Of a stretch of DNA of 64,000 bases, positions 1 through 64,000 are shown one piece after another. The stretch's first letter is position 1; each line of letters starts with the position of its first letter. The DNA is from Heteronotia binoei (taxonomy: Eukaryota). The position numbers were made by a program, and so were the translations under genes. Location of the stretch: assembly GCF_032191835.1 (NCBI RefSeq), contig NC_083225.1, positions 71,734,001 through 71,798,000 on the forward strand, written 5' to 3'. The notes below the pieces were generated by a model. The model searched no databases. It had not been told where the DNA came from and saw nothing but the letters and a program-made list of their open reading frames with translations.

Positions 1-70
1 ATTAAGATGGGCTGTAAAAGGCAGGCTTAGCACCTGCTGCTACCACTCTCTCATGCTGGGGTCTCTCTTA

Positions 71-228
71 AAAGTCATCCATGGAGCACAAGGCTTCCAG
101 AAGTTCTTATTCCGTACAGTAAAGCATGATGAAATGAACATGACACGGCAGTACTTGATCCATCGTTTCGCTATAGCTTCTACGAGCTTACAGACAGTCT
201 CATGAAATTTACATGTTGCTGCTAACAA
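71..228. repeat. Left arm of an imperfect inverted repeat flanking the Ngaro element
   Basis: 71-125 matches the reverse complement of 5492-5546 at 48/55. 202-228 matches the reverse complement of 5458-5484 at 25/27. Confidence 0.85.
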
Positions 229-708
229 ATACTTGTATCCAAGCATATTGGATACAAGGGTTTGCCCCCAAGGTTGAAATAAAGAGTCAGACACAATAAT
301 TGGATTAAACTAAGGGCCACTTTATTTAATTTATTAATAAATGGCAAGGGCTAAACAGAACCTGTGGCCTGGTCAGGGCCAGGGGTCTCAACAAACACCT
401 CCCCTGCCATTTAACAGATGAGCAACCCAGCCCCTGGCTAGAGCTGTACACCACAGCTCACACCAGGCCAGCTCAGCAAATAGGCAACAAACCGGGACAG
501 TCCAACCACGAGCCGGGCAACTTAATGAAAGGAACCTTTCAGGTAAGCCCAAAAGGACGATCTGCATTCTCCCACCCCGGGCTGGCAAACCCAAAGGTCG
601 ATACTGACAGACCCCTAACCCCACGAAAGGGGGATGCTTTCTGGTCCTCCTCTAGCCGCATAAGCTCATTAACCACAGAAACCTGCCACCACTAAACCAA
701 GCCTCTGC

Positions 709-1308
709 TTAGGCCTTAGCATCCACTGGGAGGCCCAAGGCCACCTGCAGTCTTTGCCGAAGGTCTCCCAAGAAGAGACCATTAACCTCATCCGAAAGAT
801 GAATGCCACCACCCCTATAGAGGTAGGGACAACTAATATGAATGTTTGGATGTGGCAAGTAGTAGCCCAAACCGTCTTCCAAGGGTCTCTGAATTCTTTT
901 ATTAGCCTTGCGATGGACCCTATCGATGCCCAAAGGGTCCCAAACACCCTGCCAAAAAAGGCAGGGGATTATGGCCAACCCAATTATATGAGTCCCAGGT
1001 TATCTCTCCTTGATAGCCCTAAAATCCTCCTCTGCCTGCAGGGCCAAAGCTGTGCCCTTCACCAACCCAAGATCGTTACCTCCCAGGTGTACAACTAAGA
1101 CCTGGGGAGGAGGGCAAGCACTCCCTTGAAATAACAATGGCAACAGCCCAGGCCAATGAAGGCCCCTGCGCCCCCGCCATTCAATGGTAACCCACTGGCT
1201 GAGTCCCAGCTGAGAGCCGACTGAAGTTCTCTGAGCCTGATGAGCAGCCCAAAACACATAACTGTGTCCACAGATGAGAACACAGCTCTTCTGGCCAGGA
1301 AAAACCAC
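709..1308 (-). pseudogene. SGNH/GDSL-like hydrolase ORF of the Ngaro-like element, one in-frame stop at 1000-1002
   Basis: ORFs 1000..1308 and 709..978 share a frame. Motifs: ICGHSY (block I), VVHLGGNDLG (block III GxND) and GGIHLS (block V, with D of DxxH replaced). Confidence 0.8.
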
Positions 1309-1329
1309 AAACTAAAACCTCCCATGAAG

Positions 1330-2223
1330 TTAGGGACTGAGCAGGGGGCGAACATAGGCTTTATAAGCTGCTGAGTGCCAATGGCCCAGATGCTGAATGG
1401 CCGAGAAAGGATAACCCAGGGTGACAGCTGTAGAGGCCGCCCCAATTCTAAAGGAGTGGGTACCAAACTGCACCCCAGACAACCCGAGCTTAGCTAAAGC
1501 CTGAGTAGTCACAACCCAAAATTGATGTTTTGTCAACGGACTGCCATTGACATGACAAAACAAAAATCCCTCCCTAAGACCGCGTACTGCCAAATAGGCA
1601 GCCAGAGCAGAAACTGGACACAACTCCAGCTCAGAACATGTGCTCAGCCCCAAAACAGTTCCCTTGTTACACTGGTCAGTCTTGGAGCGTCGAACGGTGA
1701 TGACCACCTTACTCTCAACTAACCTCAGGTCCTGTAGTAACAAAGCACTACCGGAAACATCATTTCTGGTGTGTGCAACTAGCTCACTGACTCTAAGGGC
1801 CCCAAAGAAGGCAACCAAGGAAGCGGCATGAAACAGTGTGGACTTAAAATAGGATGCACACACTGTGCCCCAAACCCCCTTCAAGCCCCTAAGAATCAAA
1901 GGGGAAATAGGTTCCTAGTGTCAGGATTAGGCCCAGCCTCTCTTGCCCAGCCCTCCAGCATCTTTCGCAGATGAAAGTCTGCGGTTTCCTCCTTATACCC
2001 CAAAGCCTTACTAGCAAAAGCCAGAGCAGACAGGCGTCCCTTAACCTTTTAAAGCAACACAGTAGTGAAGCAACTGCTCCACTGGGAGGGGCCAAACAAT
2101 GCGATACCCTACCTCTGACCTAAAGACCTCAAACTGCCGCACGGCATGTTCATAAGAATTCCTGGTGCTGGGTGCAATGACTAGGTCTATCGCTCTGCAG
2201 GCCTCGGCTCTCCAATCACCCAT
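1330..2223 (-). pseudogene. Tyrosine recombinase (frameshifted) with N-terminal core-binding domain
   Basis: 1330..1899 contains FFGALRVSEL (catalytic R), RRSKTDQ (K), THSFRIGAAS (HxxR) and LGHWHSAAYKAYVR (W/H and catalytic Y). 2041..2223 has the APSTRNSY N-terminal motif in another frame. Confidence 0.92.
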
Positions 2224-3200
2224 AGCTCCTGGGGCATTTGCCCTGGCTCTCGATCGGCTTCTGGGGCCAGCTGACGAAACCTCTCTATCTGTTTACAAGA
2301 GAAAGCGTCAGCCATCCCGTTATTCACCCCGAGAACATGCTCGGCTGAAAATAGTACGTTATGCCGCAGGCAACGCAGAGTGAAGGCCCGCACTAATTTC
2401 ATAACCCTTTGCAACTTGGATGTAAGGGAATTAATAACATGTACCACAGCCATGTTATCACATCAAAAATGAATAGTGTGATTGGCCATATAATTCCCCC
2501 ACAGCCAAACAGCTACCAGGATGGGAAAGAAACGTAACATCTCTGTTCAATCCCGCCTGGCCCCATGAATCTGGCCACACATCTGTGGAAATAGACCCCA
2601 AAACCTAAGGAACTGGCAGTGTCAGACATGACCTGAAGCTCTGCTTCAAGCTTCATGTCTTCCCTCCAAAATAAAATCCCATTGAAGGACTCAAAAAACT
2701 CCTGCCATACCAGTAGGTCTGCCCTCATGTTGCTTGTAGCCCGTATTCTATGCTGTGGAAGTCATAGACCAGCCATCGCATCACAAAGCCTACGCAAGAA
2801 GGCGCGTCCAGGAGCCACAACTTGGAGGCAAAGTTGAGATGCCCTACAAGCTGTTGAAGCTCGAATAAAGTAATCTTCCACTTAAGAAGGAAAGAATCAA
2901 CCCTCTCCCTCAAATCTGCGACTTTCTCAACAGGTATTCTGGACAATTGTGCCAGAGTGTCCAGCTCGATCCCCAAAAAAGTAAGTCTTGTGGCTGGACC
3001 CTCTGTTTTTTCCTGTGCCAGTGGAACACCCAGCTCCACTGCCACCATACCCTTAACAGAATTAAGGTTCCCCAACTGAAATGCAACCTGGGGACCCTGA
3101 AAAGAAATCCTAAAACCAAACATAAAACCCTTTAACAGATAAACCCTATCAACACAATGCGAATATTGGGCAAGTCACTGCTCAAGATAAAGCCACCTTT
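2187..3200 (-). pseudogene. pol: RT / RNase H of the DIRS-order element, frameshifted
   Basis: Fragments LTFLGIELDT, LQQLVGHLNFAS, DLLVWQEFF, SDTASSLGFGVYF and AEHVLGVNNGMADAFS are typical of DIRS/Ngaro RT-RH. Confidence 0.85.
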
Positions 3201-3995
3201 ATCGGACTGGGCCCCTTTTCCAGCTTGGTAATTTCCTCCACCCCCACCCTGCTTCTTTTGGCCTTTATGTGGCTGGGCTCTGGAGCAGTTGTTAAAGGAG
3301 TGAGAGCCACCACACAAGGGGCATTCATGCTTGTACTGGCAAGCCTTCCTGCTACACACATTGGGAGCCAAACTCCCAGCAAAGTAAGCGAGGTTGAACC
3401 GCCTGCCTCGCAGAACTGCGAGAAGAAGAGGAAGAAGTCACAGATGCCCTGGCCACCAAATGACTGCTATCAGAGCGGTCGCCCAAATTTGGTCAAGCAA
3501 AGGACATGACTTGGAGTCAAAGCTGCTGGTGGATACGATCCCACTGAAGGGAAGGGTATACAGCAGCCCTCATCCTGAACTCCTGGTCATATTGAAGCCA
3601 GGTGGGCCCATTAAACATTATATACCCCTTATAAATAATATCCATATACTGTATAAGTGAAGCACCCCTTCAAGGCTGAGCCCGTGCTATCGTCCCAGCA
3701 TATATGAAAAACCCAGGCAGCCAATTGGCCCAAGTCCTGTCAACTTTCCATTTCTTCAATTTTCTTTCTCCTTATCATCCAAATCCTCTTTGTCTTTCTT
3801 CTCCAGCTCCCGGAACAGGAGGGAGAAGACATCCACATATTCCCCTTTTAGAATCTTATCTTTCGTTGCTGGCAGCAAATGGTCCCCTAAAGGCAGTGCT
3901 AAGTCCCCTAAAGGTAAGGCAGTGAAAGGGACAGCCCCATTAGAGGCACTCAAAGGCGAAGAAAAGCCCCATCCCCCCAACATGGGACCTGACAA
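3132..3995 (-). pseudogene. gag: gag of the Ngaro-like element with C-terminal Cys/His finger
   Basis: PLGDHL...KILKGEYVDVFSLL (3756..3995), then WLQYDQEFRMRAA (about 3560-3610, my translation) and CSRKACQYKHECPLCGGSHSFNNC (3132..3371). Confidence 0.75.
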
Positions 3996-4377
3996 GCCTT
4001 GCTATCCAGCAGTGTCCTGGCACTACTCGCAAACCAGGAGAAAAGCAAAGCAAAGCAAAGCAAACTTCTCCGTCGCAGGCCTTTCGCAACTTCCCAGCTA
4101 ACCCCCCCCCCCCCCGGATTTTCTCGCAACGCCCCAGACGGGGGGAGGGGAGGAGTCATGCAGCTCCACGTGACCCCCAATCCCAAAGCGGCGGTCTCGC
4201 TGCTTTAGTTCCCAACCGAGCGGACCCGAAGGCACAAGAGGAGCGGGCGCGCCGAGTTACAGCGGCAGCTTTGCGGGTTGACTGCGGGACTTGCGCCTCA
4301 GCTGCTTGGCTGCTGCCCTTGATTGAAGCGGAGCGGATCGAAGAGAACAGGCGCTCCCAACCCTGAACACGCACAAG

Positions 4378-4677
4378 TAGGGTTGTCGGGTCTAATTCCA
4401 GAAATATCTGGGGACTTTGGGAGTGGAGCCAGGAGGCTTTGGGGGTGGAGCCAGGAGCAAGGTTGTGACTAGCATAATAATCGAACTCCAAAGGGAGTTC
4501 TGGCCGTCACATTTAAAGGGACCGCACACCTTTTAAATGCCTTCCCTCCATTGGAAATAATGAAGGGGCACCTTCTTTGGAGGCTCATAGAATTGGACCC
4601 CCTAGCTCCACCCCAGTGTCTCCTGGCTCCACCCCCAAAGTCCCCAGATATTTTTAAAATGGGACTTGGCAACCCTA
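4378..4677. mobile_element. hAT-type MITE (TAGGGTTG...GGCAACCCTA family) inserted in the Ngaro element
   Basis: Has the family termini. Both halves match the right end of the 54960-55720 copy. Confidence 0.8.
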
Positions 4678-5457
4678 TAGCTAAATTACCCCCAAAAAAC
4701 TTTTTGGTAGAGGCCTTTCACATCACCCACTACCTGATCCAATACCAACAAGGGAAAAAGTGGCTTCCACAATACTGCCCCCACACCCAACCCCCAGAGG
4801 AGTTTGTACTCCATGCTAGCAAAAAGCCTAATCCAAGAAACACCTTTTTTAAAAGAGGAGGGGGGGGGGAGGGAAGGTTAAACTGGCTGTATAATGGAGA
4901 TACGCCAATCCAATCCACGTCCTCGCGTTCACCAGAGACCTAACAGCAGCCCCGATCCTCAGCAACACGGTGCAGTTAAAATCAAGCTCACAGGCTTTAT
5001 CAGCAACCTGATCTCCACTGAAAAGCCTGAATGCTGGGAAGCCAAAGGAAACTGACATGAAGCAGGAGCGAGCTAAAAGCGCTCCTGCCCTGCCTTATCA
5101 GAAACTCAATCAGCCCTTGGTCTTTCTTAAAACGTCCGAAAGCCGGAAGAAAAGGGGAACTGATAAGACCAAAGCCAGCAAGCAAAAATGCTCCTGCCCA
5201 TCCACCTAATCTTCGTTTAAGGAATGCCTAAAAAACAACTGAAACTGATAAGATCTAAGCAGGAGCAAGCTAAAATCTCTCCTGCCTAGACGGATCACCA
5301 GATGGAGACTGGCACGAGCAGGGAAGGCGCACTGCTGCTGCAGCCAGCCCAGCCCCCAAGCACAAGCCTATTGAGCTGTCAATCTTCCTCTCTTTCCCCA
5401 AGGGTGGCAAATGTGTCCCTCCGTCTTTACAGTGAGGCTGCAGGCGATTGGGACGAA

Positions 5458-5546
5458 TTGTTAGCACCAGCATGTAAATTTCATATATGGAGCCTTGCTG
5501 TATGCAGTAAGAACTTCTGGAAGCCTCGTGCTCCGTGGATGACTTT
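5458..5546. repeat. Right arm of the inverted repeat flanking the Ngaro element
   Basis: See the left arm. The ORF track shows KNFWKP(C/R)APWMT on opposite strands at both places. Confidence 0.85.
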
Positions 5547-5849
5547 ACCGTGAGAACTACTGCCTGCACCTTTTTCTAAAGTTTGGACATTTATTTGCAT
5601 TCAAGTGACTTTGGGTGTGGGTTTGTGGTCCCTTATGTATTGATTCTTACATTTATATTAGAACAAACTATTTTTGTTACCTTTATAACTCTTTTGCATT
5701 ATTATTTGTGGAGGCTGGTTTTCACGAAGGGTTCCTTTACCCTTTTTCTCCTGCTCACCTGGAGATTGGTAACAGTGGTTCCCAGGAGGAAATTGTTGGT
5801 TTGGAATCTAAGGCATTGTACCTTTCACACCTATTTGCCTGGACCCTTT

Positions 5850-5925
5850 TTTGAAGATGCCAGGGATTGAACCTGGGACCTTCTGCTTACCAAGCAGATG
5901 CTCTACCACTGAGCCACCGTCCCTC
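5850..5925 (-). mobile_element. tRNA-derived SINE head
   Basis: The reverse complement has A-box/B-box-like GGTGGCTCAGTGG...GGTTCAATCCC. No intact cloverleaf or CCA. Confidence 0.6.
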
Positions 5926-6109
5926 CCCTCCTCAAACCCTGCCCTTTCCAGGCCCGGCCCCTAAAATCTCCAGGAATTTCCTAACCTGGAGTTGGTAACC
6001 CTATCTCCTTCCCTTTATCTGCCCCTCTGACTTCAGCTTTCCATCACCTGTGCCCTCCCTGCAGCCTCTATATAGGAAAATTAGTCTTTCTTCACAGTGG
6101 GGGGGGGGA

Positions 6110-6545
6110 CTGAAGCAGTTTACATCATTCTCTCTCCCCATGTGATCTGAACAACAACCCTGTGATGCAGGTTAGGCTGTAAGTCTGTGACTGGTCTGAA
6201 ATCAATCAGTCAGCTTTCACAGCAAGGACCTGGGTCCGGCAGACCCCACTCTGAAGCCCTAACTCCTATGCCCTCCTCAAAGTCCACCACAATCTCTAGG
6301 AATTTCTCATGAACTTGGAACTGGCAGCCGTAGTCAGCACTGGGCCCAATGAGTTCTACCTCAGAGGCTGTAGTGAGACCTTTCAGATCAACAGACTATC
6401 TCTGACGAACTGTTTAAGAGAGAGGAGTCGTCAGCCATTACATCAGCTTACAGCATTCTCCTCTCCTCTCCCCCCCCCCTTTTATCTGAACAACAACAAT
6501 CCTGTGAGGCAGGTTAGGCTGGTTGGAAATCGCCCAGTCAGCTTC
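6110..6545 (-). mobile_element. Two partial MIR/CORE-like squamate SINE copies
   Basis: ACAAC(A)CCCTGTGAxGxAGGTTAGGCTG motif at about 6150 and 6500, shared with 7170-7395 and 55835-56100. Confidence 0.55.
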
Positions 6546-6649
6546 TACAGCCCTCACCTGGAGATTGGCAACAGTGGTTCCCCAAGAGGAAAGCCCTCCC
6601 TCAGAGGCCTGTAGTGATACCTTTCAGACCAACAGTCTCTCTCTAGAAA

Positions 6650-6941
6650 AGGAAAGGTCCCCTGTGCAAGCACCAGTCATTTTCGACTCTGGGGTGACGT
6701 CACATCACGATGTTTTCATGGCAGACTTTTTATGGGGTGGTTTGCCATTGCCTTCCCCAGTCATCTACACTTTCCCCCCAGCAAGCTGGGTACTCATTTT
6801 ACCAACCTCGGAAGGATGGAAGGCTGAGTCAACCTTGAGCCAGCTACTTGAATCCAGCTTCCGCCGGAATCGAACTCAGGTCATGAGCAGAGAGTTCGGA
6901 CTGCAGTACTGCAGCTTTACCACTCTGTGCCAAGGGGCTCC
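6650..6941 (-). mobile_element. Sauria-type SINE, full length
   Basis: tRNA-like head GGAGCCCC...GGTAAAGC, body GCTGGGTACTCATTTTACC.ACCTCGGAAGGATGGAAGGCTGAGTCAACC, RTE-like tail. Confidence 0.85.
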
Positions 6942-6944
6942 AAA

Positions 6945-7063
6945 AAAGATAGTCCCCTGTGCAAGCACCAGTAGTTTCTGACTATAGGGTGATGTTGCTT
7001 TCACAACATTTTCATGGCAGACTTTTTACGGAGTGGTTTGCCATTGCCTTCCCCAGTCATCTA
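6945..7063 (-). mobile_element. Sauria-type SINE 3' fragment in tandem with the previous copy
   Basis: Direct repeat of 6652-6770 (CCCTGTGCAAGCACCAGT...CCCCAGTCATCTAC). Confidence 0.8.
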
Positions 7064-7169
7064 CCTGCCTGCCTCTTGTAGAGAGAATCTAGTTTACATT
7101 TCCAGACTTGGCCATTGGATTCTGTCCTGTTTGTTCCACCAACTTGCTAGATAAGGACAGTAGGGAGAC

Positions 7170-7395
7170 TTTTATTTATTTATTTATACTCCATCTTTCT
7201 CCTCAGTGGGGACCTTGCATCATTTTCCTCACCTCACAGCAGCCTTGTGAGGTAGGCTAGGCTATGAGGTAAGCTAGGCTAGGCTGAGAGAATGAGACAG
7301 GGCTAAAGTCACCCACCAAGCTTCCATGGCAGTGTGGGGGTTTGCATCTAGTCTCCCAGATCGTAGTCTGAAACTTGAACAACTATACCACACTG
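7170..7395 (-). mobile_element. MIR/CORE-like squamate SINE
   Basis: (TTTA)n tail and CTGTGAGGTAGGCTAGGCTGAGAG body. Confidence 0.6.
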
Positions 7396-8284
7396 GTGCC
7401 CACAGGTAGGGCTGAAATGCTTTGTAGATCACAGCCAAAAGCTAAAATATTTCCACTTAATGAGGCATACTGGGAAGTAAATGCATTTAGGACTGAGGTA
7501 CTGTTATGTCAGGTTGCATCACCAAAATCAATAGATGTTATTGACTTGTACATCCTTCACCACTAATTAATAATACCCAGGTCTTCTTTGTATTGATCCA
7601 AGAGCACTTTTCAAGGAAAAGCATCAACTTCTCTACTTGAAAAATAAGGAAACTGAGGCAGAATGTGATTAAATTGTTTGCGCAAGATCAATAAGCAAGT
7701 GGAGTATATGCATTTTTATCTAAATACTATTTAAAAAATTCTTCTGCTTAACCATTAATTCAGCACTAAGCCAATTGCTAATGGTCAATGCCTTATTCCC
7801 ATCTGTAGCTGATTTGTGTTTGCCCTATGTTCTTTAACATTATATGTTTTCTATATATCCATTAGGAACATCTATTAATACAAATTCCAGTTTATAATAT
7901 TATTCTTAATGAGCCCTCAAAATGCCACACTGAAGTGTGTAAACAGTGCAAAGTAGAAAACTTTCACTCTTCAAACATTAAACTTGACCTTTCGATTAGT
8001 GAAATACTGAAGCCAATTAAATACCAAAGTCTGCAAAATAACAGAAATGCCATGCTTGTCTGAAGTTACAGAGACTATGGCCTGGTGGCATTTTGAAAAT
8101 AACCCTGAGTACATTTTTCAGTATGGAATGCTTTGCCTGTGAATGTGCAAGATTGTCAACCTTTCTAAAGGTATGTACTCACAAATGTAGAGTTTACATT
8201 CAAATCAAAACCATGGGAGATGCAGATGCAGACACCACTTCAAAACAGCTTCCTTTGATGTGAAGACGCTTTTTGGCATTTCAT

Positions 8285-8298
8285 CCACCAGGTGGCAA
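8285..8298 (+). promoter_or_regulatory. Candidate CTCF binding site
   Basis: CCACCAGGTGGCAA matches the CTCF core CCASYAGRKGGCR and lies in non-repeat-looking DNA. Confidence 0.4.
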
Positions 8299-8629
8299 TA
8301 TGCATGGAACTTTTTTGGATAATCTTCTCATCAATGACTGTAAATTCATCTGGGAACAGCAGAAAAGAGTTGTCCTTTTCTTTATTTTATATGTGTGTGT
8401 GTGTTTCAAAAATTCATTTCATGTGAAATGTCCAAGCTACAATAGGAAGGAGATTATAGAACATGACAGAATGTTTTAAGAAGGACATTTCATCAATTCC
8501 AACCCCTACCCCTAGAGAAGGAAATTCAGTCCTGCCAGTGGATGTGACAGAAAGTCATGCATAGGAAATATCATTCAAGACTCAACCACTTATACAGTTA
8601 ACAAGACATACCACTTGCATCTCTTAAGA

Positions 8630-8984
8630 CAGCAGTTCTCAACTTTTTTGGCACCAAGGACCGGTTTCATAGAAGACAATTTTGGGGCTGCTTATGCTGT
8701 CTCCCCACATGGCAGCGGAAGTAGCCAATCTGTCTCTCCATTCTCATTTAAAGACCCCCACCATCCACAGTAATATTGCCTGCTGTTGAGTAGGCACATG
8801 CTATGTAAGTAGCATAAACTACAATAACCTCAGAGTGAGGCTGCTCTGCCAATGCTGACACACCATCCTACCATTCTCAGCCTCCTGAATCTGTGATCTG
8901 GGAAGCTGAAAGTACCATGCCTGTGCAGCCCAGTTGTTAACAGGCCACAGTACCAGTCCATGGCCCAGGGGTTGGGGACCCCTG
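8630..8984. mobile_element. hAT-Charlie-like non-autonomous element
   Basis: Ends CAGCAGTTCTCAAC / GTTGGGGACCCCTG. 8-bp TSD TCTTAAGA / CCTTAAGA. Confidence 0.75.
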
Positions 8985-10261
8985 CCTTAAGAAAATGCCT
9001 ATGAATTATTTCATTCTAAAAAGACTAATATGTATTAAAAATTAGAGTTCCAGGTAATGGCTGTTTTGAGGCCATTGTCTTTTCCAGGAACTTATACACA
9101 CTTACAATGTTTCTACAGATTCTCCTAAATGGAACCTGATGGTTTATTTTTAAGATTAAATCCAATGTCCAAAAAGCCACATTTCACCAAATCCCTTCCA
9201 CTAGAATTAGTCTTCTGTGTTAAGCCTAATCAGTCACATTTTGTTACTTTACAGGCAAGAATCATTTTCAACGAGTGGGCATTGCTTATTTGAAACATTG
9301 GCTTCCATTTCTCTATCCTAGTTTCAAAGCTGTGCAGTAGTGCTTCTTTATTTATAATTTATAATGTATTCATAATTTATAGTATTTATAATTCTTTATT
9401 CCTCTAGAAATATTTTGTCTGCTGCTTGCATCAATTGGGTGAAAGCAAGCTTGGTTCACTTTTGGGGTCTTTTTCCAGTTCTTCTTTCACTGACAGCCAG
9501 TGTGCATTAAGTACAAGAGTGGGGGTATGTTTGTAACTCTGGTTGGCTTTACAATTTGTTCAATTGTTCAAAAAGTATGAATTGTGCATGACTGCAAAAT
9601 AATAATGCATAATAATCTTTCCTGTCCCTGGTTGCTCCTGGGAGCTTGTTACCATCAGTCAGGGTGGGATAAAAAGGCAACCTTTCCCTAAACCAAATTT
9701 TGGGAAACTGAGCAGATTGTTCAGGGATTTCTAAACCTTGAGTTGATTAGCAGCTGAGCAGCTGATGGAGGGGGGAGATATTTCCCCTTGAAAGAGAGCA
9801 ATGAAAATACTGTGTGTATACTTAGTGTGGTTATTCTCTTATTGCTAAATTTCAACTACAATGACAAAATATCTATTGAATTTTATTTATTAAATGTTAT
9901 TCCTCTTCATTAAAAATATAAACTATTGTTACAGACCTGATTTCTATTTTTGTAAGAATACAAAAAACAAACCTGGCTCCGAGGTTTTAAGGCCTTTCAC
10001 ATCCAATGTTTTACCCTTGCTGCCTTAGTGGCTTTAAAAGGGTGTGCTTACATGTTCTTTCATGTGCAACAAACATGCAGTATTTGTTGTTCTTTTGCTT
10101 CATGGGGTAAAAGTCTCATTCCTCAACTTGGAAATGTCCTTCTGCTGTGAAGAGATCACATCTTCTGGATGCTCATGCTGCAGAACATACAACCTTCCAC
10201 CACACAGCACAATGATTGCTGTTGCCTCATTATTTGCAACGAGTGTTGCATGAGCTACAGT

Positions 10262-10453
10262 TAGGATTGCTAACCCCCAGGTGGGGCCTGGGGTTCTCTA
10301 GGAATTACAGCTGGTCTCCAGACTACAGCGATCACTTCCCGTAGAGGAAATGGCAGCTTCAGCCAGTGAACTTGATGGCGTTGTATCTCCAATGAGGTTC
10401 TGTCCCTGCATCTCCATGAATTTCCCAAGATGCAGCGCCAGTTGGCAACCCCC
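10262..10453. mobile_element. hAT-type MITE (TAGGGTTGCC family)
   Basis: Termini TAGGATTGCT / GGCAACCCCC. Body similar to 30127-30341. Confidence 0.7.
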
Positions 10454-10789
10454 GTACAGCATGTGTCATAACTAGCAGTCAGTGACACAAACTACTTGTC
10501 CCATGCCATGACCTTGTATTTACGGCATTTTGGTTTTTTGAACTTCAATGACTAAACAACTTTTCAGTTTGATAGCGACTGTACAGCACAAATAATACAT
10601 GCATTTCTAACGTAATAGCAACAGGCCCTGCTGCTACAAAGAATTGCTCTGCCTGCGGGCTTCTCTTCAGCATTTCAAAGAAGTGGAGAGAGATCTAGGA
10701 TAATAACTATCATCATCATTTGGCATTGTGTGTAGTATAGCCAGGAGATCCTAAGATTGTCTGACAGCCTGAAAGTCTAGGATTTTTAG

Positions 10790-10960
10790 CATTATGCACC
10801 GTTAGATGGTGAGCTAGACATTTTGGGGCTAAAAGAGCTCTGAAAGAGCTATGACTGGCCCAAGTTCACCGAGCTGGCTTTATGTGGAGCAGTGCAGAAT
10901 GGACCCTAATCTCCAGATTAGAGTCCATAGTTTTTAACCACCACCCCACACTGGCTCTAA
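10790..10960 (-). mobile_element. MIR/CORE-like SINE fragment
   Basis: GACTGGCCCAAG.TCAC...AATCTCCAGATTAGAGTCC...AACCAC.AC.CCACACTGG motif. Confidence 0.55.
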
Positions 10961-11047
10961 GAGTAGGAAAGGGAATGCTCAGTCTTGAGAAAAAAACTTT
11001 GGAAAATGGTTCACAGAACAGTGGGATTTTTCCGTTAGATTAAGTGT

Positions 11048-11538
11048 TAGGGTTGCCAACCTCCAGGGGGGGTAGCGAAAGCTGAAGCTCCGTGTACAAA
11101 AACAGTCTCATCACAATACACTCGTTCACTGTATGGTTTATCTAAAGTTGAAATGTTATAATTCTGTCTCTGACAAGTGTCTATTTCATACCCACATCAG
11201 ATACATTTGCATGTGGAACAAGTAATCCTTACAATCCAATTGGTAAAAAACTCTCTTATATTAGAACACAGTTCATTATATGCTTTAACCAGCGTTTCTT
11301 CCATTCTTCATGCAAGTAATTCACAGAATAATCAATCTTCAGTACATTCAAAATACCAATTGCAGCAACAGGTGGAACTGGTATGCAAGTCCTGTTTTGC
11401 TAGCTGTTTTTTTCAAGCTTTGACAAATCAGAGAAAACTTCATAACAAATATCTTTACAAACTGTTTCCTTCCATACACCTCCCCAGACTCCAACCCAAA
11501 ATCTTCAGGAATTTCCCAAAATGAAGCTGGCAAGCCTA
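11048..11538. mobile_element. hAT-type MITE shell with AT-rich internal filler
   Basis: TAGGGTTGCC / GGCAAGCCTA termini. TSD TTAAGTGT / TTAAGTCT. Confidence 0.7.
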
Positions 11539-11947
11539 TTAAGTCTATTCACTCTTGTCTTCCCAAGCATTGCATGAGCATTCCAGCTCTCATGTAATGC
11601 TACATGATATGTTGCCAGGCCTTTAGTGAATGAAGAAAAAACTAAAAATAAAATTCTCTGCAATTATACAGACATGCAGAGAAAGGTGTTGTGCTGCTTG
11701 CCATAAGTGATATCACAAGCCATTGCAAATAGCTATTGATATCACAGAGCACAACCACAACAAAAGTATTGCTAAAAAGCAAAGATGTATTTTTCTGGTG
11801 ACAAAAGGTTCAGTATGAGTATTGCTAAAGTGCAGTTTTTCTGTACTTTAAAAACTCTTGTCTGAGTAAAGATGTGTGATATCCCCATAACAAGAAGCTA
11901 AGGAACAGATAACAGAATCTGGAAGCACAAAAAAACAGAGACTCCTT

Positions 11948-12492
11948 GGCTGAGTCCAGACCAGCAGCTTGGGGTCCATGGGAAGCATTCCGAATCAGGC
12001 CAGCTCAAAATGGAGTGGCAGAAGCCTGTCCACCTGCTCCCCTGCAAAGCCCTCATATCCCATGTGGGACACACTTTGCTGAGGTCAGACAGCTGTCGTG
12101 CACCATCCCCATAGCTTGGTTTGGGTTTATTTTTTCCCCCATTCATTTATTTGTCATGTGCATGTGCACCCATGTGCCTATGCGCTTGGAAGCAATGTTT
12201 TTTTTAAAAAAAAAACTGGAAGTGGCTTGTGGGGAGCCCTGGCAGGTTCACACCACCAATGCACCTCCTTTGTGTGCTCCAGTGTTCAGATGCTAGAAAG
12301 GCAGATGGGATGTGGCGCAAAAATTTGCTACCACTTTGGAAATGGTAGCTTTTTGAGCTGTCTCAGAGATGCCTAAAGATGGGGTGAATACAGGAGTAAG
12401 ATGGGAGGCAGATGTGCTTGTTTAGACTTGATTTTTTGATCCATCTGGGAGCTGTCCCTGTATTGGCTTAAAGTCCTGGTCTGGACCCAGCC
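11948..12492. mobile_element. PIF/Harbinger-like MITE
   Basis: TIR GGCTGAGTCCAGACCAG versus GGCTGGGTCCAGACCAG (16/17). 3-bp TSD CTT. Confidence 0.65.
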
Positions 12493-12822
12493 CTTGTTTC
12501 ACATGCAACAGTCAAACATGGTATAATCAGTTATGCCCTGGGCCTGAACTCATTTGCTTGCCCTCTTTCTTGCACTAGTGTAAATTAATTTCTTATTTTC
12601 TTCTTTCTTGTCCAGTCCATTTTCCACTGTATGCAAATCTGGCAAGCTGTAGTTTACACAAACCACGTTTTTCCTGGAAACTGGAACCACAATGTGGTTT
12701 ACAAATCTGGTATGACCATAGTTTGCAACACAAGAACAAAATATGGTTTGTGAAAAACAGGAAGGGAGGGTGACAATCACAGAGTGCACAGAAGTAAAAA
12801 TAGAATCCAGGCAGGGTACAAA

Positions 12823-12989
12823 NNNNNNNNNNNNNNNNNNNNNNNNNNNNNNNNNNNNNNNNNNNNNNNNNNNNNNNNNNNNNNNNNNNNNNNNNNNNNN
12901 NNNNNNNNNNNNNNNNNNNNNNNNNNNNNNNNNNNNNNNNNNNNNNNNNNNNNNNNNNNNNNNNNNNNNNNNNNNNNNNNNNNNNNNNN
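12823..12989. other. Assembly gap (167 N)
   Basis: Run of N. Confidence 1.
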
Positions 12990-15900
12990 CTAAACATTTA
13001 AACACTTCTAAGTCTTCTGTGGACTTCACTGGACTCAGAAGAGTATAAATCAGTTTAGTATTGCACTGCTAAATAACTGTATATCACAGCTATAAAGTAC
13101 AGGAGAACTAATGTGTCGAATGTTCTGTAGATTCAAAACACTGCACATTTAATCCACTAGATACTCAACCTTGTTGAGTGTGTGGGAACCTTTGGAATTC
13201 TGGGTCTGGGCAGTAGGCACAACCAGAAAATGGCTTGCACAGGAGGAGGAGCCAACTACAAAATGTCAAAGAATAAAGTTATGCATAACTCTAACAGACT
13301 GACATTTCAAGCAGAAGCTCCGCTTAAAAATATTTTTTTGCATATACACAACATTTCTTCAGTCATACAGTGAAGATCCTTGCACTATGGTAGCAGCTGC
13401 TGTTAAAGCAATTTTTTTTAAAAAAAATCTGCACAGCCATTCAGATTCTCCAATGGCCAATCAGAAGCCCTGCTGAGCAAAAGTTCCACCTGGCCCCTTC
13501 TACTTCCTAAAATCAATTGGTAGATGTCTAAGAGGGTATCAGTGGGCCCCATGATTCTAATGTGCACCACACTGGGAACCCCTCCAGAAAATACAACCCT
13601 TTCAGCAGATAGTACAATCACTGCAATTCTGTTCTAAGCAATCTGCTCCTTAGAAGCCAATTGCCAGCACTCAATAATTGGGCCTAGTATTGAAAATTGG
13701 TGGGGAAGGGAGATATAAATAATAGTTATGATTCACTTGTATTATTGTAAAATACCTTGAGCAGTGGGTCATTGGCTTCCCAAGCTTTAAATAACAGACA
13801 TTTGGCAATAAATACACAATGGCTGGCAATAAGTGTCACAAGTAGAAGTTATTCCTGAAGTCCTATAGTCTCAGAGAGAATGGTCCCAAATACTTTATTC
13901 CTTTTTAAAAATAATTCTTTATATTTCTCAGGCTTTGCTGCTGTGAATAAAATCTTTTGATTTATTTTCTTAGTTGCTTGTGTTATAATTAAGCAATAAA
14001 GCCCCAGTGTCGATCTTAAGGATTAAGACTGACTGCGAGTGTTGAGGCAAAGCCAAGAGACATTAACTCCAGCTGGTCATTAATTCCCCATGAGATGCCA
14101 GTGCCAAACTCATCAAGACCATTTCTAATAACCTTCCCTCCCCATCTTCTCTTTTTAATGAAGAAAAAAATTATACCTTTTGGCTGTTGTTCAGCACTGC
14201 AGAGGGCCAGAGTAATTTCTAGAATTATCTACATTATAATCAGTGAAAATATAAAAAGATAATAAATATATGCAGGATACACTGTGTAATTGTGCTGTTA
14301 TTACTGAAGGCTGTCTGTCACCTGCTAGTTCATCCCCTCTCTCTGTAACACCCCCCTCTCCTCCCCCAGCTGAATTGCTATTATGTCATGGAATGCTCAA
14401 CATGGAATGTACATGTTAACTGTAGCAAGGGAATGGTCACAGATGGCACAGACTACATGCTCTGGTCAGTAATGAAGAGCCTCCAAACAACAACACAATA
14501 GCAACCTCTTCACTTTCCAGCTGCAAGGTATGTAGCTTCTTACCACATGAAGCTGTTATACTGTACTTTGCCTTACTCCCTCTCAGCATCCTCAGTGCTT
14601 GGTCTCTGAGGTGATTAAAGTCACATGGTAAGAACTTTTAAATATGACTGGAGATGGAAAAGTAGCCCTAAAGATGTTACCTTCAGTAGCATTCCTGAAA
14701 ATCATAATGTGAACACCAGCTCTTTAGACCCGCCACCAGGAAGCTGCTTAAAATGCCTCCACATGTCAGGGGTTCCATTTAGCTACTGTGAAAGTTGTCT
14801 GTCATATGGATCATCACAGTTTCATTGAATATCTCCATGCCTGGATGAGCTGCCACACAGACATGAAACTAGCATGGACACTCTCAGTACAATCAAAATG
14901 GCCTATACAGGGATTGGATCAAGCATACAGTGTTCCCCTAAACTCTTTTTTGGCATAGAGAGAGCATTTTTGATGGTTTGGTTGTGCTTATATTGAGTAA
15001 TGTGTTAAAAATAACGGATATATTACAGACTGATTATTGCAACTAATGTTTTTCTTTGGAATTATAGCTGTTTTGTACTGCATGATTTACTGTCGTTTGT
15101 GTGTACAGTAGTGGCTGATAAAAACCTTCCCTAAAACCTCTAAATAGAAAACAAAACACAGATGGCATTCAGAATGTAAACCAGCTGGACTGAAAAATCA
15201 GCTCTTGAGGCCCCACCAATCTCATTTCAATGCAAAGCTTCACAGGGAAGAAAAAGGCAGAGGAAATAACTTTTGCAAATTTCTGAAATAATTTTGACAG
15301 TAGTCAAGAAATTACATACACTCATGTGCATGCACACACACACTTTATAGTGAGAAATTTTAGGTCCATTTGTAACCTAAAATTCTGGTGGCTTGTTATC
15401 TTATATGGGCCATATGAAAGCCATGCATGGCTAAGATAGATAGCAAAGTATTTTAAAACCTGCATGGAAATTGCTGAAAAAGAAAATATGGTTGTTGTTT
15501 GAGCGATAAATTTTGAAAATGAGATAATAGCTTGGACTCAGGCAGCTGATGATAAGTTGTGGAAAACCTTTTTACAAATGGCTTTTATAAATATTTATGT
15601 CCTTTTTATCATATTATGTATCTTTATTTCTTTGTTCTTTATCAAGACAAACAGTGGGCCAAAACAGTATCTGCTATGTACAAAGCAAACTATTTCTAGA
15701 TAGATATTTCATTTGAATTTTTTAATATACTCCAGAGAAACGGACATCAGAATCAAGTTTTGCTATACTATACCTTCATTTTTCCTCTAAAAAATTTATC
15801 AGGATAACTTAAAATGTCAGCACAGCCTCATTTATCCCTGGGGGACTATCCAAAACAATAGAGTAATCAAAAGTCCAGATAAATGGAATATTGAATATAT

Positions 15901-17901
15901 AGTACTGCACTGGTGTAAAAATAGGAAATGAAGTTTTACAAAACCAAGTTCCCTTTCATTGGAAAATAAGACATAGAGGGTAGGGAATCCTACTTTGCTT
16001 ATGGCACAATGACACAACAGAGTATGCATCTAGCACATTATTTTAGCATTATTTGTTCATTACCTGCTCTAACAGATAAAAATCCTCAATTACAATGTTA
16101 TGCCTCCAGGCTCTTGTGGTGATGTTAAACATCCAAATCCAGGAAGCCCAATTGAATTCTGAAGGTCAATAGGAGAGAGAAATATCTATGAGTATTACAG
16201 TAGAAACAGCAAAAGCATCCTCCTAACTATATTATATGTTCAGGTAGAAAAGTTGCCTTTTGAGGATTTTGCAAAAACTTACACTGCTGTGAATCGAGAT
16301 CAACTTTTTCAATGTCAGCTAATGTTGAGAGTCAGTGTGGCTGAACAGAAATGTCACACCAAGATTCAGAAGACTCGTGGTTGAAGTTGAAGCTTATTTT
16401 ATTTGGGACATATATCAATCTCTCAGCTTAACCTATCTGACTTAGAAACTGGTTGTCACTATGAGATCCTAAGAGAAAAAGTAGCGTAAAAATGTGATAG
16501 TTTCTACAATTCTCTTCCATACTCAGAAGTATGCCAGATCTTCAAATCAATCTGCTTTTCTGTTCACAATCTACATTTTACCGATCTTAGTTTTTTTTCA
16601 TTTTCTTTTTTAAATTTTTAAATTTTTTTCATTTTCTTTTTTAAATTTTAAAGTAGTGTGAGCAATATACATAACGTATTATATAATATTACCGATATTT
16701 ACAGAGTAATACAAAATAGTTAATAGTTAATCAGTTCACACTTCTTTTGGTTAATAATTACTTTGTTGTTAAGCCCAGAAAATGCTGTTCTCTGAATATG
16801 ACAATATTCAGCTACTTTTCACAGCATGTGTGCATAGTGAAAAGTTTGTTTAAATGTGGTCATCATATATGACAATTTCTTACACAGAAATAATTTCCAC
16901 ATAGGATAACTGTAATATGTGAAGCAGCCCTCATGTGCTTTTGATATCGTTGATTCACCACTAAAAATATGTGGCTTGCTAAAGTGATGAAAAACCATTT
17001 TTGGCAAGTAGTTAATCAAGAAGAAAGGCACTTAGAGCATTTTCATTTCAAAATATAGTTTCTCATACTAAGCCTTTGAAGACAAACCAGCATATATATA
17101 TTTAAAAACTATGGATTTGGGGCTGTCGGGTTTATAAAATCTATCAGAAAATAATTATATGAATGTTTTCTCAAGGTACGAGAGTTACACTTTCACAATA
17201 TCTAAGAAGCTATAAGGGACTATACAGTCTCCATATGCAAGTCATTGGAATGCTGCATTAAGAATTTTGTTTCTTTTTCTGTCACCTTTAACTTTTTGCT
17301 TCTTGCCCATCTTTAGCCATTTTTAAGAGTTTTACTGGTCATCTCTCAAGGCATTTCATATCTTTTGGCTACAGGAATAGTCTTTTGCATTCTTCCTTGA
17401 TAATATCTGGTTTCAACTAGAGATGGACAAAAATCAGTAAAATGCAGCTGGTGTCAATTTGTGGTTTATGGCTAAACCATGAACTGCACCACAAACTCAA
17501 CCAGAAGGTACATTTACATACTGAACTGGTTTGTGGTTCATGGCCCCACAAACCGCATTGAAAGGGACCACAGTTCCTTTAAACAGGTTTTGCAGAAAGT
17601 CTAAAAAACAGCTAAGCAACAGTGAGCAGCCTGTTCCCAGCCACTCAACTATTTTGTGCTGTCTTGTGCAGTTCCTTTAAACTTATATCTTAGCAGTGGG
17701 GAGCTGTTCCCACCACTTAGCTGTTTCAAGCTGTCTTGTGAAGTTTAAAATGACTGCAGAAGACAGTCCAAAAACCAGCTGAATGGCAGGTAGGTGCTCT
17801 CCACCTATCCAGCTGTTTGGGGCTGTCTTGTGCAGTCCCTTTAAAACTTTAAAGAGACTGCAGAACACAACCCAAAGAAACCAGCAGAGTGGTGGAGAGG
17901 G

Positions 17902-18726
17902 TGTAATGATTTGAATTTATATATTTGGGTTCCTTTAATTGTGAGTAAGTTGCAGTAGAGAAAAAGGGGGTGAAAGGGGGAATGAGTGAGTGAGGTGATT
18001 GGTTGGTAACTGAGAGAGTGTGGGTGAAGCTAAAAGTATGTGGAGGGGAGAGAGGGAGGGGTGCATTCACACTACACTAACTAATGTGTTTTACATCCGG
18101 ATTTTTACTGTGTAAGAATAGCAAAAATCTGGATGTAAAACTCATTAGTTAATGTAGTGTGACTGTACTCAGAGAGTATCAGCTGTTAGCTCTCAGCAGA
18201 GTGACAGCAATTAATAGTCAGTCATGGTCTATCAGCAGTCTACAGAGTCTAAGAAGCAAGTCTTCTAATTAAAATTCCATACTAGTGCTGTGAAAGGCAT
18301 TAAGATTCTGGAGAAGAAAAGTAGAATACTTTCGAGGACATATTATGGGCTAGATAGAGAGCCAAAACCTAATATTGTCAGAGTGTCATAGGAGTGTGGG
18401 AGACAGAAGCTGTCAGAAGAGTTAGCAATAGAAAGGAGGATTTGAGAGTGAGGAGTGTGTGACATGAAAGAGTGACACCTCAGTCAGAAGTTATTATTAG
18501 TATTCACTGAAGAATTAAGCTATAAACATCTTGAAGCCAATACACTTATTGTACAAATAAAGTTTTATTTTGTTTTATATTAACCTGGAGTCCTATGATT
18601 TTAAAATATAAGAGTCTTGTCCTCAGGGCCACATAGTCCAACAAAAAAGCCTTAGAGCTCAGGCACAATTCAGTGGGGAACATTAAATAAAGTGTTTGGA
18701 ATTAAACTTCTGGTGGCAGCATTACA
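17902..18726 (+). mobile_element. Probable solo LTR (Gypsy-like)
   Basis: Perfect 7-bp inverted termini TGTAATG...CATTACA. AATAAAG at about 18557 and TGGTGGCAGC near the 3' end. No TSD found. Confidence 0.45.
18059..18170. mobile_element. Hairpin MITE (Harbinger-like) inside the solo LTR
   Basis: Imperfect inverted arms of about 50 bp: GGGTGCATTCACACTACA.TAACTAATG.GTTTTACATCC.GATTTTT. Confidence 0.75.
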
Positions 18727-21700
18727 TACTTTAAGAGAGAAGTTGAGATAGAGATGCCCCCAGCTGCTGAGCTGTTTCTGGCTGGAACTGCACAAGACAA
18801 CCCGAAACAGTTGAACAGCAGGGAGGTCTTACAGAAAAGCATCTGATATAAGCGAGTACCTAATCAGAGGAATCATGAAGCACATTAACAAACTGCCTGC
18901 AATTCAATGAATACTGAAAGAGGTAATCTGTTTGTTTTGCTATGACATTATATAAATTGCCCTTGTAAGTTTTGCTCATACAGCCTGTGCTGTGTCTCAT
19001 TAAGGAGCCATGTCCATTTATGTGTGTATGATCTAAAAAGTTTGATTTCCTATTTTTAAAAGTATGAAGAATTCAACTCTTATTTTCAAGTTTATTTTAT
19101 TTATTATCAGTTGAAAAACAAGAGACTCCATAAAGAGAATGCCAGGGAAAGAACAATTCCAACGTATCATGATAGTCAAGTATCATAAGTATCAGTTAGT
19201 AAAACAAGGAAAGGGACATGTTCAGTCTCAATGAGGCCAACCATGCACCTTTCCCCCAATCAGCCCTCAGTGGCATTGAGTTTGAACAATATAATAGCAG
19301 ACTGTTTTTAATGTTCAAATTTTCTCCCAAATTGCTTTGTCTAGCTCCCTAGACAATTTTACCCAGTTAGATTCAAGCAGCCCTTTTACCCTCAAGACTA
19401 AATAGCTGGCTGCTTTCTACTAAGGAATTCTCAGAAATCTTTTAAATTTGTGAAGAGGATTCAGTAATGTCATTTTTAAAAAATGACTACCTTTTAAAAA
19501 TGCATCTCACTCTGTGTTTATAAAGATATTGTTAAAAATAAGGAAAGCTTTAATCAACATTTGGTTCCACAAATGAATGCTCTCTCTCTCTCTCAAACCT
19601 CTTTTAAGAAATAGAATAAATTAAAAGCAAAGTGACATTATCAAATACATTATTCAGCTATGAGATGTAAAGAGCTCTCGAGGTTCCATAGCTCCTAAAG
19701 TAAAAATAATTGGTTTCCAAAGTGCTTAAGGAAGCAACCACTTACCAATTTATTCATCTGGGAGCATCTGAAGGAGCTGCTCTCCATCTCTGGACATTTA
19801 CAAGGTTAAAAAGGAGTGTCTAGCTTCATTAGCAGACAATGGCATTAAAATCTGAGTGTATTTAGCAAAAAGAACTGAATTCACTGCATATTTTTCCTTA
19901 GCAAGGACAATGAGACTAATTCTACAGTGTGTACAATGCTTCATCTACTACACATTCCACAACCTGCCGAGGCCTATACATGTTACAGATGAAATGTCCA
20001 ACTGTGTGCAGTGGAGCTTATTTCCCAGAATTCATAGGACTTTCCTCCCCCCCTCCCTTTAAGCATTTAATAACAGAACATGGAGCCAAGTTTCAATTAG
20101 CAAAACTAAAGGGTTAAATCTTGTCAGCCCTTTCTACATGGCCCTGATCAGAACTGGGATGCAAAAATTATAAATCTGCTTTTTATATAAGGATAAAGAT
20201 GATCCACATTTTTTCATAACTTCTGTGCCCTAATGTAGCTCTGCGCTTCTCTGCATAATGATGGAGAATGGATACTTAGCATACCTAACATTAACTTGTT
20301 ACTTCACTGGATATCCCTAGATTCTTCTAGAATCATCTGCATCTAAAGTGAAAGTAAAATATGAAGTGACTGGGTATATTTGTTAATCCTTTCTTATATT
20401 TTAAATTAACCTCTTACCAATATAATAGCATTAAAACTAGCTGAAAAGGTGTTGCTATATTTCTTTGGAGCTTTCTCCATAACAGTTGGACCCATCAGTG
20501 AATACCCTGGTCCACTTGCATGTTGCAATCACCAGAGTCAAATGTTCCACATATTGATAATCTATGTCTGAATTGTCAGATCATATTCATTGCTGGTGGA
20601 GGAGAGCCTGTGTATGCCCCATCCCATGCTGTTTGATGGCATCTGTTTTACCCAACCACCATGCCCACCACCTTTAACTAGTTAAAGGCACAATGTTAAA
20701 AGAAAAACAGGTTTCGCAGGTTATTGAAATTGTAACTATTTGTATGTATTTATTTTTATCCTACTTAATTCCAGACCGGTACCAAGGTGACTGTAAGAAA
20801 ATGTCAGACAGGGTACCCTTGTGTTCCTTGTAGTAATGTCACTGGTTCATTATTAGCAGTCTGTCCAGATCTTGTGCATGAGCATTCTTGCACTTCTTAA
20901 TGAGAACTGTAGTGTCTTCTTGTTTAAAAAACATTTAAATAAATTTTGTGCTTCTTGGGGCTTCTTTTACCAATTCCTGGGTTATAACCCACATTGAAAA
21001 CTCTGAAGGACAGAACACATGCTTTCTTCTCTGGTAATCAAGAAGGTTTAATCCACCAACTGATGCACAACAGACTGTAAGCAGTAATGCATACATTACC
21101 AATAGAACACATTTGGCAAGGCGTGACTTGGAATTTCAACTGATCGCCAGACTACCAAGATCAATTCCCCTGGAGGAAAGGCAGCAAAGGAGGGTGGAGT
21201 GTATGACAACACATCCTTGGAAAACTCCTTCCCTGCCCCAAAGTCCATTCTTCACAGGTTCTGCTCACAAATCCTCCCAAATTTTCTAAACCAGAGCTGG
21301 CAATACTATAGAGTTGCCAAGTCCTACCTTGGCTTTGGCAGGGATGGCTTCTGTGGATGATGTACTGTAGAGTTTTTACCCAAATGCTAGAGCATCCCCA
21401 GCACAACATGCCCAGCACAATGGCATCACCTCCAGGTGACATCATCATGCCAGGCACATTGCACAACAATGGGGCTATTTGGGGCAGGGATCCCCCTGGC
21501 AGTCTGTTCTGTGCCGGTGGGTTGGGGGCCCTCAAACTGGGGAAACTTCACCCCCAGTGGGAGCTTGGCAGCCCTACAATCCTACCATGACCTTATAGCA
21601 TAACCAGCTACTGTTCAGGCATAAAGTTGATCAACATAGCACTCCAGTCAACCTTAAAGCAAAGTGAACAAGGAATCACATGTCTGTCAAAGATCTCAGC

Positions 21701-22099
21701 AGTGAGAAACAATTCCAAGGTTGTGAGTAATTTTGCTGGTATATTCTTGTTCTGCCAGTATCATGCTTATTTCTATTTATCTTAGAGCCAAACTAAACTT
21801 TAAAGTGATCATAGGACTTGTGGTCACTAATGCCATTTTAGAGGAAGGTTGGATTAACAATTATGCCAAGTAAGCAATGGTCTATGGGCCCCCACACCTT
21901 TAGGGGCCCCAGGCTGGCTTCCCCCCCCCCCCAGTTTACCCTCTGCTTGCAGCCCTCCCAGCCTGCATGTGCAGCCAGAAACTGAGCCACTCTTTGCTTG
22001 ACTTGCCTGGTGCGGTGCCAAGTTTGCCTCTCTCTGCCTCGTCCTCACAGCTTTGTCAAAGGGGCTTTTGAGAAGATGCCTGCAGGCTACAGCAGGAGC

Positions 22100-22983
22100 C
22101 AAGATGGCAGGGTGGGCGCTGCAGAGGTCCGTAGCCTGGTCAGGATGCAACCTGTCTAGCCTCGTGATCAACTTCCTACCAATCAGTAACTCGGCAGCGC
22201 TTAACTCTGTGACGGGGTTGGGGGTGATTCTGTTATCAAATAGGAAGGCTGCCAGGCGGTGATCCCAATCTCCCTGTACAATGCGACCCAGGGCCTCTTT
22301 AGTGGTGTGCACCATGCACTCTGCTTGGCCGTTGATGGCTGGATGGAAAGGGGAGGACCGAATGTGCTGGATGAAGTACCGATTCAAGAACTCCTGGAAT
22401 TCCCGGGAGGTGAAAGTGGTCCCATTGTCCATGACGAGGGTCTCGGGAATCCCATGAGTGCAAAAGACCCTTTGCAAGGCTCTGACCGCCGCCGCGGTGG
22501 AGGTTGAAGCTACAGGAATCACTTCCAACCACTTGGTGTATGCATCGACTAAGATAAAGAATATTTGGCCCTGGTATGGCCCTGCAAAGTCTAGGTGTAA
22601 CCGGGACCACGGCCTCCTGTTGGACTCCCAGTGGTGGACAGGGGCACTGGGTGGATCAGGTCAGGACTCTTGGCAGGGTTGGCACCTTCGAACCCACCCT
22701 TCTATCTCCTCATCCATCTCCAGCCTCCATACATAGCTACGTACCAGGGCCTTCATGCGCACTATCCCTGGATGTGTTTTGTGTAGGGTTTCCAGCACTT
22801 GCTTCTGCAATGGGGGAGGAACCACCACCCTGCTATCCCAGAGAAGGCACCCCTTGTGCATGGACAGTTCTTCTCTGCGTGATGCGAATGCCCTGAATTC
22901 TGCATCCAGTTTGCCCGCGGGCCACCCTCTTCCCATCCAGTCTAAAACGCATGCGAGGATGCGGTCTCTACCCGTGGCTCTAC
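22100..22983 (-). pseudogene. pol: Gypsy integrase, frameshifted
   Basis: LHKTHPGIVRMKALVRSYVW...CQPC (HHCC zinc finger); VMDNGTTFTSREF and SSPFHPAINGQAE (DDE core). Confidence 0.9.
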
Positions 22984-24429
22984 CTAACTCAGTGGCGTGG
23001 GGGGGCTCTTTGGTAGAGTCTCTATAAGCATTACATGGTGGGTGGGGGCAGGATCCGGGTCCATAGAGGGCAGCGGCAGGCGGCTGAGTGCATCCGCACG
23101 TCCCATAGCTTTGCCGGGGCGGTGGACCAGGGCATATGTGTACGAGTTGAACTGGTTCCACCGCAGGACGCGCTGTGACAGAATTTGCGGTGTCTGGTGG
23201 TCTGGGGCGAGGAGGCCCAGTAGCGGCTTATGGTCCGTGGCAATCATGAAATGCCTACCATACAGGTAGTCGTTGAATTTATGCACACCCACCCCTATTG
23301 CCAAGGCCTCCTTGTCTATCTGGGCATAGTTGCACTCTGCGGGGGTCAGGGTCTTCGAATAATAGGCCACGTGAACTTCCCTCCCGTCCGGGAGTTGGTG
23401 CCCCAGAACGGCGCCCACCCCGTACGGGGAAGCATTGCAAGCCAGAATCACTGGTAAGGATTTGTCAAAATGGTGGAGCACATCATTGGAAACTAGGAGG
23501 TCCTTGACTGCCTGAAAAGCGGCAGCCTGCTTCTTTTCCCAGACCCACGGGGCGTTTTTATCGAGGAGCCTATGAAGGGGTTCTGCGATGACCACTTTAT
23601 GGGGCAAAAATGAATGATAAAAATTTAATAATCCCAAGAAACTTTGTAACTCCATCTTGAACGTGGGGGCCGGGGCGTGGACAATAGCCCTGGTCTTGTC
23701 GGTCGTCTGGTGGATTCCCGTGGCGTCTACTGCAAACCCCAAGAACTCTACCTTTGACACCCCAGGGGAACACTTCTCCCACTTTACTTTAAGTTCCGCC
23801 GCCTGGAAACAGCGGAGTACCTCACGAAGATGGCTGCTGAACTCCTCAGCATCCGGGGCGGTGATCAAAACGTCATCAAAAAATGGTTGCAATCCAGGGA
23901 TCCCTTTGAGAAGAGAATCCATTATGCTCTGAAAAATCCCCGGAGCCACACTAATCCCAAATTGCAACCGCCACACCCGAAAAGCTCCCCTGTGAGTCAC
24001 AATGGTCTGGGCTTCTTCTGTCTCAGTGTCCACCGGGAGTTGCTGGTATGCCTGGGCCAAGTCCAGTTTCCCAAAAACCTTAGAGCCTGCTAGGGCTGCC
24101 AGAACGTGGCTGACCACCAGAACGGGGTATGGGTTGTCCTGAAGTGCCTTATTTATTGTGCACTTGTAATCAGCGCATATGCACACATCTCCATTCGGCT
24201 TCACTGGAGTGACTATGGGTGTTTCTCATGCAACATAGGATACCGGCTCTAGCACTCCCTGGGCCATGAGGCAGCCCAGCTCCGCTTCTATTTTTGGTTT
24301 AAGAGTGAACGGAACTCGCCTGGCCTTCAGCCTTATCGGTTTCTCGTGGGGATCGAGGGGTAAGGTGATGGGAGGCCCCTTGTAGCACCCCAGGGACCCA
24401 TCAAACACTTCCAGGAATTCCCGGCACAC
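22984..24429 (-). pseudogene. pol: Gypsy RT + RNase H
   Basis: 406-aa ORF with ICADYK, KLDLAQAYQQL, LQFGISVAPGIFQ, FFDDVL, ACNASPYGVGAVL and TDHKPL. Confidence 0.95.
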
Positions 24430-25600
24430 GTGCTCGGAATTTTGCGTTCACATCTGCTGCACCCCCACTGTTTGAATACCCAGCGGTCGAAACCAGGCCA
24501 GCCCCAGTAATGTGGTGAGCTGGCGTTTGACCATGAGAATGTCCAGCTTGCCCTTAAAGTTGTTAAACGCTACCCTTACAGTGGCCCAACCCAAAATCTG
24601 TACAGGGGGGTTTTTTTGGAAGTCCCGCATTATGAAGTCCACCGGTCGCAGCCGGGGCCGGCCACAGGGACAAAGTTTTCTTAGAGACTCCTCCAAAATT
24701 ATGGAGATGGAGGAGCCTGAGTCCAGCTCCATTAGGCATGGAACGCCCTTGATTGGGACCGACACCCTGACCTTATCTAGGGTGGTGAGGGGCAAGTTCA
24801 TTACCTGCAGGCTAATCGATGCGGTCGAGTAGGCATCAGTTGAGTCGTGGTTGGTGGACTGGTGTCTGCGGGTGGCCTTGGCCCGGCAAGCCTGCACTGT
24901 GGCCCACTCTTCCACACTTCCTGCAGTCCACGTTGTGATAGGGGCAGTCCCAGTGCTCATGTGGATCCCAACAGCTGGCACACTTGGTGTTGGCTGGTCT
25001 CTCTGTTGCTCATGGCCGAGTGGGTGCTCTCGGCCCCATTCCTGGTGGGTGATGTAGCTGGTTTGCCTCCTCCTCCTCTGGGTTGCCTGGTGCCTTCTCC
25101 TCCTGGCGGACGGCTTCCATTCGCGGGTTATTGTAAGCTTTGGTTGCTCTCTCAAATGCAGTGGCTTCGAGTTGGAGGGTGAGCTCTTCCTCTGCGAAGA
25201 GCTTTTGCTGCAATCTTTCATCTCGGAGGCCCCAGACAAAGCGATCCCTCAGGGCTTCATCCAGCTTGTCAAAGCTGCAGTTCCCCGCGATTTGGCGGAG
25301 GGCGGCCAGGTAGACGGTGGCTGTCTCTCCCACCCCTTGATCCCTCTTGTGGAAGAGGAATCAGCGGGCAATTATGGAAGGCTGGGGCAAGAAGTGCCCG
25401 GTCAGGAGTCTGATTATCTCCTCGTACATTTTCTCCGTGATCTTCACGGGGGCCGAGAGACCCTTTGCGATCTCGAATGTGGCCTTCCCGCAGACACTCA
25501 GGAGCACGTCTCTCTTACAGCCGTGTAGGTCTCCCACCTATTGGGGTTGGTGGGGTCGAAATCTGCAAGGTGGCCCATCGTCCCACTTGGGTTAGCCATG
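24430..25600 (-). pseudogene. gag: Gypsy gag (zinc knuckles) and aspartic protease, frameshifted
   Basis: LRDRFVWGLRDERLQQKL; CASCWDPHEHWDC and CRKCGRVGH at about 24870-24990; protease MELDSGSSISII at about 24720. Confidence 0.85.
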
Positions 25601-25691
25601 GCGGCGGTGGATATTTCCGTCTCCCTTGAATGCATGCCTTCCTTGTCTTTGGCCAGGTCAGCGAAGTCCCGCTTGGGGAGTTACCTGGCTA

Positions 25692-25711
25692 GAATCCCAT
25701 CCTCATTGCCA
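25692..25711 (-). promoter_or_regulatory. Primer-binding site complementary to the tRNA-Ser(GCU) 3' end
   Basis: Plus strand GAATCCCATCCTCATTGCCA versus the vertebrate tRNA-Ser(GCU) end GAATCCCATCCTCGTCGCCA (from memory). The 2 mismatches are both at CpGs. Confidence 0.75.
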
Positions 25712-25712
25712 C

Positions 25713-25948
25713 TGTAATGTACTGAGTGACGAGACGTGTTGAAGGCAACATGCTTTATTCGCGAGTACATCACAAGGCCAGGCAACGCGGGCCGGGTCCC
25801 GATTATATACATACCCTGGAACAACCCTCAGTCTGGCCAGGTCCAATCCTGGCCAGTTAAACTTCCCGCCACAGATCTTGATTGGCAGAGCGTATTTGCG
25901 GAGCTACATCCGGGGACCAGTGGACTTCCACTGGTCACCTCCGTAACA
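25713..25948 (-). repeat. 5' LTR (236 bp)
   Basis: TGTTAC...ATTACA termini, AATAAA on the minus strand (TTTATT at about 25754), directly followed by the PBS. Confidence 0.85.
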
Positions 25949-26009
25949 TCCACTATGTTGTAATTTCGGGACTGAAATGCAAGACACAACATAACTGCAT
26001 AATTGCCCT

Positions 26010-26200
26010 GACCTGGATGACTCTAGCTAGACTGATCTCATCAGATTTTGGGACCTATGCAGGTTCAGCCCTGGTTAGTGTTTGGATGGGAGGCCACCAA
26101 GGACTTCCAGGTCTGCTGTGCAGAGGAAAGCAATGGCCAACGCTTCTGTTAGTCTCTTGCCTTGAAATCCCTACAGGGTTGCCATGTCAGCTGTGATTCA
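26010..26200 (+). mobile_element. 5S rRNA-headed SINE (5S-Sauria-like)
   Basis: GATCTCATCAGAT...GCAGG...CCTGGTTAGT.TTGGATGGGAG matches the 5S internal promoter region. The tail GCAATGGC...TTGCCTTGAAA.CCCTA resembles Sauria/RTE. Confidence 0.75.
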
Positions 26201-26266
26201 AGCACATTACATACACACAAGTGCATAATTATACTTCTTTTCTGAGCATTTTTTAATGTTTCACAG

Positions 26267-26360
26267 CACTTGACAATTATAATCCTTGAAAACAAGGATT
26301 TGGTCCAAATGAGCCAGCTGAAACCAAATGCTTCTGCGACCAGCAACATTACCCTCCAAG
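26267..26360 (+). other. Candidate spliced exon of an unknown transcript
   Basis: TTTTTTAATGTTTCACAG acceptor and AAG|GTAAGA donor; one open frame; no recognisable protein. Confidence 0.2.
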
Positions 26361-27499
26361 GTAAGAGGATAGAGTTTTTCTTACAGCTCCTCTCATTGCA
26401 GTCTACTCAGTTTGTTCCCTTCTCAATGGATTTACTTTTCCCCTTGTATGTCATACTGAGTCACAATCTCTCCCAGCAGACTGGCTAATCTCCACTCTCT
26501 CAGCTTTTAGTTTTGTGATAAACTCTAGTATTCTCCAGTCTCAGCAGAAAATGACCTTACTTGCCCAGCAGGCCATCTTGGCAGATCATTCTTTTATCCA
26601 GCTGTTCCCTAAAGCTATTAGTGCATGTTGAAAGCATGGCTAAAAATGTGCATACAAATAACAAACTATAAGAGAGGATTTCCTCCTTTCTTCGACTCTC
26701 ATAAATCTCTATTTAGGGGACCTCATATTAAAGTGCTTTCCCAGGGTCTTTTGCTCCTTTTGCTTTTCAGTTATGTGCCTTTCTTTAATGGTATCCTAGA
26801 AAACAAAAAGAAAAGGCATTTATATGTTTATCACATATGTGCACCACAACAAATCTCTGTTTTAGTTGTCAAAAAAAGCCCTGGCTTATAGTTGGCTATA
26901 CAGCTGAGCTCCTTTTCTAAATAAGTAGGAAAAGGCAATTCAGCTTCCAAAAGGAGCAAGGCTTTATTTAAAGCAGAGATGCTTTGAGATAACGAGCACA
27001 CCTCTGATGTTGCTTACCATAATAAGCCTTGAAGAACTAGAATTATTAGATCAAAGCAGAATTTACGGTACTATAAAACATAAAATTATTTGTTAAATCT
27101 GAAGTGTGAGATAGCTTAGAATGAAGATCTTGGAAACAGACTTTGCAGGAGATGTCTATTACAGAATTTACAAAAAGAAAAAGGAGAAAATTAACTTTCA
27201 TGTTTTAAACGGTGGCTGTATTAAGGTTCTTGATATTTTAAGATAGAAATATAATATGAAATAATAAACTTTTGGTTACATTTTATTTACAAATATTTAC
27301 TGGTACATGAAAATACATTAAAATGTAGCTCCAGTTAAAAAATTCATTCCTCATTGTGCAATAAATAACCAACACATCTTATACAGATCATTAGATACAA
27401 TTTGCTTGCAAATAAGATGCAGTTACATTTTTTAAAAGCCCTGAAAATATGGCTCCCTACACTGGTGTCTATGTGTGTGAAGTCACAGCCAACTTATCA

Positions 27500-27630
27500 T
27501 GACCCCATAACATTTTCAATTCAAGCAATTAGCCATTGCCTTCCTTTGCACAGTCTTCCTTGGTGGTCTCCTATCCAATTACCAATCCTGCTTAGCTTCC
27601 AAGATCTGATGATACTGGGTTATACAACAT
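27500..27630 (-). mobile_element. Second 5S-headed SINE fragment
   Basis: Reverse complement CAGATCTTGGAAGCTAAGCAGG...GGAGACCACCAAGGAAG...GGAAGGCAATGGC. Confidence 0.65.
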
Positions 27631-27764
27631 TATTTTACATCCCTCAGTTTGGTCTACAGCCCTGTGTACCTATACCAGATGAATGTACATGACATTCTCA
27701 TTCTGTTAAATATGCCACTGTACAGATGTTTCTCCCTATTTTTTCAAACTTACTTTGTTCAATA

Positions 27765-28430
27765 GCACAGTTGAGTCCAACTCCTTGTGACCCCATGGAC
27801 CAAGTCACGCCAGGCCCTCCTGTCTTCCACCATCCTCCTAAGTCTCCTCAAATTCATGTTAGTTACATCAGTAACACTGTCCAGTCATGTCATCTTTTGC
27901 CATCCCCTTCTTTTGCCTTCTGTCTTTCCCAGCATCATAGTCTTCTCCAGTGAGTGCTCCCTTCTCATTTGGTGGCCAAAGTATTTGGCATTCCAGGAAA
28001 CAGTCAGTGTTAATTTCCCTTAGGACTGACTGATTTGATCTTGCAGTCCAAGGTACTCTCAAGAGTCTTCACCAGCACCACAGCTCGAAAGCATCTATTC
28101 TTCTGCATTCAGCCTTCCTTATGGTCCAACTCTCACAGCCATATATTACTACTGGGAATACCATTGCTTTGACTATACAGACTTTTGTTGGCAGGGTGAT
28201 GTCTCTACTTTATATTATACGGCCTAGATTTGCCATAGCTGTCCTCCCAAGGAGCAAACGTCTTTTAATTTCATGGCTGCAGTCACTTTCTGCAGTGATC
28301 CTGGATCCCAGGAATGTGAAGTCTGCCACTACATCCATGTCTTCCCCTTTTATTTGCCAAGGAGTGATGGGGCCGTATGCCATGATCTTAATTTTTTTGA
28401 TGTTGAATTTCAAGCCTACTTTTGTAAGGC
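27765..28430 (-). mobile_element. RTE-BovB LINE 3' fragment
   Basis: Translations DVVADFTFLGSRITAESDCSHEIKRRLLLGRTAMANL and KEGALTGEDYDAGKD...WLD-like; BovB-type 3' UTR. Confidence 0.9.
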
Positions 28431-28790
28431 TTTCTCTTATTTATTTACTTAGAGAACTTTTATGCCATCTCTGCACAGTACCTTCCCTAGGAATCTTACA
28501 AAATAAAGCATAATAAAAACATAAAATGTTAAAAAGTTGTTAATTCAAATCTAATAGTAAAAACTCAGCCAGAGCATAAAATCATGAAACACTCAGTAGA
28601 AACACACTTTAAAAATAAAACGGTGTAAGAAGATTATTTGTTTAACTAAAAGCCTGGCTGAACAGTGCCAAAAAGAGAGCAGCACAGGTGCCAGGTGAGC
28701 CTCAAGGGGAAGCGCATTTAACAAGTGAGGTACCACTACTTTACTACTTTTTTCTTTAAACCTTATTCTGATTGCCTCCTGACTTACCTC
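28430..28790 (-). mobile_element. Old L2-like 3' end
   Basis: A-rich tail followed by AAAAGCCTGGCTGAACAG...GCCAGG.GAGCCTC..GGGGA, typical of antisense L2 3' ends. Confidence 0.45.
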
Positions 28791-30126
28791 TGATGGAAGG
28801 GACATGGACAGCAGGCCTTGCGAGGAGATCTTTGTGGAGTGGACACTATGGGAGAATGTGGTCCTGGCACTAAGCCATTTAAAGGTACAAATCAGCATGT
28901 CCCCAGAAACAAATGGGCAGCTAGTGCATTACCAGAATGATACAATCCCTGTATTCCACTCCTGATACTAACCTAGGTGACATATTTGGGACCAGCTGAA
29001 TTTTCAAAGTACATAAAGCACATTACAGCACAATCTAGACTGAAGCAATCAAAGTATGGATCACCGTGACCATTTTCTGAGGAACAGTCATAGCTGGCAT
29101 AGCAGCTGAAACTGATGCTTTACATGCCACAGAGGAGACCTAAGCTTCCAACTATAGGCCAGGCTTTCTCCCAGGAAAGTGTCCTTAGAATTGCAGATGT
29201 ACTTTTGCAAGTGGCACCTGCTGAGAACAGTGTGAATAATCCTTTATCATGCAACTGACTGCAAGACTACTACTTTTTGTTAACATTATTAGTATTTCTT
29301 TTTATAATAAGGTTGCCATGGTTTTTATACTGATGCATGAAACAGGCATGAGATACAGGTTCAGTAGGTAAATAGAAATTATGATGAATTGTAAAGTGTT
29401 GTTACAGCTTATGTCATAGATTACACAGCTGCCTGCACAATTATCTTTCCTGGTGTATGATTTTACAAGTCTATTGTACAAAGCCCTATAAAAATCCTTT
29501 GAAAGATTCACAAACATATCCATTATCTACCAATTTTATTCTCTTGGCTCTGTGCAAAGAATAATAGCAATTTTAGTTCAGTGGAAGATTCCAAATTCAC
29601 TCTCTCTGAGGGAGTTGTCAGGCATGAGTACCAGCTGCCACTGAACTGCCCGAGCCCTGAAGGGGGTGAATAGCAGATGAGCAGGCTATCCATGGCCTAA
29701 GCCATTGGAGAGAGGGGAGCAAGCCCACATACAATGGTGTTGCTGAGCCAGCCAACTACTGCCTAGTTCAAGAAACTGAGGGGATGTGTGTGTGTGGTGT
29801 CCAACTGCTGCCTGACCCCCAAAGTTGTGCAGCCAGCTGTTCCCCCCCCCTCCATAGAAGGCTGGGCAGGAGGTGGTCATAGCCCCACCAGCCTGGGAAC
29901 CAGGGCAACTGCCCCAGACCATCTCTAAATAGCAGCTTATAAAGATGTTCGCTATCATGGCCAGAATTCCTGTCCCATAATAATAGAGACTGGAATGTAG
30001 GGAAAGATCACATATTGTCTTACAAGTCTCAACCAGCAGCAGCAGCAAGAGAATAACTTCTCTCAAATATTTCCTGTCCAGGACTTTCTGCAATGTTTCT
30101 CTCCTTGGAACCTGAATCCCTCCACT

Positions 30127-30341
30127 TAGGGTTGCCTTCAGGTGGGACCTGGAGATCTCCCGCTTTTACAACTTATCTCCAGCTGGCAGAGATCAGCTCC
30201 TTTGGAGAAAATGGCTGCTTGGAAGGGTGGACTCTATGGTACTGTACCATGCTGAGGCTCCTCCCCTCCCCAAACCCCACCCTCTCCCAGATCCACCCCC
30301 AAAGTCTCCAGGTATTTTCCAACACAGACCTGGCAACCCTA
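30127..30341. mobile_element. hAT-type MITE (TAGGGTTGCC family)
   Basis: TAGGGTTGCC / GGCAACCCTA termini. Confidence 0.8.
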
Positions 30342-30761
30342 TTTCTCATAATAGAGTCCAGGAACATTCACTAGACTGACTTTAGCAGCACCAGTGTAAC
30401 AAACATTGTGTGTATTTAGCCAAGTGACTGAAAACTTCAAAGGACTTTTTAGTGAACAAATGAACCTGGAAGAGTTCAAAATATTCTGGCATAATAATAA
30501 CTAGGACTTCCATAATAACTAGGTCCTGAACTCCCTTTCCCTACTCTGACCAGCAAATAATAATCACATTTAGACTTCAAAAAAGTACAGACAAAGGGGC
30601 TAAAAGTAGAGTCAAGGAACTGATTTCCTTAAAGGTATTGGTTTAACCAGGCAACAGATCTTCCCAGTATTTTCAAAACCTTTTCAGTATTTTCACCTCT
30701 AGCTATGATGGGCTCCAATTCGAATCAGGCTTTGGTTCAGAAAGAGAAGTCTAGCTCTTAC

Positions 30762-30872
30762 CAGGACTTTTTTTTTTTGTAGAAAAAGCCCATCAAGAAT
30801 TCATTTGCATATTAGAACACACCCTCTGCAACCAAGCCAGCTGTAACTGCATTCCTCTCAAAAAAAGCCCTG
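30762..30872. mobile_element. hAT MITE (CAGGGCTTTTTT family)
   Basis: Perfect 8-bp TSD GCTCTTAC. Ends AAAAAAGCCCTG. Confidence 0.85.
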
Positions 30873-31098
30873 GCTCTTACAACCACACAGTTTTTACTCT
30901 CTGTTTCAGTGACAGAGTTGAAAGGGGAATGGGGGAGGCTGACTGTGTTCTGTTTCACAGTTAACAGCCTGGGGACAGGAGCAGTAGGTTTAGATTAGTA
31001 CAATTAAACTTCATATTCTCCCCAATTGCCCTTCTATACTGCATTGTAAAGACAGAATACCACTCAGGGTTCCCTGCTACAGAGCACGGTGCCACAAT

Positions 31099-31205
31099 CA
31101 GGGCTTTTTTTGAGCAGGAACACAGTTCCAGCTGGCTTGGTGTCAGGGTATGTGGCCTAATATGCAAATGATCTCCTGCTGGGCTTTTTCTACAAAAAAG
31201 GCCTG
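31099..31205. mobile_element. hAT MITE (same family, opposite orientation)
   Basis: TSD GCCACAAT / GTCACAAT. Confidence 0.8.
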
Positions 31206-31803
31206 GTCACAATTATAGGGGGGAATGGACCCTCAGGTTAGGATGATGTGATTCCAAAACAATACCTTGATGGGCTTACTGGGGATGAACAATGATCTGG
31301 GAGAAGCTTGATGACCCTCTCTGCATGGGAAGAGCTAAAGGGTTGGGTGAATAGCAGTGTGTGTGTGTGTTCTTGGTCACACACCCCACTCCATGGGTTC
31401 TCTTCTTTGTGTAAAATGCTGGACATTTTGCTGCTGCCACTCAGACCTCTGTAAGATTGGTGAATATTACTCTTGCCCTCCCCCAAAACTTTCCTTCTTT
31501 CCCCCCTGATTTCCTCTTAGTCAGCTCTTTTGTGTCTCTGTGTTTATTGAGTGTATTTTTGCTTTATTCTTTCCTTTCAATAATATCATTTCCAGTTGAA
31601 CATCTGCCTGGTTTATTTGAGAGTTCTCCTAAAGAGAAAAATCCCAGTATGCATAGATGAAGAATTCCAGTTACCCCTTCTAACTCTGTCTCTTTAAAGC
31701 TAATTTCCCCAACTAATTAGGAGACTACCTATTTGGATAACAGTTTAATGGTGGATGAATATCTGGCAACCCTGTGCTTTCTGACTTGCTAGTGAGTATC
31801 TAA

Positions 31804-32934
31804 GGCCCTTTTCACACTTACCAGTGAAAACCGGAAGGGAGCAGGTATTGAGTGATCTGGGACAGGGATGGGAGTTTTCAGACACATGTTTTTTTCCCCG
31901 GTAGGGTTCTGTGATTGAAGCAAGCCATTCTACACTATTCCGCTTTTATCTCGCTTCCACAAGCACTAGCTGTTTTTGTGCCCTTTTTTGCCCGCCGGCG
32001 CATGATCTCTGTTTTTTAGGGGGTTTTTTGAAACATTGGGCTAAGATTGCTATAGCGCTATAGTGCTATAGCAATGTTTCAAAACAGCACCACCATAGGA
32101 TTGGATACACAGTTCAAGTGGGAAGAGAGTTTACAAAGCCTGGCAATCTAAACATGGTCTGTGGCTCCCCCCCCCCGCCTAATATTTATACCTGCTGCAG
32201 CTTGGCACAAGTCACTTTCCAGCCAATAGCCTGTGAACATGAATGGGTGCGCATGAGGCTGGGTTAGCAACCTCTGTCTCACCAATCACTGTTGGTCTGT
32301 TTCCTGCTACCCTATGGGCAACCTTTCTCCAAGTGGCAACAGCCCCCCCCCCATAAATGTGCCTCAGAGTCACCTACAAACCAATCACATTCCCGTGACT
32401 CCTGTGTGGGCATGAAAGTGATAAAAACAGGTGACAGACCAATGCCTGGTGCCCTGATCTCCTGCTTGAACTGTGTATCCAATGGGGCACTTGTTACAAA
32501 GTGTCAGCCACAGTGATCTCAGGCATCTGAATGGAGCCCTATGGTGATGCTGTTTTGAAACATTGCTATGGCACTATAGCACTATAGCAATCTTAGCCCG
32601 ACGTTCCAAAAAAAAAAAAAAAGCTGGTGATCGTGTGCCGGCAGGCAAAAAAGGGCGCGAAAACTGCACTCCTGGAATCAATATAGGACATTTCACACAG
32701 TGTCCCAGCAACCCGGAAGGAGGGGTTGAAAACTGAAAGAAGCTGCTCTTTGTTAATAATGACTCAGGCATGCCTCACTACTGGGACAGCCGTGGGACTG
32801 TGTGAAAAGGTAACAGTATTCCGGTAGCAGCCAGTTACTGAATCGGGTCTGTCTGAAATGCCAGCAGAAACCCGTTACTGTTCAGTAACTGACCAGCTGC
32901 CGTACCGAAATACTTAGGCTGTGTGAAAAAGCTC
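31804..32934. mobile_element. PIF/Harbinger non-autonomous element with nested internal inverted repeats
   Basis: TIR GGCCCTTTTCACACT / TGTGTGAAAAAGCTC, TAA TSD on both sides, internal inverted arms of about 125 bp. Confidence 0.8.
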
Positions 32935-33019
32935 TAACAATTGTGTGTCAGAACCACAGATGCAGGAGAAAGGACTCAGCACAAAACTCAGTACTCTGCC
33001 TCTCTCTTTCCTGCTTTTT

Positions 33020-33112
33020 CTGAAGAAATCAGCAGTGACTCACAAAAGCTTATACCCTGCCACAAATTTTGTTAGTCTTGAAGGAGCTACAGACTCTTAC
33101 TCCTTTCTACAG
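33020..33112 (+). mobile_element. Penelope-like terminal-repeat fragment with decayed hammerhead motif
   Basis: CTGAAGAAATCAGCAGTGACTCACAAAAGC...TTGTTAGTCTT.AAGG.GCTAC, homologous to 34135-34365 and 50938-51087. Confidence 0.6.
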
Positions 33113-34134
33113 ATATGAGGATAGTTGGAAAAGATAGAATAAAGATATTTAAATAGAATTGAAAATCCAGAGTATATATACATAAGTTCTATATAAGTGT
33201 CTGATTTGATTGACAATTGTATGATATAGATGATGGTTGCTTATGTTTTGTGTATGTGCTAGATGATTGCAGATGGTTGCAGTAGTAGAGGATTGTAGAT
33301 GTTTTTCTATGTTCTATGTATGATTTAGTTAGAGAGAAACACATAAGAAAATTCAACATGTATATATATCACCAGACTGTCTGCTTAGAAAGGTCTCTGG
33401 AAGGACTGTAGGGATGCCACTGTTTCAAAAATGTATTTTGTTCTGGTTTGGATTTTTTTTAAATCATAAAGACATTTCAGTCTGACTTCTACCAGCAAGA
33501 ATGGGCGTTCTGTGAATGGAAAGAGGAATAGGGTTTCTTTAGAACACAATCTTTCTACCACACTTTGAGTCATTGTGGTTCTGACCTCACCTTTCTGTTT
33601 TCTTATGGTTCTCCTCTCTGTTTCTACCCAGCTGTCAACTAAAAAAAAACTTCTTGACAATGTGGTCAGATCCCACAGCATTCTAATAAAAATTAAAATA
33701 ATGATAATATTTTGTAATTACATCTCAAATTCTATTAGACTCAGGCATCCTAAGTCTGCATCTGTACAATAATTTTTTGTTTGACCTTTGCATGAGTCCT
33801 GGTAATGCTCAAAATGGGTTAAAAACAAAAGAAGTGCAATTCCAGCACCCTACTTTCCACCAGAGGTTTTGTTTTGTTTACTAGTTGACCCTCTCTCCCC
33901 CTTACCCTCTCTTTCTTTCTGTGTCTGTGACTGTTGTTCCATTTTGGGCCATCGCTGAGGCCAGAACACAACAGCAAAGGCAACTGAGACTTTTCAGTCA
34001 CCCCATGCCACTGAGTCCCAGTTTGTAGTTTATGTTTTGTTATGCCAGCCAGGTAAGGCTGACTGATGAGTCAACTGGCGGTCATCTTCAACCTTCAGAC
34101 TGCAACTAACATAAAGAACTCTTGGCTCAGGTAT

Positions 34135-34365
34135 TTGAAGAAGTAAGCAGTGACTCACAAAAGCTCATACCCTATGTCCAATATCTTTCTGCAATGGATC
34201 CACTGGATGCTGTGGGTGGGGGGAAGAACCTATGTCCCCTACTATAAATTTTGTTAGTCTTTAAGGTGCTACTGGATTTTACTCTTTTCTACTGCTACAG
34301 ACAGACTAACACAGCTATCCATCTTCTACTGCTACAGACAGACTAACACAGCTACCCATCTTGAT
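34135..34365 (+). mobile_element. Penelope-like terminal-repeat fragment with 37-bp tandem duplication
   Basis: TTGAAGAAGTAAGCAGTGACTCACAAAAGCTCATACCC; 37-bp unit repeated at 34287 and 34324. Confidence 0.6.
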
Positions 34366-34753
34366 CTACTAGTAGTACCAATAATTGATAGTAGCTGTAC
34401 AGGAAATGTGCTCAGCTATAACAGCCGTAAAGGCTGTCAAAGATGGACACCTTCTTTGTGTAAGAAGGCTTTTTTTTTCTTTTGAAGTTTCCCCCCCTTT
34501 CCTCTTGTATAATTTTAAAATCCCTTTTTTGATTGTTTTTAATTTTTTTAAGCCTCCCCAAACTTTAATCTGCAGAAAATAACCTTTTTAGGGAAAAGAT
34601 GTAACATCTTTTCATATACATAAGGGCTGTAGCTTCTCACTGAGTTTTGTTTGCAGTCAGACCCCTCCTTTCACTGAGGTGCAGTTTTTTTGCTAGAATA
34701 ACCATAAACACTCTTATTAAAATGTCATTTCAAAAACATAGTGCCATCAGTCC

Positions 34754-36015
34754 AGAACATAAGAACCTAAGAGAAGTCGTGTTGGAGCAGGCCAATGGCC
34801 CATCCAGTCCAACACTCTGTGTCACACAGTGGCCAATATGTGTGTGTGTGTGTGTGTGTGTATACACACACACACATATACATACATATACATACACACA
34901 TACACACATATATACTGTGGCTAACAGCCACTGATGGACCTCTGCGCCATATTTTTATCCAATCCCCTCTTAAAGCTGGCTATGCTTGTAGCCGCCACCA
35001 CCTCTTGTGGCAGTGAATTCCACATGTTAATCACCCTTTGGGTGAAGAAGTACTTCCTTTTATCCATTTTAACCTGACTGCTCAGCAATTTCATCGAATG
35101 CCCACAAGTTCTTGTATTGTGAGAAAGGGAGAAAAGTACTTCTTTCTCTACTTTCTCCATCCCATGCATTATCTTGTAAACCTCTATCATGTCACCCCTC
35201 AGTCGACGTTTCTCAAAGCTAAAGAGCCCCAAGCATTTTAACATTTCTTCATAGGGAAAGTGTTCCAACCCTTTAATCATTCTAGTTGCCCTTTTCTGGA
35301 CTTTTTCCAATGCTATAATATCCTTTTTGAGGTGCGGTGACCAGAACTGCACACAGTATTCCAAATGAGACCACACCATTGATTTATACAGGGGCACTAT
35401 GATACTGGCTGATTTGTTTTCAATTCCCTTCCTAATAATTCCCAGCATGGCGTTGGCCTTTTTTATTGCAATCGCACACTGTCTTGACATTTTCAGTGAG
35501 TTATCTACCACAACCCCAAGATCTCTCTCTTCGTCAGTCTCTGCCAGTTCACACCCCATCAACTTGTATATGTAACTGGGATTCTTGGCCCCAATGTGCA
35601 TTACTTTGCACTTGGCCACATTGAACCTCATTTGCCACGTTGACACCCACTCACCCAGCCTCAACAGATCCTTTTGGAGTGCCTCACAATCCTCTCTGGT
35701 TCTCACCACCCTGAACAATTTAGTGTCATCTGCAAACTTGGCCACTTCACTGCTCACTCCCAACTCCAAATCATTTATGAACAAGTTAAAGAGCATGGGA
35801 CCCAGTACAGAGCCATGCGGCATCCCACTGCTTACCATCCTCCACTGCGAAGACTGCCCTTTTTTACTCACTCTCTGCTTCCTATTAATTAGCCAGTTTT
35901 TGATCCACAAGAGGACCTTTTACTCCTTGACTCTCGAGCTTTCTAAGGAGCCTTTGATGAGGAACTTTATCAAAAGCTTTCTGGAAGCCAAGATAAACAA
36001 CATCTATTGGGTCTC
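34754..36015 (-). mobile_element. CR1 LINE 3' portion with RT C-terminus
   Basis: 329-aa ORF 34921..35910 with GSVLGPMLFNLFINDL, KFADDTKL, RDLGV and HLEYCVQFWSP; (CTTATGTT) tail; microsatellite at 34839-34915. Confidence 0.95.
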
Positions 36016-37360
36016 CTTTTACAAATGAGAGCTGGCCAGACTAATGGAACAATCCTAAGTAGGTCTCCTCAGAGGTAAGGCCCTTTTAATTCAATGGGTC
36101 TTACTCATAGCACAATGCTCTTATAGTGCAATCCAAAACAAGTTACATCCTTTGTCCTAAATTCATTGATAGCAATAGATTCAGAAGATATAACCCAGTT
36201 TAGGATTGTTACCTAAATTGGCTAAGCATCTAACTAGGTCTATGGGATTAATATTCATCATAGATTATCATTCTTATATGTTATACTGTTGACATTGTTC
36301 ATAGTCTGGAACTTTAAGACCCCATACAACCTAGGTCAAATGCAATGAACCAAATAAATAGAAAAGCAAGGAACATCTTGTTGATAATCCCATAATGGTT
36401 CTGTGTGGTTACTAAATTGTGCTGGACCATTACAGTAGAATAAACAAAAAGCTCACTTCTCTACTGACACTCTCCTACCAGGCTGAAATTACCAGTGTTG
36501 GTAACTTTCATTTTCTTTTCTGAAATCATGGTTATTTTTCAAATTTCATTTGAACCACTATCCAATTTTGTGTTATTGTAATGCAGCAAAGTAAAAATGC
36601 AGACAGGAAGGTGATTGATGTGTGACACCTTCTACTGGCTCACTCTTAATCAAAGATCAAATTGTGTAGGTGGTGGTAGATGAAACACTGCTACTATGAA
36701 TGCTAAGTATGGTATTTTGTAAAATAACCAGTTTTTCTTGACAGACAGCTATTTGAGTTATTTTAGAAGAGGATTATTTATCTGCCTGCCACTGATGTAT
36801 CTCTTAACAATTATCCTTAGACAATGAATCTTTGAATTATAAAACCTCTTTCCATCACAAAAAATATATGTCAAATCTGGTTGTCATGGAAATAGTCATC
36901 ATGTTGCAGATGTATACAGGAATGTAACCAAGCTGGGAAAACTTAAGATTCCTCTGCTCCTGTTTTCAGGATAAGATGCTTTAGAAATAAACTATGCACA
37001 TCTGAGAGATTATTATTTTCGTTTTATAGATCATTTTAAATGCTTAACAGCAAAATGTCAGCCATTTTGATATGACAAACTGCTCTAGGCTTCTGATGAG
37101 GTGATATCAAAGTCTGAGAATATGTTACATTCTCTAGCCATATCTTGGGATCCTTGTGCAACTTGTTTTACTAGAGGAAAATGAATGTTTAGTATTCTAT
37201 CATATCACAACCAATCAAACTTTAATATACTTACAAGTTACAATGGCTCTATTGTAACATTTTCAACTTTAGACTGGATTTATCACTTGGCTAAATATAT
37301 CGTAAAACAGAACTCTTACTGCAGTGTCTTGAACTTACAGGGCTTACAGGGCTGTTAGTA

Positions 37361-37449
37361 CAGGGCCTACTGTAAGCTCCAGGAGGACTGGCTACATCAG
37401 GGGTGTATGGCCTAATATGCAAAGGAGTTCCTGCTACAAAAAAACCCCT
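37361..37449. mobile_element. hAT MITE (CAGGGC family) fragment
   Basis: GGGGTGT.TGGCCTAATATGCAAA...CCTGCTACAAAAAAA as in 31099-31205. Confidence 0.6.
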
Positions 37450-37979
37450 CTTAACTTAAGTATCTTCTTTTCTTAAAATATGCTATGAGCTGCATAATGC
37501 CTGAAGGGCTGTGTCCTGCACTATATGATACCAGACTAACCATATATCTTATTCATTCTGAATGAATAAGAAACGCCTGAAGCAGAAGTGAGCTAAAGTC
37601 AGCTTCTAGTATGCTGCATGCAAAGTAGAATGTGACATTTTGGTTTCCTGTAGTAAAAGCATACCTTTATCAGCTGAAGTTTTTCATGCAACATCACCAC
37701 TCATTTTAGCAAATGTGAAGTGTGTGAACTGTTCATCATCTTTTCAGAAAGTCATTGGAGCTTTTCCTCTTCTCTTCCTTAATACACATTAACTTTATTT
37801 ATTATGCTTTTCTTTTCCAAATGTAGATTTAACACCCTATTTAGGATGTCATATTATTGACAAGCCTGGAAACAATTTAAACTGTACTAAATCAGCAGGG
37901 GTTCCAACCCTTCTCAGTAAATGGATTTATCAAGATCATTTTTCCATTCTTTCAAACAAAACTTTCTAGAAAGAAACAG

Positions 37980-38160
37980 ACTGGGAGGGGCCATGGTTAG
38001 TGGTTGAGCATTTGTTTGGCATGCAGAAGGTCCCAGGTTCAGTCCCTGGCATCTCCAGGTAGTAGATGATATGAAAGACCTCTGCCTGAGACCCTGGAGA
38101 GCTGCTGCCAATCTGAGTAGACAATACTGACTGTGATTCAGTATACGGCAGGTTCATGTA
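37980..38160 (+). mobile_element. tRNA-derived SINE with CR1-like tail
   Basis: A box TGGTTAGTGG, B box GGTTCAGTCCC, tail GACAATACTGACT...GATTCAGTAT. Confidence 0.8.
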
Positions 38161-38980
38161 CTCAAAGGAAGAAAAGACGAATCATGTTTTAACATAATTA
38201 TCACAATCTCTGTGTAATACCTGATTAAAATCTGACAGGGGAGGAATTGGGAAAGATCTTGCTAGCCAACTGGTCACTGGCAGCTGGAAAACTTCTTGTT
38301 GAGCTTCTTCTCCTCTGCTCATAGGTTCTTAAGCTCCCACCCTCTGTTCATTGTTTCTTGATCCAGGTTGCCTAGAGGCCTGAGCTGAAGGGAAAGCAAA
38401 ACAGCTCTCATTCTTTGGCTGATGACTGTAGGCTACAGTTGGGTGGACATTTGGCCAGCAGAGAGAAAATATCAGCTTGGCACTCAGAAGTCTTTCTTGT
38501 TTATGTTATATTTTTTCTGTATTATTAGGTACTTTAGATATGCACTGGAGAAAGAGGTATGATATAAATGAAACGTAGACAGCTATTGTAGAGGATTTAT
38601 TTATTTAGGATAAGAGCCTTCAATCCAAATGGAAAGTTCCAAGTTCTCCTTCCATTGCTTGATACTTGGCTTTTCCTCACCTGCCTATAGAATCAGATGC
38701 TCAAACCTGCCTTGGCTTTTGCTGATCTTGAGAAGCCACAGTAAGTTAACCAAACCCATCTGCTGCAATTTTTGCTTCCTGCCTTGTAACACTACAGTCT
38801 CCCAGCTGGAGTCACCTACCAGCCTAGCTAGTCAGCATACAAGATGTCCTTCTTGTTCCAAAAGCGGTGTACCAAAGTCCTAAAAATCATGATGTGACTT
38901 CAGGCAAACTAGGCAAGATGCTGTATGTAACATTTATGAATGAATCTCTCTATTGTAATAGCCTGGGGGATCCGGATTTG

Positions 38981-39196
38981 GGCCGTAGTGTAGGGAAAGG
39001 AGAGGTTGATCCTCTGCCCTGTACTGCTTAGCTGACCTCAGACACATTCTTCGAACGGCAGTTTGTCTCACTGGGGAAAACATACCAGCTGCCTATATGC
39101 TGACTGCATGTTCTCCCCAATGGGGAAAACAACACCTCTAGGGAAACCATTTCAGACTGAGAAAAGAGTTAGAAGACCTCCTTCCACACTATGGCC
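38981..39196. mobile_element. Small TIR MITE
   Basis: GGCCGTAGTGTAGGG / CCACACTATGGCC inverted ends; internal TGGGGAAAACA / TGTTCTCCCCA. Confidence 0.55.
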
Positions 39197-41004
39197 CTCA
39201 CCCATCAGTTGCTTTTTATAAATTCAGCAACACTCATCTAGTCTGCTTTGACTTTTATTCAGAAAATGGTTTCCCATATGTATTCCTCCCGCTCGCCCTT
39301 TTCACTACTCACATTGCAGTGCAGCCATTCACATGACAGAAGTGAGTTTTCATAATGCAGGAAAATAGCGAAAAGGATTTGAAATTTTAAACTGTTGCAA
39401 GGTGCTTGCTTAGCATGCAACTTTTATTCAAGAAGTTTCAAATGGTGCACACAAACTCACATACACTACATATTTTGAAGATGGACTTTAGTGATTTTGT
39501 TTTCTGCTTGTTTTTAAAAGGATCTGTAGAACTTGACTACAAGAAGCCTTTGTCTAGAGATTGGGAGCCCTTCCATTAGTTACTCTGCATTTGCAGAAAG
39601 AAGAAAACCTGAAAGCTTTAAGGGAAGAAAATCCATAAATCCATTCAGTCAGTGGCAGTATGGCTGAAAACATGCACCGCTGTGACATTGGTAGTTAAAC
39701 ATGGCAGAGCAGCATAGATCACAACGCAAATAGGGCAGATTAGTGCCAGACTGAATGCTTCTAGCTGCATTCAATGTTTCCTGCTGCCCCTTGCTTGGGA
39801 AGGAACATTTTTAAATTGTAGAATATGACAGCCTCCTAGGCTCGAATGCACATCGTTTATTTCAGCTCCAAAGCACTGAACGAACAACGCATCTGCTGTG
39901 CCTTGTTTTTACAGTGTTCATCAGACGGCCTTCATAAGCACTTAATAAAAGGGAGGAATTACTAGGTACAACTAGTCTTTCTCCAAGAGAAAGAATATGC
40001 TGCTGAGCAGAATTTGAAAACTGCCATATTGGGACAGACGGTCCAGTTCGGCACTTTTCCCATCAACAGTAGCGTAGCCAAACATCTCAGAGAGGTTCAC
40101 AAACAAGACAGAGTGACAATTTCAGTCCCAGTTTGCTTCATGCTTGTAACATTCTGCAGCTGATTCTGGAGAAAATGTGGGGAAAACAGCTGCACTTAGG
40201 TTTCTTTTCCCCACCTGCCCCATAAAGGGCTGTGTACCTGTGCCCTGCTTTTCAGACACTGCTAAGTGGGTTTTCAGACACTCACAAATGTAACATAAAC
40301 ATCAGCTACAGAATGGTTGTATTGGTCTTGCAGAACAAGAGAAGATAAGCAGGTTGTGGCTTCTGTTTATGTTGCCTAAAGTTCACAGACTTCCAGGGCA
40401 TGGATTTTCGATGTACTGTGAATTTTGCACCAAAGATGTCTGACAGATGAACTTACTTTTGCTCAGCTATGAGGACTATACATGAGCCTGGGCCTGGTTG
40501 GTTTGGCACAGAACATACTAAATGCCAAGTCTGCATCAGTCCAAACCCCCACCCCCCGAACTGCACATATGCCAAAACACTACCAGTCCAAACCAATGTT
40601 CCCTCTAAGCTGCAGAGTCTTATGAGCAAAAATTCTACTTTGTGAGCTACTGGTATTAAGATTGCGAGCTGCTGCATAAATTATTGTGGTGTGGGGCCAT
40701 TTTTCCTGAGCTAAGACAAAAATGAGTGAGCTGGCGGCTAAAAACATTTTGGCAACCATTAAAGCCACTAAGAAAAAATGACACTGATATTTAAAAAAGT
40801 GTTTATGACTGGTTTAACAACCTGTGGTTCCCTACAAGGAGATGATTCTCCGGGTAAAGTTCTTTTCTGGGGGAAGGGGGGTTAAATCATCAACTGCTAT
40901 GGTGCTAATTCACACTAAACTTCTAATCATCTATTGCTATGTTCTACCAGCATTTCCATTTTTCCATTTTTAAAAAGTCTGTCTTTTTTTTGGTGCATTT
41001 TCCC

Positions 41005-41005
<1 letters not shown>

Positions 41006-41035
<30 letters not shown>

Positions 41036-43600
41036 TTTATTTATATCCCGCCCTCCCCGCCGAAGCAGGCTCAGGGCGGCTAACAGGACATGGTATATAC
41101 CATGATATTATATAAAACAATTATAAAATGCAGTTAATAAATACATTTAAAAACAGTTACATAAAATTTTAAAACTACAATAAATTAAGGTGCTATATTC
41201 AATAGGTATATTCCGATGGCTAGATGTCACTTTCAGGGTTCCTTAGAAGCTTGCAGAAAGAGGCTGGTTTTGCAAGCCCTGCGGAACTGATTAAAGTCCC
41301 GCAGGGCTCGCACTTCCTCCGGTAGTTGATTCCACCAGTGGGGAGCCATTATAGAGAAGGCCTGCTCCCTCGTTACTTTCAGTTTGGCCTCCTTTGGTCC
41401 AGGGATCCTTAAAAGACTTTGGGACCTAGATCTTAGTGCTCTCTGGGGAACATGTGGAGAGAGGCGGTCCCTAAGGTAGGCAGGTCCTCGGCCATATAGG
41501 GCTTTAAAGGTGATAACCAGCACATTGTAGCAAACTCGGAATATAATTGGAAGCCAGTGTAGTTCCTTCAGCCCAGGCTGCACATGTTCCCACCGAGGTA
41601 GTCCCAGTAGCAGCCTGGCCGCCACATTCTGCACTAGCTGCAACTTCCGAGTTTGGCACAGGGGCAGCCCCATGTAGAGGGCATTACAGTAGTCTAATCT
41701 CGAGGTGACCATTGCATGGATCACTGTTGCTAGGTCACTACGTTCTAGGAAGGGGGCCATCTGTCTCGCCCTTCTAAGATGGAAGAAGGCAGATTTAGCA
41801 GTGGCTGCTATCTGTGCCTCCATTGTCAGGGAGAGCTCCAGTAGCACTCCCAGGCTCCTGACCCTGCGCACTGGTATCAGTGACGCACCGTCAAAGGCCG
41901 GTAGGGAGATCTCCCCTTCCAGCCCGCAGCGACCCACGCAAAGGACCTCTGTCTTCTCTGGGTTCAGTTTCAGCCCACTCAGCCTGATCCAATCTGCCAC
42001 GGCCTGCAACGCCCGGTCCAAATTTATAGGGGTGTCGGCGGTCCGGCCGCCCATCAGTAGATAGAGCTGAGTGTCATCAGCGTACTGATGGCAACCCAGC
42101 CCATGTCTCCGGGCAATCTGGGCAAGGGGGCGCATAAAGATATTAAACAACATTGGGGAGAGAACTGCCCCCTGAGGCACCCCATAATTAAGTAGGTGTC
42201 TCCAGGACATCTCTCCTCCAACCGCCACCCTTTGTCCCCGACCTTCAAGGAAGGAGGAAAGCCACTGTAAGGCTAACCCCCGGATTCCTGCGTCGGCGAG
42301 GCATGGGTCAGCAGCCAATGATCGACCACATCGAACGCAGCCGATAGGTCTAGCAACAGCAATACTGCCGAGCCGCCTCGATCCAGATGTTGCCGGAAGT
42401 CATCCATGAGGGCGACCAACACCGTCTCCACCCTGTGGCCTGGACGGAAGCCGGACTGATATGGATCCAAGGTGGAAGTGTCATCCAGAAAGCTCTGCAA
42501 CTGCAACCCCACAGCCCTCTCAATAATTTTGCCCAAAAAGGGCAAATTTGAGACCGGCCGGTACTGAGCCAATTCGGATGTAACCTTTTTCAGGAGAGGG
42601 CAGACCACTGCCTCCTTCAGGGGCATTGGAAAATAGCCCTCCGAAAGAGATCTATTTATGATGTCCCGTATAGGACATCTTAACTCCTCCCAGCAGGCCT
42701 TAATTAACCAGGAGGGGCATGGGTCCAGATCGCATTTAGTTGGGCATGCAGTTACAAGGATTCTGTCAACCTCCTCCAAGCTGAGTTGGGCAAAGCAGTC
42801 CAGGGTCGAATTATGAGACACACACGGAGCCTCAAGTTCGCTCACTGTATCTAATATGGCCGGGCAGTCATGGCGGAGTGATTGGACCTTGTCTGCAAAA
42901 ATTTTTGCAAAAGCCTCACAGCCTATTTCCAATTTCTTAACATTTGGCTTGCCTTGTGGCAATGTAGTAAAATTCTGAATTATCCTAAACAATTGTGCCG
43001 GGCGCGAATTTTCAGACGCAATCTTGGTCGCAAAGTATGTTTTCTTTGCGGCCTTGATTGCCATCTCATAGGACCTCACAAACACCCTATAAGATGTTCT
43101 AGTCACTTCATCACGGGTGCGTCGCCATTGCCTCTCTAGCCATCTGAGACCTTGTTTCAGCTGACGCAGCTCCGGGGTATACCACGGAGCCAGCCTACTC
43201 CGAGGCCGTAGAGGGTGTCAAGGTGCGATCTCGTCAATGGCCCTAGGTAGTTGAGCGTTCCATATCTCAACCAGGCCATTGAGGGAATCGCCAGAGGGCC
43301 AGGGATCCCGCAGGGACGATTGGAACCGTTCCGGATCCATCTGGCTCCGCGGGCGAGCCATAATAGGCTCGTCGCCTAAACAGGTTTGGGGTGGCATATC
43401 TATACGAGCCCTAAGGGCGAGGTGGTCAGACCATGGCACCACTTCAGTGGTTATATCGTCCACAATAACCCCGGCCGCAAAGATCAGGTCTAACATGTGA
43501 CCGGCCTGGTGAGTGGGGGCTGCAACAAACTGAGAGAGTCCTAGTGTTGCCATGGATGACACCAGGACCGTCGCCTGACTAGAGGCCGGGTCATCAGTGG
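41006..43600 (-). mobile_element. L2-clade LINE, 5'-truncated, young
   Basis: Endonuclease C-terminus (PTHQAGHMLDL), RT YRPVSNLPFLGKIIE, QSGFRPGH, LDLSAAFD, GVPQGAVLSP, YADD, SRLDYCN and LHWLP; (AAT)n tail at 41006-41031. Confidence 0.95.
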
Positions 43601-43619
43601 GTCATTATATCTCTGCAAT

Positions 43620-43799
43620 CAGGGCTTTTTTGCAGAAAAAGCCCAGCAGGAAATCATTTGCATATTAGGCCACACCCCCTGACATCACCATTGTTTCACA
43701 TAGGGTTTTTTTGTAGAAAAAGCCCAGCAGGAACTATTTGCATACTAGGCCACACCCCTAGTATGTGTTCCTGTGCATTCCAGCTGAAAAAAAGCCCTG
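43620..43799. mobile_element. hAT MITE (CAGGGCTTTTTT family) with internal duplication
   Basis: Perfect 8-bp TSD TCTGCAAT. Two copies of TTTGCAT..TAGGCCACACCCC. Confidence 0.9.
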
Positions 43800-43974
43800 T
43801 CTGCAATGAAAAAAGAAAGAAAGCTGAGAAAAGATCATTAGACGATTACTGCACATTTGTGAAATAGCAATTGCTGATTTTTTTAAATGCCCTATGGTGG
43901 TGTGTGGAGGGAACCAACCTATTTAAACCATTGTCTGCTGAGTGTAGCTGTGGTGCAGCAAGGAAAATGGAATT

Positions 43975-44185
43975 AAATGGGCTGGGATGAGCTGTGGCTC
44001 ACTGGCAGAGCATCTGCACTGCATGCAGAAGGTTCCAGGTTCAATCCCTGACACCTTCACTTAAAAGGATCAAGTAGGAGGTGATGTGAAAGATCTCAGT
44101 CTGAGACCATTGCCAGTCTGAGTAATACTGACTTTGATGGATCAAGGATCTGATTCAGTATAAGGCAATTTCATGTGTTCACATA
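43975..44185 (+). mobile_element. tRNA-derived SINE with CR1-like tail
   Basis: Homologous to 37980-38160. Confidence 0.75.
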
Positions 44186-44668
44186 TGCAAAAAGCTGATG
44201 ATGCTGTACTGCACTCTTCATAAGGAGTATGGTAAGGAAACTTGCTGAACAGCCACAAACACATCAGTGAACAAACTGTCAAAAACGTTGCCTCTTGTTT
44301 GTGAGTGGCAAACATGATGTGAGCCAAACAGGTAGATGTCTGAACATGCCTAGTTCTCCCCAGAAGGTTTGACTGAGATGAAACTTAAAAGTCAACTATG
44401 AGCTCCTATGGCCTACCCTTGTGATTGGACTATCTGCATGCTAAAGCCACAGAAGCCCTGCCCAGAATGGCAGTCATACTGTTAATATAAACAGCTTACA
44501 ATCTTAGGCAAGGTGATAAGGAAGAAATAATAACAAGGGAAGATGGAATAAACTGACAGAAGTATTGTTACATAATGAAGGTGAGCAATGGTGTTGTGGA
44601 ACAGCCACAGCACAAGACAGTTCTGGTAAGACAGAAGCAAAGCAGCAGCTAATCCCAACTGGAAAGAG

Positions 44669-45986
44669 TGTAAGCCAAAATGCCCTCAAAACGAGGTTGG
44701 AGAATTGTCAGGTGGGCACCTGGCTCACTCAGGAACTTTTTACCTGTGTATACAGGATTCCACATTCAGAAAAGTAATGCTTAGGGACTCTAATTAAGTA
44801 AACCAATTAAAATTTATTAAGAAAAATATAGGCTTCTGTACAAGACAAAATACTCATAAAAACACACATTCAGTCCTAGGAAACATAGATAGAGAGATAG
44901 GGGAACACATGGGTAGACAAACAGGGTGATATTTACCAATTGTAGTCTTCAAGGAAGGCTCCAATGGCAACGAGCGAGGAAGTGGGAGAAGGGACCCGAG
45001 ACTTGGCCTTAGAATCGGGGATGGATCTATGCAGCGGAAGTTGGGATACTGATAGAAGCACACCTGTGGGTAGCTAGTCCACAGATTATAAGGAGCCCTT
45101 AGGGGATGGGAGGTACGAGGGAGGAGGAAGGTGGTCAGCTGGTGTGTGACCTCACGAAAAGGGGAGGTTTCGCAGTGACCATAAGGGCTGGACCACTGCG
45201 ACAACCAATAGAAAGTTCATTGGTGGCACCTAATTGGGTGCTTGCTCTTGACCAATGGACTTGCTTGGATCCTGGATACCTGAGTGAACTTTCAAGTTGA
45301 AATGGACCAGGGGGGAGGCTCCAAAATGACAGTTGGGGAGAAGAATAGAAAGATTACTTGGGTGGGGAGATGCTTGGGACTATTGGACTTATCTAAAAGG
45401 GTGACAATAGAGAGCCAAATCATGGTCTAGGTAACACCCAGTTTGTACAAAGGAACTTGGCTCTTGCTGAAGATGGTCTTCCTCTTCTTCTGGGCACCAG
45501 TCTTTGTCTTGAGTTCCGTCAAACAAAGAAAGTGGCGGCTAGATGATTAACCACTCCTGGGGTGGGTAGGTTGCTTGCAGGCATAGGTGACATCTGGTGT
45601 GTACGTGAGTCGTCCGCTTCGCTGGAATGGAGTCAAGCCTGGTAGGAAGATGGCTGCGTGTGGTGTTAGCCCTCCACGGTGGATTCCATGGTTAGAACTT
45701 CAAAACCATTCGCCTGGATAGCTCCTGGCGGCGCAGTCTCTTCCGCTCCAATGCTGAGATGGACGTCATACGGAACGACGGGAAGTCTTCCATTCTCCTG
45801 GTGGGCACTCTTGTAACGGTCTGGAGTGCCTTTGTAGCATTATGGCTGCTAGTACTGCATAAGTCCCTTTTGCCCCTGGATAGGTTTACCCACACTCTCT
45901 GGCCAGACGTGTGTGAGTCACTTCTCCAGGTGCTCTGGCAACCAAGCTGGTAATCACAATGTTCTGTAAGGGGGGTTTTCCTCACA
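44669..45986 (-). mobile_element. Solo LTR, about 1.3 kb (Gypsy- or ERV-type), copy 1
   Basis: TGTAAG...CTCACA termini; flanks AGAG/AGAA (4-bp TSD with one mismatch); colinear in inverted orientation with 58331-59672. Confidence 0.85.
45759..45953 (+). CDS. Putative 64-aa single-pass membrane micropeptide, antisense to LTR copy 1
   Basis: Intact ATG-to-stop ORF in both LTR copies with no indels; hydrophobic stretch ILLVGTLVTVWSAFVALWLLVL. Confidence 0.3.
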   Translation: MDVIRNDGKSSILLVGTLVTVWSAFVALWLLVLHKSLLPLDRFTHTLWPDVCESLLQVLWQPSW

Positions 45987-46059
45987 AGAACCCTTACTCC
46001 ATCTTCCCCTCTAATCCAGCCAGGGGGACTGATAACCTCTCCCCAACAATGGGAGTTCC

Positions 46060-46405
46060 CCATCTTCAAGTACTTGAAGGGCTGTCATATAGAGGATAGT
46101 GTTGAATTGTTTTCTGTGGCCCCAGAGGGTAGGACCAGAACCAATGGGTTGAAATTAAATCAAAAGCGTTTCCGGCTCAACATTAGGAAGAACTTCCTGA
46201 CCTTTTAGTGATTCCTCAATGGAACAGGCTTTCTCGAGAAGTGGTGGGCTCTCCTTCCTTGGAGGTTTTTAAACAGAGGCTAGATGGCCATCTGACAGCA
46301 ATGAAGATCCTGTGAATTTAGGGAGAGGTGTTTGTGAGTTTCCTGCATTGTGCATGGGGTTGGACTAGATGACCCTGGAGATCCCTTCCAACTCTATGAT
46401 TCTGA
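46060..46405 (+). mobile_element. CR1 LINE 3' end
   Basis: FKYLKGCH...RTRTNGLKL...NIRKNF-like translation; CTCTATGATTCT tail. Confidence 0.85.
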
Positions 46406-47959
46406 TACTAACTAGGCCAACATCTTCATCACATGTTTAATGGATTCTGGAAGTCTTAAGTACTTAAAGTCTTCCTTGTTTGATGGGTTTTAAATTAAGC
46501 CATTATGGGGTAGGCTTTCTCCATTGTCAGCTTGACTAAAGGATTTTTTTTTTAAATCACAGTATGCCAAAGACCTGAATCTAGCTTCCATTTGGGAATG
46601 CAAAGGCATGCACAAAGGGATGGTTGCCTGTTTCTTCTTGAAATCTTTTATTGAATTTCCATTAAATCATTAGGTACACATTTGCTGATTCAATAATTCT
46701 GCTAGGTTATGTAGAAGGCCTTAATGAGCAAAGCAATATATCTGGGCTGTTCTGGGCTTCCTGGCATTTCCATGGGGAGTAAAAGGCCTATGGGAGCATT
46801 TGGGAGGCTATCACAAGGCTACTGACATGGATTTTTGTGCTACTGTTTTTTTTCTAAGACTACATCTAATCAATACACAATGCCATCTCTTGCAGCCTGT
46901 CAGCAATAGTCTGGGTTTTTTATATTTATGGGATACCAATTTCCTTGAAACCAGAGGGCAACATTTTCACACTTGATACAGCTATTGGTAAAATGCTGGT
47001 CTTGGAGCCAGGGCTCCAGCTTCAAAGGGATAGCTGTAAGAAGAATTATTATGTAAGGAATGTCTGGAAGGCTAGTGGTGCATAGGTTAAAAATGAATGT
47101 TAATTTTAGGAACAAGGTCTGATGTGATCTACAACCCTGTAGCTTTACACATCTGCCTTTACAATACAGGCAATCACTCCAAAGAACTGGCAAAAATTAT
47201 GCTGGCAGATTTACTGTGTGCATTCCAGGTTAAAGACCATAAGGTCACTTTGCAAATATCCTTTTCAGGTGTCTTTGAATGCCTATCAAAATGCACATAA
47301 ATGTACAGGAACACTCTGAAGAAAGTTAGTTTTATGACCTTCCTGACTCAAAGTCCAAATGAAAGGCTGATAAGCAATCCCTTACTGGGAAAAATAGTAA
47401 CATATTAAATTGTCATTGTAGCAGCCAAGTTTAGATATCCCAGCAGCCTCTGAAGACAGAAATAAAAGCAGTAGATTGTACATTTTGCCAGAACTCCTAT
47501 AATGTAATCGCTAGTAGTCTTTGTTCAGTGGTGAACCTGAGTGAAACAATATTGTGAAATGCCATTATGTTTTGGTGGCCTCCATGCACATCTATTTTTG
47601 TGCTGTACTATCCCCTTTTACATCCTCATTTAAGGCAGGGATCTCTTAGTAGGGATCTGATCCCACAAGCTATACTCTTCCAGTATTTTGATGGTATCAA
47701 CCAATCCCCACTCTCACTAGCCTGACAAATAGAGAAAATATCAAAGACAATGCAGACTTCAGAACAGGAATGATTCAGTGTGCAATATTTCTTATAAGGT
47801 TATTCTATGCCATATCATTCCTTTCCGTGGAAAGTTTCCCCAGATCTCCAGTTTGGTGCAAAAGATAGTTGATGCCAAAATGAAAAACCTCATGGAAGTC
47901 TGCTAGTAATCTGAAAAGTAGCAACAGCTTGATTGTCACTGAAACAGAAGAGCTAGCAT

Positions 47960-49030
47960 CACCTGTGCATAAGTTGCTTCCAACTTATTGTGACCCTATG
48001 GATTAATGACCTCTAAAATGTCCTATCAATAGCCTTGCTCAGTTGTTATAAACTGAGAGCCATAGCTTCCTTGATTAAGCCAATCCATCTCTTGTTAGGT
48101 CTTTGTCTTTTCCTGTTGTCTTCAACTGTTCCTAGCATTATTGATTTTTCCAGTGAGTCTTGTCTTCTAATAATGTAACCAAAGTACAATAACCTAGCTT
48201 TTAGGGAGAGTTCAGGCTTTGTTTGATCCACAGTCCATGATATCTGTATAACCCTCTTCCCACACCACATTTCAAATGAATAAATTTTATTCCTTTCAGC
48301 TTTCTTCATTGTCCAATTTTCACACCCATATATAGTAATGGGGAATAATCTTGATCTTGGTTGCAAACAACACATCCTTCAAAGTCTTTTCTAGCTCCTT
48401 CATGGCTGCCCTTTTCAGTCTCAAGCTCCTGATTTGTTGGCTGCAGTCTTCCTTTTGGTTGATGATGGAGCCAAGGAATGGAAAATCTTTAATGTTTTCA
48501 TTGTCAACCTTGAAGTTGTGTAATTATCCAGCAGTCATTACTTTTGTCTTCTTGATATTCAGCTGCAATCCTGCTTCAGCACTTTCTGCTTCAACCTTCG
48601 ACAGTCTTTCAAGGCTTCACTATTTTCTGCTAGTAATGAGGTGTCATATGTGTGTGTCAGATTATTGATATTTCTTCCAACAGTTTTCACTCCACACTCA
48701 TTGACATCTAATTCAGCTTTCATGATGATAAGAACATAAGAGAAGCCATGTTGGATCAGGCCAACGGCCCATCCAGTCCAACACTCTGTGTCACACAGTG
48801 GCAAAAAATTTTATATATACACACACACTGTGGCTAATAGCCACTGATGGACCTGTGCTCCATATTTTTATCTAAACCCCTCTTGAAGGTGGCTATACTT
48901 GTGGCCGCCACCACCTCCTGTTATGTTCTGCATATTTATGATATGTTCTGCATTTAGTTTGAACAGATAGGAAGATAAAATACATCCTTGTCTGACACCT
49001 TTTCCAATGGAAACCATTCTGTTTCTCCAT
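47960..49030 (-). mobile_element. RTE-BovB-like LINE fragment interrupted by a CR1 piece
   Basis: YGCENWTMKKAERNKIYSFEMWC, NINNL..DTSLLAEN and GKGVRQGCILS. Confidence 0.85.
48730..48920 (-). mobile_element. CR1 3' end inserted in the RTE fragment
   Basis: AAGAACATAAGAGAAGCCATGTTGGATCAGGCC...GCCGCCACCACCTCCTG, same family as 34754. Confidence 0.85.
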
Positions 49031-49477
49031 ATTCTGTCAAAACAATATCCTCTTGTACAGAGTACAGTAGTTAGAATAATGAACAATTAGGATTTGGGAA
49101 ACTTGCACTCTGTCATGGAAGCTTTCTTGGTGATCTTGGACCAACCTCTCTTAGCCTAATGTACCTTACAGGATTGCCATGAGGTTAAAACGCAGACAGG
49201 GAGAACCATGTATGAAGTTTGTTTTTAAGTGAGGGAGATATATGTTCTAGATAGACAGAATTTTTCTGTAGCCACACTATTATTATACTTTTACTTATTA
49301 TGACAAGCATGATATAAGACTATAGAGGGAACAGAAAGAAATTAAAAAGAAGAGCTGTTTCAGTCTATGGTATTCAGAGCTCCATCACATAAGACATTTG
49401 GTCCATTTTTTTCTCATTTCTCTTCATCAATTTAGGATTTTTAAAAGGTTTCCTGTGTAAAATTTTTGCAACCTTCC

Positions 49478-49685
49478 ATAGAATCATAGAGTTGGAAGGT
49501 GCCCCCAGGGTCATTTAGTCCAATTACAAGTACTCCCCCTGCCCTCCTTCTCATGATCCCCCTAAGTTCACAGATTCAGCATTGCTGTCAGATGGTCATC
49601 TGTTTAAAAACCTTCAAAGAAGGAGAACCCACCACCTCACAAGGAAGTCTGTTCCACTGAGGAACCACTCTGTCAGTAAGTTCAT
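49478..49685 (-). mobile_element. CR1 3' end
   Basis: CATAGAATCATAGAGTTGGAAGG...GGAACCACTCT. Confidence 0.75.
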
Positions 49686-49974
49686 TGTGACAGATAAACT
49701 TTGTGCAGTGCATTTAAAGTAATCTCTGAGAATAGCATAGTGAACAAACTGCCAGTGAAATTTTCTTCAAAAGATAATAGCTGTTTTTAGAGTGGAGGGG
49801 GATATAGAGATATTGGAAACTGATTCACAAAGATGTTGACCCAAAAATAGACCTTAAGACCCTGACAACTGTTTGAGTCCTGCCAGTTCATAATCAACCA
49901 ATACATGTTCAGTAACAAGTTGGCATGGAAAAAGTGTAGAATTAAATCAGAAATTTGGATCCAACACAACATTT

Positions 49975-50080
49975 TTGAACATATGAACATATGAAGCTGC
50001 CTTATACTGAATCAGACCCTTGGTCCATCAAAGTCAGTATTGTCTTCTCAGACTGGCAGCGGCTCTCCAGGGTCTCAATT
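49975..50080 (-). mobile_element. SINE 3' part (CR1-tailed family)
   Basis: AACATATGAACATATGAAGCTGCCTTATACTGAATCAGACC. Confidence 0.7.
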
Positions 50081-50937
50081 TTTACTTGCACTAGAGCTCT
50101 TGAGCAAGTGAACATCCAACAAAAAGGCCATGGTAGCCATTTCATCTAAGTCAGATTTATTGTATACTGAATATCTTGTGCAGCAATTTTCTGGGTAGTA
50201 TAATATAATTTTTAGGAAGAACGTGGAGGAGTTTTGTAACATCTTGCGCAAGCAGAACTGTGCTATGTTTGTTTATGTTTCTTCTTGTGTATAACTGGAT
50301 CCAAGCCACGGAACTGAAATTCACAAGCGTTTACAATAATTTTACATGTGCCATACATTTGAAAAAGTTATGGAGTGATGTTGCAAGATTCAAAAATATC
50401 AAAGGGAAACAAGACTTTCCATTAAACGATCTACTGTGAATTATTCTAAGTAAGCAAACGAGCAGACTCCAACCAAAATATTCATTCTCTTTTTATTTCA
50501 TGTTCGGTTAACAGTGCATAGTAATCCCTCCAGCTCTAAAATAATCTTTACCATGCCTTCTTAATACCCAGTTCCAGGTTGGTGGGAGCCATACCACAAA
50601 GCACACCACTGTCATAGCTGCATTGTCCTGTTTCATCAAACAAGAAAGTGTTGATGATTGCTAGGAACAGCTAGAGGGGACATTCAATCTGTTCCTCCAC
50701 CTAACTGTCATCACTACTTCTTCATCTGAGTGGAGACACAGAGGGAGCCTCATATCCCCTGGAGGTCTGACACCATACAACGCAAGAGGACAGAAGCACC
50801 AGTGGCATAGTGAACTCAAGGGACAGAGGTGGACATTCATGAAGATACTGGACCTTGGCTCCTTTGCAACAATAACACACATTATCCATCAAGATAGATC
50901 CAGGTGGGTAGCCATTTTGATCTGAAGCAATAGAATG

Positions 50938-51087
50938 AAGTTAGAGTCCAGTGGCACCTTTAAGACCAACAAAGTTTAATTCAAGGTTTGAGCTTTCATG
51001 TACACATACATTTCTTCACACACACATGAAAGCTCAAACCTTGAATAAAACTTTGTTGGTCTTAAAGGTGCCAGTGGACTCTAACTT
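50938..51087. repeat. Near-perfect palindrome of Penelope-derived sequence
   Basis: 64-bp arms (50938-51001 and 51024-51087) at 62/64 identity with a 22-nt spacer. Confidence 0.9.
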
Positions 51088-52939
51088 TACACATTATCCA
51101 GCCAAACCTAGAACATTTGTGTTGTCTTTCATACAGTCTCTGAGAAGCGCTGCATCTGGAAGAAAATTCATGGCCAAAATATTAATTCTCAGTTCTTATT
51201 TTCAGTACACAGTGTTATTGTACATATGGGCCAAGACCCAAAGAACTATTTTATACTATGGCTTCGGAGGATGCTAAGAGGCAACCACCATATTACAAAC
51301 TGATTTGGAAATTCCTGTCAATTTCAAAAACATTTTGTCATGCAACAAGAGGGGTAATTAGGGTTTTTTTTGTTTACATTATATATAGCCCACCTTTCTC
51401 ACTGAGACTCAAGGCGCATCACCTAAAGTAAATAAATATGATCAATAGGATGACACATCCCGTATGCAATGCAATAGAATTTTGAAAGGGAGCTGTCATC
51501 TGAAAAGCACGTAAGTATTTAACATGTCGCAATAAATAATGTTTCACATGGTCTTACAGTCTCAGAAACACAGTGCATTTTCCTGGACCAATCCATTAGA
51601 ATGCTTTTCCTTTATGAAAATGCCATCCTAAACTATCCTGAACTACTCATAAAAGTTCTTTGCAACTTGGTCTCGGCGTCTGATGCAGGTACTTACGAGA
51701 AACGGTAAGCTGCATTCTTCATATCAGGACAAAACTGAAATCCTGTTTTTTTCTACCTTCCCCATCTGTAAAGGGCACCCAACTTAAGGGAAGCATTTTG
51801 AAGGTGCAAAACCAAAAATAGATTTATGAAGTTTTTAATGAAGGGAAAAGGGGAAGGAATGTGAAATTTCAAGAAGTTTTCCCCTGCTTTGTTAAAAGCA
51901 TATATTTTTCCATTTCCCTAATTTGGTAATTCACTTTTGTTTCAATGTTGCTTGTATTATACTATTTCATTATATTCCAAGTAACATTTTTACAAAAGTT
52001 ATCAGCCTGTTTTATCCCACTGCTGTGATTGCAGATTATAAATGAAGTAAATAAATAAATAAACTTTATGCTGCATAAGACTTCAGTCTATTTCACTGGC
52101 ACGAAGTTTCTTTTAATTGACTGCATTTCTCATGGCATACTGTGGGGGAAATACTAGCAGGCCCTCCAAATGACAATGTGTTTGACCGTGCATAACAGAA
52201 GAAGGAAAAATGAAAACCCAGGAGGAAACAATTCCCCCTTTTTGCTAGGAAAAGTGAAAGATAACAGCTGCTCATTTGGAACTGGCCACTGGCTTTTATT
52301 ATGTCTGGACAATTCATTTTAGATAGAACAATTGTAGTGCAGCCCTCTGAGATTTCTGTAAAGTGAAAAACATGTGCTTATAAACACCCAAAGAGATCCT
52401 TGTCTCCTTCATAATACAACCCCCCCCCCCCCAATAAAACAGGTTTAGGGCTAAGTCTAGTGCTCTCATGCAATCCCAATAGATTCTTTCCCAGTGGTTC
52501 CCTCTTCAATTATTTTTTTTTTGGGGGGGGGGAATCTCACAGTTCTTCCCATGTTACTATTTCCTTGCACCGAAGAATGAATTTAACTCTCAAGGTCTGC
52601 CCTTCATGCAGCAGGGATGAGGTCAGATGGCGTCTAGCTGTATAAGTGATGGAAGTGGCATAGCTATTTGAAACAATTTCAGTGTTTTAATAGCTAGGAC
52701 TGTACTTCTTCAAACATCAGCTGTCATTTGTTTCTTTATTCCAAATTTTGTCTCTGTAATAGCTAAAATTAGCCTTCTGCAGATAGGAATAGACTCAGAG
52801 CCAGAACTTGAACCCACCAGACCTGCACCTGTAATACTATTCTACCTTTTATCAGAAGCTAAACAGACATACAGCATTATCCCTAAGATTTCTTCTTGTT
52901 ATAAGATTATTCAAGGGGTAGAGTGAGAAGAAAGGGGGT

Positions 52940-53210
52940 TTTTTTTCTCCCACTCCTAAAAAACTAGAATTTAGGGGGCACCCAATGAAGCTTGGTGGGC
53001 AGCATATTCAGGATGGATTAATAATTAACAAGTGAAATCATAAACAGGTCTACTCAGAATTCTTCTGAAGTATACTAAAAGGGGCTTATTGCAAGAAAGT
53101 ATATTTAGGACTACAATGATAATTGTTGAATTCACTGCCAGTTCATGCAGCAATGGCCACAGTCATAGATTATTTAAAAGGGGATTAGACAGATTAATGG
53201 AAGCAGGCTC
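52940..53210 (+). mobile_element. Old CR1 3' fragment
   Basis: GGGCACCCAATGAAGCT...TTTAAAAGGGGATTAGACA motifs. Confidence 0.55.
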
Positions 53211-53533
53211 CAACCTGCCAGTGGGGAGAAGCCCCACCCCAACAGCCACCATGTGCCTTTAAATCCTAACAGGCTTAGAAGAAGATTGCAAACTGCTTGT
53301 GTTTTTGAAGGTGTGTGTGCCTTACATCTCAGCAGGACAAAAGCTGCATGGGAGGGATGAACAGGCAGAGCCACGTGGCTCTTCCCAGTGAGTGTGTGAT
53401 GCCAGTGAGAAAGGAAGAGAGCACCGTTTCTCTGTTTTGCATTCATTTCAGAAGTTGTTTGTATAGTAACATTGATAGCAAAGAGTTAACTAGAACCTGA
53501 TAATGGGATGGAGGAAAATTCCACCCCCTATAC

Positions 53534-54058
53534 CAGGGGTGTCAAACTCATTTGTTACAAGAGCCAAATCTGACATAAATGAGACCTTGTTGGGCCGAAC
53601 CATATCAGGTTGGGCCAGGCCACGTGTGTACCTATTTATGATTAGGTAGCAGAGATGTAAAGGACAAGCACAAAGCTAAACACCTTAAATCATCCTTAAA
53701 ATATTAGCACAGTCTTAAAGGTGCTTTCTTTGTATTTCTCCCAAGGGGCCCAGTGAACTGGGCAAAGGAAGCTCTGGCTCTTTCCTTCCTTCCCCAGGGG
53801 ACCAGGAGGGGGAGGAGCCTCAGCCAATAGAAGGAAGAGAGGCTTGGCTCAGTACCTCTGCTGTGTCTGGCAAAGCAAGCTCTCCCTCCCCCACTTCTTC
53901 CCCAAGGGAGGAGCCTCTGTAGTTCCTGTGCTATTGCGCAATCCTGGCAAAGCAAGCTGTTATGCAGAAGGCAGCAACAGAGAGGGAGAAGGAAGCAGAT
54001 GACAGCCAGTTGCTTGGGGGCCTGATTTGGCCCCCGGGCCACATATTTGACACTCCTG
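53534..54058. mobile_element. hAT-Charlie-like MITE
   Basis: TIR CAGGGGTGTCAAA / TTTGACACTCCTG; TSD CCCTATAC / CCCTAGAC. Confidence 0.85.
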
Positions 54059-54959
54059 CCCTAGACTGCTTCCATACTTTCATTTTCCTGTATTAGTCTG
54101 AAGTTGGTTGAAATACAGCAAAATGTTGAATTCAGCAACTCCTGTGAATAAAGCAATGTATACCACTGCACCAGTGAAATCACAAAACTGAGCTTGCAAA
54201 CTGTGTTTATTTTGGCTGCTTTGTGAGTGTGTGTGTGTCCCTTAATAAAGCCATTCTTAGATATGCTACCAAGGCCTGGAGAAGAGACAGCCTCACAAAC
54301 AATTTCATATCCCTTATAAATATTTAACTGAGGAAAAAAAACAGGTTTCAAAAAAAAACTGCAAACAAACCTATTCATGTCTACACCATTCAGTGATGGT
54401 TCTTCCCAGACAACCATGCATAAAAATTGCAGCCATAGAAAGGGAAGAAGGAGACCAAAAGAGATAGATTTTAAAATGTTTCTTAAATGAAGAAACAGAA
54501 AAATATTGTTACACTCGCACCACTTCTCTGTTATATGTGCTTACCCTCTTTGTTTGCTTTTGGAGGAGAGAGCATTTTTGTCAAAGTTGTCAACGTTGTT
54601 TTTTGGAGGCAAAGCGGCACTTCAGCAGGGCAAGAGATCCATCATCCCTCTAACTTGTGAACAGGACTTGGGAGTCAGACCTTAATATGGTTTCCTCTGA
54701 CAGCAGCGACCCAAGGTAGAGATTTTCACATTACCAATTTCCTCATCCTTTCCAACTGGACTGGTTGATATTACAGCAAAGGCAAATATTAAGGGATGAT
54801 AGCATTCAGCAAAGTGGAGAAAACAAAGTAATGGATCAAAAATAATATCTGATCTACAGACACATGTAAAGTGTGTTTTTATTTTTCTGCTTTAGAATGA
54901 TAACGGAGTCCAAACTTCCAGTATTAGTTCATTACTAAAGAGTATGTACACAATGGACT

Positions 54960-55720
54960 TAGGCTTCCCAACCCCCCCCCCCCCGCTCTGGCGGGAGTCC
55001 CCTGGGTTTGCAGCCTCATCTCCCGGTCTTCAAGAAGTGGGAAGCGGCGGGGGGGGTGGAGGGGGGGAGAACATACCTGTAGGCTTCATTATAGAGCTCC
55101 TGTGCCGTTTGTAAAATGTCTGCCCCTTTAAGGCTGGGCAGCGAGCAGGAAGGGCTTGGGAGAACAGCCCCGCCCTTTCTTTTGCTTTCGCTTTCACAAG
55201 AGTTCTCCGGAAGAAGATCTGGTAAGTGTGTGTGTGTGAGGGAAGGGGCTGGGGATTCCCTAGTTTGGAGGCCCTCCCCCCTTTTAGAAAGCGTGGGGGG
55301 GGGAGGGAAATGTCTACTGGGCATTCTATTATTCCCTATGGAGAACGATTCCCATAGGGAATAATAGGGAATTCATCCGTTGGTATTGGGGGCTCTGGGG
55401 TGGCTATTTTTTGAGGTAGAGGCACCAAATTTTTAGTATAACATCTAGTGCCTCTCCCCAAAATACCCCCCAAGTTTCAAAACGATTGGACCAGAGGGTC
55501 CAATTCTATGAACCCCAAAAGATGGTGCCCCTATACTTCATTATTTCCTATGGAAGAAAGGAATTTTAAAAGGTGTGCTGTCCCTTTAAATGTGATGGCC
55601 AGAACTCCCTTGGAGTTCAATTATGCTTGTCACATCCTTGTTCTTGGCTCCACCCCCAATGTCTCCTGGCTCCACCCCCAAAGTCCCCAGATTTTTCTTT
55701 AATTGGACTTGGCAACCCTA
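54960..55720. mobile_element. hAT non-autonomous element (TAGG...CCTA family), complete
   Basis: Perfect 8-bp TSD AATGGACT; termini TAGGCTTCCC / GGCAACCCTA. Confidence 0.9.
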
Positions 55721-55834
55721 AATGGACTTTATATTTCACATTGGCATCATAGCAAAGAAAAAGAGACAGGGCCATTGTGGGAGAGTGGTTAGTGCATTGG
55801 CCTGGGGAGCCACAAGTTCATCTCCCTGCTAGTC

Positions 55835-56100
55835 ATTTATTTACTTATTCCATTTATTCCTTATTTGGTCCCCAGTGGGGACCAAAAGTGACTTACATTG
55901 TTCTCCATTTTATCCTCACAACAGCTCTGCCAGGTAGGCTAGGCTGAGAGCTTGTGATGGGCCCAAGCTTCTATGGCAGCACAGGCATTCAAACCTGGGT
56001 CTCCCAGATCCTAATCTAAGCCTCTAGCCCCTATCTTACACTGACTGACTTTGAGCCAAACATTTTATTTAAGTCTCTGGGTTGTTGTGAGGATAAAAGA
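55835..56100. mobile_element. MIR/CORE-like SINE pieces
   Basis: ATTTTATCCTCACAAC motif on both strands; TAGGCTAGGCTGAGAG. Confidence 0.55.
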
Positions 56101-56902
56101 TGAGAAATGTGTGTACCATCTAGAGCTCCTGGAAGGAAGGATGGGGTCCAAATATATATAAAAAATAGTACTAAATTTTGTTTTAAAGCTTTTAAATAAC
56201 ATAATAATTGTAAGTTTAACTGTAAATATGGCAACAGGTGCTTCTCCCTTCCCCCCTCTCCTCCTCCTGCCTGAAGGAGGGGGAAAAAAGAACAGTCTGG
56301 ATCTGCAGAAGTTACAGGTAGGCCATTAATCAAAAGCACAGCAGGAGTCCTAACTTAGTTCCTGCAGCAGGAAACTGTTAGAACAGAATGCAAGGCCATT
56401 ATTTTTCCTCCCTATCCAGTCACCCTGCATAAAGACAAGTTTTTAAAAAATAAATAAAATCAGTTCCTAATGTTAATTCCAATATTTTTGTCATCTCATA
56501 TATTACGCTGTTGTTGGTTGGATTATGTATGATATCACTTCTTCCCAAATATTTCCCTGTAATGTCCAGTAGGGAAATTCTGCTACATATTGTTTTATAA
56601 CAGGAATTTGTTGTAGGGCACACCGAAACAAAATGGCTGCTGTGGGCAGTCCTGATCCTTTCCCATACATATTTCTTAATATGTTTCACATAAATGGAAG
56701 ATGGGGACCTAGAAAATTTTTAGATAACAGTATAATTGTTGAAGTTTACTAAGATTTTTCCAGTTGAATAAATTGTAGTGGGCAACTTTAGTTATCATTT
56801 GCAAGTCTTTGCTGTATTAGGGACTCTAAGAGAAACAAACACTGTGATGTACTGGCTAACAATTTTTAGTAAAACCATTTTAGAAAAACCTTTTTGGAAT
56901 CA

Positions 56903-56986
56903 TAGTCTGCCATGAAAACATCGTGATGCGACATCACCCCAGAGTCAGAAACGACTGGTGCTTGTATAGGGGACTACCTTTACCTT
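56903..56986 (+). mobile_element. Sauria-type SINE 3' fragment
   Basis: Reverse complement of 6652-6735. Confidence 0.8.
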
Positions 56987-58330
56987 TTAAATCTTTTTAT
57001 ACATTACAACAACACTAGAAATGTCTATTCACATAGCAATATTACAAGAAAGGTCCATTCTCACATTACAATATTACAAGAAAGGTCCAATGAGCACATG
57101 GATATAGGCTCATTTCATCAATGAACTTCCTCAGGAACTGTCCTTCCTATTTCTTTCAGGGTTTAAAGCCTCTTTTAACAATCCAGTGTTAATGCTCTTC
57201 TGCAGCATCTTTTACTTCAAGTTCTCTCATTCTGGAATAAGCCAAGGTAATAACAACAAGACACACCACAAAGCTGAATGGAAATAGATAGTTCTTAAAT
57301 TTTTAAATTTTAAGATATTGTTAATTATTGTTAAAAACTTACCACTCAATAACACTTAAGCCAGTCCTAAAATTCTTCTTTAACCAGATGCAAAAGCCTT
57401 CTGGAGTTTGCTGGCAAATTCCTCTCTACAATATTGTTGAGGAAACTGCTCAGAGTTTAAAACGTTTTGTAGCACAACAGCCATGACAATCCTCTCTTCA
57501 AACTTCATTCATTATGAAGACTGAAAGGTTGTTACATAGCCAATTGTGACAAGCCATTTGGTAATATTATAAAGCCAATTCAGAGTGAGAACATGAAACA
57601 CTGCACTTACACTGGATGTAGGATCACAGCAAAATCATTGTGACATCATCATACTTTCTACAGGAGCTAGAATTTAGTGATAAAAATGTACACAGTAATA
57701 AAAAGGAGACTGCCAAAGGGTAGCAAAAAAGAGGGACATAGCAAATGCAACCAGTCATGAACAGACTAAAGAAACATCTTTGTTAGTTTATTTTGTGCCA
57801 CCCATACTATTTTTGTATTGAAAATGCATGAAACATTTAGTACCTAAATATGAAACATTTAGACCTAAGATATACTTATGTCTAACCTAGCAATGTTGTT
57901 GAAAAGTCACGTTGATCATAGATAATAAAAAGGCAACAAAAAAGGACAGAGATATAGCACAGGCAATGGCAGCTTTATAATACAATCTCAAGTTATCACC
58001 TATATATTTTTTAGTGTTTTTTATAGTCTGCCTTTCTCATTGGGACTCAAAGCAGGTTAGGCAACAGAGTAAGCCAATACAATCAATAAGCTGAGACATC
58101 CAAAAAACAATGCAATATGTTTGGGGTTTTAGAAATCTGGAACCAATCAGAAATTTCAAATAGAACTAAAGCAAAGCATAAGCATTAACAAGACTTGTTA
58201 ACCAGTGCAAAAAGCACATAATAGGATCCCACTTACAGCAACAGACAGTATGAAATATATACAGTTGTATAAACCACAGTCCTAACCCTTTACCCAAGTA
58301 TTTTTGAGCCATTTTGTTAGCAAGAAGAAG

Positions 58331-59672
58331 TGTGAGGAAAAAGCCCTTGCAGGACATCGTAATCACCAACTTGGTTGCCAGATAACCTGGAGAAGTAGCT
58401 CACACACATCTGGCCAGAGAGTGTGAGTAAACCTATCCAGGGGCAAAAGGGACTTATGCAGTACTAGCAGCCACAACGCTACGAAGGCACTCAAGACCGG
58501 TACAAGAGTGCCTGCCAGGAGAACAGAGGGCCTTCCACCGCTCTGTATGACATCCATCTTGGCCGTGAAGTGGAGGATACTGCGCCACCAGGAGCTATCC
58601 AGGCAAACGGTTTTGAAGCACTGACCATGGAATCCACTGTGGAGGGCTAACACCACACGCAGCCATTTTCCTACCAGGCTAGACTCCATTCCAGTGAAGT
58701 GAACGGCTCACGTACTCGCCAGATGTCACCTGTGATTGTAGGCAATCGACCCACCCCAGGCGTGGTTAATTGCCCAATCGCCACTGTCTTTGTCCAGTGG
58801 AACTCAAGACAAAGACTGGCACCAAGAAGAAGATAGAAGAAGAAAACCATCTTCAGCCAGAGCCAAGTTCCTTTGTGTAAACCGGGTGTTACCTTAGATA
58901 ACAATTTGGCCCTCTATTGTCACCTTTTTAGATAAGTGTGATAAACCCAAGCACACCTCCACCCAGTGATTTCTCCCATTCTTCTATAGACTATCCCCTT
59001 GGAGCATCCCCACCCTGGTCCATTTCAGCCTGAAAGTTCACTCAGGTATCCAGGATTCAAGCCAGTTCATTGGTCAGGTATGGGCACCCAGTTAGGTGAC
59101 ACCAATGAACTTTCTATTGGCTCTCACAGTAGTCCAGCCCTTATGGTCACTGCGAAGCCTCCCCTTCTTGTGAGGTCATGCATCAGCTGACCACCTTCCT
59201 CCTCCCTCGTACCTCCTATCTCCTAAGGGCTCAAGGTAGTCCTTATAACCTGTGGACTAGCTACTCACAGGTGTGCTTCTAGCAGTATCCCAATTCCGCT
59301 GCCTAGATCCATCCCCGATGCTAAGGCCAAGTTTCGGGTCCCCTTTCCCACTTCCTCGCTGGTCGCCATTGGAGCCTTCCTCGAAGACTACGATCGGTAA
59401 ATATTTCCCTTTTCGTCTACCCATGTGTTTCCCTATCTCTATATCTATTTTTCTTAGGACTGTAGGAATGATTTTATGAGTATTTTATCTTGTATGAAAG
59501 CCTATATTTTTCTGGAATAAATTTTGATTGTTTTACTTAATTAGAGTCCCTAATATTTTTAAGCATTAATTTCTGGACGTGGAATCCTGTATACACAGGT
59601 AAAAGATCCTGATTAAGCCAGGTGCCCACCTGACAATTCCCCAACCTTGTTTTGAGGGCATTTTGGCTTACA
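58331..59672 (+). mobile_element. Solo LTR, about 1.3 kb, copy 2
   Basis: TGTGAG...CTTACA termini; perfect 4-bp TSD GAAG; TATA-like motif at about 59243 and AATAAA at about 59517 define the orientation. Confidence 0.88.
58363..58689 (-). CDS. Putative antisense LTR ORF (108 aa; the C-terminal 64 aa are intact in both copies)
   Basis: Same frame in copy 1 with no indels over 108 codons, but copy 1 has a CAG>TAG stop at codon 23. Confidence 0.3.
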   Translation of the reverse strand: MESSLVGKWLRVVLALHSGFHGQCFKTVCLDSSWWRSILHFTAKMDVIQSGGRPSVLLAGTLVPVLSAFVALWLLVLHKSLLPLDRFTHTLWPDVCELLLQVIWQPSW

Positions 59673-59959
59673 GAAGGGCCACTCCAAAGAAGCCAAGGAA
59701 TGAAGAAACAAGACAGTGGTGCTGTGGCACTAAATTTTTATTATCTGTGTGTATCCCAACACAAACACTCATTGCTTCCTTGGGGCAATCTATATAATCA
59801 TTAAAAATTAAAAAAATAAGATTTATTCCCCAATACTAAAAGACATGTTGAAAGGTTATATGTATAAAGAAAAAAAAATTACATGTAAATATATTTATTA
59901 AAAACACAAAGACAGGACTCCCGAGCATGTACAAAGTCCATTATGATGTGGTTGGTCAA

Positions 59960-60230
59960 AGCTGAATGGGATGAAAAGACTACAAAAGTTTTTCCTGTCC
60001 ATCATAAGTGCACACTGGAAGCAGGAAATACCATCTAATGTGTATAACTTTTTCTGCCTCTCCCAAAACTTGAGGGCATCCAATGAAATTGATGTGCAGT
60101 AGATTAAGGATGGACAAAAGGAAATACTTCCTTACCCAACAAGTAATTAAAATGTGGAATTTGCTGCCGGAGCATGTAGTGATGGCTGAAAGCATAGGTG
60201 TCTTTAAAAGGGGAATAGACATACATCCAT
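59960..60230 (+). mobile_element. CR1 3' fragments
   Basis: GGGCATCCAATGAAATTGA...GGAAATACTTCCTTACCCAAC...TTTAAAAGGGGA.TAGAC. Confidence 0.7.
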
Positions 60231-60719
60231 GAAAAAAGAAAAAAGATTGCTCTTACAATGTGCTAACAAAAGAAATGCCCAAGGACAAAGGTAACTTATT
60301 GGAATGGGAGAAGAGTTGAATGAATCCAACTGATTCCGACAAATCGAAAACTTCACAATAAGAAAAAAACCCACATTATATCCAGTATCTTAATATTCAT
60401 ACGTACAGCATGGAAATAGACTTCAAAGTGTATAGGCACAATGGCATCAGTGAACCTCTACAAAAAGGCCAGATACTGAAGGACTGGAACCAGGATGAAA
60501 TTGAATGACAGCTGCTAGCAAGTTGTTCCTATATACTGTCTTTCTCAGATCCAAAACAGGTTCCTCTCTTTTTCTGTTCCATTATTATTACTAGCATTTT
60601 TGTTGAAATACTGTTATAATGAGACAACCAGAAAATACAAGACTGTGCGTATTCCATACCCTCTCTCAGGAAATTCAAGGTATCGGCTGTCTTTATTGGA
60701 TAAATAGAAGATGACAGTG

Positions 60720-61175
60720 GTGGCCAAGGACGCCTTTAATCAACTCCAGCTGTAGACCTTTCTGGGGGAAAAGATCTTGCCACTGTGATGAATACCCTAG
60801 TAACTTCTAGATCATATTACTGCAATGTGCTGTACGTGGAGCTGTCTGTGAAGACTGTCCAGTAGCTACAGATGACAGAGAATGCTGCAGCCAGAATGTT
60901 GACTGGAGTGGGTCATAGGGACCATATCACTTTAGTCTTGGCCCATCTATACTGGCTCCCAATTTGCTTTGGGGCCAAATTCAAGGCATTGACCTTTAAA
61001 ACCCTACATGTCTTGGAGTCAGCACACAAACTACCATATGAATCTACCTGTCCAATCTGGTCATCTTTAGAGGCCCTGTTTCAGGTGCCCTTGCTATCTG
61101 ATGCTAGAGAAGTGGCAAACTGAGAAAGGGCCTTGTTAGCTGTGGTATCAGAACTTTAGAGCTCCCTTCCCAGGG
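60720..61175 (+). mobile_element. Old L2 3' fragment
   Basis: ENAAARMLTGVGHRDHITLVLAHLYWLP, homologous to the C-terminus of the 41233 ORF. Confidence 0.8.
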
Positions 61176-61184
61176 TGAATAAAA

Positions 61185-61995
61185 ACATAAGAACATAAGA
61201 AAAGCCATGTTGGATCAGGCCAGTGGCCCATCCAGTCCAGCACTCTGTGTCACACAGTGACCAAAAAACCCAAGTGCCATCAAGAGGTTCACCAGTGGGG
61301 CCAGGGCACTAGAAGCCCTTCCACTGTGCCCCCCCCCCCCAAGCACCAAGAATACAGAGCATCATTGCTCCAGACAGAGAGTTTCAACAATATGCTGTGG
61401 CTAATAGCCACTGATAGACCTCTGCTCTGTATGCTTATCCAATCCCCTCTTGAAACTGTCTATGCTTGTAGCTGCCACCACCACCAGTGAATTCCATGTG
61501 TTAATCACCCTTTGGGTGAAGTATTTTCTTTTATCAGTTCTAACCCGACTGCTCAGCAATTTCATTGAATGTCCATGAGTTCTTGTATTGTGATAAAGGG
61601 AGAAAAGTATTTTTTTCTCTACCTTCTCTATCCCATGCATAGTCTTGTAAACCTCTGTCATGTCACCTCACAGTCGACATTTCTCCAAATTAAAGAGCCC
61701 CAAGCGTTTTAACCTTTCTTCATAGGGAAAATGTTCCAACCCTTTAATCATTCTAGTTGCCCTTTTCTGCACTTTTTTCAATGCTATAATACCCTTTTTG
61801 AGGTGTGGTGAGGTGCATTATACGATGAGGTGCACCATCGATTTATACAGGGGCATTATGATACTGGCTGATTTGGTTCCAATTCCCTTCCTAATAATTC
61901 CCAGCATGGCGTTGACCTTTTTATTGCAATCGCACACTGTCTCGACATTTTCAGTGTTATCTACCATGACCCCCAAGATCTCTCTCTTGGTCAGT
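61185..61995 (-). mobile_element. CR1 LINE 3' portion
   Basis: Colinear with 34754-35530; EVYKTMHGIEKVEK and NAMLGIIRKGI. Confidence 0.92.
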
Positions 61996-63884
61996 CTCTG
62001 CCAGTTCACAGAATTGTCTGTCTCCCTCTATTGTTGTCTTCCACTAGCAACTGAAGACTTTTTGGTTTGATTTTGCATACCCCTGATAACTTATTGTCCT
62101 CCTCCCTTATTGTCCCTGGTTTTGCTGTTACGTGTGTTTAGCTGTTTTTTTACTTAATTATTTTCTATATATTTTACTTTAAATGTTGTTGTCATGTGAA
62201 AAAGTTTTGATGTTCACCAGCTAGGGAACCATGTTAGGGTAGAAATTTGGCATGTAATGTTTTAAGTAAGGAAAGAAATCCCAGCCCTCATCTTTTCTGC
62301 TCTTTCTATCAAAATAAACACATTTTTCAAATTTAGAATAAGTTGTTACTACTTTCTTTTACAGCTCACAGCATGAGTTTTGAAGCACTCTCAGCATTGT
62401 TATCTCAGGGAAACAAGGAAAGAGTTATCTTCCCATGCCAGTTCCCTGTTTCCTTCTCCTCTTCGGGCTCAAATGGGCTGTTGTCCAGGGTCCTGACTGA
62501 GCCAAAAAGATGTTCCAAGCACCTTTCCCAACATGCTCACTGGCTGAGAACAACCCCTCCCCTACAACTTCACACACATCCATGCTTTTTGTAGCTTTTT
62601 GAATATATCACTCTGCCAAATTGCACCATGAGCCACGCCTCAAGTCTATAATGAGCTGCAAGGTTCCCTGTTACTAACACAGATAAGAATTTTTATCTTT
62701 TTAAAAATATATTTCTACTGTTGATATATAGAATTAAACAGCTTATTTTGTAGACTTCAGATGTCACACTTTAACATTTCAAATATCACATTTTTGAGAG
62801 AGGTCACAATACTTCATCATCTATTGCTGCTTCCTCCTCCCAACAAAGGGCAGCAAATATGCCTCCCAACCAATGCACAACTCGTTTGATCTCCAGTGGT
62901 AACCACATATAGATTTGTGTATTTAAATGAAGAACAACATTAACAATGCAAATAGTTGACACATGCATATTCAATCTAAGCTTGAATTTTAGGTATCTAT
63001 AATTCACTAATTCATGCATAAGCTTTAAATGTTTAAAATTCTGCAGTGAATTAAATATACAGTGGTATGAATGGCAAAAATCTGTTTATATTATGAATGC
63101 AAAGCAAGAAAAAAAAACACCGCCAAGATTTAGATAACAGAGCTGCCTTAGTTATTATACAATTAATACTTTAACATTCCAGACAAGCAATTATAAAACT
63201 GCATCCTGTACATATCATTTCTTAGTGTAAGATATGGCACGATTTCTTTTTCTAATCAAGAAAGCAATGCCATTAAAATTATGTATGGGCATTAAATGCA
63301 TTTCTAAGTAGCGATGAGTCACTATAGTCACACTGTATCTCCTTATTTACATGCTTTACCATCTAACTGTAACGAAAGCCCTGAATCCCTGTTTTCTAAC
63401 TTGCAGTATATTTCTGCCTGCATTCATTTTGGAATCTACTGCTGTGTCAGAGCAATGCACTGTTGCTATGGTGACAGAGATGCTTGACTCTGCTTCATCA
63501 CCTTTGTCCCCCCCCCCCAACTGTCCCTTTTAAATCACCAACTTGCACTGCCAAGGCTTTCAAAAAACAAGAGGTCTGTTTTGAGATCACCTTTCATTTA
63601 AAGCTTTTTAACATTAAAGTATTGTAATGTCATTTTTATTCCTACTTGTAAATAAATGTAAACATCCCTTAGTATATAACAAATTTTATTCTCTTCCTAT
63701 CTCATTGGAAGCCAAAAGCAATTGATATTAATGTCCTAATTAATCTTTACAAACACTCCAAGGGTGGCTTCAGGCACTATAGACAACAGAAAGTATGAAT
63801 GACTAAGAATTTCTTGTCTCTACTTGTTTGTAGCTTCCACAGAAAAACTACTCCTCTGGTGAAAAGTCTGTGCTCCAAATGCAG

Positions 63885-64000
63885 AATTAGAACATGAGAA
63901 TAAAAGAGAAGCCATGTTGGATCAGGCCAATGGCCCATCCAGTCCAACATTCTGTCACACAGTGGCCAAAAAAATCAGGCGCCATCAAGAGGTCCACCAG
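63885..64000 (-). mobile_element. CR1 3' end running off the window
   Basis: GAACATGAGAATAAAAGAGAAGCCATGTTGGATCAGGCC. Confidence 0.85.

What the first reader, a model, noticed from the sequence alone, without database searches (positions are those of the whole stretch)
71..5546. Ngaro-like element integrated at the symmetry axis of an inverted repeat through an 8-bp core
Seen: CCCCAAGG occurs at both junctions (266-273 and 5396-5403). Removing the element and one core rebuilds TTTGCC-CCCAAGGGT-GGCAAA, two 6-bp inverted arms around a 9-nt spacer. Further out, the flanks are inverted copies of each other (48/55 and 25/27 bp), and the left flank also has a perfect 10-bp hairpin at 232-258. Known: tyrosine recombinases exchange strands inside a short shared overlap flanked by inverted binding arms, and DIRS-order elements integrate from circles without a classical TSD. 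Inference: the circle junction (...TTCAA CCTTGGGG AAAGA...) recombined with an att-like palindromic target at the centre of an older hairpin repeat. That could mean this family targets a palindromic host repeat.
Basis: partly seen in the sequence, partly recalled or inferred. Interest (0 to 1): 0.75.

Follow-up and report, generated by a model that had tools for sequence, protein, structure and literature searches.

The report
Dead Ngaro element inside a hairpin repeat
A decayed jumping gene of the Ngaro type sits exactly in the tip of a 360-base hairpin-forming inverted repeat of a gecko-like genome, with the same 8 bases at both joints. It is a single case and does not show that this family aims at palindromes.

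Summary
CCCCAAGG lies at 266-273 and 5396-5403. The flanks are inverted copies (48/55 and 25/27). Joining them rebuilds one long DNA hairpin whose tip is the 8-mer.

The insert (274-5395, minus strand) is a dead Ngaro-type tyrosine-recombinase retrotransposon. It has gag, an RT stump without the catalytic core, RNase H, recombinase and an SGNH esterase, and it carries a nested MITE.

The arms have no counterpart inside the element (no ICR). The element has no methyltransferase and no split direct repeats. So the arms are best read as host DNA, not as DIRS-type terminal repeats.

The 8-mer alone is weak evidence: 20% of comparable window pairs share 8 bases. Lying directly between TTTGCC and GGCAAA lowers the chance to roughly 1 in 1000, though that figure is post hoc.

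Eleven young, distant Ngaro relatives fetched here share only 0-2 bases (one shares 6) with their targets, and none has inverted flanks. A long core and a palindromic target are therefore not general Ngaro traits.

Earlier notes of this scan already report Ngaro junction cores (AA, GATT) on other DNA of this genome. None reports a palindromic target.

The parts
62..265 (.). Left arm of the flanking inverted repeat. It includes about 74 nt (126-199) that the right arm lacks.
233..259 (.). Small perfect hairpin inside the left arm (11-bp stem, 5-nt loop). It has no counterpart in the right arm.
266..273 (+). Left copy of the 8-bp junction repeat CCCCAAGG. TTTGCC at 261-266 overlaps it by one base.
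274..5395 (-). Dead Ngaro-type YR retrotransposon. Its strand composition is uniform (A+C excess 0.13-0.24 on the + strand) and drops near 5369.
274..711 (-). 3' non-coding part. It has two AATAAA signals on the minus strand (335-330 and 326-321), the last one 47 nt from the joint. There is no poly(A) tail and no B1-A2-B2 repeat set.
712..1311 (-). SGNH/GDSL-like esterase ORF in two pieces (1003-1311 and 712-999).
   Evidence: PF13472, E = 0.0039, below the curated cut-off; tblastn finds the same ORF after the recombinase in L020, L030, L010 and L007.
1336..2223 (-). Tyrosine recombinase. The catalytic part is the open piece 1333-1914. The N-terminal part is broken across frames.
   Evidence: PF00589, E = 2.6e-8..
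2190..2761 (-). RNase H-like part of pol, in pieces 2516-2761 and 2190-2462. It runs straight into the recombinase, leaving no room for a methyltransferase.
   Evidence: motifs read by eye; no Pfam hit; one relative is named an RNase H type-1 protein.
2728..3174 (-). RT remnant. Only about the last 35 residues of the RVT_1 domain and the linker are left. The catalytic core is missing.
3135..4001 (-). gag-like ORF pieces with a Cys/His knuckle (3135-3437, 3520-3669, 3759-4001).
   Evidence: There were no significant Pfam hits. The assignment rests on position and the Cys/His pattern.
4378..4677 (.). Nested MITE-like insertion with 67-nt terminal inverted repeats. A second copy lies at window 55493-55720.
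5048..5297 (-). Imperfect direct repeats of a self-complementary unit in the 5' non-coding part.
   Evidence: (D1, D2, D4)
5352..5360 (+). Second copy of the junction motif (GCCCCCAAG) inside the element. It is identical to 264-272.
5396..5403 (+). Right copy of the 8-bp junction repeat.
5404..5555 (.). Right arm of the flanking inverted repeat (GGCAAA at 5405-5410).

Best explanation
A Ngaro-type tyrosine-recombinase retrotransposon, now dead, was inserted in one piece into the apical loop of an older hairpin-forming inverted repeat of about 360 bp. That repeat belongs to the host DNA, not to the element.

State of the copy: the RT core is gone, the frames are broken and a MITE is nested in it.

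Most likely route (inferred, not shown): a double-stranded circular cDNA was joined to the chromosome by the element's own recombinase. Strand exchange took place in or beside a short stretch (CCCCAAGG, or part of it) that the circle junction and the target happened to share. This left one copy of it at each joint. It is the same kind of event proposed for DIRS elements (3-nt core) and Cryptons (4-6 nt).

The event is a single case. That this family seeks palindromic repeats is not shown.
For: **Shown**
- The domains and their order are those of a Ngaro-type element.
- The insert is one unit. Strand composition is uniform from about 300 to about 5370 and then flips.
- The arms are real inverted copies, and the rebuilt site is one hairpin with the 8-mer at its tip.
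- The arms have no match inside the element in either orientation, so there is no ICR.
- The arms differ by a 74-nt indel and by an unmatched inner block. Such differences fit an old host repeat better than terminal repeats made in one round of cDNA synthesis.
- The host palindrome is kept right up to the joints (TTTGCC / GGCAAA, then AGGG / CCCT), so nothing was lost from the target.
- The size of the repeat (7-8 bp) equals a tyrosine-recombinase overlap region (PMC3212892).
- The motif recurs inside the element 44 nt from its end. The chance of that is about 2% given 12 + strand copies in 64 kb. This hints that the motif is native to the element.

**From the literature**
- DIRS elements are thought to integrate from circles at a trinucleotide shared by circle junction and target (PMC7192593).
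- Cryptons integrate at shared repeats of 4-6 bp (PMC3212892, PMC13465315).
Against: - There is only one copy. Neither the empty site nor any other copy of the element or of the arms could be seen.
- This copy has no split direct repeats: the best direct match between its two ends scores 14, against 12.1 +/- 1.4 in shuffles. It is therefore either incomplete or from an atypical lineage, and its ends cannot be checked against an internal B1|A2 junction.
- Eleven young, distant Ngaro relatives share only 0-2 nt with their targets (one shares 6, in AT-rich DNA), and their B repeat ends in TTAA.
- Unchecked notes of this scan report 2-nt and 4-nt cores for other copies in this genome.
- The sequences beside the core on the element side do not resemble the target arms.
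- The target arms are short (6 bp) and sit unevenly around the 8-mer.
- The 8-mer alone is within chance.
Confidence: 0.45

Rival explanations
1. The 8 bp are a target-site duplication or repair product, not a recombinase core. The tip of a long hairpin or cruciform is a fragile point. A staggered break there captured a loose Ngaro cDNA by end joining, or a LINE enzyme inserted it. Filling in the stagger then duplicated 8 bp.
For: - The repeat flanks the insert exactly like a duplication.
- The copy lacks the family's split repeats, as an incomplete cDNA would.
- Canonical Ngaro insertions in relatives show almost no shared bases, so an 8-bp repeat is atypical for recombinase-made joints.
- The break lies in the apical loop of the predicted hairpin.
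Against: - There is no poly(A) tail or LINE-type tail at the 3' joint.
- End joining usually leaves 0-4 nt of microhomology and often deletes target bases, yet here the palindrome is intact.
- The motif recurs inside the element near the joint. A pure target duplication does not predict that.
Confidence: 0.2
2. The 8-mer repeat is a coincidence and the true element ends lie a few to some tens of bases away. The element simply landed, without any sequence rule, in the unpaired middle of an inverted repeat.
For: - 20% of comparable sequence pairs in this window share 8 nt or more.
- Two other short matches give alternative joints: CAAGGGT at 255-261 / 5399-5405, and GCCCCCAAG at 264-272 / 5352-5360.
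- The region is C-rich.
Against: - The 8-mer lies directly between the innermost palindromic bases of the host repeat, which fixes the joints independently to within a few bases.
- The joint chance is about 1e-3.
Confidence: 0.15
3. The inverted arms are the element's own DIRS-type inverted terminal repeats, so the unit is 62-5555 and there is no host palindrome.
For: - DIRS1-like elements have inverted terminal repeats of this size (PMC9210276, PMC7192593).
- No target duplication is seen outside the arms.
- No other copy of the arms alone was found in the window.
Against: - No internal complementary region is present: all arm-versus-interior alignments are at shuffle level.
- There is no methyltransferase domain and an SGNH ORF is present, which together mark Ngaro-like and not DIRS-like elements (PMC9210276).
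- The arms differ by a 74-nt indel and an unmatched inner block.
- None of 11 Ngaro-like relatives has inverted flanks.
- The poly(A) signals lie just inside the joint at 274, not at the end of the left arm (62-265), which would be the unit's 3' end on the minus strand.
Confidence: 0.08
4. The inverted flanks were made by the insertion event itself, as a fold-back copy of one flank during repair. No older hairpin repeat existed.
For: - The arms are unique in the window.
- They show no target duplication of their own.
Against: - The arms are about 11% diverged and carry large indels.
- The inner palindrome runs symmetrically up to both joints.
- No known route of tyrosine-recombinase integration produces such copies.
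Confidence: 0.05

Closest known systems
Ngaro-like retrotransposons of vertebrates (e.g. DIRS-53_XT of Xenopus; Goodwin and Poulter 2004, as summarised in PMC9210276)
   Same: - The gene order is gag, RT/RNase H, tyrosine recombinase, then an SGNH hydrolase ORF.
- There is no methyltransferase.
- The recombinase's closest relatives are in lizards and frogs.
   Different: - This copy has no A1...B1-A2-B2 split direct repeats and no RT catalytic core.
- It has an 8-bp repeat at its joints. Canonical Ngaro insertions checked here share only 0-2 nt with the target.
DIRS1-like elements (ITR + ICR + methyltransferase)
   Same: - It is a tyrosine-recombinase retroelement bracketed by inverted repeats of 150-200 bp.
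- It has no classical target duplication outside them.
- The proposed integration is from a circle at a short sequence shared with the target (trinucleotide; PMC7192593).
   Different: - It has no internal complementary region and no methyltransferase.
- An SGNH ORF is present.
- The arms are structurally unequal.
Crypton DNA transposons and Starships (short direct repeats from recombination with a matching target)
   Same: [quoted passage not shown] These repeats are read as the substrate of the tyrosine recombinase (PMC3212892, PMC13465315).
   Different: - Those are DNA transposons without RT.
- Their repeats are 4-6 bp and are seen in many copies.
- Here there is one copy and 8 bp.
Bacterial elements that integrate at palindromic recombinase sites (CTX phage at dif, integron cassettes at folded attC). 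This comparison is from my own knowledge.
   Same: A tyrosine recombinase acts at a short palindromic or hairpin-forming site.
   Different: - Those sites are conserved, dedicated sites bound by known recombinases.
- Here the palindrome is a single 360-bp repeat of unknown nature, and binding is untested.

Membership tests
Ngaro-like retrotransposon (DIRS order) | Encodes a tyrosine recombinase of the Phage_integrase type | tested here: met
   PF00589 at E = 2.6e-8, above the cut-off. There are 217 relatives, the best at 57-63% identity in squamates. The R, K, HxxR and Y positions are present in the open piece 1333-1914 (read by eye).
Ngaro-like retrotransposon (DIRS order) | Encodes RT and RNase H | tested here: inconclusive
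   Only a remnant is left. Residues 36-89 of piece 2728-3174 align to the end of the RVT_1 domain of relative P0135. The catalytic core is absent and Pfam finds no RVT_1 in the window pieces. RNase H was recognised by motifs only.
Ngaro-like retrotransposon (DIRS order) | Split direct repeats A1-[ORFs]-B1-A2-B2 | tested here: not met
   The best direct local alignment between the two end regions scores 14, against 12.1 +/- 1.4 in shuffles. The repeat finder and BLAST show none. Loss of these repeats is common in old copies (PMC9210276).
Ngaro-like retrotransposon (DIRS order) | No methyltransferase; in vertebrates an SGNH hydrolase ORF after the recombinase | tested here: met
   RNase H runs directly into the recombinase. 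The GDSL_2 match is weak (E = 0.0039). The same ORF follows the recombinase in fetched loci L020, L030, L010 and L007.
DIRS1-like retrotransposon | Inverted terminal repeats | tested here: inconclusive
   Inverted arms do bracket the element. Whether they travel with it could not be tested.
DIRS1-like retrotransposon | Internal complementary region matching the outer ends of the repeats | tested here: not met
   Outer and inner arm segments were compared with the interior in both orientations. All scores were at shuffle level.
DIRS1-like retrotransposon | Methyltransferase domain after RNase H | tested here: not met
   There is no space and no Pfam hit.
Site-specific integration at an att-like site | Identical short core at both joints | tested here: met
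   8 bp at 266-273 and 5396-5403. Significance is modest.
Site-specific integration at an att-like site | Inverted recombinase-binding arms (11-13 bp) around a 6-8 bp overlap, alike in both partners | tested here: not met
   The target has 6-bp arms around a 9-nt spacer. The element-side flanks of the core do not resemble them (by eye). The site definition is from PMC3212892.
Site-specific integration at an att-like site | The same core and target type at other copies; an empty site exists | not testable with these tools
No sequencing run was listed, so read laying could not be used. There are no further copies in the window.
Host hairpin repeat or MITE family | Several copies in the genome, with terminal inverted repeats and a target duplication | tested here: inconclusive
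   No second copy exists in the 64 kb. No target duplication is seen at 62 / 5555. A genome-wide search was not possible. A 19-mer of the arms gave 0 viral hits and 4 bacterial hits, the number expected by chance.

The most novel reading that the evidence does not exclude
A squamate Ngaro lineage that has lost the split direct repeats integrates through a 7-8 bp crossover core. Its recombinase is drawn to the tips of hairpin- or cruciform-forming host repeats. This would be structure-guided targeting not described for any eukaryotic tyrosine-recombinase retroelement.
Probability: 0.1. Interest if true: 0.7.

Novelty: new member of a known kind. Interest (0 to 1): 0.3.

Why it matters
How tyrosine-recombinase retrotransposons choose and cut their targets has never been tested at the bench. 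Only short shared cores have been inferred, from a trinucleotide in DIRS elements to 4-6 bp in Cryptons. A clean joint with a longer core at a palindromic site would give a concrete substrate for such a test. As it stands, this is one old, damaged copy. It offers a hypothesis and a pair of test sequences, not a rule.

Tried and rejected
- **The look-up of sequencing runs** on 1-5700: none was listed, so read laying could not be used.
- **Other copies in the window** of the arms, the element or the recombinase (blastn word sizes 9 and 7, tblastn): only the nested MITE has a second copy. My nhmmer attempt failed on a format option and I did not repeat it.
- **Split repeats or an ICR in this copy:** nothing above shuffles.
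- **A 19-mer shared by both arms:** 0 hits in viral contigs. The 4 hits in bacterial genomes equal the number expected by chance.
- **Recombinase against viral contigs:** no relative.
- **Metagenome scan:** it gave 80 loci, none close to the squamate lineage (at most 41% identity). The esterase-bearing ones sit on short contigs without usable ends.
- **Scan notes by sequence for the arms:** blank, which means nothing.
- **Classical transposon reading of the insert** (hAT-like, which also makes 8-bp duplications): rejected, because the insert ends are not inverted repeats.
- **Retroposition by a LINE:** no poly(A) or LINE tail.
- **Literature search on squamate Ngaro, and on the WLWD accession:** nothing useful.
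Full report
**1. What is in the sequence**

- CCCCAAGG is at 266-273 and at 5396-5403. The neighbouring bases differ, so the repeat is exactly 8 nt.
- The flanks are inverted copies. 62-125 pairs with 5492-5555 at 83%, and 48/55 over 71-125. 202-228 pairs with 5458-5484 at 25/27.
- A local inverted alignment of the two 250-nt flanks scores 45, against 9.6 +/- 1.1 for shuffles.
- A gapped alignment shows the arms are not equal. The left arm has about 74 extra bases (126-199). The inner blocks 231-256 and 5420-5455 do not match.
- Close to the joints the symmetry returns: AGGG, TTTGCC, CCC on the left face GGG, GGCAAA, CCCT on the right.
- Joining 62-273 to 5404-5555 gives a 364-nt sequence that folds, with DNA parameters, into a single hairpin of -90.1 kcal/mol (z = -11.7). 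The innermost pair across the joint is 267:5404, and the apical loop CAAG lies inside the 8-mer.
- So 'at the symmetry axis' is correct. The central 61 nt alone are not significantly structured (8% of shuffles fold as well).

**2. What the insert is**

The insert runs on the minus strand. Stop-to-stop frames and searches give this order:
- gag-like pieces with a Cys/His knuckle (3135-4001);
- a pol remnant (2728-3174);
- RNase H-like pieces (2190-2761);
- a tyrosine recombinase (1336-2223), with PF00589 at E = 2.6e-8 and tblastn to 40 relatives;
- an SGNH/GDSL-like ORF (712-1311), with a weak Pfam match (E = 0.0039). The same ORF follows the recombinase in fetched loci L020, L030, L010 and L007.

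The recombinase's best relatives are 57-63% identical. They come from geckos (Heteronotia, Eublepharis), Anolis and Pogona, then frogs.

The pol remnant aligns only with the last part of the RVT_1 domain of a relative. The catalytic core of the RT is missing.

RNase H runs directly into the recombinase, so there is no methyltransferase. By the published criteria this is a Ngaro-like and not a DIRS-like element: SGNH ORF and no methyltransferase for Ngaro-like, against ITR + ICR + methyltransferase for DIRS-like (PMC9210276).

A MITE-like element with 67-nt inverted ends is nested at 4378-4677 and has a second copy at 55493-55720.

The excess of A+C on the + strand is uniform over 274-5395 (0.13-0.24), including the long 5' non-coding part. 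It flips near 5369. The insert is therefore one unit whose right end is close to the proposed joint. On the minus strand, two AATAAA signals lie 47 and 56 nt inside the left joint. There is no poly(A) tail.

**3. Are the arms part of the element?**

- I compared the outer and inner parts of both arms with the interior in both orientations. Every score is at shuffle level, so there is no internal complementary region.
- The two ends of the insert share no direct repeat either (14 against 12.1 +/- 1.4). This copy lacks the split direct repeats that define Ngaro.
- Loss of these repeats is common in old copies (PMC9210276). Unchecked notes of this scan also mention a recombinase lineage in this genome 'with conserved termini but no visible split direct repeats or ITR/ICR'. 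I therefore cannot say whether this copy is truncated or complete.
- Together with the unequal arms and the Ngaro-type gene content, the arms are best read as host DNA. I give the ITR reading about 8%.
- Whether the arms belong to a repeat family is unknown. There is no second copy in the 64 kb and no target duplication outside them.

**4. Is the 8-mer more than chance?**

- Alone it is not. Shuffles of the two junction regions give a direct match of at least 8 nt in 4-9% of trials. Real pairs of such stretches 5.1 kb apart in this window do so in 20%.
- The palindrome fixes the joints independently. Host sequence reaches at least 266 on the left and starts at 5405 at the latest on the right, and the repeat fills exactly the space next to these bases.
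- A perfect 5-6 bp inverted pair directly bracketing the repeat has a chance of about 1%. The joint figure is about 1e-3, with the caveat that both features were chosen after looking.
- Two further matches blur the picture. CAAGGGT at 255-261 and 5399-5405 gives an alternative 7-bp joint. GCCCCCAAG at 264-272 recurs at 5352-5360, inside the element.
- CCCCAAG occurs 12 times on the + strand of the window. A second copy within 60 nt of the joint therefore has about a 2% chance. This mildly favours the motif being native to the element's end, as a crossover core would be.

**5. What do other Ngaro elements do?**

A scan of the metagenome collection with an alignment of 23 recombinases returned 80 loci. 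Many are 20-kb pieces of one assembly (contigs WLWD01..., organism unknown to me).

Eleven elements there have intact split repeats at 98-100% identity, so they are young insertions. For these the ends can be read against the internal B1|A2 junction.
- The B repeat ends in TTAA in all four families with more than one copy; the single-copy L045 ends in TAATAA.
- The bases shared between flank and circle junction number 2, 2, 0, 2, 6, 2, 0, 0, 1, 1 and 0 (the value for L039 was read by eye across a mismatch in the B repeat that stopped the automatic count). About 0.7 is expected by chance.
- None has inverted flanks (scores 8-15, at chance level). Two sit in tandem repeats.

These recombinases are only 33-37% identical to the squamate ones, so this sets a prior and is not a test of the lineage. 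It does show that a long core and a palindromic target are not general Ngaro properties.

First-reader notes of this scan on other copies in this same genome speak of a 2-nt AA core and a GATT core. I did not check them.

**6. Mechanism**

The literature model for the order is integration of a double-stranded circle by the recombinase at a short sequence shared by circle junction and target. One copy is left at each end. The shared sequence is a trinucleotide in DIRS elements (PMC7192593) and 4-6 bp in Cryptons (PMC3212892, PMC13465315).

The anatomy here fits that model with a 7-8 bp core. I take it as the most likely route: about 0.45 for the whole statement, including 'the arms are host DNA'.

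Points against the att-site reading:
- the target arms are only 6 bp around a 9-nt spacer;
- the 8-mer is off-centre by 1-2 nt;
- the sequences beside the core on the element side do not resemble the target arms.

The main rival is capture of a cDNA at a staggered break in the tip of a fragile hairpin, or another enzyme's target duplication (0.2). Next is a chance 8-mer with slightly different true ends (0.15).

**7. Verdict**

The identification as Ngaro-like, and the position at the centre of an inverted repeat, are supported.

The core as a crossover site is plausible but rests on one old, damaged copy. The proposal that the family targets a palindromic host repeat is untested, and more distant relatives do not suggest it.

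This is a new member of a known kind with an unusual, possibly informative insertion site. The N run at 12823-12989 was left untouched.

Noticed in passing
window 4378-4677 and 55493-55720: A MITE-like element with 67-nt terminal inverted repeats, apparently flanked by TA. One copy is nested in the Ngaro 5' non-coding part. A second copy lies 51 kb away at 84-90% identity, and a weaker partial match is at 30274-30344.
   Followed up: partly
window 5048-5297: Two to three imperfect direct repeats (about 90-110 nt apart) of a self-complementary unit in the element's 5' non-coding part. They may form a row of RNA or DNA stem-loops.
   Followed up: no
window 4050-4350: A GC-rich stretch (GC 0.63) that still holds many CpG, just upstream of gag in an otherwise decayed element. 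It may be a former promoter or a CpG island.
   Followed up: no
window 5852-5924 (-) and 43988-44059 (+): tRNA-like sequences (Rfam tRNA at 56 and 38 bits; ARAGORN calls the first tRNA-Thr). The first lies 300 nt beyond the right arm and looks like the head of a tRNA-derived SINE.
   Followed up: no
L024, L025, L034, L039, L048, L057, L062, L072, L078, L080 (contigs WLWD01...): Young Ngaro-like elements of four families (those with more than one copy) all end their B repeat in TTAA and start the A repeat right after it. A non-repeated spacer of 60-310 nt (most often about 100-160) lies between A2 and B2.
   Followed up: partly
L028 (Ga0256846_1001274, 7744 nt): The contig's first 220 nt and last 219 nt are 99.5% identical, and it contains a 566-nt perfect internal direct repeat. 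It may be a circular or tandem form of a Ngaro-like element, or an assembly artefact.
   Followed up: no
L040 (WLWD01006249), about 6370-6400 and 12392-12420: About 28 nt of identical sequence flank both ends of one Ngaro-like element. This suggests insertion into a repeat, or wrongly set ends.
   Followed up: no
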